DNA of 62,944 nucleotides, filler included, from Hyphochytrium catenoides (taxonomy: Eukaryota; Protista; Hyphochytriomycota): assembly GCA_900088475.1 (NCBI GenBank). It is 5 parts of 5 records of this genome, joined end to end, with 100 filler letters (N's around TTAATTAATTAA, not from the genome) between each part and the next. Parts side by side here need not be neighbours in the genome. Positions count along the whole stretch, not along the records: positions 1 to 19,039 come from FLMG01004302.1; 4 more parts are not named here. One strand, 5' to 3'. The notes under the pieces are model-generated. The model was given only the letters and a program-made list of their open reading frames with translations, searched no databases and had not been told where the DNA came from. Shown here piece by piece: positions 1 to 62,944 of this stretch. Position 1 is the stretch's first letter. Every line of letters starts with the position of its first letter. A program made the translations under genes and the position numbers.

Positions 1-2164
1 TAGCGCAACCAAGAGAGCACGACTCTCTCACTGGCACACCAATTGCATAACTTTGATATGACGAAACTCATGTGCAACAGCTGGTGGCTTGCGCCGGACT
101 CCAGCTCCTCAAAGCTCCGAAGAACAGTGAACAGCTATCTTCATCCAGCTCCCAAGGGAGCTCCAACAATGCCCAGGAGCTGACCTTCACGGCCTGGCAC
201 TCTCTGCCATCGCGTCCGGGGAATTTCCCCAAGTCAATCGTCCGACGGCGCCCCAGGTTGCCCCAGCGCGGCGCGGAGACGCTCGATCTCGCAATTCTTG
301 ATTGTGTTCTGAGGCTGTTGCGGCACGGCGGGCGGGCGAGCGACAGCAGAGTTTTGAGATCTTCACATGGTGCACTTTGTCCGCCACCAGTCAATAGATT
401 TCCAACGGTTACAAGGGCGAAAGATACGAAATATTACAAGTGTTAGATATATGCCCATAATATATTTCACTTTGACGGTAGAAGCGTATCTTTCAAAGTA
501 CATCGTTTGACACACCTTTTGACGGTACAACCATCAACGTGTACAGTATATACCTTACGTGCTCCTGAGACAACCATTCGTAGTGTATCATTGGGATGGG
601 TGGTGGTGGGATGGCAGGATGAAGGAGCTGGCGCTTTCCCGAAAGAGGAAGGAGGGAAGGCAGCAAGAAGATCCTCAGTGTCAGTCCGCCAGCAGCAGGT
701 ATCCAAGCATTGGAAGCCAGCAGCTCTTCTGCAGCTTGTTGTTGAGAGAACTGAACGACTGGCTGGCAGCAGCTGGTAACGAGCGGCAAGAAGAGCCAAG
801 CGACACAAGACACAAGTCTATTAGTCTTTCCTTGCCTCGGATGGGAAGAGTCCAGGCAGTGGAGACGGAGAGTCCATAGTTCCTTAGAAGATACAGTAGT
901 AATAAACACGGACTAATCTTAGATCCCATTCCGACAGGTTCTGATGTAAAATGTACAGTAGTAGTAGTTCTTATTTGCACGACGCTTCGTAGGTAGTAGT
1001 TATTCAAAAAAGCCAAGAGAGGATCATGACGGGATCAAAGGCACTTCGAACCTATTTTTTTCTTGCTGCACGACTGAGCTCAACTTCATAAGCAGTAGTA
1101 CTAGCCTATGATGCTTGCTGGACAGAAAAGAAGGGTCTTGAGCAAGCCGATCATCACCAACAATCGGGGGCAAGATCATACGCAAAGACTAGGGCTTCTC
1201 TGTCCGTCTGGACTACTCTACAACGTTTGAAGTCCTTAGTAGTGGCTATGGACGTGCGCATTTTACTTCTATTGGTCTTCGCTTTTATTATCTTGCCGTG
1301 ATTCTTCCTTGTTGACTATGATAAAGTAATGAACGGATTGACAGACAATCATTAACAAGCAGCAGCACATCCTCCCAAGGCTCTTCATGCTTCGATTCTT
1401 GATCTTGCTTAGAGACCTTCCAAGTCGCCTTTTCAAAAGGTTTCCATCGCGGGTACCCTTGCAGTCAATCGAGCCCTTTGGTCGTCAGCGAACCGGCAAG
1501 CAAAGAGAAACCCAGTCGAGGAATCAGGTCCACTGACGCTATGAAGCTTAAGTATCAGACAATCGTGGGCCCTTTAAGCACAAAATAAGTTGAGAGAGTC
1601 AAACAGAGAGGAAGGTGATGGAAGACATCCACATGGAAGGCCCCATCGAACCAAAGTGGAAGAAGAAGTTTATCTATGCAGGACGAAGAACAGCAGACAG
1701 AGTAGGAAGGAGGAGGTAGATAGATATCGGAGTTGAAACGAGAGAGGCAAAGTAGGAAAACGAAGAACAAGGAACCTCATAGCAGGAGAGAGGAGTAGCA
1801 GGAGGGTGATAAAGGAAAAATGAGGGAAGAAGCTGTCCATCATCATCGTCGTCGAGGACCGACGAAGTGAGAAATCGATCTTAACGTCCGTTACAAAGGT
1901 TCAAGATCTGACTGACCCACTCCCAAAGAAAGATTCGTTAAGTGAAATGTTTCACAGAGTTGAGAAGCGAGCTGATGGACTTACTGCCTTGTTATTTGTT
2001 TCTTTCGCGTTAAGCGGAATGTTTCTGTAAGACGTTATTTTTGGAGACAGACGCAACAAGGGACGTGAAGCCAGGCTGACTGCAGGCAACGAGAGAGAGA
2101 GAGGAAGAGACTGAGATGATGAGGGAAGGACAAAGAGAGAGAGCAGGAAAGAGAGAGAGAGAAA

Positions 2165-2222
<58 letters not shown>

Positions 2223-2841
2223 AGAGACTAAGCGGCGTGATTATAACTTATGAGAAAGTCAGAGAAACCTACAAGAGACCTGAGAGAGGCAGTTGCATCC
2301 TCTACTTGGCCCGTGCCCTTGCCCTCCCCCCATAAAGAGGGAGAGACTTATTAGAGATAAATGCAGACAGTGAGAGAGACCATGGAATGAGACAGGAGGT
2401 GGCGACATTAGGTACACGAATAGAAGCGACAAGCATCACTTGACACCTCGAGTGTTGAGAGATGACCAAGATGAAGTTGAAGAGCCCTAGAGGCGAAGAG
2501 GAAATAAGCGGAAGGAAGTGAGCGGGGAGAGGTGCCGAATCTCTTTCGCGTCCTCAAGATTCAGTGTCCACTCCAGAGAGAACGCAGGTGGCAAATCTCT
2601 GCAGATTCGTCTTGAACAGCAAAAGAGACTTCTACTCCTCTAGGAAAGAGTCGGGAACAAGATAGAAGAGATTAGAGAGAGAGTCTTTGAGGTTGGGCTG
2701 TACTTCGAAAGCTACATCTTTCAAGAAGCAAAGCAGCTAGGAGATAAAGCGAATGGGAAGAGCAGCAAAGTTCTACAAGCGAAAGGAGGCTAAGGGCTTT
2801 GTCTAGGACACAAGCTGTCAGAGGGGAACTAAAGCACAGGC

Positions 2842-3621
2842 ATGACACTAGAAAAAGGAGCCGAGAAAGGACTGTCGCACTATGAGCCTAGTCCTCTTCG
2901 GCTTATCCGACTCCGAACCCGAGATAAAGGAGGAGAAGTCTTAGCCTACTGTCTCTGTGATGGTGTCTTCGTCCTTGTCTCTCCCCTGTGCGCCAAACTC
3001 TTCCAGGTGCCGGATCCGCTGATGCTCGTGGGAAGGAGCCTTGAAGATTTTATGAGCCACAATCTTTTCTCCAGAGCTCTAGAAAGTCTGCAGATGGAGA
3101 TGGGTATCAAGTTTGAAGCCCCGGTGACAGGACGCATGCTTTACCTAGAGAACGGAGATATTTATTTGACAACGCGGCTGCAGCGCTGCCTAGAGCATCT
3201 TGCAATAAGAGCTTGGGGCTTCGCACGACAGAAGGGGCAGACAGAAGACGGTGGCTTCACTAGCTTAAGCTTCGCTAGGAGGGAGGATCACGTGATGGAA
3301 GACGGAGACTGTTTGCCCTCTGCCTCTCTCCTAGGTCTATCTTTGGATGAGGAAGGAGAGAATCTGCAGTTCAGGGGCGGAGCGGGCGAGAGCAACGAGT
3401 CTAAAAGCTCAGTATTAACCTGGAGAACGAAAGGGACAGGTACCTTAGGGAAGGAGGATTGTGTGCAAGAGGCAGAGTTCCCTGCGCCTCTCTCTCTCTT
3501 AAAAATGGAAGAGAGGAAGAAAGAGAGAAAGCTAAGCAGGCAAGAGTCGTCGTTATCAGACTATGCGTTCCAGCCCGATTGGGCCTCGCCACAAAGCTTA
3601 AGTCAAGAAAGCCTATTCTAG
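2842..3621 (+). CDS. hypothetical protein, possible degenerate PAS-like segment
   Basis: 259-codon ATG..TAG ORF in non-repetitive sequence. VLVSPLCAKLFQVPDPLMLVGRSLEDFM resembles a PAS-fold N-terminal half (weak). The same frame upstream is broken by 4 TAA/TAG codons. Confidence 0.45.
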   Translation: MTLEKGAEKGLSHYEPSPLRLIRLRTRDKGGEVLAYCLCDGVFVLVSPLCAKLFQVPDPLMLVGRSLEDFMSHNLFSRALESLQMEMGIKFEAPVTGRMLYLENGDIYLTTRLQRCLEHLAIRAWGFARQKGQTEDGGFTSLSFARREDHVMEDGDCLPSASLLGLSLDEEGENLQFRGGAGESNESKSSVLTWRTKGTGTLGKEDCVQEAEFPAPLSLLKMEERKKERKLSRQESSLSDYAFQPDWASPQSLSQESLF

Positions 3622-3829
3622 CGTCAGTCTCTCTCCTACTGCTGTGAATATGGGTTTGCCTTTCATCTTTGCACTGCTACTAGCGAAAGAAGGAGAACAC
3701 GAGAGCAAAAGGGTATCGAAGCGACCTAAAAGAGTACTTTGAACGGTCGTCCAACTATAAGAAGTGGATCTACCATAGGAGGTGGGAAGGAGAGGCAATT
3801 AAGAAGAAGTAGGAGTCGGGTTCTGGTTT

Positions 3830-6019
3830 CTAGATGAGATCAAAGTTGTGCGTCTCCGTTCCTGTCTGATGGTCAGCAGCCTGAGGTCGGGCCTCATACA
3901 CAGCCTCGACTATACCATGACGAAACTGCAGGGAGGGGAGAGAGAACGAGAGCGCCACACAAGAGGGAGAGAGAGAGAAAACGGACAAAAAGTGAGCAAA
4001 AACAACCGTAATAAGGCTGAGAGGGTGAGGAAGTAGCGAGCGGAGGGGAGAAAAGAAGGCGCAGTCCAGTTACCTGGAGTCCGTCTCCTTTAAAGCCAAT
4101 ATAATGAACCTTGGTGCTGTCCGCGCCGTAGTTCTCGGGGATATAAATAGTCACAGAAGTCACATTATGGAACTTGGCTAATCTGATGCGCAAAAGGAGG
4201 ACATATACGGATGTGTTTAGTGGAGTATGGGATGCGACGCGGGCAGAGCATCTTACAGAGACCGTGGCAGAGGATTTGAGGAGCTACAGTTTAAGGATAG
4301 GACATGGCTCCGTTGCAAGCAGCGGAATGAAGAGTATCAGTCACGGAGAGGACGAGCAGGCGGCGTACTTGAGTGGATAGTCTATCTCACTGTTGAAGTC
4401 TTCTGTCAGTTCCAAGGTCTGCGTTGGAACTAGGTCCTCCGCGTGGCTGAATTTGTCCCCAAGCAGAGGAGAAGGAGTGAAGGAATGAAGAATAAGCGGA
4501 CAGGTCGATAAATGAGGGCCTAGCAGCATCTGCTCCCCTCTTTCTCGCTCCCTCGTTTGGTGCCTGTATGATCTCTCCTTACATCGTTTGGTGCCTGTGT
4601 ATGATCTCTCCTTATATCACTCTGACGTCTTACTAAACCGCTACCATCTGTGTTGCCTCTCCCTAGCGACCTTTCTTTGCCTCGGCTTCCGTCTCGCTCT
4701 TCCCTTCATTTTTCCTTTACTCCGTCACACATCAAACTCGCTAAAGCTGTACCTGAAGTCAACATCCTCTCTGTTGACAAAGCTTTAGGGAGAAAGAGCC
4801 ACCAGCCGTTAATTAGGCACGTGGTAGGTAGATGAGAAAGGAGAGAGAGAGAAAGCGAGACTGAATGGGGCAAGCTACGAAACCTGAACCAAGCGAATGC
4901 CTAGAAAGAGTATTCGAGGCGGGGCGACACATAACGACAGGGCAGAATAAGGCTCCAGCCGAGGTGATGGAAGCGGAACGAGGGGAGAGAGAGAGAGAAA
5001 AAGAGAGAGACACCTCAAGAGAACAGGGAGAAGGGAATACCTACAGTTTGGCTACTTTCGGATGCTTTCCTTCCCCTCCGCCAGAGATGCAGATCGATTT
5101 CACTTTTACGGCCTCAGTGAAGCTATACGGACCAAAGAGAAGTCAGCGATCAGGGGATAAGGCGGATGTGACGTATCAGCAGGAGGACTTTAGGGGCAAA
5201 GAGAATCAAAAGTACCCAGGCATAGAGATAGAGAGACAGAGAAGGGAAGAGTAAGATGGAGGATACTGATTGACAAAACGGAGAGAGAACCGATGGTACA
5301 AGGACAATAGCAGGCGTAGAGGCCGCATATAGGGACCATTTCAAAGAAATATAGCAGGCGTAAGCGAGACAGGGAGAGAGAGAGAGAGGGAAGAAGTCAA
5401 GGCAGTGAAGACGGAGAGAGCTTGGCTTACGGTACGTATATTATGAGCTCTGGATCATCATCGTTGCTCTCTAAAAAAGGCTCTTCCTCTCTCTTTTGAT
5501 GATAAGGCTTGAAGCAGTTCTTTCCGCTACCGACCACGCGCTCACTGCAGCGCGAGTTAGAACTTAGCGCGAGAGGCAGTGTATATTGGAGTAACAGAAA
5601 TGAAGGTGAGAGAGAGAGAGAGAAGAGAGAGAGAGAGGAGAGAGAGAGGAGAACGGAGAGAGAAGGACGTCGGAATTATAAGAGAGCTCGTAAGGAAGAG
5701 GCCACACCAAGAGAGAGAGAGAGAGAGAAATGCGCGAGGGACGAGCCAGTATGCAGGAGAGGGACCACTCTGACATAGCATTTGTGGGATAACGAGCAGC
5801 TTTCTCTCTCTCTCCTTACTTGAGCGTCCTGATATGGTCGTGGTTCACATAGCGCCATAGAGACTGGCCCTCGGGATCCTCAGCATCATGACTGCCGACC
5901 AGACAGAGGACCGGGAGAGGTACCACAGATGCAAGATAGAAAGAAAAGGTTAGTGGTCGGGACTAAAAGAGGTGTAGAGGTGCCAAGAGAGAGAGAGTTA
6001 GATAGAAAGAGACAGAGAG

Positions 6020-6085
<66 letters not shown>

Positions 6086-6533
6086 GAGAACACAGAGAGA
6101 GAGAGAGGAGACTAAGAGAGAGAGAGAGAAAGCAGAGAAAGTGACAGCGACCAAGAGATTAAAGGAGGTGCCTGAGCGACTAAAGCGAAGGACGAGAGTC
6201 TAGGAGAATAGCAAGCAACGGCTTGAGAGGAGCGTCCGGTGGCTTAAAGAGCAGAGAGGAGACGATACAGCTAAGGGAAGAAAGGATAGAGAAGGAAGAG
6301 AAAGAGGAGAACTAGGAACGGCAATGGAAGTGAATCGGGAGAGGGTGAGAAAGAGAGAAGAGGGAGGGACAGACAGAGAGAGAGAGAGAGAGAGAGAGGG
6401 ACAGACAGAGAGAGAGAGCGAGAAAGAGAGACAGAGAGAGAGAGAGAGAGCCTCTCAGTGACCTATGGTCATGGCTGTGGTCATGGTCGTGGCCGCCGTG
6501 GTGATGATGATCCTCCCTACATTGCCGCGACAT
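3830..6533 (-). CDS. PITHD1: PITH domain-containing protein 1, 8 exons
   Basis: Phase-consistent GT-AG exons 6533-6463, 5891-5820, 5544-5431, 5122-5045, 4782-4753, 4446-4369, 4182-4074, 3925-3830. Protein: His-rich start (MSRQCREDHHHHGGHDHDHSH), LESNDDDPELIIYVPFTEAVKVKSICI, LFVNREDVDFS, AKFHNVTSVTIYIPENYGADSTKVHYIGFKG, VEAVYEARPQAADH. TAG stop. Confidence 0.95.
4553..4616. repeat. tandem duplication, 2 x ~32 nt, in a PITHD1 intron
   Basis: tcgtttggtgcctgt(gt)atgatctctccttaYa occurs twice head-to-tail. Confidence 0.9.
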
Positions 6534-6736
6534 CGGAGCCTTCACTTTCCTTCAAACGCTATTGTTGCCCAAGCTGCGTGTCTCTGTTGTTGCGCTGTTC
6601 GGCTAATGAACCAGCAGCGGCAGAACATTTCCAAGCGGTGCAAGACTGGAACAGGTTCAATGCGGGAGAGAGAGAGAGGTTGCAAGAAAGAATGTTTCAC
6701 CCCACACCGGTGAGGGAAGCAGCGCCCACGCGCGAG

Positions 6737-6797
<61 letters not shown>

Positions 6798-7101
6798 GAG
6801 AGAGAGAAAGAGAGAAACAAAGAGAGAGCGAGAGAGCGAGAGAGAGAGTTTTTAGAGACTGCTCGTAGGTGCGAGGGGCGCTCACTCCATGGAAGGAGAG
6901 GAAGAGAGCAGGAAAAGAGAGCTACTAACCAACTAGATACAGAAAACAGGTTTTGAGCAGGAATATGATGCAAGACAGAGCAAAAGCAGAGAGAGACAGA
7001 GGAGCCCAAGAGATATCGAAGCGGAGGAGAAATGGGTGATCTTGAAGATCCACTAGGATCATACTTAAAAAATTCTAGATATAAGCTTCATATAATGAAT
7101 A

Positions 7102-8646
7102 TTACTGCTTGGACGTGTGACTCTCCGAAATATCGCGTTCTTGATGATCAGAATCCTCATCCTCTTCTCCCAGATCAACCGTCGTCTCTCTCTTCTTCTC
7201 TCCCTCGTCGTCTTGATAACCTCTCTTCTCCTCTGCTCGGTGCCCATAATCCTCTCTCTCTCTCTTATCCTCAGGCCTCTCTTTCCTCTCTCTCATCTCC
7301 TCTCTCTCTTTAGCTCTCTCTTTCCTCTCCTCTCTCCCTTTCCCGGGCTGGTGTTGCTGCCAAGCGCTATAATACATCTGCCACCAGAGGTACCACTGCC
7401 ACCACAGCCACTCGCTCTGCTGCTGCAGAGAAGGAGAGAGAGAAACAGAGAGAGACACGTTTCCTAGAATCTCTTTCTCATAGTACGAGCGGAAGTAGGG
7501 AAAGAGGTCGTCCATCGCCATATTTTCTTTCTCCTCTCTCTCCTTTTCTTGGTGGCGAAGGCTCTCTTTCTCCAAGAAGGCGTGAGAATAAGGAAAGAGA
7601 TGATCCTCCATTGCCTCTCTCTCTTTCTCTCCTCGGCGAAGCTTCTCTTTGTGCCGTCGCAACTCCTCCCTTGTCGGAGAGAAGGATGAAAGATCCTTGC
7701 CCTGCCACAGAGCTGGAGAAGGAGAGGCGTGACAGCAATGAGAGGTAATAGGATGAGAATAGGCCACGGGAGGTGCGTAGTGAGGGCTGTCTCTCTCTCG
7801 TGTGGGGCTGTACAATGGGAAAGATCTAGGCTCCTGAGGTGACTGGAACAAAGAAGGCGAGAAAGAAGGTTCCGTGGGATCTCTTCTTTCCCCCAGATCA
7901 GCAACCCTTCGCTTTCCCTCCCGGCGACGTATCCTAGTTGGAGTCATGACTGTCTCTCTATGTCTCTCTCTCTCTCTTTCTTTGCTGCCTCTTCTCAAGG
8001 CTGGAGACAAGCTTTGCGCGGTTCTTTGTTCCTCTCGTCGTGCCTCACGCATGTCTTCTCGGCTTGGGAGAAATGACTTTTCTGGTGCAAGAAAGAGAGA
8101 AGAATATCTTTGCTGGGAGCTGTCTCTCTCTCCATCCTCTGAATCGCCTCTCTCTCTCTCTGGAGTGTGAGGTTCACTAAGAAAGCTGCTCAGTTCTGGT
8201 CTGTCGCGATCCCAAGCGAAGTAGTAAGGAATCTCGTAGTCAGGCAATGGCGTTCTCTTCCCGGCATAGCCAAGAGAGCCTCTCTTCCACTCTCTTCTCG
8301 CCTCTCTTCTCCTTGAGGTTGACGTGTCTAGGGGCACTTCCTCTCTGAAAGAGAGAGATGAAGGATGGGCAGGAAGGGGAGAGAGAGGAGGGGAGACAGA
8401 GAGTGTTTCCATGGAGCTATGCAGTCCTTCTCTCTCTTCAAGGGGAGATCCTACGGTGGCAGCTCGCATTTGGGACGCAGGAGAGAGAGATAATCTACTC
8501 TCCAGGTTTCTTCTCCCTCGGATCTCTCCAGCACTCTTTCTCTTTATCCCTTCTAGATTGCTCATCCGCAAGGAAGGATATCCTTGTTGATAAGAGAACG
8601 GGGCCCGCGCGGCCGCCGCCTCCATCTCTGGTGCCCCAGCCACCAT
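7102..8646 (-). CDS. hypothetical low-complexity (S/P/E/R-rich) protein; upstream exons near 9370-9940 possible
   Basis: 514-codon ORF from ATG at 8646. Contains an internal repeat MEDHLFPY..LEKE / MDDLFPY..YEKE and a W/Q/Y motif. No family recognised. Confidence 0.65.
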   Translation of the reverse strand: MVAGAPEMEAAAARAPFSYQQGYPSLRMSNLEGIKRKSAGEIRGRRNLESRLSLSPASQMRAATVGSPLEEREGLHSSMETLSVSPPLSPLPAHPSSLSFREEVPLDTSTSRRREARREWKRGSLGYAGKRTPLPDYEIPYYFAWDRDRPELSSFLSEPHTPERERGDSEDGERDSSQQRYSSLFLAPEKSFLPSREDMREARREEQRTAQSLSPALRRGSKERERERHRETVMTPTRIRRREGKRRVADLGERRDPTEPSFSPSLFQSPQEPRSFPLYSPTRERDSPHYAPPVAYSHPITSHCCHASPSPALWQGKDLSSFSPTREELRRHKEKLRRGEKEREAMEDHLFPYSHAFLEKESLRHQEKEREEKENMAMDDLFPYFRSYYEKEILGNVSLSVSLSPSLQQQSEWLWWQWYLWWQMYYSAWQQHQPGKGREERKERAKEREEMRERKERPEDKREREDYGHRAEEKRGYQDDEGEKKRETTVDLGEEDEDSDHQERDISESHTSKQ

Positions 8647-8686
8647 CCTTCACGTGACGGGGACGATGCACAATAAAGAAGACGAC

Positions 8687-8861
8687 GATGAAGAGAGAAG
8701 AGAGACGGAGAAGATTGAAGAGATAACCAGAGGATGGAGGCGAGATGAGAGAGAAGAGAGACGGAGAAGACTGAAGAGATAACTAGAGGATGGAGGCGAG
8801 ATGAAAGAGAAGAGAGACCGAGAAGACTTAAGAGATAACCAGAGGATGGAGGCGGGATGAA
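8687..8861. repeat. minisatellite, 3 x ~56 nt
   Basis: Unit approximately gatgaagagagaagagagacggagaagaYtgaagagataaccagaggatggaggcga. Confidence 0.9.
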
Positions 8862-9661
8862 ATGCCTTAGGTCCTCTAACAAGGAAGCGCGGCGGCCTGC
8901 ACGGCTGGCCTATAGAAGCAGAAGAGCGAGAGAGGGGGAGAGAGGGAGAGCGAGAGAAAAAAGATACCCTTTGTTAGGCGAGCAGGTCGACGCTAGAAGA
9001 GCTGTAACTGAAGGGGAGAAGGACCTGTCTCATGCCCCAGCTTACTTCCTTCCAGCATTGCCTGTCTCTTCCCCGTCTGCGAATCATCGCTGCAGAGGCT
9101 CCTTCGGTCTAGCTAACCCTCTTCCCAAAACCTTCCTTGTAACTCTCTCCTGGCTCTCATTTCTCTCTCATTCGCCCTTTCTCTCTCTCTCATTCTCTCA
9201 GCATCTCTCATCTCTCTTTCTCTTGTCTCTCCATCGCTCTTTCTCTCTCTCTCTCCCTCTGTCTCTCTCTCTCCCCCTCCCTCTGTTCCCTCCTTTGTCT
9301 CTCACTTCCCTTCCCTTCCCTTGTCTTGGACATGCTGCGGGAATCTGGTTGGGGGTTTCAGATCATACTTGATTCAGGATATCCTGACACGTTATCCTTA
9401 ATCTATCCTGCGAAGGAGTGTAGCATTCAGAACATATGCAGGTTCTTATGGTGGTAAAGACTTAGAGTCATCCCCCTGGAGATGTTGGATAAGAAGCTCA
9501 AGTTGTCTGTTTCTTTTGAGAGCAAGCCTCTGAGGCCCACCAAGACAGAGAGAGGGAGACGGGGTTAGAGAGAGAGAGAGAGAAAGAGAGAAAGAGAGAG
9601 AGAGATACATAGAGACAGAGAGAGATAGAGAGAGATAGAGAGAGAAAGAGAGGGAGAGAGG

Positions 9662-9694
<33 letters not shown>

Positions 9695-10018
9695 AGAGGA
9701 GAGAGAGAGGGAGAGAGAGAGAGAAACAGAAGTGCCAAGCTGAAGAGGTAAGAGGATCCAGGGGTGTCGGTTGACAGGTGCAAAAATCAAGCTATGGCAG
9801 AGACTCTCCCTCCTCTGCTCAATGTCACTAGGTCGCTGCTTAGACAACAGGAAGAGCTCGAGACCTTGCGGGTCGTTGTCCAGGATGGCAGGACAACGTC
9901 CATCGTTGGACGCTCCAGGGAGAGCAATTATGTCTCCCATTGTCCTATCTTCCGCCTGTTCCTCAATTGATCAAGATAAGAAGGTAGGAAGAAAGGTTGG
10001 GGAGAGAGAGACGAGCTC

Positions 10019-13000
10019 ATGGACGATAGCGCCTATCTCCGCCCGAGCCCTTTCCTGCGCCTAACAATGCGCAGTCGAGCCAGTGATCGAGAACCAGGGC
10101 AGCTGGCACCTCCCTCTCCCACAGTTCGAGTCTCCTTCTCTCTCAACGCGGGTGAGGGACGGTCGACCAGCCCTCAGAGAGGAGGAAGACACAGAAGAAA
10201 GAGACCTCGGTTGAGCTTTATCGCTTCTATCTTCTTCGTTCTTCTCTTCTTTTCCTTTGCTATCTATTGCTTCTTAGCCTTGAGGCTGCACTTTGACGGT
10301 TCTCCGGAGAGAAACCAAGAGAGGCTCTCGACCTTTCTCCTCTCCTCATCACAAGATGAGGTTGATCAGCCATCTTCAGCGGTACCCTCTCCTCCTCTCT
10401 CTCCCGAAGAGCTAGAGGAGCTCCTTGCTAGCGATGACATAGTTATTTTGGCAGAAGGGAGCGGGGAGAAAGAGAAAGAGCGAGAGAGAGGGGAACCGGA
10501 AGTGGAAGGCAAACATGTAGGAGGAGAGAGAGAGGAGGATGAAGAGAGAGCGGAAGAGTGTAAGACCTGTCTCTTGCTCTTTCAAGAGTTGAACGGCCTC
10601 GGTCTGGACTACACGGTGATAGATCTTCAACTCTTCGAGCACGGCGACTTCCTCAGGCAGCACTTCTCTATAAGAGATAGACACGCTCCTGACTCCACGG
10701 GCACTGAAAGCGCGGACGCTGTGAGGATAGAGGAAGAGGAGAATGCCTTACCTCAGCAGAAGGGCAACTTGCTGTCTGAACCTAAGGAGCTGCCGGTGAC
10801 CTTCTATAAAGGAACACTTCGTGGCGGGAGAGGAGCGCTTCTCGCTCTCCTGAAGTTTCAGCGTGCACTGTCCGGCACAAGCAAGAATAGTAAAAATGAA
10901 GCAAAGCAGGGAGATATGCCTCTTCACCTTCCTCTGCGGTTAGAGGGCGTCCGCCGCATTGTCAACAGTGACAAAAAGCAAGATAATCAGCTACGTCTCA
11001 GCTCCATCGCGGCGAGGAAGGTGAAAAGTCTAGGATGGGAGGATCGCCTCTTTTGGCTGACACGACTGCAGATGCGGCGCCATCTATCGCTTACAGATGT
11101 TCACTCCTTCGCCAGGGGATGGAAACCGACACTTTCAGACATCTCCGAGATCCCTGTCACGGATCCGGATAATGATATTCAATGCATTGCCTGGCGCCAG
11201 CTGGAAGGGTGCAAAGGTGGAGAAAGGTTGCCAGAGCTAGATAGTCCATGCAGTGCCTCCATTGGGCAGGACTCTGCGGGCTTCTGTGAGTTTAGACATC
11301 ACAGGACGGGGCAAAGCTTCAAATATAGAGAGACAGCGTGTGATCATCCTCATCCTTTCACTTGCAATGACGCCCTCGAGATCTTCCTATACAAGCACAG
11401 GGAGGAGCAATTCCGGAGATTTGCCCCGCCTTTCCCCAGCGTTCCTCTCTCTCTGCCGCCAGAAGAGAGGGCCTCCACAGAAAGAGAGAGGCGAGGGATC
11501 GTGATGGCAACTCATGATGGCGTCATTTTCGATACTTACGTGGCCATTCGCACTCTTCGCTGGCTGAACTGCACTCTCCCTGTGGAGCTTTGGCACGGGG
11601 AGCATGAGATCAGGCCGCCAAGCAGACGTCTCCTGAATATTCTAAGGGATAAGCACGGCGTCACTTTGAGGCCCTTTGATGCTGGTAGGTAAGAGAGAGA
11701 GAGAGAAAAAGAAAAAGAGAGAGAGAGAGAGAGGAGAGAAGAGAAGAGAGAGGTTGCTGACTGTGATGGTGGTGAACTCTATTGCTTCTCTCTTTGTGTG
11801 TGCCGGTGACCTCTTTGTACTTCCACTACTGCCTCTACGCAATTTCTAGCGCCGGTGGCGGTGATATATTTTGATCTGGGTCTCCTTACTCCTGGGAGCT
11901 TGGTGTCTACTCTTACCCCCTCCTGGTCACTCCTTTAGGTTGCCTCTTGCTAGCTCTTTGCTTTTGCTTCTACACTCTTCCTCTCTCGTTCCTTGCCATA
12001 GAAGCTCAGACTTCCCTTATCGTGCACCAGTTTCTGCAGGCGTGGAAGGCTTCATGATCAAGATCTGGGGCATCTATCACTCTTCCTTCCGCGAGGTGCT
12101 CTTCCTCGATAACGATAATATCCCTATCCGAGATCCCTCCTATCTCTTTCTCTCCCCTCACTATCAGAAGACTGGAGCTATCTTCTGGCCTGACTTTTGG
12201 CACCCAAATAACACCATTTTTATCAACAATGTTAGGGGAAACCTTGTCCAGGAGCTCCTAGGCGTGCCTTTCTCCTTCATGCACGAGGGAGAAAGCGCAC
12301 AAATACTCATTGATAGAGAGAGACATTGGCGCTCTCTCCAGACGCTTCTCTTCTACTCTCTTCACACAGAGCCATGGAGCAAGCCTAAGCTATTACATGG
12401 GGATAAGGATCTCTTCCGCTTGGCGTGGATGAGGAACAACGCTTCCTTCTTCCTCATTCCCCGCCCGCCATCTGTTGCTGGCAGTATGACACTCGGGTTT
12501 GCCCAAAAGGAAAGAGACAAGGATCCTGTTTCTTACCTTTCGTTCCAATCTCCCCCTCGAGGTAGAGTCCCGGCTCCAACTCCGGATCCCCATCAGTTCT
12601 GCGGGACCACAATGGTCCAGCACGATCCAGAAGGAGCAGTACTCTTTCTCCATAGAAATCAAGCAAAATTCAGCTCCGCAGCCGGAAGGAAGAGACTCTG
12701 GAGAGAGATTCAGGAGTTTGTCCCACCCTCTGGGTCAAATTTTTCTTCAGCTCTCTCTTTTGTGGGAATGATACCAGTACCTGGCCTGCCGGAGACGGAG
12801 GGTGTCTGGCTGGGCACTGCCGAAGACAGAAAAACCATGCAGAACGCTGTTTCTTGTTTTCTTCATCAGACACATGGAAGGCTTGTCTTCAGTTCTTCTT
12901 CTTCCTCTTCCTCTTCCTCTCCCCCTTCCACTGCCACCCCCACCTCCGTCTCTTCTCCCGAGTCCAGGAAAGAGATAGGAACTGAGGGCGATCACTTTGA

Positions 13001-14528
13001 TAAACCACCACTGTCTCTGCTTTATATGAATCTCTCGTACTCTTCTTCTCTCTCGTTGGGCCAGTTCTACGACTCTTTCTCGCAGCTTCAAATCTGGCTT
13101 CAGAAGCTGGAGCAACAATGCCATTCTTTCCTCTTTGAGGGCGAGTCTGTTCGCTTTTCTTCCTCCACTATTGTCTCTGAGGGCTGGCGACGGAAAGATG
13201 TTGGAGGTGAAGGAGAGAAAGACAAGAAAGCCGAGGGCAGGCGGCCCATGGGTACCTCTCTCCTTGCCAGCATTTTTAACCTTAAGCCCATGGTAGCCAC
13301 AGCGAACACACCGGGTTCCTGCCTCTTGAGGGAGAAAGAGACAGGGAAACAGTTAGAGGCCATGAAGGTAGGGAAGGCTCATCGCATCTTCTCCTGCAAT
13401 CTTGAGCCTGTTCTCTCTCATGGGAAAGCCTTCTTCTCCTCGCTGCCGCTTTCCGCTTTGCCTTCCGTCGGAAGGAAGGTGGAGAAGAGTGGCAATGGAA
13501 TTATTTTTCTGCTTCTTCCTTGGGACACCGTGACGGCAGCTTTGCGCCAGTCTTTGAAGGTTCTTGGCAGGACGAACGGTGAGACAGTGGAGATCTGGAT
13601 AGAAGAAGGAGAGAAAGAAAGAACCCTGGAGAGAATGAGTGACCTTCTCTCTCCTCATCCAGGATGGAGATTGAAGACTTATCGCTGTCGGAGGTTCTCT
13701 GACGCATCATCTCTCTCCCTGCCAACGTGTGAGAAGCACTCTGTCCTGGGGAGCGTCCTCTCGGAGACCTCTCTAGAAAAGGTTCTTGTTCTTCTCTCTC
13801 CTCAATTGCTTCTCAAAGAGTACGACAGCTCTCTCTTTTCTCATCCTGCGTTTGACAAGGAAGGCGCGCTCTTCTGGCCCGAGTATATAGGACTTCCTCT
13901 CCCTCTCTCACAAAAGAAGGGGTGGAGAGAGAGTAACGAAGAGGAAGAGGAAGAGAGATTGCCTGTCGGGTATGGCGGGCTCTATGTGGCGCCAGATGAT
14001 CTACTCTGGCCTCTAATGGGCAGCAAGGGACGAAGAGACGAAGAGAGAGGAGGAGACGGTGACCATCCTCTTCCCTCTCTCTCCCAACAGCCCATCGTGT
14101 TAGATGTATTTTTTATAAACACACGGAAGAGAGAGAGACTGATCTCTGCTTTGCTCCATGTGGAAGGAGAGCTTCGAAAGAATGGTCTCGCCTTGGCTCG
14201 GCTTCTCTTTGGAGAGAACCATCTGCTTCGATTGTTAGCCTTAGTATTGGATGAGCACCTGGCAAGCGTAGGAGAGAATCCTTCTTTACTTCTCTCCTCC
14301 AGTCATTCTTCCATCTTCTCTAAGAACAAGAAGAGTGAGTGTGGCGTCGCCCAAGACCTTCGAGCTGGGAAAGAGAAGCTCTCCTTTTCTGTCATCCGGC
14401 CTCTCTCTTTCTTTCCTGCTGAACGATGGTGGCAAGATCTTGATGGCAGTCTCTCTTCTGTCTCTCCTCCTGCTGGAGAGCGGCCCACTGTCACCGTCCA
14501 GAACGGATGTGTCTCGTTCAGACCATGA
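10019..14528 (+). CDS. type II membrane GT71 (MNN2/MNN5-like) alpha-mannosyltransferase fused to a glutaredoxin-like domain and a degenerate second GT71 domain
   Basis: Exons 10019-11684 and 12040-14528 (phase-1 GT-AG intron), about 1380 aa. N-terminal TM helix; CIAWRQ..GFCE Cys module; RGIVM..IRTLRWLNCTLPVELWH; VLFLDNDNIP; TGAIFWPDFW; ESAQILIDR; HGDKDLFRLAW; FCGTTMVQHDPEGAVLFLHRN. Confidence 0.93.
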
Positions 14529-14861
14529 TAGAGAAACTAAGAAAGAGAGACATGGTAAACTAACAGAAGAAGGGTCTGGACCGCGGCTAACGCTACTTAA
14601 GCTTTATGTTTATAGAAAAGCGGGTGTACAGAGTATAGAGAGGAGAGGAGAAAGAGATCCCTACGAGAGAGAGGACATAGAGGCGAGTAGAGACAGGCCT
14701 TCAGAAGATGGACTCTAGAGGTATCTGTCCTTTCTTGCAATGACGCAGCGATAGACCAAGCCCATGCGAATGCTGGACAACTAAGTGATGCTCTTGTCGG
14801 GACGAGAAGAAAGAGAAAAGATAAGAGAGAGAGAGAGAGAGAGAAAGTGCGAGACAGAGAG

Positions 14862-14894
<33 letters not shown>

Positions 14895-15230
14895 NNNNNN
14901 NNNNNNNNNNNNNNNNNNNNNNNNNNNNNNNNNNNNNNNNNNNNNNNNNNNNNNGAACTGAAAAGCCAGAAGGAAAGAGAGAGAGACGAAAGAGAAGAGG
15001 AGGAAGGGTTATTCCCGCTCACTTATATTTATCTTGCATACCCGGGATCATAGAGATAGAGCCCGCTCACTATAAACGCCTCTTTTGCAGTAAGAACATT
15101 GTTTGGCACGGACTACTGCGCCCACCGCGGCTGGCAAGGGAGCAGAGAGAGAGAGAGAGAAACACACCTACAGAGAGAGAGAGACACACAGACAACAGAA
15201 AGCAGTGAGAGCAGAGAGAGAAAAGAAAGG

Positions 15231-18200
15231 CTAAGCAGCTGTGGCAGAGTTACCTCCGCAGCAGAAGATAGTGCGGAACGAGCGATAAGCGCGTGTGCAG
15301 AGAGGAGCTCTCTCCTCAGTCTTCTTCTCTCCTTCTCTGATGTCCGAGTCTTGCTCTCGCTCTGTCTGCTGAAAGGCAAGCGCTATCTCCTCCCTTGTCT
15401 CATCCTCAGTCTCCGTCTCCACCTCTAGCTGTTGCTTCTCCCCTTCCAGCTGTTCCAACCTCGTCATTAGCTCCTCCAGCCGTCTCTTCAGTTCGTCATT
15501 CTCTCTCTTTAGATCGTGCACAGGAGAATGAGCCGGAGAGGGAGAGAGAGAGCGAGAAGAGCGACAAAGAACGACTCCTACTTTGACATAGAGGAGAGCG
15601 ATCTTCCATCTCAGCTGGGCGCGCAGAGAACAGATAGACGCGCCGCGCATGGCTCTCCCAGTCTCACTGGTTCTGAAGCTTTGGCACGCAGTTCTCTCTC
15701 TCTTGTCCCGATTTATCATGCTCCCGTCTCTCTTTCTCATGCCTGGTTCCTCTCGTGGGGTCATACAAGAGAGAGAAGAGGGAGAAGGAGATGGTGAGGC
15801 GGAGCTGATGGTGCGCTGTCTCTGACGGTAAACTCTTTCCACCATCTTCCGCTTTCTCTCCTGCTCCTCCTCCTCCTCTCTGTCGTTCTCTCTCTCGGTC
15901 TGGAGGCTCTCCAGAAGCTCCTCGACCACCTGGACGCTTTGCGGTTTTTCTGCCCTTGCTCGCCTTCTTGCCTCAGCAAGGAGACGAAGGAGGCGATAAG
16001 AGAAAGAGAAAGAGAGAAATGCGCGTCTCCAGAGGCATCTTCTCTGCTGGTAGAGCAGCAGCCTGTCTACCCATTGCAGTGAGCTACACAGGAGAGAGGG
16101 CGAGAGAAGAGTGTCTGAAGAGCAAGGAGAGAGAAGAGCCGGAGAAGAGTCCGACTTTGCTATGAGGATGTGGTGGAAGTGCCTTGTCTCTATGGGACAG
16201 AGTCTGAACCGCTCCCTGCTGCTCTTACTCTCAGCCATCCGGCTCCATCTTCTTCGAATGTCTCTCTTTCTCTTTCTCTGACGGAGCTCCTTCTCTGCTG
16301 CACAGCGCCGCCAGAAGCTCTGGATTTGCATGGCTCTTCGGTTGCGCCTGCATTTCTGCAGCACGTCTACCCAGCCTCTATGTGCCACAATTTTTGCTAT
16401 CGCCACCTTCCAGAGCTTCAAAATGCGATAACGATGAATCTGAAGATTGACTCTCTGAAGCTCGGAGCGTATGCGGAGCCTTTCCATCTTCTGCAAAAAC
16501 TCTTCAATGCGTCCGACCCTGAAGAAGATCCTCGTGGATCCAAGCTGATAGCAAGTGCGGGGAAGAGAGAAGGCGGAGACAAGCGCTTCGACAAAGAGAC
16601 GGTCGCTCAGCTTGGATACACTTCGGGATACATCGCTTCCCGAGGGAGAGAGACAAGTCTCTCCTCTCGATCCCCTTTCTCTTGCCTCTTTATACATATC
16701 TCTCACTTCTTTGTATGGCAGTCGCGTGGGCAGGCCAACCTTCAGCACTTCACAAGCAGAGACGGTGCCAGACTGGCGGAGCTGCTGCGCCACATAGAGC
16801 CGGTCGAAGGCTCCGTATTCCATAGCTTTGTTAGGCTTAAAGCAACGAATATAATGTACGGAAGTGCTCTCAAGCTCTCCGATGAGCTCTGTCATTTGCT
16901 GCACGAAGAGAGCGGAGACGCTCTTGGAGAGAAGTGAGCTCTTCCGCTGCGCCAAGGTCTCCAGATAATCCGGAGGAAGAAGAGAGGAGACGATCCTGTC
17001 TGTGCTTCCAAGAAGAAGCTCTCCAATCTCGGGAGAGATGATGTTGCTGTTCTTATCGAGGAAGTTCTCCACGGTGTAGGTCACACAGCCAGCAAAATGC
17101 CTTACAATGAACTTCTCATGGACATCTCGAGGGTGCGGACGCGGAAGCAGATGCTTTCTTCTCGCATCGGAGAGAGAGAGAGACCCGCCGAGAGAAGATG
17201 AAGAGGAGCTAGAAGAAGAGAGAGAATGCACCCTATCGATGAACTTCTTGTCTGAGGGGTCAGGGCCGCGGGCAACACCGTCCAGAATGGCAAAGATCCC
17301 TCCTGGTCTTGAGGCAAAAAGCTCGATGAGCTCTGAATTATCTTCAAACGCGATAGGAACCGTCTGCAAGTTCTCTTCTCTATAGAGCGCCTGCTCCCTC
17401 TGGCAAATGGCGCGGACGAAGAGATTTTGCAAAGATTCATTGGCAAAGTTGATCAGCAGCTGCTCGAAGCCGTTCACGGCGAAGCTCTCGAAGCCAAAGA
17501 TGTCCAGGACGCCAATATAAGGAAGAGAGGCAGACGGACTCGTGCCAGACTGTGGCCAAAGGAAAGAGAAAGGGAGACAATAAAGAAGAGAGGAAAATGG
17601 GTTAGAATCATCTCTGTTACCTAGAGGCCTAGGCCTGGCGTTGTCTTGGTGTCCCTCTAACACTTTCTCTTTCTGTTCTTCTCTCTCTCTCGTTCTCTCT
17701 CTCTCTCTTTGGCATTCTCCTCTTCGTTGTTTCTTTAACTTCCCTGGCTCCTCTCTCCTCAGCCTTTCTATTCACTCTTCGAGGCTTGCTTTCACGGCCA
17801 TCGTCTACCATTCCTCCCCTGCCTCTCGGTCTGTCTCTCTCTCTTTCTGTCTATCTCTCTGTCTCTCTCCCTCTTCCTCTCTTACCTCCAGGCTCTCTGT
17901 TATCTGCTTCATGATCCAGCTGAAGAGTTCCCCATAGATGATCTTCGCAACTGAATCTCTCGCATAGATAGCGGTCTGTCTGTCTCTCTTCACCACGTAC
18001 TCACTGCCCCTCGAGCGGATTCTAGAGATCTTCTTCTCCAGCATCGCTCTCTCCAGCGCTCCCTCCTCCAGACCAAGACAGAGTGCTGCTCTTCTTAGCG
18101 CATCTCTTCCCTCCTCTTCTCCAACGACGGATGTGGTCCCTTGCTCTGTCTCTTCTTCACCAATCTCAATGTTCCCGAGATGCAGACATCCGCAGACGAC

Positions 18201-19039
18201 TCTGAAGATTTCTACTTGCGTCTCAGGAGATATCCCGATGGCTTTCAATGCGCGCCGCAGGGCAATGAATCGTTCGCTGTCTGCGCTGTCCGGGGAGAGA
18301 GCTTCGGGTTGGAGGTAAGCATAGGACCGAGACGGACACAGATCAAACTCAGCTCGCTCCGAAGGCTCCAGTCCCGCGAGCAACTAGTGAAAAAGGTGTA
18401 TGTTAGCCGAGAGACACGAGAGATAGGCGGTAAGCTGTGAAGGGTTAGAGGAAGAAAGGCATAAGATGATGGTTGGACGATAGAGAGATTAAGAGTATGA
18501 GGAGGAGACAAGAAGGACTGACTAGAGCAATTAAAGAGAAAGTAAAAGAGACGCAACGATCAAGAGACAGAGTAAGAGCTGAAGTAATAGCTTGAAAGAC
18601 AAGGGAGAGAAAGGAAGAGAGAGAGAGGGACGGAGTGAGCGAGAAAGAGAGAGAGAGAGAGAAGGAGTGAGCGAGAAAGAGAGAGAGAAGGAGAGAAAGA
18701 GAGAGAACTAAGGAGCAGTAAAAGCAGGGCGTAAGAAAGAAAAGGTGAGATAACAATGCAGAGAGAGAGAGAGAGGGAGAAGCCTCCTAGTGGCAGAGTA
18801 CCATGTAAAATATATGGAAGTTTCTCTCTCCTGCAGGACGGCTGACAAGCCTTGACTTCTCCAGTAAGTACGTGTCAATAGACGCACTCAGCAACTCAGG
18901 ACCGTCTCTGTCTTCTCGCTGCCCTCCCTTCCTCCCACCATCCGCCGCCCCAGACGCCGAGGGAGAAGAAGAGAGAGAGGACGAAAAGTGCAGGCGCATG
19001 TACTTTCCAAAGCGAGAGGAATTGTGGTTTCTCTGTGTC
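15231..19039 (-). CDS. myosin heavy chain (C-terminal part of motor, IQ, short coiled-coil tail), 5' truncated by scaffold end
   Basis: Exons 19039-18802, 18383-17886, 17549-15231. Motifs [10 protein letters not shown] (switch I), [25 protein letters not shown] (switch II), [27 protein letters not shown]. Confidence 0.95.
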
Positions 19040-19139
19040 NNNNNNNNNNNNNNNNNNNNNNNNNNNNNNNNNNNNNNNNNNNNTTAATTAATTAANNNNN
19101 NNNNNNNNNNNNNNNNNNNNNNNNNNNNNNNNNNNNNNN
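19040..19139. other. artificial scaffold spacer
   Basis: 44 N + TTAATTAATTAA (19084-19095, stop codons in all six frames) + 44 N = 100 nt. Confidence 0.98.
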
Positions 19140-19180
19140 TCTCTCTCTCTCTCTCTCGCTCGCTCGCTCTCTCTCCCACC

Positions 19181-19216
<36 letters not shown>

Positions 19217-19780
19217 TTCTCTCTCTCTCTGTTGTCTCTTCTCTAAGTGCGGGTAGATAGATGCCCCCACTCTCTCTCTCTCGTCGTACGTCTCTCTTCT
19301 TCCTCTCTTTCTGGCCCTTGCTCTCGTCCTCTCTATCCTTTCTCGTTTTTCAGTGTGAAGTTGCCACTTTCTTGTTTCCCTTGGTCCAATGTCTCTGGTT
19401 CTCCATCCTCTCCCAGGTCGTCATAGTCTACTCGATTCCCAGCTCTCTCTCTAGGCCACTCCGTCTTCCTCTCTCTCTCTCTCTCACGTGCTCTCTCTCT
19501 CTTCTGTTGGTGTCCCTCTGTCATTGGTGCTCCCTCACTTTCTTTCACTGGCAAGTCTAAGTCGCATCCTGCGCTTCTCTTCTGTCTCTCTCGTGCTCGT
19601 TCTTCTTCTCTCTCTCTCTCGTTCCCTCTCTCTTTTGTTTGTCTCTTCTTTCACGTATCCACGGCTCTTCTGCCACCAACAGCTTTGAAGGTTCTCTCTC
19701 TGTCTTCTCCCCTCTTGGTACGCATCGGTCTCTCAAATTCTTCTCTCACGTTTCTCTTAAGTCCATCATATTACGAGTCC

Positions 19781-20155
19781 ATGGAGAGGGAAAACGAAGA
19801 GAGAGAGGAAGGTTCGGAGTCTCTCTCTCCTTCTCTCCCCGCGCCTGCATCCCCCAAGGCCCCTGGCCGCCACTCTCTCCTCCTCCTCCAGCCTGAGGCG
19901 CTCAAGTATGACGAGGAAGTGCGGCAGGCGCTGCGGCTCCGCGGGTTCAAGATTCGGCAGCAGACCATCATGACGCTAAGTAAAACTATGGCAAAGCAGT
20001 ACCTGGACCTCAGCTACCACGTCATCGAGGAAGAGGTTAGCAGGTGATGTCTATTCTTTCTCTCTCTCTCTCTCTCTCNNNNNNNNNNNNNNNNNNNNNN
20101 NNNNNNNNNNNNNNNNNNNNNNNNNNNNNNNNNNNNNNNNNNNNNNNNNCTCTCT

Positions 20156-20204
<49 letters not shown>

Positions 20205-20580
20205 CTCTTTTTCTCTCTCTTCACCTTGACTTCTCCTATATTCTTCATTACCCCGCTGGCCATGTTCCATCACACAGAGACATTCCTAAGGCGGAAGAAA
20301 AGAAGGAAGAGCCTCCAGCAGACAATCCTGAGAGGAAAGAGGGAGAGACTCAAAGCGACGAGAAACTTACAGAGGAAAGCGAAGAATCAGGAGAGAAAGA
20401 AGAAAAGAAAGAAGACGAGGAAAGAGGAGAGACAAAGGAAGAGAATGAGGAAGAAGAGAGTCCTCCTCCGGTTCCTACTCCTCCTCCCCCTCCTCAGACC
20501 TACCTCAATCTGCTGCCAGCCTTGATCGAGCACCTCACAAGGTTGTCAAGCTTGTTTCTTAGCGTCTTTCTTTCTTTTTG

Positions 20581-20640
<60 letters not shown>

Positions 20641-23600
20641 CTATCGCTATCTCTCTCTCTTCTCTCTGTCTGTGTGTGCGGTGTCTCGCTCTCTGCCCCT
20701 CTTCACGCCCACATGCGGTTCGATTTCTATCTATGTATGCGTTTCGGCCATCCTCCCTTGAATCTCTCTCTCTCTTTTTGTCAGGTCTAATGTCTCTTTC
20801 TCGCTCTCTTCTGTTTGCCCATAACTTCTGCTCCCCTACAGGTCGCCAGTGGTTGTCTTCGCCCTGGAGAGAGAGAATGCAGTGAAGGAGCTGAGGGAGT
20901 TGGTAGGGCCTTATCCTACTCCTGAGGGAGAAGAGAGAAAAGAGAGAGAAGAGAGAGAAAGAAAAGAGAGAGAACAGAAGGATAAGGAGAACAAAGGCGA
21001 CGGGAGAAGAAAGGGAGAGAAAGAGCAGAGGGGAAATGACGAGCTAACTTTCAGGTGATGAGCCTCGCGCTTCTCTCTCTTCTCTTTCTGTGTGTCTATC
21101 CGCCGCGCGGGATCTCTCCCTCCATCCTCTCTCTCTCTTCTCCTCCCGCTTCTCCCTCTATCTTCGTCTCTCTTTCCTTTTTTCTTCGGGTTCTCTCTTT
21201 CCCTCGGTCTGTCTCCTACCTTGTGCTATTACGGGCACCTTTTCCAGTCTTTGCCAATTATTGGTCCCTCTCTCTGTCTTCTCTCGCTCCGTCTCTTACC
21301 CATCCTTTGCTCCTCTCCTCTCTCCCATAACCACTCACTTTCTCTTCTTTTCTTCTCTCTCTCTCTCTCTCTCTCTCCAAATCTCTCTTGCTCTCTCTCT
21401 CTCTCTCTTTCTTTCTCTGTCGTCTATCTTTGTTCTAGAGCTCGTTTCGGTCGCGGTCTGATAGCTGTCGGAGTCCGAGCGAGTATGTCTGATGAGTTGG
21501 CCGAGGAGGAGATGAGACTACTTTTTGGTCAGTAGAAGAAGAGAGTTTTAGAAAGAGAGAGAGAGAAAGAGAGAGAAAAGAAGGAGAGAGGGACAGAGTG
21601 AACATGAGGAGAGAGAAAGAGGGAGAAAGACGGGAGGGGACTCCAAAGAAAATAGGGTCATAAGAACAGAGAACACAAAGAGGGGAGAGGAGAGGGGGAT
21701 AGGGCAGAGGAAGAGAGAGTTCGAGTGAGGGAGAGAGAAAAATGAAAGGAAAGAGAGGAGAGAACGTATAGAATAAGAGGAGACAGGGAGAGAGTTAACA
21801 TCGGAAAAAGAGAGGGAGCAAAGATAAACCTATATATGGACAGGGGGAGGGAGAGAGAGAGAAAGAAAGAAAAAGAGAGAGAGAGAGAGAGAGAGAGATT
21901 GCTGCCGCCTAAGGTGTGACTGGTTCGCAGGTCATGGTGGCCACGCCTCTGTCAGCGATGCCAAAGAAAGTTGGTCTCTCAGTCCAGGACACCGTCACGC
22001 AAAAGAACAGCCAACGGTAAACCCTTAATTCAATCCCACTCCTTCCTTGTCTTTCTCTCTCCTTCTCTCGTTCTCTGTATCTCCTTCTCTCTCTCTGTGT
22101 CGCTCTCTGTTGTCTTTCTCTCATGTCTCTCTCTCTTGTCTCTCTCTCTCTCTGTCTTAGCCTCCCTCTCTAGCCATCGCCAACCATCTCACTCTTTTGG
22201 GTTTCCCTCTTCTCCTTACTTAGCTTCCCTTCCTTAGTGTTTGAGTCTCTTTCTTTCCTTCTCTTTCTCTTTTCTTATCCCCAGGCATGTTCCTGTTCCT
22301 CTCTCTGTAGTATGTCTTTGTCTCTCAATTCTATGGCTTTCCATTCCCTAATCCTCCCTCTCTCTCTTCCTCTCTCTCTCGCTCTCTCTCGCTCTCTCTC
22401 GCTCGCTCGCTCGTTCTCTCTATCTGTCTGGTGGCTGAAAGGTGTCAGAATCTTCTCTTCTGGAGTTTCTCTTTCCCCCATCGCTTCAGCATCCAAAGAG
22501 CACGGGCCGTCTCTTCCTCCTCGGACTTTACGGCCCGCTGGACTCACAGAACAGGATCCGAAGCGGAGAGAAAGGAGGACATGGTCCGAGACTCTCCTTT
22601 TGTTTGTGTCTGTTACCGCTGTTACTTTCTCTCTCTCTCCCTCCTTCCCCCTCTGTCTCTTTCTCTCGCCCTCACCTCTCGCTCTCGCATCCTTTGGATC
22701 TGTTTCTCAGTCGTCATGTCCTCAACCTTTCTGTTTATCTTGTCTCCTCTCTCTCTCTCTCTCCTAGTACTTTCTCTCTCTCTCTCTCACTCTCTCTCCT
22801 TCTCACGCTCTCGCATTTTTTGTTCTGTTTCTCAGTCATGATCTTCCCTTCCCCCTTCTGTTTATCTGGTTGCCGCTCTCTCTTTCTCTCCTAATACTTT
22901 CTCTCCTAATACTTTCTCTCCTAATACTTTCTCTCTCTCTTTTTCGCTCTCTCTTTCTTACAAATCAGTTCTTAGCCAGCGGGAGATGGATGTGATGTGC
23001 GAGGCGATAGAGAGAGAAGATATTCTCGCAGCTTATGGAGCCGTCGGCCTCAGCGTGGAAGAGGTGGGAAACAGACAGTTAGACACTATAGTTCTCTTAG
23101 GCTCTCTCTTTCTTTTGCCTCTCTCTCTTGTTGCCTCCCTCTCTCTCTCTCTCACTGTGTCTCTTTCTCATGTGTCACTCTCTCTCGTGCACTCGGTCTC
23201 TCCTCTTCTTTCCCTTCTCTCCTCGCGTCAAGAATCCATCCGACAGCCGTAGCTTCTTTTGCCTTTCCTGCAGACTTTAGGCCTTCTTCTAAAATCTTCC
23301 CATCTCTCTCTTGCGCCTTTCCTCTTTCTCTAATTATTCTCCCTTTCTCTCCCTGTTTTCTCTCTCTTTTTCTCTCTCCTCCCTCACATACATACACATT
23401 CCTCCATATCTGGCTCCTTGTCGTCTCCGCCCTCTCTCTCTCTCTCTCCACGGTCTCTTTCTTTCTCTCTTCTGTCTCATCCCCTCTGTTCCTCCTCTGT
23501 CTTTCTCTCTCTCTCTTTCTCTTACCTTTCTCTCTTCCATTCCAGGAGAACGCGATACTCGCTCAGGCTGACAGTTGGATGAAGAAGCTGCCTCAGCTGC

Positions 23601-23745
23601 GGAAGGAAGAAGTGCTGGACCTTCTCTCCGCTGTCCCGAGGAATAAAGAAGGAAACATGGAGTTCAGAGATCTTCAGGAGTAAGTCCCATAACTTGATAA
23701 CAAGGGGAGAGGAGGAGTCGAGAGACAGAGAGAGAGACGAGAGAG

Positions 23746-23777
<32 letters not shown>

Positions 23778-24895
23778 ATATTGGGTACGGTCCAATCAAG
23801 ACACTTACGCCCACAGAAAGACAGAGAAAGGAGGACTTTCTCCCTGCCACGTGGCAGAGGACACAGGAAGATAGGTAGCGAGAAGTGCTAGCTCGCGGAG
23901 GATCGATGCAAGGGAGAGAAGAGAGAGAAAAGGAAGAGGAGAAGGAGAAGACTGGAGGGAGAGAGAGATAAGAAGAGAGAATCATCCGTAGAATGCCGAG
24001 CGGATAGAGGAAGAGAACATCTCTACTTCTTGGACTCGTTTCCCTTCTCACCTTCAAACGTTAGGGTCATTGCAGACTTTAGGAGAGAGCGCCTCGCTAT
24101 GCTGAAGGGTAAAGGGCCCCTGCCAGGGAAGAAACAATCGTATGTATCGTGCTTTATTTTTATCTCTCTCTCTCTTCCCTTTCTTTCGCCTTTATAAGAC
24201 CTTACTCTCTCTTTCCCAACTGTTCGTCTCCAACTCCTTTTCTCTCTCGTGATGTCTCTCCCTATCTTTGTTCTCTCTGATTTTGACCACGGTTCTCTCA
24301 GGAACGGGAGCTATAGGAGGCCCAGCCCTCTGGAGGACGGAGATGAAGAGAAAGAGGAAGGAGAGAGAAGAGAGAAAGGAGGAGAAGATGCGATGATGGT
24401 TCATCGACTCCTGCATCGCCACGCCTACAAGCTCTGTCCTATCGAAGAGATAAACAACCAAGCCATCACACAAAATGTCAAGCTGCTGAGGGAAGAGAGG
24501 AATCGCAAGGGGAAGGAACAGGTTAATCTCTCTCTCTCTCTCTCTCTCTTTGTCTTCTTTCTTCTCTTTCTTCTCTCTCCGGGTCATAGTTTTCTTAGCT
24601 CTATAGCCCTTTAAGAGTTCTCTTTCACCTTTTTCTCCCTCTCGATGTGTCTCTTTTTTCTCTCCTCTCTCTTCGATGTTCTGTACTTTGAGAGCTTCTT
24701 GGCAATGTACCAGCACGTCTCCCTCTCTCATCACTTCCCAATGGCCTGCATAACACGCTATAGACCCAAGAAAGACACTGAACAAATGCCTTGTTGCTGT
24801 CTCTCTCTCTCTTCTTCAATCACCAGTGGGACGACACATGTTGCCTGCAGCAGGTTAACCGCGGCTCTTACGTGAAGAGGAAAGAGAAGCCTTAA
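19781..24895 (+). CDS. NDK-like (catalytically degenerate) domain protein with C-terminal EF-hand-like region, ~11 exons
   Basis: Phase-consistent exons 19781-20043, 20278-20541, 20842-21054, 21439-21527, then exons near 21931, 22442, 22969, 23546, 24065, 24302, 24827; TAA at 24893-24895. NDK motifs HSLLLLQPEA..GFKIRQQ, LIEHLTRSPVVVFALERENAVKELRELVGP, FRARFG..SMSDELAEEEMRLLF. Confidence 0.8.
22883..22935. repeat. tandem repeat, 3 x 15 nt (tttctctcctaatac)
   Basis: Exact repeats in an intron of the NDK-like gene. Confidence 0.9.
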
Positions 24896-24947
24896 AAGAG
24901 AGGAAGAGACACCAAAGATAAGATAAACATCAACAAGCCAATTGAAA

Positions 24948-25007
<60 letters not shown>

Positions 25008-25211
25008 CCTCTTGTCTTACCAGGTACGGAAGGATAACAGAGAAGACCGACGCCGTAAGGAAGAGAGATTCTTTTTTCTGTCATTCATTATAAGGATATT
25101 TCAAAAATTAGATATACATAGTAGTGCCCTCGGACACTCACTCTCTCTCTCTCTCTTTCTCTCTCTCTTTTCTTCCTTTCCACCTCTGTCTTGGTTACCC
25201 TATCCTTTCTC

Positions 25212-27230
25212 TTAAAGCTTAGTGCTTGAGAGGAGAGACTGGCGAGGTTGCGGGTGCCCATAAGAATCCTTGCCATGGAAAGAGTGAGACGACTCTGCTG
25301 GCAGCTTCCCATTCTCCAGCGTCCGCCCATCATCTGAAATCTCTGCGTACTTAAAGTCCTTGACCACATAGACGAAGAAGACCGCTCCAAAGGCCGAGAG
25401 CCCTGCCAAGAACCAGAAGAGATAGTCCATGTGTCCATCGTTCAGATCCTCCGTCACCCAGGAGGCAAAGATGAGAGGAATGATGGCGCTGACGCCTCCA
25501 GAGATCGAGGTAGTGAAGAGATTTAGCGCCTGTGCAGTCGAGCGCACACCTTCGGGCACCTCTACATAGTTGAGGTCATAGAGAGGTACAGAGATGAGCA
25601 CCTCGGCTAGACCTATCAGGCAATAAGGGATCGCCATCCACCAGACAGAGAAATCGCTCATGATGATACCTTCCGCGCACTTTGAAGGCTCTCTGCCTAC
25701 CAGCAGCGGCCTGTTCTTCCTCACTGACTCCAGCACCGCCGTGGAGACCATCGCCAGCATCGCACAGATCATGCCCCAGAACATCTTCTGCAGAGAGGTG
25801 AACTTGGAGCCTTTGAGTCTCTCTATCATAGGATAGCCCACTGCTTCCATGATCGGGATGAAGATAACGATGGCGAGAGTGTCTCCCAGATTGAGAAAGG
25901 AGCCGTTGAGCTGCGTGTTCCCGTAGATATAGAGGTTGCATTGACAGGAGACCATGTACATATTGCTGGACATCTGATTGTACATCACCCAGAAGATAAC
26001 AGCGAAGAAGACAGGACTCCAGACGCGGAGGAACTGGTAGGCATCCAACGCCTCTTGGGCCGAGGCATGCGTCTCGACCCTCTTCTCTCTCCTTTGTCCC
26101 TCTCCTCCAGCCCCTTCCACGACACTGCTCTCTCTCTCTCCTCTTTGTCCTCCTCCAAATGCCACCAGAGTCCCTTCTTTCCTTGCCGCCTCGAGCACGT
26201 AGGTTGGATCTCTATTGAGCAGGACAATCGTGAAGAAGCCAATGATGAAGATAACGGCAGTCACATAGGTAAGGACAGTGCCATCGTCCATGAAAGACGC
26301 GACGCAGCTGAGCAGCACGGCCAGAACGATGCCCACGAGACTGCCAAACACTAGCATTCCCTTCCACGTGCCTCTCGCCGTGCGCCAGAAGAGAGCGAGA
26401 AAGTCAGTGAGGGCACTTCCGGATGGCGCCCTTTTGATATACCGCTTAGAGCCAGCAACAAAGGCGATGATCGCGATCACCCAGGCCGCTCCGCTGATGG
26501 TGAAAGAGGCGAAGAAGCCATAACTCTCAGGGATAGCACCCATACCGTTGGTGGCCATCTGGGCGAGGACCGAGTAAGAGAAGAAGGCTCCGACGTTGAT
26601 CACCCAGTAGAAGAAGTTGAAGAAGTGCTGCTGCTCTTTCTGTCCCTCGAGCGTTGAGATGTCAAACTGATCCGCGCCAAAGGTCACGACATTGGGCTTG
26701 ATGCCTCCAGCGCCGATGGCAACCAAGAGATAAAGCCCAAGCAAGAACGGAACCTTGCTCTCCACAGATGGATAAGTGCTGACAGAGATGACCACCACGC
26801 CAGCCAGATAGACCAGTCCAAAGTAGAGAATCGATCGGTAGCGACCCCAGTGAGCATCCGCCATGTACGCGCCGATCAGCGGCGTAAAGTAGACAACAGT
26901 CGTGACTGTGGAGGTCAGTGCCGCGGCCTGCGCCTTGGGATAGTTCAAGAAGTTGCTCAGATAAGCTTGGATGGAGCCCGTGATGCCATAATAACAGAGG
27001 CGCTCCGTGCATTCCATCACTAAGATTGTCAGCGTGACGTTCAGCAGGACTTTCTCATACTTTTTTGCCGGAAATCGGTCTCCGTTTGCCGCGGTGAAGC
27101 TTCCTCTTCCATCGTAAGGGAAGCGAGAAGAAGAGGAGACGGCGCCGGTGGGAGGAGGATGGTAAGGCGTGTAAGTGGGCGTCTCAGGCCGAGCTGGGTC
27201 TCCCTTGTGAGAAGCACTGGGAGGTGCCAT
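25212..27230 (-). CDS. POT/PTR family proton-dependent oligopeptide transporter (MFS), intronless
   Basis: 672 aa. ExxER motif MECTERLCYYG; GAYMADAHWGRY; GAGGIKPNVVTFGADQF; FFNFFYWVINVGA; multiple TM helices. Confidence 0.96.
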   Translation of the reverse strand: MAPPSASHKGDPARPETPTYTPYHPPPTGAVSSSSRFPYDGRGSFTAANGDRFPAKKYEKVLLNVTLTILVMECTERLCYYGITGSIQAYLSNFLNYPKAQAAALTSTVTTVVYFTPLIGAYMADAHWGRYRSILYFGLVYLAGVVVISVSTYPSVESKVPFLLGLYLLVAIGAGGIKPNVVTFGADQFDISTLEGQKEQQHFFNFFYWVINVGAFFSYSVLAQMATNGMGAIPESYGFFASFTISGAAWVIAIIAFVAGSKRYIKRAPSGSALTDFLALFWRTARGTWKGMLVFGSLVGIVLAVLLSCVASFMDDGTVLTYVTAVIFIIGFFTIVLLNRDPTYVLEAARKEGTLVAFGGGQRGERESSVVEGAGGEGQRREKRVETHASAQEALDAYQFLRVWSPVFFAVIFWVMYNQMSSNMYMVSCQCNLYIYGNTQLNGSFLNLGDTLAIVIFIPIMEAVGYPMIERLKGSKFTSLQKMFWGMICAMLAMVSTAVLESVRKNRPLLVGREPSKCAEGIIMSDFSVWWMAIPYCLIGLAEVLISVPLYDLNYVEVPEGVRSTAQALNLFTTSISGGVSAIIPLIFASWVTEDLNDGHMDYLFWFLAGLSAFGAVFFVYVVKDFKYAEISDDGRTLENGKLPAESSHSFHGKDSYGHPQPRQSLLSSTKL

Positions 27231-27250
27231 CTCTCTCTCTCTTTTGCTCT

Positions 27251-27283
<33 letters not shown>

Positions 27284-27661
27284 CTGAGGTGTTGAGGGCT
27301 TACAGCAAGCACTTGCAGCCTCTCCTCATTCAGAGGCGAAGAAGTTTCAAAAGTGAGGAGAGAAGAGAAGAGAAGACGAGCGGCAACCTTTCTTACTTGT
27401 CTCTCTTTCCGCTCTCTCGGCCTCTTCTCGTCCCAAAGTTCGGGTTCTCTCTAAAGGAGAGAAAAGAGAGAGAGAGAGGGAGAGAGGGAGAGAGGGAGAG
27501 AGAGAGGGAGAGAGAGATGACAAGGTAAAGAAAAAGGCACAGAAGCAGGAAGGGTGGTGGTGCTGAGCCACCTTCTCCTCCCATGTTCTCCTGACATCAT
27601 CTTTGAACCGCGGCTGCGTAGAAGAAGAGCCACAACCAGGATGGAGGAAGAGAGTGAGAGA

Positions 27662-27696
<35 letters not shown>

Positions 27697-27810
27697 AGAG
27701 AGAAGACAAGGAAGAAATGAGAGCGAAGAATAGGGAGGAGAGGAAGGAAAACGAAGGGTTATCATCTCATTTGGCCTTTATAAACTTCCTCTGTACGTGA
27801 TAGAACTATT

Positions 27811-27860
<50 letters not shown>

Positions 27861-27890
27861 TCCTCTTCTCTCTCTCTTCCTCTTTATTAT

Positions 27891-28056
27891 CTATCTTGAC
27901 CCTTCATCGCAAGGGGCGCACTCGAAAAAAGTTTTGCTCAGATCTTCGGAATGTCCTGCAAGAGCAAGATTTCTTAGGACGCGTCTGCGCTCATCACATA
28001 GAAGATGGAAGAAGACAGTCACCACTGGTCAGCAGCGGCACGTCACGGATGCTGAA

Positions 28057-28099
<43 letters not shown>

Positions 28100-28137
28100 G
28101 AATGCTGAATGAGAAAGAGGAACAGAGACTTGCGAGG

Positions 28138-28175
<38 letters not shown>

Positions 28176-28603
28176 AAGACCGCATGGTCAACAGTCGACA
28201 GAGCCTCTTTAGGTCAGACAGCGATCTCCTTGCCTTGACATCTCCTTATGTCTCTTCGTTTCTCTCTAGTTCTTACACAGAGCGTCTCTCTTACTCTCTC
28301 TTCTCTCTCTTCTTTCTCTTTTCTCTCTTCTCTCCTCGTAGAAGAGAGAGGCGTTGCCGCGCCGTGCAGCAGGCAAAACAGAGGCTTAGAGTTGCACCAC
28401 ATCAAGCCATCAATCAACTTCCTGCTTCCAATTCTCTCTCAACAGCTTCTTAGTCCACGGTAGACCTCGCTTCGTTCTCCTCTCTCTCTCTCTCTTCCAG
28501 CCTCGCCTTTCAAACTCATCTCTCTGTCTCGCTCTCTCTCCCTTTCTTTCTTTCTCGCTTTTGGCAGTGTGGCGCTCCTTACGCTCTTCTTTCTCTGCAT
28601 ATT

Positions 28604-28637
<34 letters not shown>

Positions 28638-28773
28638 TACGCTCTTCTTTCTCTGCATATTGCTCTCTCTCTCTCCTTCTCTCTCTCTCTCGCTCTCTCT
28701 CTCTCCTCACGCTCTATTCTGCATATTGCTCTCTCTCTCTCTCTCTCCTCACGCTCTTCTTTCTCTGCATATT

Positions 28774-28840
<67 letters not shown>

Positions 28841-30249
28841 CCCTCCCTCTCTCTCTCTCTCTCTCCCGCCATGTTATTGGCTAGTTACTCCGAGTATTTC
28901 GATCTTGTGGAGCGATAATTCCATTAGCAATGTGCTCCTATATCTCCTGGTGTCTGAAGGGAGCTATCTAGAATCCTCAGGAGACAAACGAGTTACAAAA
29001 TGAACCGTGGTTGCATAATATATATAGGGATTTCTGTATAAGATGGTTTGATTCTTATCTGTGTTTAGAGCTCTTCCACAATTGAACGTCCACTCGGTCT
29101 GGTGACCCGTCTGTTCCAATACATAGAAAATCAAAGTCTCTAAAGCGCTATTAGGAATAGAGTTGCATAAGAGCTCCAATGTTAATAATAACAGCTCTTG
29201 CATTAGGAATAATGTCATTGTTGCGGCTCTGATGATGAAGGGTAAGAAGAATGTGACACAGAATATGATCTTCTTAGGCTGATAGACCGAGAGACAGAAT
29301 TTGAAAGAGATGGATATTATGATAGGAGCAAAATGTTAACGTGGGAGACAGAGGAGAGAGAAAGAGGAACAGCGATGGCGAAGAATTGATCCAACCCAAA
29401 CAAAAGAAAGAGAAGAGACAGAGAGAGAGAGGGAGAGAGAGAGAGAGAGAAAGAGAGAGAGANNNNNNNNNNNNNNNNNNNNNNNNNNNNNNNNNNNNNN
29501 NNNNNNNGAGAGAGAGAGAGAGGAGACCTGAAGGGCAAGAACTGAATTTGCATCGAGTAGGAAGAGAGAGAGGAGGACCTGTGTGACGTGACGAGGGGAG
29601 AGAGAGAAATACTGAAAGAGGCGGAGCTGTGTGAAGTGAGTCAGAATCGCATTGGCGGGGACGATCGGGGCTGTTGGTTGGACGATGATGGCCAAAGAAG
29701 AAGAGAGAGAAGAAAAAGTGAAGAAAGGAGGGACACATCAAAGAGAGAGAGAGAGAGAGAAGAGGAGAGGGAGAGAAAGAAGAGAGAGAGAAAGAAGAGA
29801 AAGGTGCTGTGATGTCTGATAGGACGATCGGGACATGAAGAACAGGACGAGGAGGAGGAAAAGACACAGATGAGAAAAGAGGAAAGAAGAAGCTGACGGT
29901 GTAAAAAGGAGACTTTAAATGACGAGGAAGGAGAGAGAGACAGCGAAAGAGAGACGAAACAGAGATAAAGATAGTAACAGATCATCCATAAGGAAGTGTG
30001 CGCCTACTGAGAACAAGAAGGTCAGCAGAGAAAAAGCGATAGAAAGTCGGTCTTTGTAGAGCGGAGGAAAGTATTCCGGCCCATTGCAAACGATGACGAA
30101 AAGACACACTGAGGAAAGAGAAAGAGAGAAAGAAAGAGAGAGAGAAATATGGGAGGATAGGTACGTTGTGAGGAGAGAGAGAGAGAGAGCCAGAGCGGTA
30201 GAGGGCCACAGAGAGTAACCACGAAACGAGGGTGTAGATGAGACAGAGG

Positions 30250-30309
<60 letters not shown>

Positions 30310-30825
30310 TTACAAGGTTATTGATGCCGCAGAACTATTTCATAAGCAGAACATGACAGACGCGGTGCAGCACGCTGTCCTTTCCTTTTTTTATCTACGG
30401 CCTTCCTACTAGATGCTAGAAGACCCAGGAAGGGAGAGCAAAAGAGAGAGAGAAGAGCGAAGAGAAAGGCAAGAGAGAGAAGAGAGAGAGATAAGAAAGA
30501 GAGAGAGAACAATGAGAGAGAAGGAGAAACTGATCCTTGAGAGATCATCTAGCCAGAAAGGCCAAGGGAGAAGTTCTTATTCTTCCTTCTTTTTGTCCTT
30601 GGGCGAGGAAGGCGGAGGAGAGGCGGGTTGAGTGGCCGTGTGTCTCTTTCCTGTCTCTCTCTTTCCTTTCTCTCTCTCTCTCTCTCTCGGTTCTGTCAGC
30701 CCGAGCGCTGCTCTGAGTCTGGCCAGGAAGAACCTCTTTGGGTCTCTCTCTTGGACCTCCTGCAGCTCCTGAATGCACCTTTCCAAGCCTGAGCGGGCCG
30801 CATCCCGAATCGCTGACTGGTTCTC
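27891..30825 (-). CDS. unresolved candidate exons of one or two hypothetical genes
   Basis: Exon-like islands between microsatellites with AG acceptors: from 30825 ENQSAIRDAARSGLERCIQELQEVQERDPKRFFLARLRAALG; near 30110-30010 FRHRLQWAGILSSALQRPTFYRFF; 28024-27891 VTVFFHLLCDERRRVLRNLALAGHSEDL..*. I could not build a phase-consistent model. Confidence 0.3.
28577..28800. repeat. 4 copies of a ~27-nt unit separated by variable (CT)n tracts
   Basis: ctYacgctcttctttctctgcatattg near 28578, 28635, 28706 (shortened) and 28748. Confidence 0.85.
28880..29270 (-). pseudogene. possible decayed 2OG-Fe(II) dioxygenase (IPNS/DIOX-like) fragment
   Basis: AT-rich (two sampled 60-nt lines were 20/60 GC). One minus frame reads LTLHHQS..IIPNARAVIINIGALMQLYS**..LWKSSKHR*, resembling LTLLxQ / VNIGDLMQ / WKSTxHRV. 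Confidence 0.4.
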
Positions 30826-31116
30826 CTGCCACGGAGAGAGACAACATGAGAGAGACGTTCATCGAGAGAGAGAGAGAGAGAGAACTAGCGAGAGGGAGAA
30901 AAGGATGGGGAACAGAATGCGTTGCCGAGAGAGAGGAGAGAAAGAGGAGAGAGAGGGAGAGAGAGAGAGAAAAAGAGAGAGACAAGACACACGTAATGAA
31001 ATGAGACCTCTCCTTTACTAAGGCCGTACCAGAGCAAGCCCTTATTCAAGGGAGAGACATCACGAGGAAGCAGGAAAAGTCGGCGAACCGGAGGGGGAGA
31101 GAGAGAGAGAGAGAGA

Positions 31117-31216
31117 NNNNNNNNNNNNNNNNNNNNNNNNNNNNNNNNNNNNNNNNNNNNTTAATTAATTAANNNNNNNNNNNNNNNNNNNNNNNNNNNN
31201 NNNNNNNNNNNNNNNN
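31117..31216. other. artificial scaffold spacer
   Basis: 44N-TTAATTAATTAA (31161-31172)-44N. Confidence 0.98.
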
Positions 31217-31390
31217 GAGAGAGAGAGAGAGAGAGATGGGATCAGCAAGTTCTAAAAACTCGGCTTATCTCCAGTAACGGATAGAGAGGCATCGTAGTAA
31301 CGAAGAGCCGAAACAACATCAGCAAGAAGCAAAGTGACAAGCAGCGAAGAACAAGGGATTTCCTGGGGAGGTAGAGAGAAAAGGAGGGAA

Positions 31391-31424
<34 letters not shown>

Positions 31425-31562
31425 AGAGACAGGAAGAAAAGAGAGAGAGACAGACCGAGACGGAAGGAAAGAGTGCACATAGCTTAGAAGATGAAAAGGA
31501 CGCTAAGGCAGGAAGAGTAGGAAAGAGGGGAGAGTGGGAAATCAAAAGAGAGAGGCGACGAA

Positions 31563-32091
31563 CCGCGCCGCAGACAAGCAGCGGCCGAGAGGTCAGCATC
31601 CCCAGCGCTGCCATAAGAAGAGAGACATTGCAGGCCCAAAGCATCTCGTAGATGCAGTATGTGCCTATGAGGGGAAATGATGCAGAGAGAGAGAAAGAGA
31701 CAGAGAGAGAGAGTTAGAGACAGGAAGAAAAGAGAGAGAGACAGACCGAGACGGAAGGAAANNNNNNNNNGAGAGAGAGAGGGGGAGAGAGAGAGAGGGG
31801 GAGAGAGAGAGAGAGAAGCTCATGGAGAATGAGAAAGAAGGGAGAATGTCCGTCGGTATCGGGCTCTCACTCACCGTGTTGCGCGACTCTCATGGTCCCA
31901 AGCCATAGATAATAGCCCAGGAGGAAGAGGGCAATGCTCCTAAAGATACGAGTCAGAGTGAGAGACAGAGTGACATTGCCCAGAGACTATAGCACAGGAT
32001 GGCATGACGTACGAGGTATTGAAGGAGAGAGAGTGATCGAATAATTAGGAAGGAGAGGAGAGAGGGGTAACAGAAGATAGGAAGGCGGGAC

Positions 32092-32128
<37 letters not shown>

Positions 32129-32701
32129 NNNNNNNNNNNNNNNNNNNNNNNNNNNNNNNNNNNNGAGAGGGAGAGAAAGAGAGAGAGAGGGAGAGAAAGA
32201 GAGAGAGAGAGAGGGGTGGGGGCGAAAGAAAGACAGGTAAACAGAAGATAGAAAAGAAGGAAGAGAAGGGGAAAAAAAGAAAGAAAGAGAGAGAACGAAA
32301 GGGAGAGAAGACAGTGAAAGAAGCATCCGCACGCGGGAGAGAGAAAGAGAGACAGCGAGAGCAAGAGACAGAGAGGGAGGCGAGAGCACAAGACAGAGAA
32401 CGAGCAGAAGACGACGAGAGATTGGGGAGAAAGATGAGTTAGATTAAGGGAGGAAGAGAGAGTGAGAGAGAGAGAGAGAGCGAAGCTAGGAGGAAGAGTA
32501 GACACGATGAGACCTGTGGATGTATTCCTTCTCTCTCTCAAGTTCCAAGAGACGGTAGATCGCGTCTGTGACAGAGAGAGAGAGAACGAGAGAAAGGAGG
32601 ACGCCCACTACCGTCACCGCAAGGGCGCGGGGCACGTCGGCCTTGGATACAAACAACGGAGGAGGAGGAGGAGCGAGCGGGGCAAAGAAAAAACGAGACA
32701 T
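31563..32701 (-). CDS. multi-pass membrane protein of unknown function, 3' part missing from the scaffold
   Basis: ATG at 32701 (MSRFFF..AVTVVGVLLSLVLSL); exon ~31987-31875 SLGNVTLSLTLTRIFRSIALFLLGYYLWLGTMRVAQH; exon ~31664-31564 GTYCIYEMLWACNVSLLMAALGMLTSRPLLVCGA. Confidence 0.7.
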
Positions 32702-35555
32702 TGTCTNNNNNNNNNNNNNNNNNNNNNNNNNNNNNNNNNNNNNNNNNNNNNNNNNNAGAGAGAGAGAGAGAGAGAGAGAGAAGAGACAGAGAAGCTTGAA
32801 AAGGGAGAGGGTGAGGGAAGCTATCAAAACCTGAGGCGGAGAGAGGATAAACAGAAGCGGGAGCGTGAACAAGAGGTAGAGAGTGAGAAGGCTTGAAAGC
32901 GGAAGAGGGAGAGAGAAAGGGAGAGCGGTAAGAGAGAGGACGAGAGAGGGAGAGAGACGAATGAGAAAGTAAAGAGAGAGGAGAGAGAGGAGAGAGAGAG
33001 AGAGATGAATGTCAGGGGAACGAAGTCTCTCGCTAAGGATCCATGCAGTTGCATTTCAGCTGACTCGTAATAAGGAGAAGGGAGAAGGGAGATGCTAGAC
33101 CCTCGAGCGCCGAGGGCAAGAGAGAGAGAGAGAGAAAGACCTCCAGGAGGAGAGTCTGTCCATGACAAGAGANNNNNNNNNNNNNNNNNNNNNNNNNNNN
33201 NNNNNNNNNNNNNNNNNNNNNNNNNNNNNNNNNNNNNNNNNNNNNGAGAAAGAAGAGAGAGAAAAGAAGAGAGAGAAGAGAAGAGAGAGAGAAAAGAAGA
33301 GAGAGAGAAAGAGAGAGAGACAGAGAAAGAAAGGAGGATATCACGAGAAGAAAGAGCCAGTTGCCACCATTTACACAAAGCACTGCTTATGAGGGTCACT
33401 TTGAACGAAACAGACCCAACATCTCCCTAAATCGCCCCATATACTCTGTGTAGGGGTCGCACACGCCAAAAGTTGACGGTAGTCCTTATCGGGCCACGAT
33501 CTATGAAGAGACACCAGAGAAAGCTCTGGCCACTGATGCGGAGACTCCCCAGGTCCTGATGGTCAACTGCTCCGTGTTGGTGAGGAGGAGGCATGAGTCC
33601 TGCGCAGCGGAGGTAGTTCCCCAGTGTAGACGCCATTCCTGTTCCTCGACCTTCGACTGACCGGTCACTTTGACCGTAAGAGATAGGGTCGTGGTAGGGA
33701 TGATTGATTGCAGGGTACGCTCTAGTAGGTGCTGAGCTTTGCTCCGGCCACTTCCTCTTCCGTCCCTGCCCTTGGTAGTCTCGGTTCCACGGCTGTGGCC
33801 ACTTCTTATTCTCTGGCATCAAGGCCTTGGCTCATCATCGTTCTATGGATTCTCTTCGGTCTCTTGCCACTTCGACACACCACTGTGGCTGGGCTCAACG
33901 TCTTGGCCGTTGGGATTCTTTCCTATCTGTATCTGAGGGCTGTGCACTAGGCCGTTCTACTCCTCTGCCATCCCCTTCTCATATGCCTTCTGACCTTAGA
34001 CCCTTGTGAGCCCCTTGCCAAGCCTTGCACTGATCTGTCGAACCTTAGTGTTCCTTCTGTCTCTGGCTGCCGCCATGGTCTTTCAACAGATTGATACCGT
34101 CACTACCCGATACTATGTCTCTTCCTGATGGCCAAGGACGAAGGTTCCGCTTGGTCCCAAACTTGGCACCCTTACGTCGCGTGCCTTTATTGGCAAACGC
34201 CTCTTACGCTTTTTTCTGATGGGACGGTGAACTATGTGCAAACCTCTGTCCCTGACCATTACTAGTCATACAGACCTGCTGATTCTTCTGGACCTACTCT
34301 TTTTCCTTTTCTGGTTAAAGCGATGGTATACGGACTACATACTGCGAAACCCCGCTTGACATGCAAAAGATTCTTCAATGCACATCTATGGGGCCAAACA
34401 AAGGCTGCCAATGCTGTCAGGACCCTGCTGAAGCTGTATCTTTGTATCGAGCTCCTTTCCGCTCCAAGGTCACCGACTTCGGTAAGAAAAATGGCAAGCA
34501 TGGGTTCACATGATAAGTGTACCTTGAAAAGGCGATGCCCGCCAACATTACTAGTGCCACCGGCCCCCAAGAAGAGGATCTCGCTAGAAAGATCAACTCC
34601 TAGTCACTATCGCTCCTTCTGCTTCTGCAGGTGCCGGAGTCTGAAGTCTTCACAATATAGGGCTGGAACGTACCCTTATCTGCCAATCACCACCAGAACG
34701 ACTCTGTCTTCCTCGAAGAATAGCATTGCTTGTGAGTCCACGAGATGCTGCCCACAACTAAGGACGATACGACCAATCAACGACCAGCCTCCCAACTCGC
34801 TGTAGCCAGGTCTGCCATTGCTTTGTCCTGTACGGTAGGGTACAGGAGAGTGAGCTATCATGGTCTGCCCTGAACTTCTATAACCTTCTAAACGAAGGCT
34901 GAAGAACTAGAGAATCTGAATATGTGCAAAGCCCTGTCATTATTGGCCGATCAGCTTCTGCCCTCAGATCTCAGATCTTCAAGGATCTTTTGAGCTCAAA
35001 GTAACCGGTCTCGCGCGCGTCCTGTTTGATTCTTTCAAGAACTTGAAACAAGCAGAGATCAGTAATCACCAACTTTTACAGTAAACCCACTTTCACCTCC
35101 TCAATATTGCTACTGCCTATATTAAGGCAATACCTTCTATTTACCTAGTCCACGTTTCAGGGATTAAGAAAATAAAAGAGGTTGCCCTTCGACTGTAAGG
35201 TTACGCGCCGGAGATGAAGTTTCTTTGTTTCTTCCGGCAACAGGAAGGTTTTCGAGCTCATTGCCAAGCCGATCTTCAACCTCTTCTCGGCCTGGCCGAG
35301 GTCACAGCGCCGCCTCCCCAGTGCGCCAGCCCACACCGAACTCACAGGCTTATGCGCGTCGTGTGAAGATCGAAGGGCCAGCACCGATCTGAAGAAGGAG
35401 AGGGCGAAGAGGAGAACCGATGGTGCTGGAGCCTTGAGGCTTTTAAAAGGAGACGCGCATAGCTTGTGACATACGTGGCCCGATCTACATCCACACCCAT
35501 CCACCGCTTTACTCTATAATAAAGCGGAAAGAACTGGTGCATTGGATCGCGCAGG

Positions 35556-37563
35556 ATGTTAGGTTTCCTAGCTAGAGCGTCGTGCCCTCAATCAGTACTG
35601 TTGGTGCTCGTTTTGGTGCTGTCATCAAACGTCGGGCAGCTAGCTTCAGCCACCATCATACCAGTGGGTTCCATTCGTCTCTTCCCTGATGATAATGGAT
35701 CTGCCTCGATAGATGTCCTAGCTGAGCTAAGTGCGTCGGCTGGGTGGGGCGGTGTGCCTCCCGTGTTCTCAGACGCCTCCTCTGCACGGATTGTCGAGGT
35801 AAAGGCAAATTACGCTCCTTCTTCAATAGAAAGCTCTGCGTCTAACTTTCCTTGCTCTCTCCGTAAAGGCAACCGCAGAGATGAATGACTGTTCTCTGGA
35901 AACTCTCAAGCAGGATCTTTATGCCGCCAAGAGCGCTAACGAAGGTGGAGACAACGACCTGCCCTTGTACCTTCTCTCGAAACGTGGCACAAATGGCTGC
36001 ACAGTAGTGCAGAAAGCTCGGACAGCGCAGGCCGCTGGCGCCAGTGGACTGATTGTGATGAACACGGTAGAGGCGACGTACAAGTCCTATCAGAACCTCA
36101 CTGGAAAGGCAGAGGAGCAGGTTAAAGCCATTGCCTTTAGCTGCGCAAATGGTGAAGCCACCGTCCCTGAGCTGTCAGCCAACCCTTGGGACACCTATCA
36201 TCAGTCAAAGGAGGCCGCTGATTGCACTGAGAGCGCGCGGTGCAACTCTGGCATCTGCATCCCTTCGGGAGAAGAGAAAGAGGGAGGATATCAACTCTGT
36301 TGCCTTTGGGATCGCTACTTGGTGCTTTATGCTGGCACCAACAACCTTACAGAAGTGAAAGACATCACCATCCCTGTCTACTTCGTGACCATTAGAGATG
36401 CCGAGCGGCTCCTGGCAGGTCTTCCCGCCGTGCTCAAGGCTGGTCTTAGGCCCTCTGTCGCTATTGACCCATCTTCTTTCATCATTTGGGCTCTGGGCGT
36501 GGCGGTGGTGATTGGTGCCTCGTATCGCTCGGCTGCTGCTGAGAGAAAGATCTCGTCTGGGTCCTACCAGGCCGTGCAGACAGGGCCAGAGAGTGAAGAA
36601 GGTGCACAGGAGGAACAGATTGAGCTCACTGTCTATCATGCCGCAGGGTTTATCCTTTTAGCCTCTGTCTTTCTCGTCATCGTCTTCTACGTCCAGGTCC
36701 CTCTTATCATCAACATCATGTTTGCCTTGGGCTCGGTCTCTACGGTGGCTTTAGTGATTACTCTACCTTTGGCGGAGAAGCTGTTCCCTCGCCTGGCGAA
36801 CGCTATAGTCAACATCAAGTGGCTGGGGCTGTGCTACTGGTCGGAGATCGTAGCGATGCTAACCTCCGCTGCCCTGGTTGCCGTCTGGTTTGTCTTTCGC
36901 CGAAGTGATTGGGCCTGGATTCTGCAGGATCTCTTTGGCATCTGTCTTTGCTTTGTCTTCCTGAGCACCATCCGCCTGCCCAGCGTTAAGGTTGCGTCTG
37001 TCCTCCTGGTCTTGGCTTTTGTCTATGACATCTTCTTCGTTTTCCTCTCACCCTATATCTTCCATCGAAGCGTCATGATAGCGGTAGCAACAGGGGGCGA
37101 TGGACCTGAAACGCGGGAAGACTATCCTGGGGACAACTTTTGCGATAGAGAGCCCTCAGACTCTCGCTGCTTGCCGCCGGAGCAGCTGCCAATGCTGCTA
37201 AAGATCCCTAAGATGCTTGACTGGAGCGGTGGCTATGCGATGTTGGGCCTGGGGGACATGGTGCTGCCAGGACTGCTTCTCTCGTTCGCCTTGCGATACG
37301 ACTATTCTTATGGGAAAAGCCTTCGGAATGGTTATTTCGTACCGTTGAGTGTGGGCTACACGGTGGGCCTCGGACTGGCAAACTTGATGGTCATCTTAAC
37401 TCATAGTGGACAGCCAGCTTTGCTCTATCTTGTGCCCTGTACACTTGGGCTACTTGTTGCCCTCGCATACTGCAGGAGCGAGCTGAAGGAGATGTGGCAT
37501 GGGCCGAGTAGCTTGAAGTCAGGAGCGGGTATGGTGGGGGCGGAACAGCTGAAGATGCCTTGA
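35556..37563 (+). CDS. signal peptide peptidase-like (SPPL, peptidase A22B) with PA domain, 2 exons
   Basis: Intron 35799-35868 joins the two listed ORFs in frame. Signal peptide; PA motif KRGTNGCTVVQKARTAQAAGASGLIVMN; catalytic YD (AFVYDIFFVF), LGLGD and QPALLYLVP. Confidence 0.96.
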
Positions 37564-37815
37564 TAACATAGCGTTAGCGTTAGGACCTCTGTTTCATTAT
37601 GTATAGCGACTATTAACAGTAATAACATTGGCTCTACAAGGTGACGGCAGTGTGACGAAGGATAAAGAGGATTAGTTCCTGCTGCTACAGGTACGTGGTG
37701 CTGATGGGGAGGAAAAGGTGGGAGAGAGCATCTTTCATTCCTCTTCTAGCAGAACTACATTCTGCTGCGGTGCAGTCCGCGGCGGGCTGCTTCTGCAACG
37801 ACCAAGAGATAGCTC

Positions 37816-38942
37816 TTAATCGTCAAGGATTCCATTATACAGCTGTTCTCCAACTACCAGCGGTCGGACATGTCGAGCATAATGTTCCAGGGAGACGGGT
37901 CGAATGATATCTTCCGTGGCTAGTCATTGGGAAAGAAACACATAGTGTGAGGTCGCAGGCAGTACTCGCATGACCAGTTCCAATGGATGCAGCGGGGGAT
38001 GAACGTCGAAGCGGGGCAAGGCACGAATGCGAGAAGAGTCTATGTAAATGGCAGGAGAGTAGTAGATGGCCAAGAGAGAGAGAGAGAGAGAGAGTGGGAA
38101 AGTAACAGTGACAGTGAAAATGTTCATTTCGAGATGTGGGCCCCATGATCCTGTGGCTGCCTTACCGCCGCAATATCTAGAGTATTCATTCAAGAGATCA
38201 GGGTCTCTCAAGTTCTGAGGCCGTCTAGTGCGCTGTGGACCTCTATTCTCCGTGGCTGCCAGGTCAATCACTAGGGGCTCGCTATCGATGCGCTTAAAGT
38301 ACTGGGACCCGCCATGGTGGCCAGGTGAACATGCAGAGATGAGGAATTGTGAGGGCGGAGAATCGGCTGGGAAGTAAGCAAGAAGAAAGCTCGCTGAAGT
38401 CTCAGCTAAGCCTTAGGCAACCCTGGCAGCTTCAGACAGAGCCACAGTGGCAAGCAAGACGGGTTGCTTCTCACACACAGACAGTCGGATCTTCAAGCGA
38501 TAACGGCGTCTCAGTGCTCCCTACCTCAGCTTTCATTTGCAGCACGTTCCGCAGATCTGACTCCTTCACAGGATCACTGTGTCTGGGTAGGGATCTTCTT
38601 TGTGAGTTCTCTGGGGCCTTGGTGGTCTGGCAGTTGCCCTTCACCTCTGGCTTATCCTCCTTCTTAGTGATGAAGCGCTTCCGACTGAAGGGAGAGGACC
38701 GTACAAGCATGAGTAAGAAGAGCTGTTTGTGTGCGCTGCTGATCTCGTTGTTTCTCTGTCACTAGGTTCCACTTTGCGGTTTATAGAGAATGAGATTACC
38801 TCGCTATAGAGTCTTCATCACCGGTGGAGAGAGAGTCTGGCGCTGATCGCTTTCGACTGAGGGTGGGCTTCAGGTCTGGCAATAGACTGACGGAGAAGTT
38901 GAAGCTGTGGCGCCCTTTGCGTTGCAGTCCGTAGACCTTCAT
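37816..38942 (-). CDS. hypothetical 180-aa protein, 4 exons
   Basis: Exons 38942-38800, 38684-38525, 38301-38166, 37919-37816; all GT-AG with matching phases 2/0/1, total 543 nt. MKVYGLQRKG..VLQMKAEYFKRIDSEPLVID..EYSRYCGATEDIIRPVSLEHYA..LYNGILDD*. Confidence 0.8.
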
Positions 38943-39114
38943 CGCTAACTTCAGTCCTCAGTCCTCACTCTCTTTATTCCTTCCTCTCTCAACCAGCTGG
39001 GCTGTGAGCTTCCCTAGTGAGAGTACTCACAGGTATTACCTCTAGTCCGTAAGACCGAAGGCAAGCCTTTGAATGACTTTAGCTGTGGAGAACCTGGCAC
39101 TATGCTGGTACCAC

Positions 39115-39254
39115 TCTGCAGAATGACTCTTCCTACTATACCAGTGTGACCGCGAGGACAGTCTGCAGAATGACTCTTCCTACTATGCCAATTGACAGCG
39201 AGGACAGTCTGCAGATTAACTGTTCCTTTTACGCCAGTGTGACTGCGAGGACAG
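39115..39254. repeat. minisatellite, 3 x 46-47 nt
   Basis: tctgcagaatgactcttcctactataccagtgtgaccgcgaggacag plus two diverged copies. Confidence 0.9.
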
Positions 39255-39618
39255 TGCTTCACGGAGACGATATGACGCCTGGAACCCTGCGCCGCTCTAC
39301 TACGGAGACTGGAGGTCGGAGATTATTGGGAAATGGATCTGCAGACGATCTCAGACGCAGAAACTTCAAATATTGAAACACAGCAACCGTCATGCCGCCT
39401 ATCCATAATAAAGTATATACTTATAAGGTATACGTAAGGTTATATTCCGGAGAGCGATGTGGCGAAGCGGCACGGCTGCGAGAAGGAAAGGAAAGACAAA
39501 GAGAGAAGGGACAGAGAGAGAGAGACAGGAAGAGTCAGAAAAAGAGTGAGAAACAAAGAGAGAGAGGAAAAAGAGGTACAGAGAAAGGAAAACGGAGAGG
39601 CTGAGAGAGAGAGAAAGA

Positions 39619-39718
39619 NNNNNNNNNNNNNNNNNNNNNNNNNNNNNNNNNNNNNNNNNNNNTTAATTAATTAANNNNNNNNNNNNNNNNNNNNNNNNNN
39701 NNNNNNNNNNNNNNNNNN
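39619..39718. other. artificial scaffold spacer
   Basis: 44N-TTAATTAATTAA (39663-39674)-44N. Confidence 0.98.
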
Positions 39719-41146
39719 GGGGGGTGGGAGGGAAGGGACTTAATAATTCCGAAGCAATTGATGGGTGGTATGCTACAAACACTTGTATGCTACATCGAGT
39801 GGGCACTGGGATAATTTCTTCGTCCTTCGACTCTTCAAAAGCTTCCCCAAATACATGGTAACTTCAACAATCAAATGGATCAAAAGAGTGTTCCTCATAG
39901 CAAACGGGCAGTAATATCGTCATCAACAACCAACAACGAGACTTACTTATACTACATCGCGCGAGCAGGCAGCAAAGTACAGAGTGGTGCATGCTGCTAA
40001 CCTATTGGAACCTTTTGAGCAGCCCTCCACCACGATGAGAGGTACTAGTACTGCATTCGTTACAGCGATGAAGGCTCCATCATCATCAGTTGTGACCTGG
40101 AGCGACCCTGGAGCTCCTGACTGAAGACCAAGGAAGAAAGCTCTTTCCTAATAATGACTTCCAAGGAGTTTTCCAGAGCTCACCCGCATTGTTGTCGGCA
40201 GAGCAGAAGAAGAGCTGGCAGCTGGCAGGTCAAACAAACCAGAACCGGAGGAATCAAATTTTTTTTCCATTCGTTGATTACCAAGAAGGAATAACTAGGA
40301 AAGAAGGACTGTTCTGATTACGCCTTTGAATGATACCACTCTGCTGTAGTTGTGTCACCCGTTCGTGCTCTGTGTGATTGTGTATTCAAGCCAGTAAGGA
40401 GGTAAATGCACCATCGAAAGGCAGTGACAATTTCAGCCAATCAAAAGCAGTCTAACCCTACAAGGACGAATCGCCTGTCCCTCAGACCCACAGGCAACTC
40501 CGCTGAAGAGTATGAGAGACCTAGCTACTTAACCGTATAAGCGCTTGCTAAACAACCCAATCTAGTAATGATATTTCGGAGTAGGAGGTCTAGTAAATTG
40601 CGGTTCTGGTGTTGAAGACCAAGCCCAAGGAAGAGGACGTGGCGCCCACCCGTCCCACCTGCCAGTGTGATAGCTGTACTACTACCGCCCAGTGGCCTTT
40701 CTGTTACGGTGGGTGGGTGTGCTGATTTCGTTGTCTCTCCTCCCTGCTCTGTCTTTCGAACACTTCCTGCCATCCCTAAATCTCTCATACATTTATCATT
40801 TCTCTGTCTCGACTTCGGGCCAGTTTCCCTCTCTCTGTCTCACGCTCTTTCTTCGGTCATTTTTGGCTCTTGATGGCTGTTGCGCGGCTTCTCCCTCCAT
40901 CGTCAGTAGAACGCCAGACAGAGTGCGCGAAAGAGCTTTAGAAGGAGACAGAGCGCCCCAGAGAGAAAGAAATGAAGTGAGGAAGATAGGGTAAACGGAG
41001 CGAGACAATGAGACAGAGAGAGAAGAGAGAAAGNNNNNNNNNNNNNNNNNNNNNNNNNNNNNNNNNNNNNNNNNNNNNNNTCCACTTTCCTCCCTCTTCT
41101 CCCTTCTTCTGGCCCTGTCTCCTTCCTTCCTTCTCTCCCTTGTCTC

Positions 41147-41179
<33 letters not shown>

Positions 41180-41476
41180 GTGTCTCTCTCTCTCGCACTG
41201 CGCCGCTCCCACCGTCGCAGGAAAAAGAGATCTCCATAATTCGCAAAACCTGCATCGGAATCTGCATCTTCATTTGTCGATAGGCTTAAGACAGGTCCTT
41301 TAAGGCAAACAGACCTAGGGCTATAGACTTTGTTTTTAGCCTCGTCCTCCTTGCAAATGTTGCTATCCTAAAGCTCTCGATTCCTTTCTATTCATTTCTA
41401 TCTTCTGTGAGAGCTACGTATTGTGAACAACGCCTGCATCCTTTGGAGTGTAAGCTTCTGATCTCAAGGGTTAGAA

Positions 41477-43753
41477 ATGCGTCTCCGGCTGATCTCCGGA
41501 GTGGTGGCACTAGCTAGTCTCTGTTGGACTCAGACGGCAGAGGCGGGCGTTAAGGGCTGCTGGGTCGGCCTTAAAACTGACAAAGAAAAGACGGTCGATG
41601 CTGTCGTTCAGCAGGACTGCGCCAGCCTTTACAGCCTTCTTAACGGCTTTGATGCCGCCCAAATCGGGCAGCTTCAAGGCGCTCTAAGGCAGGCTACTCA
41701 GCTTCGTAGCCTTCAGGCCAATCCAACTCCAGCGCTTCCACCTGGGGTGACCATCCCTACTGGCGCGAAAATCCCGACCAACATCCCGAAGCTGGCACCA
41801 TACTGTGGTGGAAAGATTGATCCTCAGAGGGCCGCAGAGAATGCCAAGTGCAACAGAGTAGGCACCACCGTCACAGGAGGGAACCTCACTGCGCCTACTG
41901 CCGTGGGGCTCTACTCCTGCAGTGTCCCCAAGTGCACCAATGGTCAGTTGGACTACTCTCAGCAGGTAGTCCCAGCAGAGGTGCTGCCCATCTTGGCCTT
42001 CCTTATGGCTGGGACCAGCGGCGGCAGTGGCTTCAATATCAAGCTAGACGCTGCTTCGGGGCTGCTTTGTAATTCAGACTTCTGCAACATTCCGCCTGGC
42101 CAAGAAAATGTCAACTTGAAGACCGGGGACATTTACCCTGAGCCAACCGGCTTTGGCAAGGTCGTTGCTGACTATGGTGGACCCATGGCAAGCATTGCAA
42201 CGGCCTCAGGAGTGGCCATTGGCGTCGGAGGCGCTGTTATTGGCTCAGCCTTTACTGGAGGCGCGGTAGCTCCGACAGATCTTATTACCTTGATCGCTCA
42301 CGGACAATTCGTTAACTTGCTCGGGCAACTGAATCTGGACGGAGCTCCGCCGTTTGTTCTGGACCTCTCTGCCTCTATGTCCTGGGTTAACTTTCAGTTC
42401 TCTTTCCTCTATCCTAAGCCTGAGGAGGCGGGCATGTACCGCCGTCGTTTGCAACTGCTCAGCAATGACACGGTGATCGCTGCAGATGATGTGGACTCTT
42501 GCGGCCAGGGCCCATGCGGGTATGCGAAGACGCTGGGCGTGAAGCCTGAGAGCCTCTTCTACCTTACCGTCGCCACCATCGCAGCAGTCATAGGTCTCCT
42601 CCTGGTTCTCTTCTTCTCGGCGTTTGTCTTCGACAAATACCGCCAGGGCGCGAAGGCAGAGCAGATAATGCATGAGGATCCAGATAAGAGCACAGCCACG
42701 CTGTGGAAAGACCGTGTGATCTGGCTGAGCATCCAGTTCCTTCTGCTAATCCAATACATTATCTCCATGGTCTGCGTCTTCCAGATCTACTATGCCGCCA
42801 AGTATAGCCCCAAGAATGCTGCTCTCTCCATTGTTATCGCTCTTGTTACTTTCCTTCTCGTGGTTGGCGGGACGATCTGGTATGGAATGAAGGTCATTCG
42901 GGACAATGAGATGCAGCTGATGGACGTGAATGAGGTGACCCATAGAGAAAAGGTGGTGAACAGGCGGTACGGGCCGCTGTACGAGGACTATACCTTCGAG
43001 AACCGTTACTTCTTCATCTTCCGCATTGCGATTGCGGTAGCCTCGGGTGTCGTGGTGGGCTTTAGCTTCTTCTCAGGAATCATCCAGACCCTCATAATTC
43101 TGGCACTGTACGTGCTTTTCCTGCTGTTGCTAACCTGGAGAGAGCCCTTCTACTGGAGGTTCTTCCACACCACAGCCTCCTTCGTGACTGTGCTCAAGAT
43201 TCCCATCCTGTTGCTGACGCTGCTGCTGGTCAACGCGAGTTGGCTGCCTCAAGATCTCCGGATGTTTGTAGGGTACACGATTGTCGTACTGAACATCTTC
43301 GTCATCGTTGTCGTGGTGGTGAGGCAGCTATATGGACTTTGGAAGCTATACAGCCTCAAGAAGAAGCAAGAAAGTGGCGTGGAGACGCCAACGGGGGGAT
43401 TGACGCCTTTGAATAATGCAAAGAGCCCGGGAGATGCGCTCTCTCCCATGCGCGGCGTTTCCAGGAACTATTCTGAGGAGCCAGTGAAGACCTACGCACC
43501 TGGACCTCCTGGGTCAGGAGGCAACATGGTAGTGGACTTGGACACGTTCCAGCCTGTCTCAAGGGGTGGCGGCAGTACACGGACGATCCAGAGCTCGGCA
43601 TCTGGTAGACAACTGCCGCCAATCAATGGGACTCACAATATAGCAGGAGGTGCATCCCGAATGTATGAGCCTGCTGTGGACGCCAATGATATCTATACTC
43701 AGAGACAGCAGGTGCAACAGCAGAGCTCTGCAAAGAATCACTTCCTCCTTTGA
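41477..43753 (+). CDS. TRP-like (fungal FLC/Pkd2-type) multi-pass membrane protein with Cys-rich ectodomain, intronless
   Basis: 758 aa. Signal peptide; HGQFVNLLGQLNLDGAPPFVLDLSASMSWVNF; YGPLYEDYTFENRYFF; about 8-9 TM helices; low-complexity tail. Confidence 0.8.
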   Translation: MRLRLISGVVALASLCWTQTAEAGVKGCWVGLKTDKEKTVDAVVQQDCASLYSLLNGFDAAQIGQLQGALRQATQLRSLQANPTPALPPGVTIPTGAKIPTNIPKLAPYCGGKIDPQRAAENAKCNRVGTTVTGGNLTAPTAVGLYSCSVPKCTNGQLDYSQQVVPAEVLPILAFLMAGTSGGSGFNIKLDAASGLLCNSDFCNIPPGQENVNLKTGDIYPEPTGFGKVVADYGGPMASIATASGVAIGVGGAVIGSAFTGGAVAPTDLITLIAHGQFVNLLGQLNLDGAPPFVLDLSASMSWVNFQFSFLYPKPEEAGMYRRRLQLLSNDTVIAADDVDSCGQGPCGYAKTLGVKPESLFYLTVATIAAVIGLLLVLFFSAFVFDKYRQGAKAEQIMHEDPDKSTATLWKDRVIWLSIQFLLLIQYIISMVCVFQIYYAAKYSPKNAALSIVIALVTFLLVVGGTIWYGMKVIRDNEMQLMDVNEVTHREKVVNRRYGPLYEDYTFENRYFFIFRIAIAVASGVVVGFSFFSGIIQTLIILALYVLFLLLLTWREPFYWRFFHTTASFVTVLKIPILLLTLLLVNASWLPQDLRMFVGYTIVVLNIFVIVVVVVRQLYGLWKLYSLKKKQESGVETPTGGLTPLNNAKSPGDALSPMRGVSRNYSEEPVKTYAPGPPGSGGNMVVDLDTFQPVSRGGGSTRTIQSSASGRQLPPINGTHNIAGGASRMYEPAVDANDIYTQRQQVQQQSSAKNHFLL

Positions 43754-44233
43754 AGAAGTTTGCTAAACGATGAAAAGGGAGAGAGTAGGTGCGGGTCAGA
43801 CCCACGGATCTCGTTGTCAAGCCTCTTTCCCAGACACCTTGTCTCTTTTCGCATGCTCTCTCTTCTGCCCACATTCCTTCTTCACCTTGCACGTTGTTAT
43901 TTAATTCAATATATCGGCAAGCAAGCCTTGCCACCAACCTACCCACTGCGCTTGTCGCCTCATTCTCCATCCCTCTCTTTCTCCTGAGTAAACCCTATAG
44001 TCTAGGGCCATCAAGTCTCGACGAAGGGTAATTTATAAGCGGAAGATAGAGAGAGAGAGAGAGTCCGTTAACTGACCAAACAACATGGACGGGAAGAGAG
44101 AGAAGCAGCTAAGGGCTTACGGTGGACCTCAGACAATTTAAGCGACTGTAAAGGCGGACAATGTTACTATTTTTCTTATTGGGTTCAACCCTATTCTTCC
44201 CTTTCTTTCTCTGTCTCTGTGTAGCTCGTGTCT

Positions 44234-47200
44234 TTAGGTCTTCGTCTCAGGCACATACTCAGGGTTCTTCTTCAGTATCACCATGCCCTCAAGGACAGGA
44301 GAGCAGGGAAGATACTCCTCGGTGGCCAGCTCCGCTCTGTCTGTCTGACTGAGAAGAACAGGTGTCGTGTGCGTCTGGAAGCCTGTGATAGTCTTTGGGC
44401 GACCGGCCTGGCCAACCGTCTCCACCTGGGACAAGAGGGGGGAGCATTTTAGCAAGCAGAGAAAGAGTAACAATGACGGACGACCGGCACATTGGAAGGG
44501 GGAAATTGAATAAAGAGCGAGAGAATGGTGCCCTAATTACACTGAGGAAGAGAGAGAAGAGCGAGATACAGAGAGAGAAAGAGAGAGAGTGTGAAGGGAG
44601 AGAAAAAGGGAAAGAGATCGGGACATCTGAGGCTGAGAGTGCTCGGATTTGAGAAAGAGACGTGCAGCTTACCGCTTGGCCTACGCGGACAGTGACAGGG
44701 AGGGGCTTCAGATCTTCATCCACAGTAATAAGCATGCGCGGGTGCATGGCGCAGACAAGGGTGTATAGCAGGTAGTGGTGCTGAAAGAACAGTCACACCG
44801 AGTCAGGAGAGACCAGCGCAATGATTGGCAGCGGACAAAGAAAGAAAGAGACAGAGACAGAAAGGGCAACAAAGACAGCGAGAGATAGAGAGAGCCATGA
44901 GAGAGAAAAAGCAAGAAGAGAGAGAGGGCCCCTAGAGCGAGCACCAAGAGAGAGAGAACACCTAGAGAGAAATACAAGCGAAGAAATCTGGAAGAGAAAG
45001 ACAGCGAGACCCAGAAGAGAGAAGGGAACACCGCAAGAAAATGAAGCCTTTTTTCACAGTCCTGACCTTCTCCAGGATGAGGTTCTTCATATCCATTGCG
45101 GCATGAAGCACAACCAGGACAGCTCCCAGAGATACCTTCGAGAGCAGAAGGCGGTCCGAGTGGAACGGGTTGATAGTCATTAACCCCTGAGAGGAGAGAG
45201 AGGGTGGCCAAATCGCAGTTAGCGTTGAAAATAAAAGCAGCAGGAAGAGATCGAGCCAGGTATGGCCAGCCATGAGCCATTGGCACGTGAGAAGAAGGAG
45301 CTAGACGCTCAAAACATAGGAAAGAGAAGAGAAAAAGGGACAGAGAGAGAGATACACGCACCCACAACCCAGGAAGAGAGAGGCAGACACACAGACAACA
45401 GACCACGAGAGAGGACAAAGAGGGAAGGACAGACGGAGAGTGAGAGAGGGTGAGACATAGAGACAGAGAAAAGGAATGGACGGGAGAGAGCGCGCGCGAG
45501 AGAGAGAGAGAGAGAAATAAGTAGTAACTAAAGAGACGCAACCTTGCTGAAGGTTAAGATGCCCAGATGCCGGTTCTTACCTTCCCCATGTGCAGCAATC
45601 CTTGGGCAATTCTCACAACAAACAGCGTGGCAGGCTCGCGAGAGTAGAACTCCGCTAATTTACGGAGCAGTCCCGCCACCCGGGAGTTATTGGTTCCTGC
45701 GCTGCACAGACCGAGCCCCAGAGTGGCGCACTGAGCCACATCCGCATCGGAGTCGTGAGACAAGCGAGAGAGCGTGTCTACGACGCTGAGAACCCAAGAG
45801 AGAGAGAGAGAGAGAGAGGAAAGAAGAAAAGAGAACACAGTGAGAAAATGGAGAACAGGCCGGCGATCGTAGGGAAGTAGGGAGTTGAAGATAATGCAGG
45901 CTCCTTTCTCCACCTCCCCTCAGCACCCTTCTCTCTAAGTGTCATCATTTCCAGCCTAGTTTCTCTCTGGTGCTCGCTAAAAACGCTTTCTGCTCCCGAA
46001 ACAACTTGTTACTACTTCTAGTGCCTCCCTCTCGCTCCTTAACTGTCTCACTCTCTCTGACTCTCTATCTGTCTCTCACACGTTCTCCGCCCTCCCCACT
46101 TCCTGATGCCAATGCTTACCCGTATTCGGGGTTGCTGAGGTTCAGAAGGGCGAGAGCGAGAGGAATGGCCCGTCGGATGGGAAGCTCGCCGTACTGCAGA
46201 AGGTGGTCGAACGCTCTCATGCTCATCTCCGAGCCTACCGATTCGCCCAGCACAGTCAGCGCGATACCAATCACCGCCACCTGGAAGAGTGGAGAGGCAG
46301 AGGGAGAGCGCGTGTTAAGAATCTGGCAAGCTCTGTATGGCCACTCATTGAAAAGCTGCCTATAAGGAGAATGTACGGAACCGTGTCTCTCTGCTCTGCT
46401 TGCAGAGAGTGACACCTCTTGTGCTACTATCACTGACCTGTTGATGTGGCGCATCCTCCTCTATGTGCTCAGCGCAGATCCTAAGCATCTCCTGGACTTT
46501 TAGCACATTCCCAGTCCCCGCGTACGCGCAGGTCTCCAGGGTGATGACGCCATAGCGGGAGATCTTGTGGTCAATAGTCTTCAGAGCCTCTACCATGCCG
46601 TCAGCTTTGTCCTAAAAAAAAGTGAGGAAAGAACAAGCTGAGAGCTCAGAAGTAAAGAGCCGGAAGGCTTCACGAAGTCCAAAGAAGCACCAGAGAAGGT
46701 AGAAGTCCGAGACTGCCAGCGATCCTACCTGCTTGCCTAAGAATAGCAGGGCCAGTCCCAGAGGGAGGTACCGGGCTACGCTAGCATCCAACTCCTCCTT
46801 TCTGCTTTCCATCAAGCGCTGGAGGAGCACTGACGCCACCTCCTCGTTGCAAGTGCCCACGAAGACAAGTCCAAGAGACAAAGCGGCGAAAGAGACCGCA
46901 GTGATGCTCGCGTTTGCCTCAGTATTTGACACTACGGGTGAGAGAAGCTCCAGCACATCCTCGCGGGCACTGCCAGCGTAAGCCTGAATGGGAGAGATAG
47001 GTATCAGGTTTACCGTCAGAGGCGTCAACTCTCACAATCCCTGCCTCTTCCCTTTGAATACTACGTCCATCTCTCCTTTCTCTTGCTGTGCTAAGCCGGT
47101 CTTGGTGCTCTTCCTCTCTTACCAGTCCCAATCCTAGGCAGGCGGCACATTTGATGGCTGGAGAGTTCTGTTGCAGATGATCGGAGAGGAAAGCGATGGC

Positions 47201-49645
47201 GGGGTCGCACTCATTTCTCACTCCAGCGCTCACTATCCCCACACCCAGCACGGCCCCTGCCTTGGTGTTCTCCTCGGCGCTGTAGAGAAACTTGTCGATC
47301 TGTGTCAGGCCCTCCTCCACATTCCACTGCATAATCAGACCTAGGGATGCAGCCGCCGAAAGCATGCCTACGACGAGAGAGGTAGAAAAGAACCAAACAG
47401 GAGTGATAAGAACCCCTTTAAGCAGCAAGTGACTCCTACACAGGGCACAGATGTGAGGCCGCCTCGCTCAAACTGCTCGCCCCTGTAGATAGCCATGGCC
47501 AGAAGGTATCACTACGCTGTACCCTTGTCTGTCCACCTTCCATATTCTCCTGACTGGGTGACATCTAGCTATCAACCGCCTGGCAGCCTTACCGGTGTCT
47601 TTGTTCTTATATAGCCAAGCATTTCCTTCTGGAGTCATAAGCTTATCAGTACCAAAACCAGCGTTGACAAAAGCGTTGACAAACGTCGAAGCCAGGTTAT
47701 GACGAGCAGAGTCAACAGCTTGTCCTGAGTCCCTGCTTCTCGCGGTTGGAGCTGTGTCTCCTAGATGTGACTTGTAAATGTCTTCGGGGGTCTTGGGCTC
47801 CAGGACATCTAAGTCGCGGGCAAGGTGCTGGAAGGTCTCCGAAAAGTGTGAGTTGCTGATCAACTCATTGACGCTATCTTCCTCAGGGTACTCGAAGGAG
47901 AAATGATGCCGGCCCAGCAGATATGCCATCTGCAGTTGCAACAAACACGGTCAATGGAGAGCGCCGCAAAGCTACCATCGGCCCAAACAAAGCTTATATC
48001 AACCCACAAAAGTGAGTAGCAAGAAGCGCTACAATGTGAGAAGGTCAGAGAATCGTTAAGGACTACCGGCAGCATACTCAGAGCCTTCGAAGACAGTGAA
48101 AGACCGAGGAGAATGAGGAACCGAGGCCAAAAGACGTCGTGGTGGGCGAACGGAAAGAACGACCCACCCAGATCGTTACCTGCTTCTTGATTAGCAAATC
48201 TTGGCACTCCTGAAAGAGCAGTCCTACTTTTTCAGGATCGTCCATACGCAGCGCGACCCGCAGAGCGTGGGGATACTGTTGAACGCGCCGGTAGAGCTCG
48301 AATGCCGTCTAACAGGAGATCGTTAGAGTCAAGTAGAGAGTGTGAAGGAGACATACACGTGCGACCAGATAGCCCTAGAAAGTAAACTTGTTCACTATAG
48401 AGAGGGAGATGACGACATGGGTGAGGTCAGCTTAGGAGAGCGATCGTCCCATACATTGAGCAGTGTCTGTAGGTCGTCTGGGTCACTCATATAGTCTGCA
48501 CAGCCCAGCAGGTAGAGGCAGATGCGCTGATAGTTGTTTTGGTCAATGTGAGGCGCGGACAGCAGCTTCTCGAGCTTCTGGACTTCAATCAAGATATCCA
48601 CAGCTTCAGGCTCAGCGTTGTGCTGGATGTGGAAGGGGACAATCGCGTCTACCAATGTCATCAGATCCGAGACATCCGGATCCTTATCTTTTGCCTCTTC
48701 TGAGGTGACTCTCGCTTGGTATTCCTATGCGGACGGCAAGTGAGAAGCACGAACTAGGGGGTCTTCCCATTCTTTCCCTAATCTTGCAAGGATTATTTGC
48801 TTTTCGCCCTTCTTGCTTCATCGTACGTTACTCGGCAACCTCATAAATGCTAGCGTCGGTCTTGAGCCTCTGTCGCCCCTTACCTGGCCAATTTCTCCTG
48901 CTAAAGACCTTACAAACTCGTGCCCCCAATCCGCGAGCTCCGTCCTGTTTCCTTGGAGCTTGTACTGAAGGCTTTCTCTGCTGTCTTCGGGAGCCATGGT
49001 CATAGCCAAGACAGCTAGGATGTCTGCCAATAGCTTCTTATTGGCGCCTGCCGGCCACGTGGCATACAACTGCAAAAGGAAGTGAGAATTTGAAGTCGGG
49101 AAAATCATCCCAGGCAGGTCAGCGGCAGGTGTAAGCAAAATAGATCATAGGAGAAACCGTGGAAGGTTGTCAGGTCCAACGCAGCTGAACTCACATCCTT
49201 AAGAGGTTTATAATGGTCGCGAAGGAACTTCAGAGGCTTGGGAACAGAGGTCATGGAAGATGTGGCAGTCCGGATCTCTGTCCTTAAGGTTTCTAGTGCT
49301 AGCTTCTGCACTCCGGCGTCTTTTTCTGAGAGCCTTGTAACGGAGAGGTCCAGCTTCTCCTTCAGCTCCTTGTCCTCGTCACTCTGAACATGTAACGACA
49401 TTTGACTGAGTGCTAAGTTCCCTTCCTTGCCTAATACCTGGCGCTTACCAGCTCATTGGCAGCTGGGATAGGTTCCTCGTCGAGTAGGTCCTTTTGCTTT
49501 AAAGGGTCATGGCCTGACTTCTTCCCCGCCGGGTCCTTTGTTGGGACCTAGCCCAAGTGCAGATGTTACAATAAGCAAACGGCGTTCTGGGAGCCTAGAA
49601 CACACTCACCGCAAGCTCAACCGGCCCATTAGGGTTTTTTGACAT
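44234..49645 (-). CDS. RPN1: 26S proteasome regulatory subunit RPN1 (PSMD2), 15 exons
   Basis: [19 protein letters not shown]; [13 protein letters not shown]; [22 protein letters not shown]; [13 protein letters not shown]; [10 protein letters not shown]; [26 protein letters not shown] introns; TAA at 44236-44234. Confidence 0.98.
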
Positions 49646-50423
49646 GATAACGATAGAAGGCTCAGCTAGAGCCTTTGGGCTTGTTCGTCTCTAAAGTAAG
49701 GCTTTGGGTCCTTGTGGTCCCTCAAGATGGTCCAGAGTCTAGGTGCTCAATCGACGACGCCTCAACCGCCGGTTCCAGATCGACCTTCAGTGGCTCCTGA
49801 GGCGAGTCAACGTACAGCGATGGCACAGCAAGCTCCTTCCTGCTGTGCGTATCTTGACTATCTTATAAGAAAACTCCGTCCTGAGTCGAAGTAAGAGCTT
49901 GATCTCTGAGGGGCAGAGTGCTGGGGAAGTAAATCTTCATAAAGGATCAATGATCTCTAGAAAGGCGATGATCTCCGTCGCTGCCTTTGGATGTCGGCGG
50001 AACTCCACTTTGGTGATCGGGGGGACAATACCAGCATCCCCATTGTGACGGAGCCACCCCTTCTCCTCCCCTGCTCTTAGCCATCAGCTATGAGTGTTGG
50101 TGGCGTCATGTATCTGAGGCCAGGGGGCACCCCCAGCATCCTCTGTTTTGTTGTTGTACAGTATCTTTGGGCTACCCTTTAAAATCGTAAACTGCAGGTC
50201 TAGAATCGGAAAGACCATTTTCATCCGTTTTCTTGCTAGACGGAGAACGGATTTTGAAGCTTTATCAATAACCACCAAGTTCTGAAGCTTCGATAGTCTC
50301 CATCTGGTGCTCCTTTCCCGAACCCCGTGGCATCATGGCAATGCTGGTAACAATAGGCCTTGGAGCGATTGGGACTGCCCAGTGAATGTCCCTTGCAGTC
50401 TACAGTTTACCTGGTTAAAGGGA

Positions 50424-51358
50424 ATGAAGGGTGATGTGGGCGATATGATGGGTTCAAGTGATCTCATGAGTACAGACAGAGCAGTGGAGTCAGAAGGTGA
50501 CGAGCTTCCATTTACATCGACTGCAACAGATGAAGGCGAAGACAGCGATGGCTCCATTCCTTATGGGTCGCTTCATGGAACAGCGCCTTACGTCACTACT
50601 CCAAAGGTTAGAGCCCGCGTCTGCTTTGCCAAGGAAGAATTTCATCTCAGCTCTACTGGCAGGCAGCATTGGAGGCTGCGGTAAGCTTGGCTGGTATCTC
50701 AGTCAATGACTTTCTCATAGATCTTGGCTGTGGGCAAGGCGAATTTTTGTTGCACGCAGCGCATAAGGTTAATAGCCCTCTTAATATATGTGGTCAACCG
50801 AACTACCGAGGCCGGCAGAATTGACCTCACTTTAGCTAGGCTGTGGAGGGTTAGGAATCGACATCTCTAAGAGCCTTATTGACCGAGCCAAAGAGACGGC
50901 CAAGCGTCTGGAGGTTGACATCTGTGTAGCTCTTAAGGTGAGACGTGTCCACGCGGTAGATAGGCAAGCGTCATTGATCTATGCTCATTATTAAACGCAC
51001 TTAAAAGGCTGCGGACTTCCTCAAGGATCGCGCTGCCCTCACGGACGACGTTTTGCGCTCGGCCACGATAGTGTACTTCTATCTCGTGCCAAGAGCAGTG
51101 AACGATAGAACTTTCCAAGGTCAGTGACGTATGGGCTTGCCTGCTATAGCCCCCGCTTCCATAGTCATCTAAGAGGTCCTCCCATCACTCTCTCCTTTAG
51201 AATTGCTGCAGCGCTTCTTCTCACTCAAAACCCATCCAAGCCAAGAGAAACGTGCTTTGAGCTACAAGTATGCTATTAACAAATGGACACCTGCCGGAAT
51301 CAACGAGACAGTTGGTCTCTTCCTCTATGACAGCAGCAGTATAAGCGCATCCACCTAA
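50424..51358 (+). CDS. class I SAM-dependent methyltransferase (FAM173/ANTKMT-like pattern), 5 exons; start codon uncertain
   Basis: Exons 50424-50606, 50663-50767, 50836-50937, 51008-51119, 51201-51358. APYVTTPKAALEAAVSLAGISVNDFLIDLGCGQG..GLGIDISKSLIDRAKE..ATIVYFYLVP..ALSYKYAINKWTP..LFLY. Confidence 0.88.
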
Positions 51359-51711
51359 CAGATAACCCCACAGCTAGACACGTACGATTGTAATAGAACT
51401 TCTCAGCACTCTCGCTGTTCCCAGGACGAGCCTTCCCCATGCACTACGTCCAAATGATCACTTATTATCCCCCAACTTTGTGGCAGGATAGAGTTCATAT
51501 CTGCACCAATCATCACGAAGATCTTTGGCATATAGCGGACTGCCTCTCTGGGACAAAATCCAGTCAATATTGGAGTGCCTATCGGATAGTACACCGAGAA
51601 GCAAACAAGTGACGGGTTCCCAATAAAGGAGTCCAATAGATTTTATTGGGGCTCGGAGCATCGGGCAGAGGAGACGACTGGAAGAAGCAGAAGATGTACG
51701 GTGCAAGGGCT

Positions 51712-53012
51712 CTACATGAGGATACCCTCGTACTTGGTCTGGAACCACTTCATTGCATCATCCTTGGTGAGCTTGTGAGGCTTGCCAACGCGGTTCTGCT
51801 GAATCTTCCGGCGGGATACACGGTAGCCCTTGCGGCCGAGGACGACGAAGAAGTCCATACCGTAGATACCTGAATTGGAGAAGCACCAGTGTCAGATGCC
51901 ATAAATTTATCGATACGAAGAGTGATAAGATGCAGACCAGGACAATTTTTCTAAGCAGACTAAGGCAAGCGCCTTCAAACCTGCGCAAGGAAGTAATAGG
52001 GTCTGAATCAGTTCTACACGTACCGGTGGTAGGGTCGTACTTGATGCCCAGATCAATGTGCTCGGTGATGCCGAAACCGAAGTTGCCAGTCTCCGAGAAG
52101 TTTCTCTTCTTGAGCTCGTACTCCTTGACCTTCAGGCCGCGCTCGAGGATCTCAAGAGCCTTCTCACCGCGGACGGTGACGTGAACAGAAATCTTCTCAT
52201 TACGACGAATGCTGAAGCTTCTGACAGTGTAGCGAGCTGCGTAATTTGAAAGATGGAAAGGACCATACGTTAGGTGGGGATATAACTCAATACCTTAGGG
52301 GAGATAGTCTAGACGCGATCAGAGTTATTTGTTGCGTCGCGGGCCCCGACCGTCGGCTCATGAGAAGCAAGCACACAGAGGCAAGAAAGAACCCCGGGGG
52401 ACGGAGGTCTTTCAAGGCTCATGGGAGCGGCCAAACATGTGATGCCAGGTATCTCCAACCATTGGCGCAATCGGACATCAAGCTAAGAGTTCTGAGCGCA
52501 TTGGATATCGCTAGCACCCATGCTTGGTCGGAAAGGCCTGGGGATACCCACTGAAGGCCAACGTTTTCCGCCATTTATCCAACAGCCAAGGCGGTCAACG
52601 GAGGCCGACAGTGCGGTCGGGTAGCGAGCCTGTTAGGGCGTTGTGCTTACCCTTGGAGTACACTGGTCTCTGGCCAGTAAGTTGCTCCAACACACGAGCA
52701 GCCCTGCAAATGTCCGGAGGAAGATTCTAAAGTGAGATTTGCAACGGTGGAGTTCAAGGAAACAAGTGTCCATACCTGGTGAGCTTATCACCAGACTCGC
52801 CAACACAACAGTTGATGACAAGCTTCTCAACGAAGATGTCCCTCATAGAGTTGTTGCTATCCTTCTTCTGTGCCTAGACAAGAACCGATACGATGAGACT
52901 GTCAAGTTCTATATCCATGTACAAGGCATCAAATCCAACAAAAAAGCTACACTATCCCTTCTTCCTCAGTGAGATCCAAGTTACGTCCTCTTTCCATAAC
53001 TAGCCTTACCAT
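51712..53012 (-). CDS. RPL11: 60S ribosomal protein L11 (uL5), 5 exons
   Basis: Exons 53012-53010 (ATG only), 52873-52776, 52703-52651, 52236-52024, 51869-51712. [28 protein letters not shown]; [24 protein letters not shown]; [14 protein letters not shown] stop. Confidence 0.99.
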
Positions 53013-53822
53013 TTTTCCTAGCTATTTATGGTGACAAGGCGATGCTCCGGCAATGTCGAATCCTCGTTGTGAAGCTCAGTCAGGCCGATGATCTCGCCGC
53101 CATCGCGAGCTCTGGGCGCCGCCACTCGCTCGCTCATCTGCCGCTTACTGGCCGGTACCGGCTCCTCAGGTGGATGGTGGGGGAGAGGCCATCCATTTCA
53201 AAAGGTCGATATCAGGATTATACCGTAAAAGTCATCCTATAGTCTCAGTAAGCACGTAAACAACAGATCTTCATAAAGATAGAAGCAGGAACTAAAATAC
53301 CTTTTGATCATTTTAGAGCGACCGAGCTGCGGCCTATGGCAAAGGGTTGAGAAATGTTGCAGAGAAAGATTTCACCTGTTACGTTCACGAAAGATTCAGG
53401 CGTTCTTCCGCCTTTGGTCGTTACAAATAAATAGACAGAGGAGAAAGAGTGAAGTGCACTTCCTGTCGCTTCATCACCCACTGCCTCCTCCCTCTGCCAT
53501 CATCCTGGCCCTTTCCCTCGCTTCTGTTCGAGTCTTCATTGACACTCAGGCGCCCGTAGTGATCCTTGCTAACGAGCTCTTCTATCTCCTTCTTCGTCTG
53601 GCCCTTTCCCTTCTCTTCGTGGGGCTGATGCGTCCAGCTGATGTGATTCTATGGCAGCAGACCATGTTCTTTTGCTGCCTAGGCTAATGAGCTTGAAGAG
53701 AGAAGGACTAAGAGCACGATGGGCGACTGAGAAGCAAGATGCGTGCCTATCGATTGCTGACATGCTGTGTCCCCTCACCATAAGATGAGCTCTTGATTGT
53801 GAGTAGGGATCTCTGAGGAACT

Positions 53823-54828
53823 ATGGATCAGGTGTCCTACCGGTACCATGCGGAAGATGTAGGACGCATTCTTCTGCAGGTCCAGCAGGATCTCAAGTCC
53901 ATAAGAGAAAGAGTGGCGGGAGACAAAGATGGTCCTCGACATCGCCGTGTTGCTTCTTCTAGTGAAGGCAGCGCTCTATCAGATGAGCGTGCTAAGATCG
54001 ACCATATTTTGCAAAAAGCTGAGACTGATCTCAAAGTCAAGACAGAGGTTTGCCTTTCTTGTTCTTGGGGACACCACAGCGTTCACCGCTCTCTATCTTT
54101 CCGTGACTTCGATTGTGCCTTCACTCTTTCCTCTCTTTTCCCCCGTTCCCTCTTACTTGCCATCATTCTCTCTCTGTCTCTCTCCTCTTCCTTATTTCAC
54201 GATCAACTTTAGTTGTTCTCTGGTCTTTTTGGTTGCCTGTTTTTAGAAGGGCCGGTACGATGGGCGCTCACCTTTCGATTGCTATCCATACGTGCTTGAC
54301 ATGTAGTCATGCCATGCCTCACCTCATGGCTTTGTTGCCTCTGACAGGCGGTGCTGAAAGAGCTTATCACCGGCCCAGTACAGTCCTTGCCCATAGTCAC
54401 GCCACTCGTCGAACATCCACCGTCCTACCATGCTGAGAGTTCTGCGTCGGCGCTCTCTTCACAGCAGGGAGGGAGTAGGAAGCATGCACCGCAGACTCGG
54501 ACTCCATCCTCCGATGTAGGTTATGGCCCTCCCAATCCCTCATGCTCTTCCGTGCTGTGGGTGTGTGTCTGGTTCTCTCTTCGTGGTCCTTTCTCCCTCT
54601 GAAGTGGTCCTCAATGGTAGCTGCTCCTGGCGTGTGGCCACTTACGTGTTATCTATTGCAATTATCATTTCCTTAGGAAGGCAAAGACTCTACGATGGCC
54701 AAGGTCCTACCAGGGCCAATTGCGAAGGTGCGTCTCAGCTCCGAGGGGAGCCCTCTTTCTTTCTTGCCGCATTTCTTGCTGCTTTTCTCCGCTACCTCTC
54801 ACTCTCACTCTCTCTTTTTCTCTCTCTC

Positions 54829-54873
<45 letters not shown>

Positions 54874-57800
54874 CTCTTTCTTTTCTTTCTTCTTCTTCTT
54901 TTTCTTTTCTCTCTCTCTCTCACTCTGCAATAGTGCCTTTCTCTCTTGTATCGAGATAATGTTGGGTTGACTCCATCTGGTGGCTGCCATTTCCAGCTTC
55001 TGGACCCTACAATACCTAAGGAGAACCTTAGGCTTGCACCGCTTGATCCGTCCTCTCACGGGTCAACTAGCCGCTCTACCAGCGGTGCGGCTGGACGGTC
55101 AAAGAGACCGCTTGGAGGCTCTGTTATGGGCGGAAAACTGGTCAAAGGGCCTGCTCAACCCGTTGATATCCCATTAAAGGTCTCGCTCTACGGTTTGGCA
55201 GCGATGTCTCTCCTATTCTTTCACTAAGCATCCCAAAAACCTCGCCTCATCTGCCACGGCGAATTGTTGTTTACTTGTTTCGGCCTGAAGATTGACTTGT
55301 CTCCTCCTTGCTCGTGATAACCTTAGGGCAGTCGACAGAGCTCCAGCGCGGCGCTACCCCCGATTACTGAGAAGGAGATGAAGCTAGGTTTGATTGACCT
55401 CGTAGACCGGGGTTATCTGCCCAAGTCAGCAGACCTAAGCGAGGCTCTGACAGCAGGGAATAGTGTGATGCTGAAGAGGTGAGCGAAGAGGGAAAGGAAA
55501 GGAGTGAACTAAAGAATGGATGAACAAGGATGTTTGGGAGAAAGGAGAGAGAAGAGAAACCAAGATAAAAGTGTTGGAAGGTATTTCTTCTTAAGTCTGA
55601 GCTCCCCCTTATCCCCCGCTCTACGTCTTTCTTCCCGCGTCTTCTAAAGCAGTTAACTTCTTTCTGGCTCTCTCTTACTTGCGCTCTCTTAGTCCATTGC
55701 GCCTCACTCACCCACAAAAGAAGCGGACAGCTCGACGGCCCCAGGTGGACGGGATGGGCTTCAGCTTCGCCAGCTTGAAGCTAGACAACAATTACGAGGA
55801 GAAGAATCAAAATGAAGAAGATACGAGAAAGCAAGAACAAGCTGCTCCGCCGAAGGTGTTTTCTACCCTACAAGCACCACCTTTCTTCTCCCTTGCGCCC
55901 ATGGCTCTTGTTCCTCGTCTGTTTCAAGCTCTGTCCCGCGTCTTTCCTCTCCTGCGGAGCTAGCTCATAGGTGTTACCTACCCGCCTAACCCGTTAGTCT
56001 CCAAGAGACAGTCCCTTCTTCCTCATCCCCGCTGTGCTGATATTGCTTTCTGCTGTGCTAATTCTTTGAATAGCCGAGGCTGGTAGAGCTCAAGCCCCCG
56101 CAAGAACTAACAGGACGGCATGGCAAAGGAGAGAAGCTCAAAGAAGATAACAGATCGGTCCTAGACAAGGAGGTGAGCAGACCCAAACTCTTGAATAGGG
56201 AAGAAAAAATGGCGAGAGAGAGGAAAAGAAAGAAGGGAAAGGGAGGGAGAGGGAGAAAGAGAGAAAGAGAGAAGGAGGGGGAGGGGGAAGAATGAGGAGA
56301 GGAGAGAGAGAGGCAGAGACAGAGAGACAGAGACAGAGAGACAGACTTAGAGATAAAGCCCAAGAAAGAGAGAGAGAGAGAGAGAAATAAGTGCCTTTGG
56401 AGAAAGATAACGTCTGACCCTCTTCTTTTGCTGTTGGTGGCGACTACTCCCTGCTTTGGGCAGACTTTGCGGCAGAGCGTCGACAAGATTAGGTCCTACA
56501 ATGAGCTGCTGGACACCTACAGGTGAGAAACCTGAGAAGAAGATCTAAAGGGAGCCTTCATTGCTCAAAGAGTCCTCCTTCCTCTCGCAACGTGCCTTTC
56601 TACTTCTCATCGATGGGATCTTCTCTGGGTAAAGTCTCCACCAGCTCATCATCCGCCGAGGACAAGTGCTCTCTGACACTCCAGAGTTCCTCTCCTTCCA
56701 GAGGAAATACGCAGGTATCCGGTTATACAACGTTCTTCTTTCTGCAATCTTCTGTCCTATGCTTCCCTCTGTCGTCCCTCTGTTTCATCTCTATCTTCGT
56801 CTCCTATTTACTCTCTCTAACTCTTCCATCCTCTCAAGTCTCTCTTCACCTTTGCCCTTTCACTGTTCTTCTCTCCCTATTCCCCGTTTCTTCTCTGTCT
56901 CTTTCGCCCTATCTCTGACAATCCCTTCGGGTGCCGCTTAAAGACTTCTGGGGTGCCGTGAAGTCTGCGCTTCAGCAACTGGAGCAAGTGTTGAGACAGT
57001 TTAATGTGCCGCTCGCCTATGTGGACGGCCAGCAGCTCGTGCGGCTTGCAATGGAAGACTTGGGAATCATCCCACGCGATAAGCTGCTCTCTTGCATCAA
57101 CAACTATGACCAGGTAAAGCGCAACAAAAGGCAGAAAGAAGAGAAATATCCCTAAAGAAAGAGACAAGGGCAGCATGGCCTCTCTCTGGCATCCTCTTTC
57201 TTCTCCGGTGTCTCTTTCGGGGTTACCTCCTGACATTTTTAGCTCACGCGTCTTCCCGCGTCAGGTGTCTCTCCAGATAGCTCTGCCAGGCCAGCGTTAC
57301 AAGGGAGAGAATGCTGCCAAGTGGGCTGCGACAAAAATTCAGGCGACCTGGAGGATGTTTCTTACCGTCAAAGAGTTCAGAACTCGCGCCATAGAGGCTT
57401 CCTCAGCTACTAAGATACAACGAGCCTGGAGAAATTACACTGGGAATGCGGTGAGTCAGGTTCATTGAGAGTTGAAGCACGACAAAAGCACTTACGAGGG
57501 GATTGAGAAGGAAGAGTGCCAGAGAACAGGAGGATGCTTGTGTGTGAGAGAGAGGGGAAGAGAGAGAGGACGCAATAGGACAACAGAGAGAGAAAGCAGA
57601 GAGACAGAGAGAGAGAGAACGCACAAGAGAAAAGATAACCACAGAGAGAAAGAGAGAGAGAAAAGGAAGAGGCGAGAGAGACACAGGACGGACACCACTT
57701 CCCCTCATCCATCCCAGCAGTGATTCCTGCTCACATTTCCATGTGTTGTCTACCACTCCTCCGGCTTCCTTGCTCGTTCGATTTTTAGTCCTTGAGAGAT

Positions 57801-58908
57801 GACTTCCGCGATTATCTGCAAGAGAAGGAAGACGATTGGGCAGAGCTCATGGAAGAGTTCATAGAGAGCTGGGATGAGGTGAGTCAGCTCTCACTGGGAA
57901 GAGTGATAATAGAAAAGAGGCCACGCAGACATCTTTGCAGAGGAAGAGAGAAGAAGAGAGAGAAAGAGAGAGGCAGACCGGCAAGGACAAATCGAGAGAA
58001 GCTAGACCTAGAATCGCCTGATATGCTCTGTTCCTGTGCACTCTCTCTCGGTACTCTCTCTCTAGATAAAGACTGAAAGGCGGATCGCGATACACATCCC
58101 TTCTCTGTCTCTAGATGTAAACATCAGGTGAAGACTCCCCGCCGCCTCCGTTTCTCTCTCAGTTGTTCCTTTCTCGTTCGCGCTCTCTCTCCCTGTCTCC
58201 TTCCCTCTATCTCTTCTTCTTCTTCTTCTCTACGTCTACCTTCCATATTAATCTCTCAATCACCTCCGTGGTTCAAAAGCTGTGACTACTTCCTCATGCA
58301 GCGCCATAGACCAATCTCTGCTTTCGCTCTATGTGGTTGTTCTCTCTCCCTTCGGCCCTATGAGCTCATATACTCATTCCACATCTCTGGCCGAGCTGAA
58401 ACTCTCTCTCTCTATCTGTGTCTCTCTCTCCCCTGGGTCGCATTCTCTTTCCCTTAACCGATGGCCTAACTCCTAGGAAGCGCCTGTCGGACCAGTCCGT
58501 ACTTCAGAATGTTCAGCTGGCGCGAGTCTGTCAGGTGCTAGATCCGTTGGTTGACGTGATCTTCCTAACGTCTCAGGAGCTCAGTGCAGAAATAAAGAGC
58601 TACTACCTTAGAATGTTAGAGATAGGTACGTGCTCCTTTCCTCTGCCGTTGGTCGCACTCTGTTCCCTTTCTTCGTCTTAGCATCTACCATTCAGAGTCC
58701 CTCTTTCTTGCTCTCTCTCTCTCTCTTGCGCGAGATTTCTTTGTTCACCAGCCCGCTGGAAGACGGAGTCATAGTTGTGTTCCCTCCTTTCCTTCATGGT
58801 TTGTCTGGTTCCCTACCTTTTGTTACCCATCAATCCTGTCGTTTATTTCATGAAACCTCTCTCTCTCTCTTGCCTGTTCTCTTCTTCCTCTCTCTCTCGC
58901 TCTTTCTT

Positions 58909-58946
<38 letters not shown>

Positions 58947-59896
58947 GTTCTCTCTGCCTGTGACATGTGTGTTTCCTTACCTGCCTGTCTGCTTTTTTTT
59001 CTCTCTTTGCTTAACAGGAGGAGTGAAGGACCCAGGAACTCGTATAAAGTTTCTCTATCCAGAGAATGCTCCACGCTATCCTGCCCAGTTCTCTCTCTCT
59101 TCCCTCATTCTCTACTCCCCTCGCTGTCTCAAGCGAATCAAGAGGATGATTGAAGGGAGAAAAGCTTACATTGTGCCAGGTAGAACGCCATCATCTCTTG
59201 AGCCGTATCTCATCTCTCCGTCTCATCCTCTTCTTCACTACCGCCACAGCGGTCAATCGTCTCTTCTCGCACTTTTCTCTCTCGCTCTCTTTCTCTCTTG
59301 TCTCCTTCCTCTTGTACTATCTGAGCCTCATTTCCCATAAAGCATATTTGTTTCTGTGTGCCCCTCTCTGATTTTTTTACAATCTCACTGATCTGCAAGC
59401 CCGTCCTTCACTGCTGTCCTTTATCTTTTACCTCTCTTCTCTCCTTGTCTCTTCTGTTTTTCCTCCTCCACTTCTCAACCTGCGTAGCTCTCGCCTACAC
59501 CCTTTCGTCTTAGCTTATCTTTCCTTGCTTTCTGGTCTCGCGACAACTAGGCGCTTTGGGTCCTGATGATACACGGTTAGCACGCCACCTCCAGGTCCCA
59601 ATTATGGGTCCCGAGCCGTCAGAAGGAAGCTTTCTGTCGTCCAAGGTAAGGCTGAAGCAGCAAGCGCAGGCACTGAGACAGCGCACAAACCGATCGGGAG
59701 AGAAAGCATGAAGAGAGAAAGAGCACCACTTATCTTGCTCCATCCTTCTTCCCTCTTTCTTCTTTTATTCTCTTTCCTTCTAGATTATCCTTATGCGGAC
59801 GTTCTCCGCTGGTCGATGCCTCTAATAAGCTTGAATCCACCCTGCCTCCATCCCGCTTTCTCTCTCTGTCTCTCTCTGTCTCTCTCTCTGTCTCTC

Positions 59897-59935
<39 letters not shown>

Positions 59936-60334
59936 NNNNNNNNNNNNNNNNNNNNNNNCCCCAGTCTGGCGCCCGGCGATTGCTCAAAGATTCGGGAGTC
60001 AAATATCCGCCTGGCAGTCAAGACATTTATGATCGCGATACGCTTCTTCTCTCTCTCTCCTGCCTGATAACCGCTCATACGGACGTCAAGACCTGGATAG
60101 TAAAGGTAACCAGTTCAGTCTTTCTCCAACCCTCTTGCCCGCGACTCCTCCTCCTCAAGCACTCGTTGCTATCTCTCTCTCTCTTTATCTCCGTTACTCT
60201 TTATATATCCTTCATCTCTTGCCTTCCTTTTGTCTTTTCTTTCTCTTTTCTCTCTCCTCTCTTTCTGCTTATCTCTCTCTCTCTTTCTCTCTCTCCCTCT
60301 CTTTCTCTCTCTCCCTCTCTCTCTCTCTCCCTCT

Positions 60335-60383
<49 letters not shown>

Positions 60384-61760
60384 TCTCTCTCCTCCCTTCT
60401 CTCTCTATCTCTCACTCACTCTCTCTCTTTCCCCTCTTACCCTCGTGTCCATGTTACTTTCCATCATGCTCCCCTGCTCCCCAGTACCAATAACGATCCT
60501 TTGTCTATTCTCTCTCTGCCTCATCGACGGTATTTGACTGACATTCTCTTTGTTTAATACCCAGCTGGACATCAGTCTTCGCCCCGATTGGGCTTTCCTT
60601 ATCTCGTTGGAGAAGCTAGACAGAGTCGTCGCAGAGATCAGGACACACAAGGAGAAGGGAGAAGCGTACTGGCTGCATGAAGAGGTATGTTAAGGAGAGA
60701 GAAAAAGTGAGAGAGAGAGGATAAAGGAGGAAGAGGGACCATTCGGAAGAACTCACGATTGATCTCTCTCGCATGCGCTCCGCCTCCTCTCTCTCTCTTT
60801 GGCCCTCCTTCGGCCTTGGTGTTCAGGTTCAGGGCAATTTGAGGAAGTTTATTAAGGAAACGCTGCACGACTCGTTGGAGGACATCGCCGTCATCTGCAC
60901 AGAGAATGTAAAGCGATGCTCTTCTCTGTCATACAAATTTCCCCGGCGCAGCTGTCTATCATGTCTCCGTCTTCTCTGTATCTCTCTCTTTTCTCTATAA
61001 TCTCTCTTGGGGCGAGTTCTTTCTTGCATATCAGCCTTTTACCTTCGATGCATCGCGCCAATTTTTGCACGTTCTCTTTTCTCTCTCACACACTTTTTCT
61101 CTCTCTCTCTCTCTCTCTCTNNNNNNNNNNNNNNNNNNNNNNNNNNNNNNNNNNNNNNNNNNNNNCTCGCTCGCTCGCTCGCTCTCTCGCTCTCTCTCTC
61201 GCTCTCTCTCGCTCTCGCTCTCTCTCTCTCTCGCTCTCACTTTTGCTCTCTCTTTTTGTGCTTTGCCTCTCCCTAATTGACTCTCACAACCGACCACCTC
61301 TTGTTTGTCATGTTCTCTGTCTTTTAAAGATGTGCTCCTCTTGGGACGAATTCTGGGACTTGCTGTCAAAGTGCGGAGCGGTCATTGAGGTGATCTTCAG
61401 TCCATGTCTCTCCACGTGGATGAGCGATGTCCTCGCTCTTCATATATATCTGTCTCTCTCTCCCTCTTTTGCCTTCAACTTCCTTTTGCCTTCAACTTTC
61501 TTTGACTCTCCTCTTCCATAATTATGTCTATTTATCGCACGACGTCTCCATCCATCCTACATGTATCTTTGCCTCTGCCCTCCTGCCTTGGTCAGCCCTC
61601 TGGCCGTCACATGGGGCTCGCTTCTCGTTCCTCTCCTCCGTGCCTTTCTGCTCCTCCCTTCGACGGTCTCCCTCAATTGTGATCTTAGGCTCTCCCTGAC
61701 GATGTGATGGGTCACTGCTCCGCGCATCTCTTCATTGAGCCCTCGGGTCCCATTCATCTC
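53823..61760 (+). CDS. IQCH: IQ domain-containing protein H-like, multi-exon, 3' truncated by scaffold end
   Basis: YHAEDVGRILLQVQQDL; IQ motifs AATKIQATWRM and ATKIQRAWR; QNVQLARVCQVLDPLVDVIF; PENAPRYPAQFSLSSLILYSPRCLKRIK..AYIVPG; LQVPIMGPEP; SAHLFIEPSG. Confidence 0.88.
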
Positions 61761-61860
61761 NNNNNNNNNNNNNNNNNNNNNNNNNNNNNNNNNNNNNNNN
61801 NNNNTTAATTAATTAANNNNNNNNNNNNNNNNNNNNNNNNNNNNNNNNNNNNNNNNNNNN
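61761..61860. other. artificial scaffold spacer
   Basis: 44N-TTAATTAATTAA (61805-61816)-44N. Confidence 0.98.
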
Positions 61861-62376
61861 GACGCCATGTGGATGTTCAAGTACTTGCTGGTTATTGCCG
61901 CGTGCTTTGAGGCATACGCTCATGGCTCCAATGAAACAGCAAATGCCACCGCGGCTTTCAGTGCCGTCATCCAGGGCTTCCAGAAGGGGGAGTATGCCTG
62001 TTCAAACGCTAACAGTCAGTGGTGGATCATGCTTATCGGTGGATGCTTCCTTGGTCTGGGTATCATAGTGCTAGGTTATAAGGTCATGGAGACGCTAGGA
62101 AAGGACCTGGCACTGTTCAGTTACCATCGAGGCTTCTGTGTGGAGTTAGGCTCTTCTATCACCATCGTCATGGCATCAGTCCTGCAGCTACCTGTCTCAT
62201 CTACTCATTGCCAAGTTGGCGCCGTCGTGGCTGTTGGCGCTGCTGCGTTCGGGTTGAGGAACATTAAGTGGAAACTTCTCGCAGGGATCTTCTCCACGTG
62301 GGTGATCACGGTTCCAGCTAACGCTCTGCTCTCTGCCTTCCTAACGTATCTCGTGCAGTTTGCCTTCAGAGATTAG
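61861..62376 (+). CDS. PiT/PHO4 family phosphate transporter, C-terminal domain only (5' truncated)
   Basis: AYAHGSNETANA; GYKVMETLGKDL; RGFCVELGSSIT; LPVSSTHCQVGAVVAVG; WVITVP. Confidence 0.93.
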   Translation, partial: DAMWMFKYLLVIAACFEAYAHGSNETANATAAFSAVIQGFQKGEYACSNANSQWWIMLIGGCFLGLGIIVLGYKVMETLGKDLALFSYHRGFCVELGSSITIVMASVLQLPVSSTHCQVGAVVAVGAAAFGLRNIKWKLLAGIFSTWVITVPANALLSAFLTYLVQFAFRD

Positions 62377-62944
62377 GCGTTCTATCACCGCGCAAGTAGT
62401 GCTTTTAGACCTTTGGCGCCGTTCAGAGGTCTGCTTCTTTCACCTAAAAAAGAGCTGCTGCTGCGCCACTGCGTCGGCCAACTGCTAAGGACCAGTTGCA
62501 GGCTAGAAGTTGTGTTGATTGGTCTGTACATCAAAGTTCCTCTGACTGATGCGTCATTGCATACGCCTTCATCGGCCTTTTCCTTGGTCCTTTTGATGAC
62601 AGCTCGAAGTTTGCCATTGTGATCTGGAGAATCACATAGCTGCCTAGAGCTATAATGACTTAAGCTAATTTATAATAATATTCTTAGCGCACGTTGGCAT
62701 CACCTTGCGAGCTTGGCCTTGGCCTTTCAGCCTCACTCGTCTTTATCACTGCCATAGGAGCCACTAAGGTCAGTTCTAGAAGAATAGTCTTTCTGCCTTC
62801 TTCACCCGAGTCAATTCGCTGTGCGAAAGTTCCTAACAACGCCACCCAAGTTGCATTCAAACAACGAGGTGAGCACTCGAAAGACAGCGGCAAGCATAGC
62901 ACCTACAGCTACTAGGCTACGTTGACGATAGATGTACATAATAA

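Follow-up and report, generated by a model that had tools for sequence, protein, structure and literature searches.

The closest described systems are the yeast glutaredoxins Grx6 and Grx7, ER/Golgi-lumenal proteins with an N-terminal signal anchor that stand alone, carry monothiol CSYS/CPYS sites and make normal glutathione (GSH) contacts. In canonical glutaredoxins (Grx), these contacts comprise the Lys before the first Cys, the Thr of the TVP motif and the Asp-Asp that follows the GG. On the glycosyltransferase side, the stems of Golgi enzymes typically carry lineage-specific, largely disordered spacers, and no characterised oomycete-type GT71 enzyme was found in the literature searched. 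Here we describe a gene of the soil stramenopile Hyphochytrium catenoides (assembly GCA_900088475.1), located in a window of 62,944 nt (the whole stretch of DNA that was analysed, filler included), in which a Grx-like segment occupies the lumenal stem of a predicted GT71 glycosyltransferase. The initial annotation of this DNA had read the segment as a lumenal CxxC glutaredoxin domain fused to a Golgi-type mannosyltransferase; we find that its likeness to glutaredoxin exceeds chance modestly, at a borderline level.

Translation of the GT71 gene gives a type II membrane protein of ~1384 aa, in which an Arg-rich cytosolic tail, a transmembrane (TM) helix, a long lumenal stem, a six-Cys module and a PF11051/GT71 catalytic domain follow one another (Table 1). 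Exon 1 lies in an ORF on the plus strand (10019-11692, 557 codons) that starts at the first ATG after a stop. The type II anchor proposed earlier was found in the ORF translation as 24 hydrophobic residues behind a short basic tail (RGGRHRRKRPR) and, applying the positive-inside rule, we predict the C-terminus of the protein to be lumenal. The exon 1 donor can alternatively be placed at 11688, with an intron of 11689-12001, and both candidate joins are in frame; we prefer the 11684/12040 join because it drops 13 residues that are absent from every homolog in the alignment. Two soil metagenomes contain short contigs that match parts of exon 2 and of the intron letter for letter, with no variants, and these contigs leave the Grx-like part uncovered. 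Behind the catalytic domain, the C-terminal extension is of low complexity in places and contains a degenerate second GT71-like remnant, which matches PF11051 at profile positions 91-132 with an E value of 0.15 and reads SPQ at the DxD position.

Table 1 Features of the GT71 gene and its predicted product (positions count along the window)
Feature	Position (nt)	Strand	Remarks
Exon 1 of the GT71 gene	10019..11684	+	Encodes aa 1-555 and base 1 of a Gly codon that the intron divides
Signal-anchor TM helix, aa 65-88	10211..10282	+	Preceded by RGGRHRRKRPR; read from the translation
Piece A	10400..10453	+	Helix-like ELEELLAS and hydrophobic strand DIVILA; aligned to the class I Grx N-terminal helix and beta1
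Insert 1, 35 aa, Glu/Lys/Arg/Gly-rich	10454..10558	+	GA-rich tract; between the beta1-like strand and CKTC
Piece B	10559..10666	+	CKTC (aa 181-184), then alpha1/beta2/alpha2-like sequence
Insert 2, ~40 aa, hydrophilic	10667..10783	+	At the alpha2-beta3 loop position
Piece C	10784..10876	+	ELP, VTFY, GG and amphipathic helix ALLALLKFQRAL
Linker, ~90 aa	10877..11143	+	No recognisable family; Pfam gives sub-threshold PADRE, E 0.17
Six-Cys accessory module	11144..11428	+	Cys389, 398, 411, 423, 441, 449; predicted beta-sheet plus C-terminal helix
GT71 catalytic domain, first part	11486..11684	+	Covers PF11051 profile positions 2-42 and beyond; by itself E 1e-3
Intron, GTAGGT...TTTCTGCAG, 355 nt	11685..12039	+	Stops in all frames; predicted
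GT71 catalytic domain, main part	12040..12650	+	DxD (LFLDNDN), FWPDFWHP, GDKDLFRLAW
C-terminal extension of exon 2 to the stop codon	12651..14528	+	Continuous ORF; predicted exon structure
Second GT71-like remnant (degenerate), within the C-terminal extension	13767..13889	+	BLASTP against the first domain, E 3e-4

The GT71 catalytic domain that the initial annotation had placed behind the stem is there: exon 2 scores 97.8 bits on PF11051, for which the cut-off is 22 (E 9.2e-28). Exon 1 supplies the N-terminal 40 profile positions, and the catalytic domain is split by one intron. Its DxD motif is kept, LFLDNDN aligning with LFLDADN, as are FWPDFWHP and GDKDLFRLAW, and 62 of the 79 columns with at least 90% conservation are retained in the catalytic domain, where ESGQ reads ESAQ; the main part also carries a lineage-specific insert of 31 aa. 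The nearest GT71 relatives are those of oomycetes (40-58% identity over the catalytic domain, 50-58% over its core) and the stramenopile affinity guessed at earlier therefore fits. We predict that the gene product is a Golgi/ER-type, Mnn1-like, DxD-dependent glycosyltransferase, for which any assignment of sugar specificity would be drawn by analogy from fungal Mnn1-type members.

The six-Cys module, which was likewise present upstream of the PF11051 domain as first described, is found in 92 of 114 homologs and in one to six copies in paralog stems. An AF2 model of the module built with 56 sequences has a pLDDT of 84; Foldseek gave no PDB match for this model, and in the Atlas it came closest to the N-terminus of oomycete GT71 proteins (TM-score 0.76). 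Stramenopile GT71s have the module as an ancestral accessory domain and, since it is shared by so many homologs, it is not a partner specific to the fusion. It is a conserved stramenopile GT71 domain that is missing from Pfam, with a confidently predicted fold that is without a match in the PDB.

Upstream of this module, the segment from aa 128 to aa 284 of the stem aligns to glutaredoxin in the register first proposed for it. ELLASDDIVILA begins at nt 10415, CKTC lies at nt 10559-10570, LPVTFYKGTLRGG at nt 10790-10828, and ALLALL ends near nt 10852; the ORF translation agrees with the letters of the segment, its CxxC and its inserts as these had been placed. The same register was reproduced by unsupervised addition of the segment to 120 glutaredoxins (MAFFT --add), with CKTC on CPYC. 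Piece A is covered both by this alignment and by the Smith-Waterman alignment to a Saprolegnia glutaredoxin. In piece C, Pro259 falls on the cis-Pro column and the GG (aa 269-270) follows with gap-free spacing, and the HMM, Smith-Waterman and MAFFT alignments all set these residues, whose retention had been pointed out before, on conserved columns. The residues that would contact glutathione are replaced in the alignment, with Glu-Glu before Cys181, Glu-Leu-Pro for Thr-Val-Pro, and Arg-Gly-Ala after the GG. Insert 1 parts CKTC from the beta1-like strand, helix and strand positions being taken from a low-confidence model only, and we know of no glutaredoxin in which an acidic insertion of 35 aa immediately precedes the active-site Cys. 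Inserts in the stem are plausible, because the alpha2-beta3 loop is also interrupted, by a shorter Arg/Glu-rich insert, in a bona fide glutaredoxin of this genome (L027), and the catalytic domain of this very protein carries an insert as well.

Several comparisons gauge how far the likeness goes. With a broad Grx HMM, the insert-free core scored 6.8 bits (p ~3e-4), and no shuffle of 5000 and no real non-Grx window of 2416 scored higher. The p value was 1.4e-3 for the intact segment, 7e-4 for piece B (empirical 2e-4) and 0.02-0.03 for piece C over profile positions 83-102; those of the core, the intact segment and piece B take glutaredoxin as a prior hypothesis, for a stretch that was preselected by eye as Grx-looking and hence carries a selection bias. 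Among 792 six-frame ORF windows from the genome, the segment was top-scoring (5.1 bits, runner-up 4.2); when inserts were free in the null too, p was ~0.004 and one unrelated window of the 792 tied with it. When a narrow class I Grx profile was used and inserts were free, the p value was 0.065, which is not significant. Piece B matched a single one of 18,950 NCBIfam models, the mycoredoxin TIGR02200, in register (residues 3-26 against profile positions 10-33) with E 0.24 and 11.8 bits (cut-off 89.5), and hhalign set its CKTC on CPYC with P 0.007. The best Smith-Waterman score against the 120 glutaredoxins was 72 (null 38 ± 5, maximum 59), from an alignment covering helix0 to alpha3. Both ESM-Atlas feature searches returned glutaredoxin clusters only, including phage and giant-virus Grx, with scores (0.89 for aa 123-294 and 0.91 without beta1 and insert 1) in a range also attained by 4-10% of shuffled proteins. 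An AF2 single-sequence model of the segment (pLDDT 38) has untrustworthy helices at the alpha1, alpha2 and alpha3 sites.

That these independent methods converge on glutaredoxin and on no other family speaks against a chance resemblance, in which a lineage-specific, largely disordered stem spacer would merely present hydrophobic islands and a CxxC in Grx-like order, with neither a Trx fold nor a redox role. Three pieces are matched in the right order and register, the N-terminal helix included, and the composition of pieces A to C, which lie amid a low-complexity stretch, is of the globular type. Moreover, random Atlas hits should name a random family, yet the family they named was the one predicted beforehand.

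Database searches weigh on the other side. The initial annotation had expected the inserts to mask a Grx domain in routine searches, and Pfam indeed finds none: PF00462 is unreported for the segment even at E 10, the threshold of the glutaredoxin family thus not being reached, and a whole-genome profile scan for PF00462 missed the Grx-like locus. There was no significant database-wide match in Pfam, NCBIfam or the PDB, where a sequence search of the segment gave an irrelevant 12-bit match only. Phmmer found 0 matches to the 172-aa segment among 1.84 billion representative proteins, and a word-index search with aa 100-480 of exon 1 gave no match either. A PHROGs family of unknown function was matched over insert 2 (E 0.02-0.045) and was judged a low-complexity match. 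In a protein search of the own genome the Grx-like part was not met a second time (BLASTP of the segment against L027 gave E about 0.1), a metagenome scan found no relatives of the stem, and no glutaredoxin lies within or beside 114 GT71 homologs or 49 metagenomic GT71 loci, so that conservation has no paralog, ortholog, metagenomic relative or Grx-bearing GT71 homolog to stand on.

Chance resemblance would account for the want of any significant match in the all-family and all-protein searches and for a segment that is conserved nowhere, be it in the genome, the metagenomes or the GT71 homologs. It also draws on the free-insert null with its unrelated tie, the low confidence of the AF2 model, the missing GSH-contact residues, the picking of the stretch by eye beforehand, and the shuffled proteins that come within reach of the Atlas scores. 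We regard it as quite possible, if somewhat short of an even prospect. Of the glutaredoxin domain as first described, register and order stand, with moderate, Grx-only support from profile, pairwise and language-model comparisons; none of these comparisons is significant database-wide, no relative has the segment conserved, and the GSH contacts are replaced.

A degenerate relic is a second way to read the segment. A Grx gene, e.g. that of a Grx6/7-like type II membrane glutaredoxin, would have been fused upstream of GT71 and then decayed to a spacer, leaving CKTC with a structural disulfide or with none. The hallmarks of the fold (hydrophobic core, Gly, Pro, GG) are kept where the GSH-binding residues are lost, two long inserts have entered, one of them at the active-site loop, and the decayed second GT71 domain in the gene indicates that domain decay occurs within this protein. 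Both Cys of the CxxC are kept, however, and piece B has a GC3 of 0.74 and an intact frame, and we consider such a relic unlikely. A gene-model artefact, with part of nt 10415-10865 intronic or otherwise outside the mature protein, is hardly tenable: insert 1 is GA-rich and resembles the start of the real intron, and a look-up of sequencing runs listed none from RNA, but in each of the five sub-segments the gene's frame alone is open (the other two frames have 1-4 stops each) whereas the real intron has stops in every frame, the insert lengths are multiples of three inside the 557-codon ORF, and neither insert is flanked by a convincing GT..AG pair of plausible length, so that the inserts were rejected as introns.

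We give about even standing to the reading that a core of ~85 residues in the stem is derived from a Grx/Trx fold, by real fold and homology. Gene architecture, GT71 membership and the Grx register are shown by the analysis; the Trx fold of the core is an inference. Its elements would run from an N-terminal helix and beta1 through CKTC at the start of alpha1, beta2, alpha2, the Pro of the cis-Pro column and beta3-beta4 to the GG and alpha3, split by a 35-aa and a 40-aa hydrophilic loop, both lineage-specific. If the core has this fold, the CKTC dithiol would sit in an oxidising lumen as a module for thiol-disulfide exchange or redox sensing; its targets could be, in cis, the Cys-rich ectodomain (six-Cys module and catalytic domain) or else client proteins. 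An active redox role of the Grx-like core is rather doubtful, and the core may equally be a structural relic; that the enzyme is redox-switched or self-folding, as the initial annotation proposed, is conjectural. Classical GSH-dependent Grx activity appears unlikely because the canonical glutathione-contact residues are replaced; a GSH-independent redoxin, in the style of NrdH or PDI-a, would therefore be likelier than a classical glutaredoxin.

The fullest form of the Grx-derived reading, which we hold to be quite improbable, is a Golgi/ER-lumenal glycosyltransferase with its own Grx-derived, glutathione-independent, insert-tolerant dithiol redoxin that would catalyse disulfide formation or isomerisation in its own ectodomain or redox-switch the mannosyltransferase activity. 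Were it true, no earlier case would be known of a glycosyltransferase covalently joined to a Trx-fold redoxin, and lumenal thiol chemistry would be tied to glycan synthesis within one polypeptide. It would also mean that long low-complexity insertions into the loops of a Trx-fold domain can be tolerated and make it invisible to Pfam, which would bear on the annotation of insert-rich protist genomes. The Grx-GT71 candidate is an orphan met once, in one genome, and not an established discovery.

Compared with known systems, the candidate resembles oomycete GT71 enzymes in its type II anchor, its DxD and FWPDFWHP motifs, and a six-Cys module directly upstream. It differs from them as follows: First, the module starts at about residue 100 in the relatives (median 103) but at residue 386 here, the lumenal stem being ~280 aa longer. 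Second, a Grx signal occurs in 0 of the 114 relatives, and the decayed second GT71-like region is a feature of the candidate. On the redoxin side, mycoredoxin/NrdH-type and phage glutaredoxins alone, among family models and clusters, were matched by the segment, and all these matches are sub-threshold; the proteins are short redoxins of 70-115 aa, some of them GSH-independent, and are free cytosolic or viral proteins. With class I dithiol glutaredoxins, such as the 114-aa CPYC Grx of the same genome (L019) or the Saprolegnia Grx, the candidate is collinear from helix0 to alpha3, but it shows very low identity to them, has no Pfam match and contains inserts of 35 and 40 aa. From class I to the candidate, CPYC becomes CKTC, Lys/Thr-Tyr before the Cys becomes Glu-Glu, TVP becomes ELP, and GGxDD becomes GGRGA. 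Finally, the order of parts is the one generally known for yeast Grx6 and Grx7: a short cytosolic tail, a type II anchor, a linker and a lumen-facing Grx-type domain. In contrast to the yeast proteins, the candidate has a dithiol CKTC and no GSH contacts, is split by the two long inserts, and bears a glycosyltransferase behind the Grx-like part.

The glutaredoxin-like (Grx-like) segment lies in the long stem of a protein encoded by two ORFs. The Pfam family PF11051 (Mannosyl_trans3, CAZy GT71; E 9.2e-28) starts on the end of ORF 1 and has its remainder on ORF 2, and therefore the two ORFs are exons of one eukaryotic gene. There are two in-frame GT..AG joins, with introns at 11685-12039 or 11689-12001. 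We prefer the former, since joining 11684 to 12040 drops 13 residues that are found in 0 of 70 aligned homologs; the favoured model predicts a protein of 1384 aa. Its translated N-terminus has a hydrophobic stretch of 24 residues (aa 65-88) after a basic tail (RGGRHRRKRPR), together a predicted type II signal anchor. The catalytic core retains the DxD motif (LFLDNDN), FWPDFWHP and GDKDLFRLAW, keeps 62 of the 79 highly conserved GT71 columns in the alignment to homologs, and is 50-58% identical to the oomycete enzymes. Hyphochytrium catenoides is the sister group of the oomycetes, and the closest GT71 relatives are oomycete proteins without exception (40-46% identity, catalytic domain only). 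The genome (61 Mb, 4759 records) holds at least eight PF11051 paralogs. The membrane anchor and GT71 domain proposed in the initial annotation are supported, and the order TM, long stem, six-Cys module, GT71 is firmly established.

Features of the GT71 gene and its Grx-like segment (positions along the window)
Feature	Position	Strand	Remark
ORF 1	10019-11692	+	557 codons; carries the segment
ORF 2	short gap after ORF 1, different frame	+	885 codons
ELLASDDIVILA	from nt 10415	+	letters quoted in the initial annotation
Insert 1	nt 10454-10558	+	hydrophilic
CKTC	nt 10559-10570 (aa 181-184)	+	
Insert 2	nt 10667-10783	+	hydrophilic
LPVTFYKGTLRGG	nt 10790-10828	+	contains Pro259, Gly269-270
Six-Cys module	11144-11428	+	immediately N-terminal to the GT71 domain

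The six-Cys module does stand upstream of GT71, but it is no special partner of a Grx-GT71 fusion, because 92 of 114 stramenopile homologs have one immediately before GT71, usually ~100 residues from the N-terminus. Paralogs in this genome (L002-L018) carry one to six tandem copies. The module's consensus is C.GWR.T..C...G.R.P..D..C......SGYCE......G......C......F.C. AF2 with 56 sequences gave a confident beta-sheet-plus-helix model (pLDDT 84), for which Foldseek found no match in the PDB; the best Atlas match, at TM 0.76, was to the N-terminal part of GT71 proteins from oomycetes, and Pfam holds no model for the module. A second, decayed GT71-like stretch (SSLFSHPAFDKEGALFWPEY vs SYLFLSPHYQKTGAIFWPDF) occupies 13767-13889 of the C-terminal extension (12651-14528), with SPQ at the DxD position. 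Two modules occur in some oomycete homologs 1150-1400 aa long, so the ancestral layout may have been a tandem GT71. The large ORF at 15231-17663 (- strand) covers all but the N-terminal third of a myosin motor domain (PF00063, E 2.6e-67; class VI myosins are the nearest solved structures) and is a neighbour gene with no relation to the Grx-like segment.

Targeted tests on the segment name glutaredoxin and no other family, although the methods partly depend on each other. An ESM-Atlas feature search with a 172-aa stretch returned Grx clusters only, with a score of 0.89 that rose to 0.91, again with Grx clusters only, when beta1 and insert 1 were omitted; the tool itself cautions that such scores are leads only. 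The 39-aa piece that carries CKTC (piece B) matched one of 18,950 NCBIfam models, mycoredoxin, in register at E 0.24, and hhalign against a class I Grx alignment placed CKTC on CPYC (P 0.007, probability 5.5%). With a broad HMM of 120 eukaryotic, bacterial, viral and own-genome glutaredoxins, the core, from which both inserts were removed, scored 6.8 bits (p 3e-4), which none of 5000 shuffles and none of 2416 stretches of real GT71 proteins reached; p was 7e-4 for piece B, 0.03 for the Pro/GG/last-helix piece and 1.4e-3 for the intact 157-aa segment. The core and both spliced joins are constructed sequences, handled by local scripts only. Smith-Waterman alignment of the core to the 120 glutaredoxins gave a best score of 72, extending from the N-terminal helix to alpha3, against a max-over-database null of 38 +/- 5 (maximum 59). 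When MAFFT --add placed the intact segment in the Grx alignment, it recovered unaided the register that had been proposed.

Inserts of this kind are plausible for domains in this lineage, because the catalytic domain of the same protein bears one of 31 aa and an own-genome glutaredoxin has another. The latter is a monothiol (CPYT) protein at L027:1333-2004 (- strand; G000 contig C3378) that matches the Grx profile at E 9e-22. Its insert, rich in Arg and Glu, occupies the alpha2-beta3 loop, as insert 2 does, so true Grx domains of this genome tolerate low-complexity inserts; its N-terminal region is ERERER-rich. Elsewhere, L020:397-1743 (G000 contig C1131) encodes a 448-aa protein of plant-type APS reductase layout, in which a CKFC glutaredoxin domain at the C-terminus is joined to a PAPS/APS-reductase-like one; the contig also bears another GT71 paralog, ~40 kb away.

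In the alignment, the segment retains the structural hallmarks of the fold, namely hydrophobic strands, Gly before beta2, Pro, GG and an amphipathic last helix. The positions that contact glutathione (GSH) in canonical Grx structures are not retained: Cys181 has Glu-Glu before it, the Thr-Val-Pro site reads Glu-Leu-Pro, and GG leads into Arg-Gly-Ala. Immediately before the active-site Cys lies an acidic loop of 35 aa. A domain that does fold would more likely be a GSH-independent dithiol redoxin or redox sensor than a classical Grx. The segment is about equally likely to be a decayed structural relic, and the same gene also holds the decayed GT71-like region that has lost DxD. There is about an even chance that a Grx-derived thioredoxin fold is present, split roughly equally between active redoxin and relic.

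Chance resemblance within a lineage-specific stem is a serious possibility, though less likely than not. Several methods name Grx, and yet PF00462 did not match the segment even at E 10, a PDB sequence search found nothing relevant, a word-index search with aa 100-480 gave no match, and exhaustive phmmer against 1.84 billion representatives gave 0 matches. A whole-genome PF00462 scan recovered the true glutaredoxins but missed this locus. Since the stretch was picked by eye for its Grx look, p-values per window between 1e-3 and 1e-4 suggest a relation but do not decide it, and look-elsewhere corrections weaken the Grx reading. The segment ranked first among 792 ORF windows taken from all six frames of this genome's sequence, but only narrowly (5.1 vs 4.2 bits for the next). 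A dynamic program that gave the null free long inserts as well scored 24.0 bits vs 14.2 +/- 2.6 (p 0.004), with one unrelated ORF window equalling the segment, and a narrow class I profile brought p in this test to 0.065. The strongly purine-skewed low-complexity region at 5000-7000 (GC skew up to 0.44, AT skew up to 0.54) yields ORFs with spurious weak profile scores, such as 4.2 bits to the Grx HMM near nt 5833. AF2 of the segment without an alignment gave an untrustworthy model (pLDDT 38) with helices at the expected alpha1, alpha2 and alpha3 places. Neither a second copy of the Grx-like part in the genome nor stem relatives in metagenomes were found. The PF00462+PF11051 architecture did not appear in relatives, with Grx signal in 0 of 114 GT71 homologs and 0 of 49 metagenomic GT71 loci including 6-kb flanks.

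The quoted letters are present in the window at the stated coordinates. A gene-model artefact is very improbable: all five sub-segments are open in the gene's frame alone (1-4 stops in each other frame; the true intron has stops in all three), and no plausible splice pair flanks either insert, so the segment looks like uninterrupted coding sequence and is probably not spliced out. Source-run word depth is about 563. The published assembly (PMC5795050) comprises 4758 scaffolds and a mitochondrial record, with coverage of about 610x. One 1652-nt source-run contig covers 10069-11679 without variant contigs; heterozygous sites are about 2-3% genome-wide (PMC5795050), and their absence here could stem from lost heterozygosity or from an assembly that collapsed the alleles. 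Within 11850-12602 (exon 2 and intron), 151-nt contigs from soil metagenome runs X4 and X5 are identical to the window, so this organism or a very close strain occurs in soils; contigs from run X6 differ at 2-3 positions.

The Grx reading is a reasonable hypothesis, short of proof, with support from several partly dependent methods that agree on one family. The Grx-like segment on a GT71 enzyme is a single orphan case, and a glycosyltransferase-Grx fusion is undescribed in the literature on glutaredoxin domain, glycosyltransferase and Golgi together. If real, the fusion would be a variant on kinds already known.
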